Sequence record: OR846179.1 | Source of the DNA: a phage | DNA: 1,224 nt | Direction: 5' to 3' (one strand) | In this document: piece after piece, positions 1-1,224 of the stretch | Layout of the letters: every line of letters starts with the position of its first letter | Numbering within the stretch: the stretch's first letter is position 1 | Position numbers and translations under genes: made by a program | The notes under the pieces: model-generated | The model's database searches: none | What the model was told of the DNA's origin: nothing | Seen by the model: only the letters and a program-made list of their open reading frames with translations

Positions 1-58
1 TTTTGTAGCTTTTGTCTTTTGGCTTTGCTGTCTCGACTTGTCTAGCATTGAGCTTCAT
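1..58 (-). CDS. int: 5' end of a P4-type tyrosine integrase gene (N-terminal arm-binding domain); partial, continues beyond the left window edge
   Basis: Minus-strand ATG at 58..56 opens a frame with no stop to position 1, translating MKLNARQVETAKPKDKSYK. The AKPKDK-YK pattern matches the conserved N-terminus of P4-family integrases as I recall it. Context supports it: an att-like core and arm-type repeats lie immediately upstream. Only 19 codons are visible; an in-frame alternative ATG exists at 70..68; no Shine-Dalgarno is evident. Confidence 0.5.
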   Translation of the reverse strand, partial: MKLNARQVETAKPKDKSYK

Positions 59-112
59 TTGGGGGCACATTTCTAATCGAAGTTAAGATGCCCCCAATTA
101 TGCCCCCAATGA
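58..112. repeat. Cluster of three TGCCCCCA(A) motifs, candidate arm-type integrase binding sites on the int side of the core
   Basis: tgccccca occurs on the minus strand at 60-67 (plus reads tgggggca) and on the plus strand at 89-96 and 101-108. The last two sit in a tandem 12-bp duplication: atgcccccaatt (88-99) and atgcccccaatg (100-111). Confidence 0.4.
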
Positions 113-126
113 CATCCGGATTTCAA
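97..126 (-). promoter_or_regulatory. Candidate sigma70-type promoter for int, overlapping the arm-type repeats
   Basis: On the minus strand, TTGAAA (plus 121-126) is a -35-like hexamer and CATAAT (plus 97-102) a -10-like hexamer, 18 bp apart, roughly 40 bp upstream of the int ATG at 58. Hexamer match only; no experimental support. Confidence 0.25.
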
Positions 127-222
127 CGGACAACCTCGGACGATCCAAGATCGTAGAAATCGCTGAAAGTATTGATTTTTAATGGATAATCGGACTTACT
201 CGGATGGACTTGGAAGTAATAA

Positions 223-246
223 TGGTGCCGAAGGCCGGACTCGAAC
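223..246 (-). other. Attachment-site core: 24-nt 3' end of a tRNA-Leu gene (T-loop, acceptor 3' strand, CCA); not a complete tRNA
   Basis: Minus strand reads GTTCGAGTCCGGCCTTCGGCACCA: T-loop TTCGAGT, T-stem 3' strand CCGGC, acceptor 3' strand CTTCGGC, discriminator A, CCA. This matches my recollection of the E. coli leuX 3' end. The sequence 5' of it (247-300) is AT-rich and cannot form the rest of a tRNA. Confidence 0.55.
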
Positions 247-296
247 ATCAAAATAAGTTAATGATAAAAAACAAATAATAAAACACAACAATGAAA

Positions 297-321
297 TATG
301 CCCCCTTTTGTGCCCCCACTG
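297..321 (+). repeat. Two further TGCCCCC motifs, candidate arm-type integrase sites on the other side of the core
   Basis: tgccccc at 299-305 and tgccccca at 311-318, same orientation, 12-bp spacing, about 55-70 bp from the core. Confidence 0.4.
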
Positions 322-387
322 TTTTTCTGACCAATCTATTTTCAGCCCATCAATAAATCGGAAAGTTAAATCATTTTTAATCAGTAA

Positions 388-414
388 GTTTGGATCCGTA
401 GCTCGGATCCAAAC
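388..414. repeat. Perfect 11-bp inverted repeat with 5-bp spacer (gtttggatccg-tagct-cggatccaaac); candidate protein-binding palindrome or hairpin
   Basis: 388-398 is the exact reverse complement of 404-414. It sits between the att-like region and the iteron repeats. No adjacent U-tract on either strand, so a classic terminator is unlikely. Confidence 0.5.
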
Positions 415-435
415 CAGTGCATCTTTTATCCACAT

Positions 436-555
436 AAAAAATTTTTTTTCGAAAGAACTGTTCACACTGTTCACCTTTCTGTTTTCTCCTTTTATTTCAG
501 TTTGATAGGTGGTGAATAATGGGTGAAGGGTGAACATTCGATTCTTCACCTCCGG
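436..555. repeat. Direct repeat copy 1 (~120 bp) of a crr/ori-like iteron region carrying TGTTCACC octamers
   Basis: Aligns to 617-736 at a 181-bp offset with high identity. Contains an A6T8 tract (436-449); exact TGTTCACC at 468-475 (+) and 529-536 (-); degenerate copies at 459-466 (+), 511-518 (-), 522-529 (-) and 543-550 (+). Confidence 0.7.
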
Positions 556-616
556 CATTCTGCCGGTGTGACTCATACCGGTGATTAATCCCCCGTACTG
601 AAATCACACAGGGAGA

Positions 617-736
617 AAAAAAGTTTTTTTTGATTTGATTGTTCACACTGTTCACCTTTCGTTTTTCTCTTTTAATTTCAGTGTGATAACTGGTGAATAT
701 ACGGTGAAGGGTGAACAGTGGATTGTTCACCTTCGG
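617..736. repeat. Direct repeat copy 2 (~120 bp) of a crr/ori-like iteron region carrying TGTTCACC octamers
   Basis: Contains an A6-g-T8 tract (617-631); exact TGTTCACC at 649-656 (+), 710-717 (-) and 724-731 (+); degenerate copies at 640-647 (+), 692-699 (-) and 703-710 (-). Confidence 0.7.
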
Positions 737-748
737 GGAATTCAGGGA

Positions 749-774
749 TAAAAAAAGACCGGCAGATGCCGGTC
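749..774 (-). terminator. Rho-independent terminator downstream of the primase-like CDS
   Basis: 7-bp GC-rich stem (757-763 gaccggc / 768-774 gccggtc), 4-nt loop, followed on the minus strand by a run of 7 U (plus-strand A run 750-756). It lies 16 nt past the stop codon at 793..791. Confidence 0.6.
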
Positions 775-790
775 AGGTGGGTCATGAGGG

Positions 791-1224
791 TCAGGTTGTT
801 GCAGGGTCGTCACATTTTGGCAGCCAGTCGCCGTAGCTTTCCTCTTTCAGCGTCAGGTTGGTCTGTATCCCCTGTTTGGTATGGCGCTTCTCGTAATTCA
901 GTCCGTATTCCTTCAGCATCACCGGCAGCCCCAGCCCGAACATTTTCAGACTGAGTACATTCCGGTAGCCGTTTGCCTCCATGTAGGCCAGATAGGCGTG
1001 ATAGAGGTATTTACGGTAATTACGCGGGATGATACTGGCGTTCCCCATATACATGCCGCTGGTCTGCGGCAGGGTTTCCAGATAGCCGATAAAATCAAAC
1101 GTCGGGTCGGCATCCCGTTTGATGTTCAGCGCCTCGTCTGAGTTCTGCTGGGACTGAAGCAGTGACCGGGCGAGCATCGGGTCGCTGAACTTCTGCATCA
1201 GGTGACGCACGATGACCGCCAGCT
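791..1224 (-). CDS. 3' portion of a P4-family primase/helicase (alpha-like) gene, encoding the C-terminal domain; 5' end lies beyond the right window edge
   Basis: Minus-strand frame is open from the window edge to TGA at 793..791. The GTG at 1210 in the ORF track is only the first in-window start; the frame stays open upstream (..LAVI..). The product call is by context (TGTTCACC iterons directly downstream, terminator after the stop) and a general resemblance to P4-type primase C-termini; no homology search was possible. Confidence 0.7.
   Translation of the reverse strand, partial: LAVIVRHLMQKFSDPMLARSLLQSQQNSDEALNIKRDADPTFDFIGYLETLPQTSGMYMGNASIIPRNYRKYLYHAYLAYMEANGYRNVLSLKMFGLGLPVMLKEYGLNYEKRHTKQGIQTNLTLKEESYGDWLPKCDDPATT

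Follow-up and report, generated by a model that had tools for sequence, protein, structure and literature searches.

The attP of phage lambda is recognized by a heterobivalent Int and carries the arm-type sites P1/P2 and P'1-P'3 on arms that are bent by IHF. For the satellite phage P4, a 1987 study by Pierson and Kahn reportedly described an attP with a leuX core and arm repeats, and the P4 GenBank record already carries the attP core and the arm repeats as features. PMC7286903 states, citing Pierson & Kahn 1987, that Int, attP and attB serve the integration of P4 at a leucyl-tRNA locus, and that a high-affinity IHF site is present in the regulatory region of P4 int. PMC2951348, based on Piazzolla et al. 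2006, adds that P4 Int binds DNA directly close to where int transcription starts and in this way represses its own gene, and that Vis likewise represses int. The same paper describes KplE1 (CPS-53) attL/intS in E. coli K-12, where the integrase promoter lies within the att arm and the integrase represses itself by binding there.

We examined a stretch of phage DNA of 1,224 nt (OR846179.1; hereafter the window) in which positions 58-321 had been proposed, on a sequence-only reading, to have the layout of a lambda/P4-type attP. All 1,224 nt of the window aligned with positions 3857-5069 of P4 X51522 (= NC_001609) at 96.1% identity, with 49 differing alignment columns in total, and the aligned stretch of P4 comprises the int 5' end, attP, crr and the alpha 3' end. 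When the deposited annotation of the P4 record was moved onto the window via this pairwise alignment, the annotated features mapped one to one in the int-attP-crr-alpha context, by which the two regions are orthologous. Every defining feature of the P4 attP that could be tested was found in the window. The core and the five arm 12-mers are identical to those of P4 (20/20 and 60/60 positions, respectively) and keep the order, orientation and spacing of the P4 attP (X51522 / NC_001609 / X05947; Pierson & Kahn 1987, J Mol Biol 196:487), and the int promoter, crr and the alpha gene flank the site in both. We conclude, with a probability of roughly 0.93, that window 58-321 is the attP of a P4-type satellite phage, located beside the 5' end and the promoter of the tyrosine integrase gene. 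The proposed layout was therefore that of an orthologous site. Judged by sequence, the attP architecture, the leuX core and the arm repeats are already known, from the P4 attP in a 96%-identical relative.

The repeats of this site were recovered at the five places where the sequence-only reading had seen them. TGCCCCCA occurs exactly at 60-67 (minus strand) and at 89-96, 101-108 and 311-318 (plus strand). The fifth copy, which had been given as 299-305, is exact as a 7-mer, but the full 8-mer at 299-306 (plus strand), TGCCCCCT, has one mismatch and matches at 7/8 positions. While the motif is real, the unit is not 8 nt as proposed but about 12 nt, which is the length of the 12-mers annotated in P4. 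The designation as arm-type sites coincides with the P4 record's own term for the same five sites, "attP arm sequence repeat". The five ~12-nt repeats are centred on TGCCCCC and lie on both sides of the core, with P4's order and orientation kept. The int side, at 113 bp from the core, has an inverted copy, ATGTGCCCCCAA (59-70, minus strand), which covers the int start codon and the ribosome-binding region, and a tandem pair, AGATGCCCCCAA (86-97, plus strand) and TTATGCCCCCAA (98-109, plus strand). On the crr side, 53 bp from the core, there is a second tandem pair, ATATGCCCCCTT (296-307, plus strand) and TTGTGCCCCCAC (308-319, plus strand). All of them are annotated in X51522 and identical to it, the inverted copy at 12/12 positions; the int-side pair is conserved in relatives and the crr-side pair is conserved down to 75% identity.

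With at most one mismatch allowed, TGCCCCCA has five matches in 58-321. The count for the whole window is six, where 1.19 would be expected, and no dinucleotide shuffle out of 200 (0/200) reached six. The sixth match, at 974-981 inside alpha, is probably due to chance. Moreover, RTGCCCCC occurs five times in a 14.7-kb locus that contains the whole prophage, and all five occurrences are these arm sites. A chance origin of the repeats was rejected on the basis of this shuffle enrichment and of their confinement to the arm sites in the 14.7-kb locus. A structured RNA was likewise rejected, since no Rfam model matched near its gathering score. The best match was DicF at 60-109 (17.8 bits versus a cut-off of 48), which arises from the inverted arm repeats. 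A further, sixth arm repeat is listed in the P4 record: ATATGCCCCCGA, at P4 3621-3632, some 300 nt into int and thus beyond the window. The O157-type element, by contrast, has no RTGCCCCC within int, and so lacks a counterpart of this repeat. The sixth copy is therefore not conserved and may be non-functional.

Comparison with relatives separates the repeats from the DNA around them. On the int side, all 36 repeat positions (36/36) are unchanged in six relatives at 86-96% identity, whereas the 113-nt spacer carries 13-29 changes. In a relative at 81% identity, the tandem pair is conserved at 22/24 positions and the inverted copy at 11/12, versus 48/113 for the spacer. Across all seven relatives (7/7), the inverted repeat at 59-70 keeps 11-12 of its 12 positions. 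On the crr side, relatives at 75-80% identity retain 22-24 of the 24 positions of the arm pair, compared with 30-31/53 in the 53-nt spacer and 11-13/27 beyond the repeats, with no indels in the distance between core and repeats. In these alignments, relatives at 75-81% identity have scrambled spacers but essentially unchanged repeats and repeat spacing. Of the columns that differ from P4, those inside the att region (59-319) lie in the spacers, mainly in the int-side spacer at 110-222 (17/113 columns); in the crr-side spacer (243-295) position 243 alone differs, and 247-500 is identical to P4. Some blocks of the int-side spacer are also kept in relatives at ≥86% identity, namely ATCCGGATTTCAACGGAC (114-131) and CTCGGATGG..CTTGGAAGTA (199-219), and these might be candidate sites for Vis or IHF. 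The IHF consensus WATCAANNNNTTR, with one mismatch allowed, matches once in each arm (165-177 and 254-266); 110 of 200 shuffles gave as many matches, which is the level of chance.

The protein that would read these repeats is encoded next to them. The 5' end of int occupies 1-70 on the minus strand, where the P4 int CDS start maps to position 70, and its first 23 codons translate to MCPQMKLNARQVETAKPKDKSYK. The annotated start differs by record: in P4 it is the ATG at 70 (MCPQMKL...), which lies inside the inverted arm repeat, and in the prophages annotated by RefSeq PGAP it is the second ATG, at 58 (MKL...). With either start, the inverted arm repeat covers the translation-initiation region. 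The full-length integrase of a prophage whose int-side end is identical to window 1-246 contains PF13356 Arm-DNA-bind_3 (residues 3-89, E = 5e-27), PF22022 Phage_int_M and PF00589 Phage_integrase, and the P4 protein is entered in RefSeq as an "integrase arm-type DNA-binding domain-containing protein". Thus, three independent lines, namely motif specificity, the phylogenetic footprint and the partner integrase, support the repeats as functional sites. That they bind the excision factor Vis or a host protein instead of Int is exceedingly unlikely. In att arms, direct repeats in tandem are a frequent target of recombination directionality factors. The sites of these factors are normally found on one arm, between the core and the arm-type sites, whereas the repeats in question lie on both arms, are labelled arm sequence repeats in the P4 record, and are matched by an integrase with a dedicated arm-binding domain. 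In addition, PMC2951348 reports that Int binds DNA at the int promoter.

The int promoter, Pint, lies on the minus strand at 97-126. A sigma-70-like consensus scan identified a −35 element, TTGAAA (126-121), an 18-nt spacer and a −10 element, CATAAT (102-97), with 10/12 matches, and the two elements fall on the annotated −35 and −10 of the P4 record X05947, from which coordinates were transferred as the L002 coordinate minus 1298. The −10 straddles the junction of the two int-side tandem repeats. With the Pint −10 lying under the tandem pair and the int start codon under the inverted copy, Int bound there would be expected to repress int as well. The overlap also raises the question of whether the TGCCCCC repeats could be operators for int autoregulation only, with no role in recombination. 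The position of the int-side copies is compatible with such a role, and Int autorepression through DNA binding is reported in PMC2951348. However, the crr-side pair (296-319) lies ~170-220 bp upstream of Pint, past the core, and in integrated prophages it is ~11.7 kb away from int. This pair is nevertheless as strictly conserved as the int-side copies and is held at a fixed distance from the core, which a role as operator alone does not explain. Operator and recombination roles are not mutually exclusive, and a purely regulatory function of the repeats is very unlikely.

Between the two arms lies the attP core, the 20-bp strand-exchange site at 223-242 (minus strand), which is given as the core feature in both X51522 and X05947 and is 20/20 identical to them. 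It corresponds to the 3' end of the leuX tRNA-Leu(CAA) gene, CCA included, and in the window the identity extends to position 246. The reverse complement of 223-246, GTTCGAGTCCGGCCTTCGGCACCA, equals the last 24 nt of the 85-nt E. coli tRNA-Leu(CAA) gene as defined by ARAGORN and RefSeq. The proposed 24-nt tRNA-Leu 3' fragment on the minus strand is therefore an exact leuX end, but the annotated functional core within it is 20 bp. An intact tRNA gene inside the window was considered and rejected, as only this 3' fragment is present. As both the positions of the arm repeats and the match to the tRNA 3' end were verified, the original sequence observation is confirmed; a direct comparison with the P4 attP was also positive, for the core and for each of the five 12-mers.

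The chromosomes of E. coli show the same site in its integrated form. Window 1-246 has a 100% match beside tRNA-Leu, where the alignment stops inside the tRNA gene, and window 223-1224 is found at a second place in the same genomes at 99.8%, beginning exactly at the first base of the core. The two alignments overlap in the core only. In strain 7784, the two halves of the window are ~11.7 kb apart, at opposite ends of a P4-like element at leuX that encodes an integrase, a polarity suppression protein, an Ogr/Delta-like protein, an Icd-like protein and a primase, and a split of this kind around a P4-like prophage at leuX occurs in many E. coli genomes. At the int-side junction, the tRNA gene is complete. 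At the far junction, the core is present as a partial copy, after which comes the region downstream of leuX, and in O157:H7-type genomes the same prophage has a far junction identical to window 247-1224. This pattern is the product that would be expected if an attP with this core integrated into leuX. The leuX P4-like prophages, such as the ~11.7-kb element of O157:H7-type genomes, thus resemble the window in that their ends are identical to its halves, and differ from it in that they carry the site as two separate junctions, with a degenerate copy of the core on the crr side (A243 and a 1-nt deletion).

Several observations on these prophages go beyond the att site. The 1-nt deletion in the crr-side core copy (TGGTG-CGAAGG versus TGGTGCCGAAGG) is present in 5/6 aligned prophage junctions, from elements 75-99% identical to the window; it may reflect decay of immobilized prophages, a phage-borne variant or a mutational hotspot. 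In the O157-type prophage, a type II restriction endonuclease and a DNA cytosine methyltransferase are encoded between the int end and psu (L004 3371-5396). The int-psu interval of P4-like satellites is known to hold variable defence cargo. Directly beyond the crr-side junction (L004 13295-14384) there are a truncated second tyrosine integrase, a transposase fragment and then a gene for a phosphorothioated-DNA-binding restriction endonuclease, an arrangement that suggests remnants of a second island in tandem at leuX.

The identity of 24 nt with the tRNA depends on G243. P4 has A at this position, so that its identity with the tRNA is 20 nt, and A243 is also found in 4/4 aligned crr-side junctions of close relatives of P4 (94-99% identity). 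The crr-side core copy of the O157-type prophage (L004 13070-13094) carries A243 together with the 1-nt deletion. A crossover within the 20-bp core would therefore regenerate A243. Because the 24-nt identity rests on a base that is absent from the crr-side junctions of close relatives, the window may be a prophage joined via the tRNA-side core. It looks like an O157-type prophage joined through the tRNA-side core copy, which could be a computational circularization or an unusual natural product. We therefore considered that the att components are real but that the intact attP is a reconstruction, made by cutting a leuX prophage at its direct repeats and circularizing or rotating the sequence, in which case this exact junction, with 24 nt of tRNA identity, might never have been seen as an actual molecule. 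This account concerns the provenance of the junction and is not a rival for its function, and we give it somewhat less than an even chance. The arms are 100% identical to both ends of the O157-type prophage, yet the core is the tRNA-side copy, with G243 and an intact CC, instead of the A243 that a crossover inside the 20-bp core would yield and that P4 has. No perfect match to 223-330 was found among E. coli complete genomes, where the best match was 99.1% (a single mismatch), and no intact attP of this lineage besides that of P4 was found in E. coli complete genomes, plasmids, viral contigs, species-representative genomes or metagenome contigs. On the other hand, P4 itself has the same contiguous arrangement, and excision of such prophages necessarily yields an attP of this form. 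G243 could also be a natural variant, as the more distant STEC388 and LR9-2 carry G at the equivalent position. In a stronger version of this last point, the G243 core would be a genuine natural attP variant with 24 bp of leuX identity, most leuX P4-like elements being locked in by a damaged junction and a minority remaining mobile with an improved core, which we regard as unlikely. Whichever holds, the question of G243 touches only the provenance of the junction and the detail of 20 versus 24 nt; it does not touch the identity or the function of the site as a P4-type attP.

The remainder of the window follows P4 as well. According to the P4 annotation, the cis replication region, crr, spans 436-736 and consists of two 120-nt direct repeats (436-555 and 617-736) that are 83% identical to each other. 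Each of them contains five TGTTCACC-type octamers in both orientations, which are annotated as ori type 1 repeats in the P4 record. With at most one mismatch, this octamer has 11 matches in the window against 1.17 expected, a number that was reached in 0/200 shuffles; ten lie in crr and one in alpha, the latter probably by chance. The P4 annotation likewise places the alpha terminator at 750-774 and, on the minus strand, the 3' end of the primase gene alpha at 791-1224, with the stop codon at 791-793. Between the terminator and the stop codon, in non-coding DNA, the window has a 9-nt insertion relative to P4 at ~779-787, which creates the near-duplication GTCAGGTGGGTCATGAGGGTCAGG. Between attP and crr, at 388-414, the window contains an inverted repeat with perfect 11-bp arms, GTTTGGATCCG / CGGATCCAAAC, and a loop of 5 nt. 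P4 shares it in identical form, but its record bears no annotation there, and the repeat lacks the T-run signature of a terminator.

From lambda-type heterobivalent integrases and the P4 literature, a mechanism can be proposed for this P4-type attP. The N-terminal Arm-DNA-binding domain of Int would bind the TGCCCCC repeats, presumably contacting each of them, and the central and catalytic domains would bind and cut the core. Bending of the DNA in the arms, probably by IHF, would allow a single Int molecule to connect the core with an arm site. Strands would then be exchanged inside the 20 bp shared with leuX, which would integrate the element, and the core copy of the phage would replace and thereby restore the tRNA 3' end. 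Int occupying the int-side repeats would, in addition, shut off Pint.

Such a mechanism invites comparison with lambda. Both attP sites combine a short core with five arm-type sites, distributed over both sides at distances of tens to ~150 bp, and both are used by an integrase with a separate N-terminal arm-binding domain. In contrast to this similarity of layout, there is no sequence relationship between the two sites, the P4 core lies within a tRNA gene, and the arm-binding domain of the P4 type belongs to another Pfam family (PF13356). A further difference is that int of P4 faces away from attP and has its 5' end next to it, so that its promoter and start codon coincide in part with the arm sites. 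IHF sites, which belong to the lambda arms, have no statistical support in the window, where consensus matches are at chance level. As to the overlap with the promoter, KplE1 provides a parallel, as described in PMC2951348. The element, integrase, repeats and target are all different in that system.

As a discovery, the attP described here carries little weight; its value is one of calibration, in that a reading made from the sequence alone rebuilt the att architecture correctly. The comparative data add a clear phylogenetic footprint, which supports a functional role for each of the five repeats throughout the P4-like family, and a warning that the 24-nt core of the window is probably the tRNA-side copy. 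If, however, G243 is a natural variant, it would make a small point on domestication versus mobility of P4-like satellites, with no new mechanism.

Follow-up and report, generated by a model that had tools for sequence, protein, structure and literature searches.

Nearly half of all E. coli genomes contain P4-like satellites, and anti-phage hotspots are part of these elements. The attP of phage lambda combines arm-type and core-type Int sites with IHF and Xis. In satellite phage P4 (X51522 / NC_001609 / X05947; Pierson & Kahn 1987), the int gene, three P-arm repeats, a 20-nt core, two Pʹ-arm repeats, the crr region (2 × 120 nt), the terminator t-alpha and the alpha gene follow one another in this order. 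Both this layout and its mechanism have been known for P4 since the 1980s, and the present analysis leaves them unchanged. Only when P4 is drawn as a circle are int and alpha neighbours, with att between them, and P4-like elements in genome databases are almost only integrated, with reportedly none existing as plasmids (PMC8628076). Islands of the PAI I536 type also have a P4-family integrase beside a core formed by a tRNA 3ʹ end, with Int autorepression and IHF (PMC7286903), but they are without crr and alpha and are not helper-dependent satellites.

The stretch of DNA analyzed here, referred to as the window, comprises 1224 nt of the phage record OR846179.1. Upon alignment, the whole window (1–1224) was colinear with positions 3857–5069 of P4 (X51522) at 96.1% identity, and it shared with P4 the order and the orientation of all the elements named above. 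The main features of the window are as follows.

58–1, minus strand: 5ʹ end of int, with the ATG at 58–56; first 19 codons only, translated as MKLNARQVETAKPKDKSYK
97–127, minus strand: Pint, the int promoter, with the −35 TTGAAA at 126–121 and the −10 CATAAT at 102–97; X05947 annotates both here
223–246, minus strand: att core; 223–242 is the annotated 20-nt core of P4, and 223–246 is a 24-nt identity to the 3ʹ end of tRNA-Leu(CAA)
388–414, no strand: inverted repeat between attP and crr, perfect over 11 bp (I15) with a 5-nt loop; −18.9 kcal/mol, z = −5.6
436–736, plus strand: crr, the cis replication region, with 120-nt direct repeats at 436–555 and 617–736 (D1, 83% identity); "crr" and "ori type 1 repeat" in P4
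757–774, minus strand: t-alpha, the Rho-independent terminator of the alpha operon, from a terminator scan; −14.1 kcal/mol, z = −5.5; "talpha" in P4
791–1224, minus strand: 3ʹ end of alpha (primase-helicase), last 143 codons with the stop at 793–791; Pox_D5, E = 1.5e-17

All the sequence features that define a P4-family attP were found, namely a core made of a tRNA-Leu 3ʹ end, arm repeats on both sides of it and an adjacent P4-type integrase. The features that define crr were likewise present: the 3ʹ end of alpha is bordered by two direct repeats of 120 bp, and TGTTCACC type I iterons are contained in them. The int gene, repeats, core, iterons and primase listed in the original prediction, which was made from the letters alone, were thus all in place, and the conclusion drawn from them was right, but it went unrecognized that together they form the well-known int-attP-crr-alpha layout of P4. 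The five arm repeats, Pint and positions 244–503 were identical with P4, whereas the differences were concentrated in the core-proximal P-arm spacer at 141–222, where identity fell to about 79%. As divergence was confined largely to this spacer while the stretch from the Pʹ arm into the first crr repeat (244–503) was 100% that of P4, the sequences suggest that the replication module has had a history separate from that of int and the P arm. In addition, the window had G at position 243 where P4 has A, so that the identity to the tRNA extended over 24 nt in the window and 20 nt in P4. A 9-nt insertion relative to P4 was found at 782–790, just 3ʹ of the alpha stop codon, and it sits in a run of GTCAGGT/GGGTCA repeats (direct-repeat families D3 and D7).

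We then considered how the same sequences are arranged in chromosomes. Among 5426 complete E. coli genomes, the best whole-window matches (99.8%) all began at base 223. Bases 1–246 were matched at 100% elsewhere in the same chromosomes, over int and tRNA-Leu (attL), and bases 247–1224 were matched at 100%, with zero mismatches, on the attR side, on the same strand and about 11.5–11.7 kb from attL. In these natural integrants, the matches end at 246 on one side and begin at 223 on the other, and the sequence between these two breakpoints is the 3ʹ end of a tRNA-Leu of the leuX type. Beyond the core, attL continued into the tRNA body, while attR continued into an unrelated host flank and then another island. 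An ARAGORN scan of the window found no tRNA, indicating that only the 24-nt 3ʹ fragment is there, and a reading of the window as a tRNA gene was rejected on the same grounds.

Strain 7784 provides an example of the integrated arrangement. Its attL and attR are about 11.7 kb apart and enclose a whole P4-like element, which is flanked by ahr/tRNA-Leu(CAA) and by a second, decayed island, and whose genes are int, an HTH gene, a type II restriction endonuclease, a cytosine methyltransferase, psu, delta, further regulators and alpha. In the leuX element of O157:H7-type strains (e.g., NZ_CP018247 5217858–5229593), the attL side equals 1–246 and the attR side equals 247–1224, both at 100%. Unlike in the window, a distance of about 11.7 kb separates the two halves of this element, both halves border on host DNA, and the attR core has a 1-nt deletion together with A at 243. 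The satellite represented by the window is essentially the same as the resident adjoining leuX in O157:H7-type E. coli.

A junction probe covering 60–420 was matched over at least 80% of its length in 0 of the 5426 complete E. coli genomes and 0 of 72,556 plasmids (PLSDB). Since 1–246 equals attL, 247–1224 equals attR and the junction is intact in none of these genomes, both arms are element DNA, in the topology of an unintegrated attP. The P and Pʹ arms were contiguous across one core, the host flanks of attL and attR were absent, and both sides of the core matched P4. An integrated prophage end was rejected, given the P4 match on both sides and the lack of an intact junction in any genome. 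The proposal that no bacterial DNA lies on either side of the core, and that the site is attP rather than attL or attR, was therefore borne out. We regard it as highly probable that the region is the complete, unsplit attP of a P4-family satellite, with int-attP-crr-alpha in an order that occurs only in the unintegrated element, whether as a circle or as a linear molecule ending in cos. As an intact attP marks the mobile form, an annotator can tell from it that such a sequence is no chromosomal prophage boundary.

Two arrangements inside a chromosome, both raised in the original prediction, were weighed against these data. If two P4-like elements lay in tandem at leuX, their internal junction would have the attP topology. 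Islands in tandem do occur at this place, as seen from the second integrase pseudogene after attR in strain 7784, and some genomes had two copies of the P arm, with up to five matching places in all. On the other hand, no tandem junction was present in the 5426 genomes, and by our reasoning an Int-mediated second insertion into attL or attR would also leave A rather than G at 243, so that a tandem origin is very unlikely. The element could also have been integrated elsewhere by another route, with this att as an unused intact copy. Alternative or decayed sites in the family are hinted at by a related P arm in NZ_CP104112.1, as the core after it is a variant one and no tRNA is annotated there. 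All copies identical to the halves of the window, though, split exactly at this core, at leuX, the window has no second integrase or transposase, and the intact site was in no chromosome; we consider integration at another site to be hardly credible.

The attP as a whole was then compared with its relatives in P4 and in the chromosomes. For the P arm, the comparison set consisted of ten sequences: the window, P4 and eight chromosomal copies at 86%–92% identity. The arms contain the following elements.

59–70, plus strand: P-arm repeat TTGGGGGCACAT, inverted relative to the others; P4 locus 1559–1570; invariant in 10/10 copies
86–97, minus strand: P-arm repeat, AGATGCCCCCAA on the plus strand; P4 locus 1586–1597; invariant in 10/10 copies
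98–109, minus strand: P-arm repeat, TTATGCCCCCAA on the plus strand; P4 locus 1598–1609; invariant in 10/10 copies
114–140, no strand: conserved CGGA block, in which CGGA recurs every 10 bp, with starts at 117, 127 and 137
141–198, no strand: variable P-arm spacer, holding most of the differences between the window and P4; length kept, with only one indel among the copies; 1-mismatch match to the IHF consensus at 165–177
199–216, no strand: conserved core-proximal P-arm block, CTCGGATGnCTTGGAAG, nearly invariant in 10 copies
247–295, no strand: AT-rich Pʹ spacer, about 20% GC; 1-mismatch match to the IHF consensus at 254–266; distance from core to repeats kept in diverged copies
296–307, minus strand: Pʹ-arm repeat, ATATGCCCCCTT on the plus strand; P4 locus 1795–1806; the part within block 298–319 is unchanged in 8/8 copies
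308–319, minus strand: Pʹ-arm repeat, TTGTGCCCCCAC on the plus strand; P4 locus 1807–1818; invariant in 8/8 copies

The five repeats fell exactly on features that the P4 record labels "attP arm sequence repeat". Within the window, the motif TGCCCCCA occurred four times compared to 0.04 expected, a count reached in 0/200 shuffles, and the longer motif WTRTGCCCCC also occurred four times compared to 0.01 expected, again with no shuffle reaching four; the fifth repeat is the copy ATATGCCCCCTT at 296–307, which is additional to the four occurrences of TGCCCCCA. Conservation was selective. Positions 59–110 were strictly invariant in the ten P arms and 49–110 nearly so, as the int codons at 49–58 had only two variable columns, in a single copy. 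Invariance in 10/10 P arms was also observed at 114–131 and 135–140, whereas 141–198 drifted freely at nearly constant length. On the other side of the core, the 22-nt block at 298–319 was unchanged in 8/8 Pʹ arms and at a fixed distance from the core, including two arms with strongly diverged flanks. The P4 annotation, the Arm-DNA-bind_3 domain of the integrase and this selective conservation agree in supporting the repeats as putative Int arm sites, and the arm-site role first proposed for TGCCCCCA gains support from the P4 annotation and from the strict conservation in diverged copies.

Accessory sites were less clear-cut. The CGGA motifs starting at 117, 127 and 137 are invariant in the ten P arms, and a further CGGA pair with the same 10-bp phasing starts at 191 and 201 (region 191–204). 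The sequence YCGGAY was weakly enriched in the window (7 compared to 2.5 expected, with 2/200 shuffles reaching 7). Phasing of a motif by one helical turn is typical of excisionase sites, and for this reason we propose the CGGA motifs as candidate Vis boxes or as a candidate site for another accessory protein. The two 1-mismatch matches to the IHF consensus WATCAANNNNTTR (165–177 and 254–266) were sensibly placed, but 110/200 shuffles gave an equal result, so that they are at chance level and count as hints at most.

The int fragment in the window is the N-terminus of a P4-type integrase, and MKLNARQVETAKPKDKSYK matches the beginning of the int resident beside tRNA-Leu at 100%. The full-length chromosomal integrase has 424 aa with Arm-DNA-bind_3, Phage_int_M and Phage_integrase domains, indicating, through a copy identical over the 19 codons, that a tyrosine integrase of the P4 type with an arm-binding N-terminal domain lies next to the site. 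In the original P4 annotation, the int start is placed at an upstream ATG (70–68), with the boundary of the P4 int CDS at window position 70. Pint was recovered independently by a consensus promoter scan with 10/12 matches and was invariant across the copies. The arm repeat at 98–109 overlaps the −10 of Pint, and the repeat at 59–70 abuts or overlaps the start codon of int, so that Int bound to these repeats would also repress its own gene. According to passages of PMC7286903 that cite Pierson & Kahn 1987, Cali 2004 and Piazzolla 2006, Pint is subject to Int autorepression and Vis repression and has an IHF site. The placement of the repeats fits the autorepression reported there, in the passage citing Piazzolla 2006.

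Protein binding and the exact positions of strand exchange were assigned by homology with P4 and other tyrosine-integrase systems, on which the following model is based. The N-terminal arm-binding domain of Int would bind the TGCCCCCA-type repeats, three in the P arm (59–109) and two in the Pʹ arm (296–319), and a further repeat inside int, beyond the window, would also be bound by Int. The C-terminal domains would sit on the core, with the AT-rich spacers bent by host factors. The complex would then align the 20-nt core with its identical counterpart, the 3ʹ end of tRNA-Leu(CAA), and strand exchange would take place within the core. The predicted products of integration are attL, consisting of tRNA, core, P arm and int, and attR, consisting of host DNA, core, Pʹ arm, crr and alpha, and the 3ʹ end of the tRNA would be rebuilt from element DNA. 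Such a site resembles the attP of lambda in that arm repeats surround a short core over a span of about 260 bp, a distinct N-terminal domain of Int reads these repeats, the spacers are AT-rich and bendable, and an excision factor acts on the P arm. It differs from lambda attP in that there is no sequence similarity, in that integration is directed to a tRNA 3ʹ end, which the element rebuilds, and in that the arm repeats overlap the promoter and start codon of int, which would couple the recombination sites to int autoregulation.

Whether the window was read from a free molecule turns largely on base 243. This base was G in the window, as it is in the host tRNA and in all eight attL copies. As P4 has A at 243, its core is limited to 20 nt. 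Since the 20-nt core ends to the left of 243, excision by Int is expected to leave A, the base of attR. Of the attR copies with this Pʹ arm, those of strains 7784 and 100117 were examined; both had A243, and in strain 100117 base 243 was the sole mismatch to the window. The core expected from Int-mediated exchange between attL and attR was thus not the one present, although the discrepancy amounts to a single base, and this weakens only the reading of the window as a sequenced excision product. As the window equals attL up to and including G243 and the undeleted core, and equals attR from 247 onward, the switch point lies between 243 and 247.

On these grounds, the layout may be real while the join is not a product of Int. 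A prophage would then have been joined end to end, with the attL copy of the repeat kept and the other dropped, possibly through computational circularization or rotation of an excised prophage or through another non-Int join. Several observations agree with such an origin. Bases 1–246 are exactly attL, G243 included, and 247–1224 are the attR side, with the attR core variants (the 1-nt deletion and A243) absent; the switch falls at the outer edge of the tRNA identity, where only 3 nt are common to attL and attR. A243 was found in P4 and in the best attR copy, and 0/248 chromosomal copies matched the core and Pʹ arm (window 223–330) at 100%. The product of an open reading frame read through the junction is not on record, and no circular form was found for the P4-like Sp2 or for any SpLE or prophage-like element of O157 Sakai (PMC2669165). 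Exact-match scans gave no intact junction in IMG/VR, GTDB representative genomes, PLSDB and JGI metagenomes, and no G243 plus Pʹ arm string in the GTDB representatives and JGI metagenomes, but given the requirement for exact matches, the absence of a positive control and a GTDB set of one genome per species, these are weak negatives. The argument for a re-join also depends on one base: a natural A-to-G variant of the free element would look the same, and a diverged P4-like lineage (L015 and L016) does carry G at this position in attR. We therefore take an end-to-end join seriously, at somewhat under an even chance, and the word "reconstituted" in the original prediction may be literally right, as the core has the attL/tRNA base at 243, against what Int excision predicts.

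The window may instead come from a physically free copy (excised, episomal or packaged) of the O157-type leuX satellite, whose core would have acquired the tRNA-type base at 243 and with it 24 nt of identity to attB, and we hold this origin only tentatively, from doubtful up to evenly balanced. The O157 relative of the element carries a restriction-modification pair, and if the molecule was indeed free, the window would show directly that the O157 element with these restriction-modification genes is mobile. More generally, a test of base 243, with A as the phage/attR type and G as the tRNA/attL type, can separate true excision products from end-to-end reconstructions of prophages.

The chromosomal copies showed some further features of their own. 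The attR core of the O157-type copies (locus 14071–14094 in strain 7784, and other top matches) had the 1-nt deletion TGGTGC-GAAGG. This deletion may impair excision, which would fit the absence of circular DNA for the P4-like and SpLE elements of Sakai (PMC2669165). Directly after attR in strain 7784 (locus 14295–15384), a truncated integrase pseudogene and a transposase fragment were found, indicating two islands in tandem at leuX. The restriction endonuclease and methyltransferase genes of strain 7784 are located between int and psu (locus 4371–6396), which in this O157-type element is where the known defence hotspot of P4 lies. In strains KMi029 and LR9-2, GGTGCGAA was present in three tandem copies at the host-side edge of the attR core. 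In NZ_CP104112.1 (3437388–3437679), the variant core TGGTGCCGAAGTATGGCATCGAAG comes after the related int and P arm, and it represents a junction that has decayed or else another attachment site.

To the right of attP, the replication features agreed with those of P4. Each 120-nt crr repeat had five TGTTCACC-type iterons, and with at most one mismatch TGTTCACC was matched 11 times in the window compared to 1.17 expected, a count that no shuffle reached. The identity of alpha was also given by the P4 alpha CDS and by the PGAP annotation "primase-helicase". The hairpin at 388–414 was identical in P4, and diverged copies had two uncompensated mismatches; as it has no T-run, it is no classical terminator. 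A search of Rfam at E ≤ 1 returned three chance-level matches, far under the gathering scores, and thus no RNA family.

A dubious minus-strand open reading frame spans the junction at 196–576. With G243 it encodes 126 aa and runs through the core into the P arm, whereas its P4 form (241–576) encodes 111 aa, the lengthening from 111 to 126 aa being due to the loss of a TGA through G243. We rejected it as a real gene, given the lack of any Pfam domain and the overlap with the Pʹ arm, the hairpin and the first crr repeat. In a homology search, its homologues either terminated at the TGA that A243 creates or continued into the host flank, and for the junction-spanning product, taken from five possible starts, there was neither an exact record nor a homologue with its C-terminus. 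The 111-aa form (e.g., WP_001481039.1), which has no Pfam domain, is annotated as "integrase" or "hypothetical protein" in hundreds of genomes, and the "integrase" label probably spread from a P4 record whose title reads "attP region and P4int".

Follow-up and report, generated by a model that had tools for sequence, protein, structure and literature searches.

The closest described counterparts of the locus analysed here are the two replication sites of phage P4: the origin (ori), at which synthesis starts, and crr, an accessory site that is required in cis and tolerates both inversion and an altered distance from ori. The type I iterons of P4 ori and crr are bound by the alpha protein via its C-terminal domain, and alpha bridges the two sites into loops; since this protein is both helicase and primase, the host DnaA, DnaB and DnaG proteins are reported to be dispensable. 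A second P4 origin, ori2, lies inside the alpha gene and is also served by crr, and the Cnr protein restrains P4 copy number through the binding of alpha to ori and crr. In plasmids, iteron clusters located away from the origin, such as incA of P1, act in copy control by 'handcuffing'; the second cluster of P4-type elements, unlike these, is positively required. Publications and GenBank feature tables have documented the P4 crr for decades. It has been described as a region required in cis for P4 replication (bioRxiv 10.64898/2026.03.30.715334), and alpha as a protein in which a primase is combined with an SF3 helicase and, at the C-terminus, with a winged-helix domain for DNA binding, 1ka8 (PMC2777425).

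We analysed a stretch of 1,224 nucleotides of phage DNA (OR846179.1), referred to here as the window, in which positions 436-736 had been proposed, from the sequence alone, to be a region like the crr and ori of P4. The whole window aligns with phage P4 (X51522 3857-5069) in a single end-to-end alignment with 96.1% identity, and 436-736 falls on X51522 4291-4590, which is annotated as crr. The X51522 feature table lists, for this homologous stretch, crr itself, two 'crr 120bp direct repeat' features and five 'ori type 1 repeat' octamers per repeat, occupying the same ten positions as in the window. An older P4 record, X05623, is annotated likewise, with crr at 2733-3032, and the P4 GenBank annotation describes crr as needed for replication. 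Identity to P4 amounts to 98.3% in the first repeat (436-555), 99.2% in the second (617-736), 90.2% in the spacer between them (556-616) and 98.8% in the 3' end of alpha (791-1224). The alignment to P4 crr and ori that the original prediction had proposed as its check thus supports it, both through the identity of the crr repeats and through the six copies of the same octamer in P4 ori. Judged by its sequence, the segment carries every feature that would mark it as a member of P4 crr, and we are highly confident that 436-736 is the non-coding crr of a P4-type satellite phage/plasmid, composed of two 120-bp iteron modules. As such it is a feature already known, with only trivial differences from the type example in P4.

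A repeat finder returned a single long direct-repeat family in the window, formed by 436-555 and 617-736 (both on the plus strand), two copies of 120 nt each that are 83% identical without gaps and have a start-to-start distance of 181. The top 120-nt diagonal holds 99 matches out of 120, whereas 100 shuffles averaged 51.7 and peaked at 56; the pair of 120-bp repeats 61 bp apart noted at the outset is thus borne out. The accompanying claim that each repeat starts with A6T8 stands for repeat 1, whose A/T tract is a clean A6T8 (436-449), and fails for repeat 2, whose tract reads A7-G-T8 (616-631), giving A6GT8 in register from 617.

Exact copies of the octamer TGTTCACC are found at five positions in the window (468 and 649 on the plus strand, 529 and 710 on the minus strand, and 724 on the plus strand), compared to an expectation of 0.06, and none of 200 shuffles reaches five. 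When one mismatch is allowed, the number of sites in the window rises to 11, where 1.17 are expected; ten fall inside the repeats (459, 468, 511, 529, 543, 640, 649, 692, 710 and 724), and a stray site is located at 1123, within the coding sequence and outside the repeats. Each 120-nt repeat therefore presents five octamers of this type, in both orientations. Those of repeat 1 are TGTTCACA at 459-466 (plus strand, one mismatch, 92% conserved across 16 homologues), TGTTCACC at 468-475 (plus, exact, 99%), TATTCACC at 511-518 (minus, one mismatch, 75%), TGTTCACC at 529-536 (minus, exact, 88%) and TCTTCACC at 543-550 (plus, one mismatch, 99%). Those of repeat 2 are TGTTCACA at 640-647 (plus, one mismatch), TGTTCACC at 649-656 (plus, exact), TATTCACC at 692-699 (minus, one mismatch) and two further exact copies, at 710-717 (minus) and 724-731 (plus). 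Two iteron-like copies with two mismatches, CCTTCACC, are situated on the minus strand at 522-529, abutting the iteron at 529-536 and unannotated in the P4 record, and at 703-710. Octamer spacing is 9, 43, 11, 7 and 14 in repeat 1 and the same in repeat 2. The count of five exact and seven near octamers given in the original prediction is hence reproduced, the latter comprising five one-mismatch copies and the two CCTTCACC copies.

All ten type 1 octamers annotated in P4 crr are identical in the window, base-by-base alignment revealing no differences within them, and in both elements the site lies between the alpha terminator and attP. The differences from P4 comprise TT in place of AG at 501-502, inside repeat 1; T in place of G at 691, inside repeat 2; an extra A at 616, which lengthens the spacer from 60 to 61 nt and the start-to-start distance from 180 to 181; and five substitutions in the spacer. 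As this copy departs from P4 crr only outside the octamers, its value as a discovery is small. A further difference from P4 is a 9-bp insertion at 779-787, in the gap that separates the alpha stop codon from the terminator and outside both the coding sequence and crr; this insertion resembles an imperfect tandem duplication of GGGTCAGGT (GTCAGGTGGGTC / GTCATGAGGGTC). The inter-repeat spacer contains a hairpin, CCGGCA-ttc-TGCCGG, at 552-566; the 14-nt segment holding it is absent from the 15 aligned crr homologues of other genera, indicating an insertion specific to the P4 lineage.

The P4 origin (ori1, X51522 about 9310-9413) resembles crr in carrying the same TGTTCACC octamer in both orientations and in its A/T-rich flanking sequence. 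Since it contains six exact copies of TGTTCACC, crr and ori have a recognition word in common. The origin differs in concentrating these six copies in approximately 100 bp without 120-bp direct repeats and in possessing three 'type 2' 10-mers, a repeat type for which the window has no copies. Comparison with the iterons of plasmids (P1 incA/incC, F and RK2) reveals likenesses of a more general kind, namely clustered short repeated sites for the initiator of the element itself and a second cluster away from the origin. In contrast, plasmid iterons measure 17-22 bp rather than the 8 bp of crr, and where plasmids employ a protein of the Rep/pi type, P4-type elements use as initiator a primase-helicase whose C-terminal domain is a winged helix.

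The gene adjoining crr is that of this initiator. The stretch 791-1224 encodes, on the minus strand, the last 143 codons and the stop codon (791-793) of alpha, with a Pfam match to Pox_D5 at 1.5e-17. A rho-independent terminator of the alpha transcript (t-alpha, 757-774, minus strand) is followed by a T run on that strand, and its stem is kept in all aligned homologues. As predicted, crr lies just downstream of the primase gene. The encoded product is 100% identical to PDB 1KA8 over 100 residues (37-136), which confirms the earlier suggestion that the adjacent coding sequence is the C-terminal domain of alpha. The 1KA8 deposition, titled 'putative P4-specific DNA primase', is the solved P4 origin-binding domain, and the alpha end in the window includes this winged-helix domain, which would recognise the iterons. 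Compared to P4 alpha, 141 of the 143 C-terminal residues are identical and both differences fall in the last 3 residues.

To place the region in a broader comparison, we fetched 76 loci from the Enterobacterales, one genome per species, using the alpha C-terminus as a probe. When the sequence beyond the alpha stop codon was searched for 8-mers with no motif given in advance, GGTGAACA (equivalent to TGTTCACC) ranked first in about 20 loci, and these same loci present a two-copy direct repeat with a spacing of 159-181 bp. An alignment of 16 crr homologues, 15 of which are 65-72% identical to the window across crr, was then used to measure conservation. Column conservation is 93% in the octamers, 70% in other repeat columns and 41% in the spacer, the difference between octamer and other columns being significant when columns are treated as independent (Mann-Whitney p = 6e-5). 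The sequence GGTGAAG (522-528 and 703-709), beside the octamers at 529 and 710, is nearly invariant in the alignment and the A/T tract is also conserved, while the spacer varies in both sequence and length and the start-to-start distance between repeats is tolerated from 159 to 181. At the level of the alignment, this is the footprint that two protein-binding modules connected by a linker would be expected to leave. Selection constrains the octamers across genera.

More distant P4-like elements depart from this arrangement. Those with alpha C-termini 75-81% identical present only 5-6 TGTTCAC cores downstream of alpha, apparently a single module without the 120-bp duplication, and in them T mostly replaces C after the TGTTCAC core and the 3' flank is altered. 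In Pantoea-type elements, with alpha C-termini about 70% identical, the TGTTCAC cluster is absent downstream of alpha. We tentatively propose, as a possibility suggested by these comparisons, that the 120-bp repeat may be a self-contained alpha-binding module with rigid octamer spacing and a freely evolving linker, that the two-module crr may have arisen through a recent duplication in one sub-lineage, and that the iteron may have co-evolved with the winged helix. If true, a lineage-specific duplication of crr would be an incremental point on a known system.

The element that carries this crr could be traced to bacterial chromosomes. Window positions 1-246, encompassing the start of int, the left attP arm and the att core, are 100% identical to DNA located beside tRNA-Leu in E. 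coli strain 7784 and many O157:H7 genomes, and positions 223-1224 match, at 99.8% identity, a segment of these chromosomes situated about 11.7 kb from the first. The 24-bp att core is common to both halves, and the window accordingly corresponds to the attP junction of an excised or circular prophage (or to a cut circular assembly). An exact-match search of a viral contig collection with this junction (196-250) gave no hit. The chromosomes hold a prophage of 11.7 kb at tRNA-Leu, and the window halves are its attL and attR ends; the crr segment (420-760) is 100% identical in these O157-type prophages. The close P4 relative represented by the window is a common prophage in E. coli O157:H7, and crr-like DNA was detected in 1158 of 5426 complete E. 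coli genomes, about a fifth. A search of a plasmid collection returned no plasmid-borne copy; the two matching records, of 1.2 and 4.8 Mb, look like mis-filed chromosomes or fragments of them. Contigs of 4-6 kb from bins labelled Ferruginibacter, 'Clostridiales bacterium', 'bacterium' and Ruminococcus (L005-L008) encode alpha proteins 93-99% identical to that of the window, and are almost certainly binning contamination.

Window positions 1-435 constitute a complete P4-type attP. Its 20-bp core (222-241), identical in P4 and at the 3' end of tRNA-Leu, is flanked on either side by ATGCCCCCAA-type arm repeats (85-111 and 295-321), and int starts at 70 on the minus strand, with its first 23 codons in the window. 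A tRNA scan of the window detected no tRNA gene, the 3' end of tRNA-Leu being present only as the att core. The left arm (71-221) is 88.7% identical to P4 and the right side (242-435) 99.5%, and this unequal identity suggests a mosaic or recombinant history. In a 12.2-kb chromosomal locus examined across its length (NZ_CP018247.1 5217600-5229800, L082), the attR core differs from the window core at 224, 226, 227, 228 and 243 and beyond it lies a second, truncated integrase gene, indicative of islands arrayed in tandem.

Given this setting, the region might be a relic in a defective prophage, conserved by recent common descent and serving no current function. The nearest copies are indeed prophages of clonal O157:H7 chromosomes with 99.8-100% identity, and because these genomes are clonal, identity among their copies is uninformative on selection. 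However, the O157-type prophage keeps full-length alpha and int, as well as psu, delta, a gene in the position of sid, a short DUF5375 gene in the position of P4 cnr (directly upstream of full-length alpha) and a six-iteron ori cluster; the continuous attP junction is the expected product of excision; and the octamers are selectively conserved across genera. We therefore regard the relic explanation as very unlikely for this crr, even though crr may have fallen out of use in many of the chromosomal copies, as these could belong to defective prophages.

The reading as a P4-type crr is further supported by the layout of the 12.2-kb locus. It holds 11 exact copies of TGTTCACC, six in an ori-like cluster at 6660-6763 and five in crr, 4.7 kb apart, and no exact copies were found elsewhere in its 12.2 kb. 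The prophage thus resembles P4 in presenting two octamer clusters 4.7 kb apart with alpha and a cnr-position gene between them, and differs from it in bearing a restriction-modification pair that replaces the gop/beta/cII cargo. Positions 1889-4296 of this locus encode, at the P4 gop/beta/cII position, an HTH protein, a type II restriction endonuclease and a DNA cytosine methyltransferase, in keeping with the variable region of defence cargo known from P4-like satellites.

By analogy with P4, replication of such an element would rely on an alpha protein composed of an N-terminal primase, a central SF3 helicase and a C-terminal winged helix, and encoded directly beside crr. The C-terminal domain of alpha would bind the crr octamers, and alpha would also bind the same octamers in ori1, about 4.7 kb off, across the cnr-alpha operon. 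Alpha bound at both sites would bridge ori and crr, with looping of the intervening DNA, and the resulting complex, needed in cis, would allow alpha to open the A/T-rich ori, load itself as helicase and prime, after which host DNA polymerase III would copy the genome bidirectionally. Cnr, encoded just upstream of alpha, would limit copy number via the binding of alpha at ori and crr. Within this scheme, crr may raise the local concentration of alpha or aid the complex that opens the A/T-rich ori.

A mainly negative role can also be envisaged, in which crr titrates alpha or 'handcuffs' ori and so holds copy number down. The layout of crr can be likened to that of copy-control iteron clusters away from the origin, such as incA of plasmid P1, and the cnr-position gene (DUF5375) lies directly upstream of alpha in the same operon. 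The P4 GenBank annotation and published engineering work (bioRxiv 10.64898/2026.03.30.715334), however, describe crr as required for replication. In P4, the outcome of deleting crr is reported to be a loss of replication rather than a rise in copy number. Negative and positive roles are not mutually exclusive, but a purely negative one contradicts the definition of crr, and we consider a mainly negative function highly improbable.

The least probable explanation, to which we assign almost no credence, is that a 126-aa ORF spanning repeat 1 on the minus strand (196-576) is a real gene and the repeats a repeated protein segment. The ORF does exist, a slightly shorter version of it being annotated by PGAP in NZ_CP018247 as the hypothetical protein WP_001481039.1, and the RefSeq P4 record (NC_001609) also has a 'hypothetical protein' feature under the window match. 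Nevertheless, the 126-aa frame is preserved in none of the 16 crr homologues, whose longest ORFs on the same strand measure 24-81 aa at inconsistent positions; 1-nt indels occur inside the repeat among homologues; conservation sits in 8-bp blocks of both orientations without a codon-like pattern; and repeat 2 lies outside the ORF. The protein-coding reading was rejected because the ORF is not conserved, and the hypothetical protein that PGAP places over crr probably arose as an artefact of annotation. A scan of the window for known structured RNAs gave only noise, as no Rfam family reached its gathering score (the best matches had 16-19 bits and E-values of 0.6-0.8, versus 46-135 bits required).

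Two further sequence elements lie ahead of repeat 1. A perfect match to the DnaA-box consensus, TTATCCACA, is located at 426-434, abutting the A6T8 of this repeat, and P4 has it too. The box is solitary and, with 0.30 expected at up to one mismatch, not significant, and no counterpart is conserved in crr homologues outside the P4 lineage; on these grounds it was rejected as a part of crr. P4 replication has been reported to be DnaA-independent. The second element is a perfect 11-bp inverted repeat, GTTTGGATCCG-tagct-CGGATCCAAAC, at 388-414 between attP and crr, which is unannotated in P4 and has a calculated energy of -12.4 kcal/mol as DNA (z = -8.6). Several homologues (L015, L024, L027 and L074) present an equivalent palindrome with changed bases (GGTTAGGATCCG.. 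/ ..CGGATCCTAACC). This inverted repeat may serve as a binding site for a protein, or it may terminate transcription that arrives from attP.

In E. coli genomes, PGAP and RefSeq annotations leave crr unmarked and place over it a hypothetical protein that is probably spurious. For P4-like elements, what appears to be mildly new is limited to comparative points, namely the modular conservation pattern of crr and the apparent single-module or module-free versions in diverged elements. The footprint defined by the ten octamers and the adjacent GGTGAAG sequence could guide the design of minimal replicons for P4-based delivery vectors.
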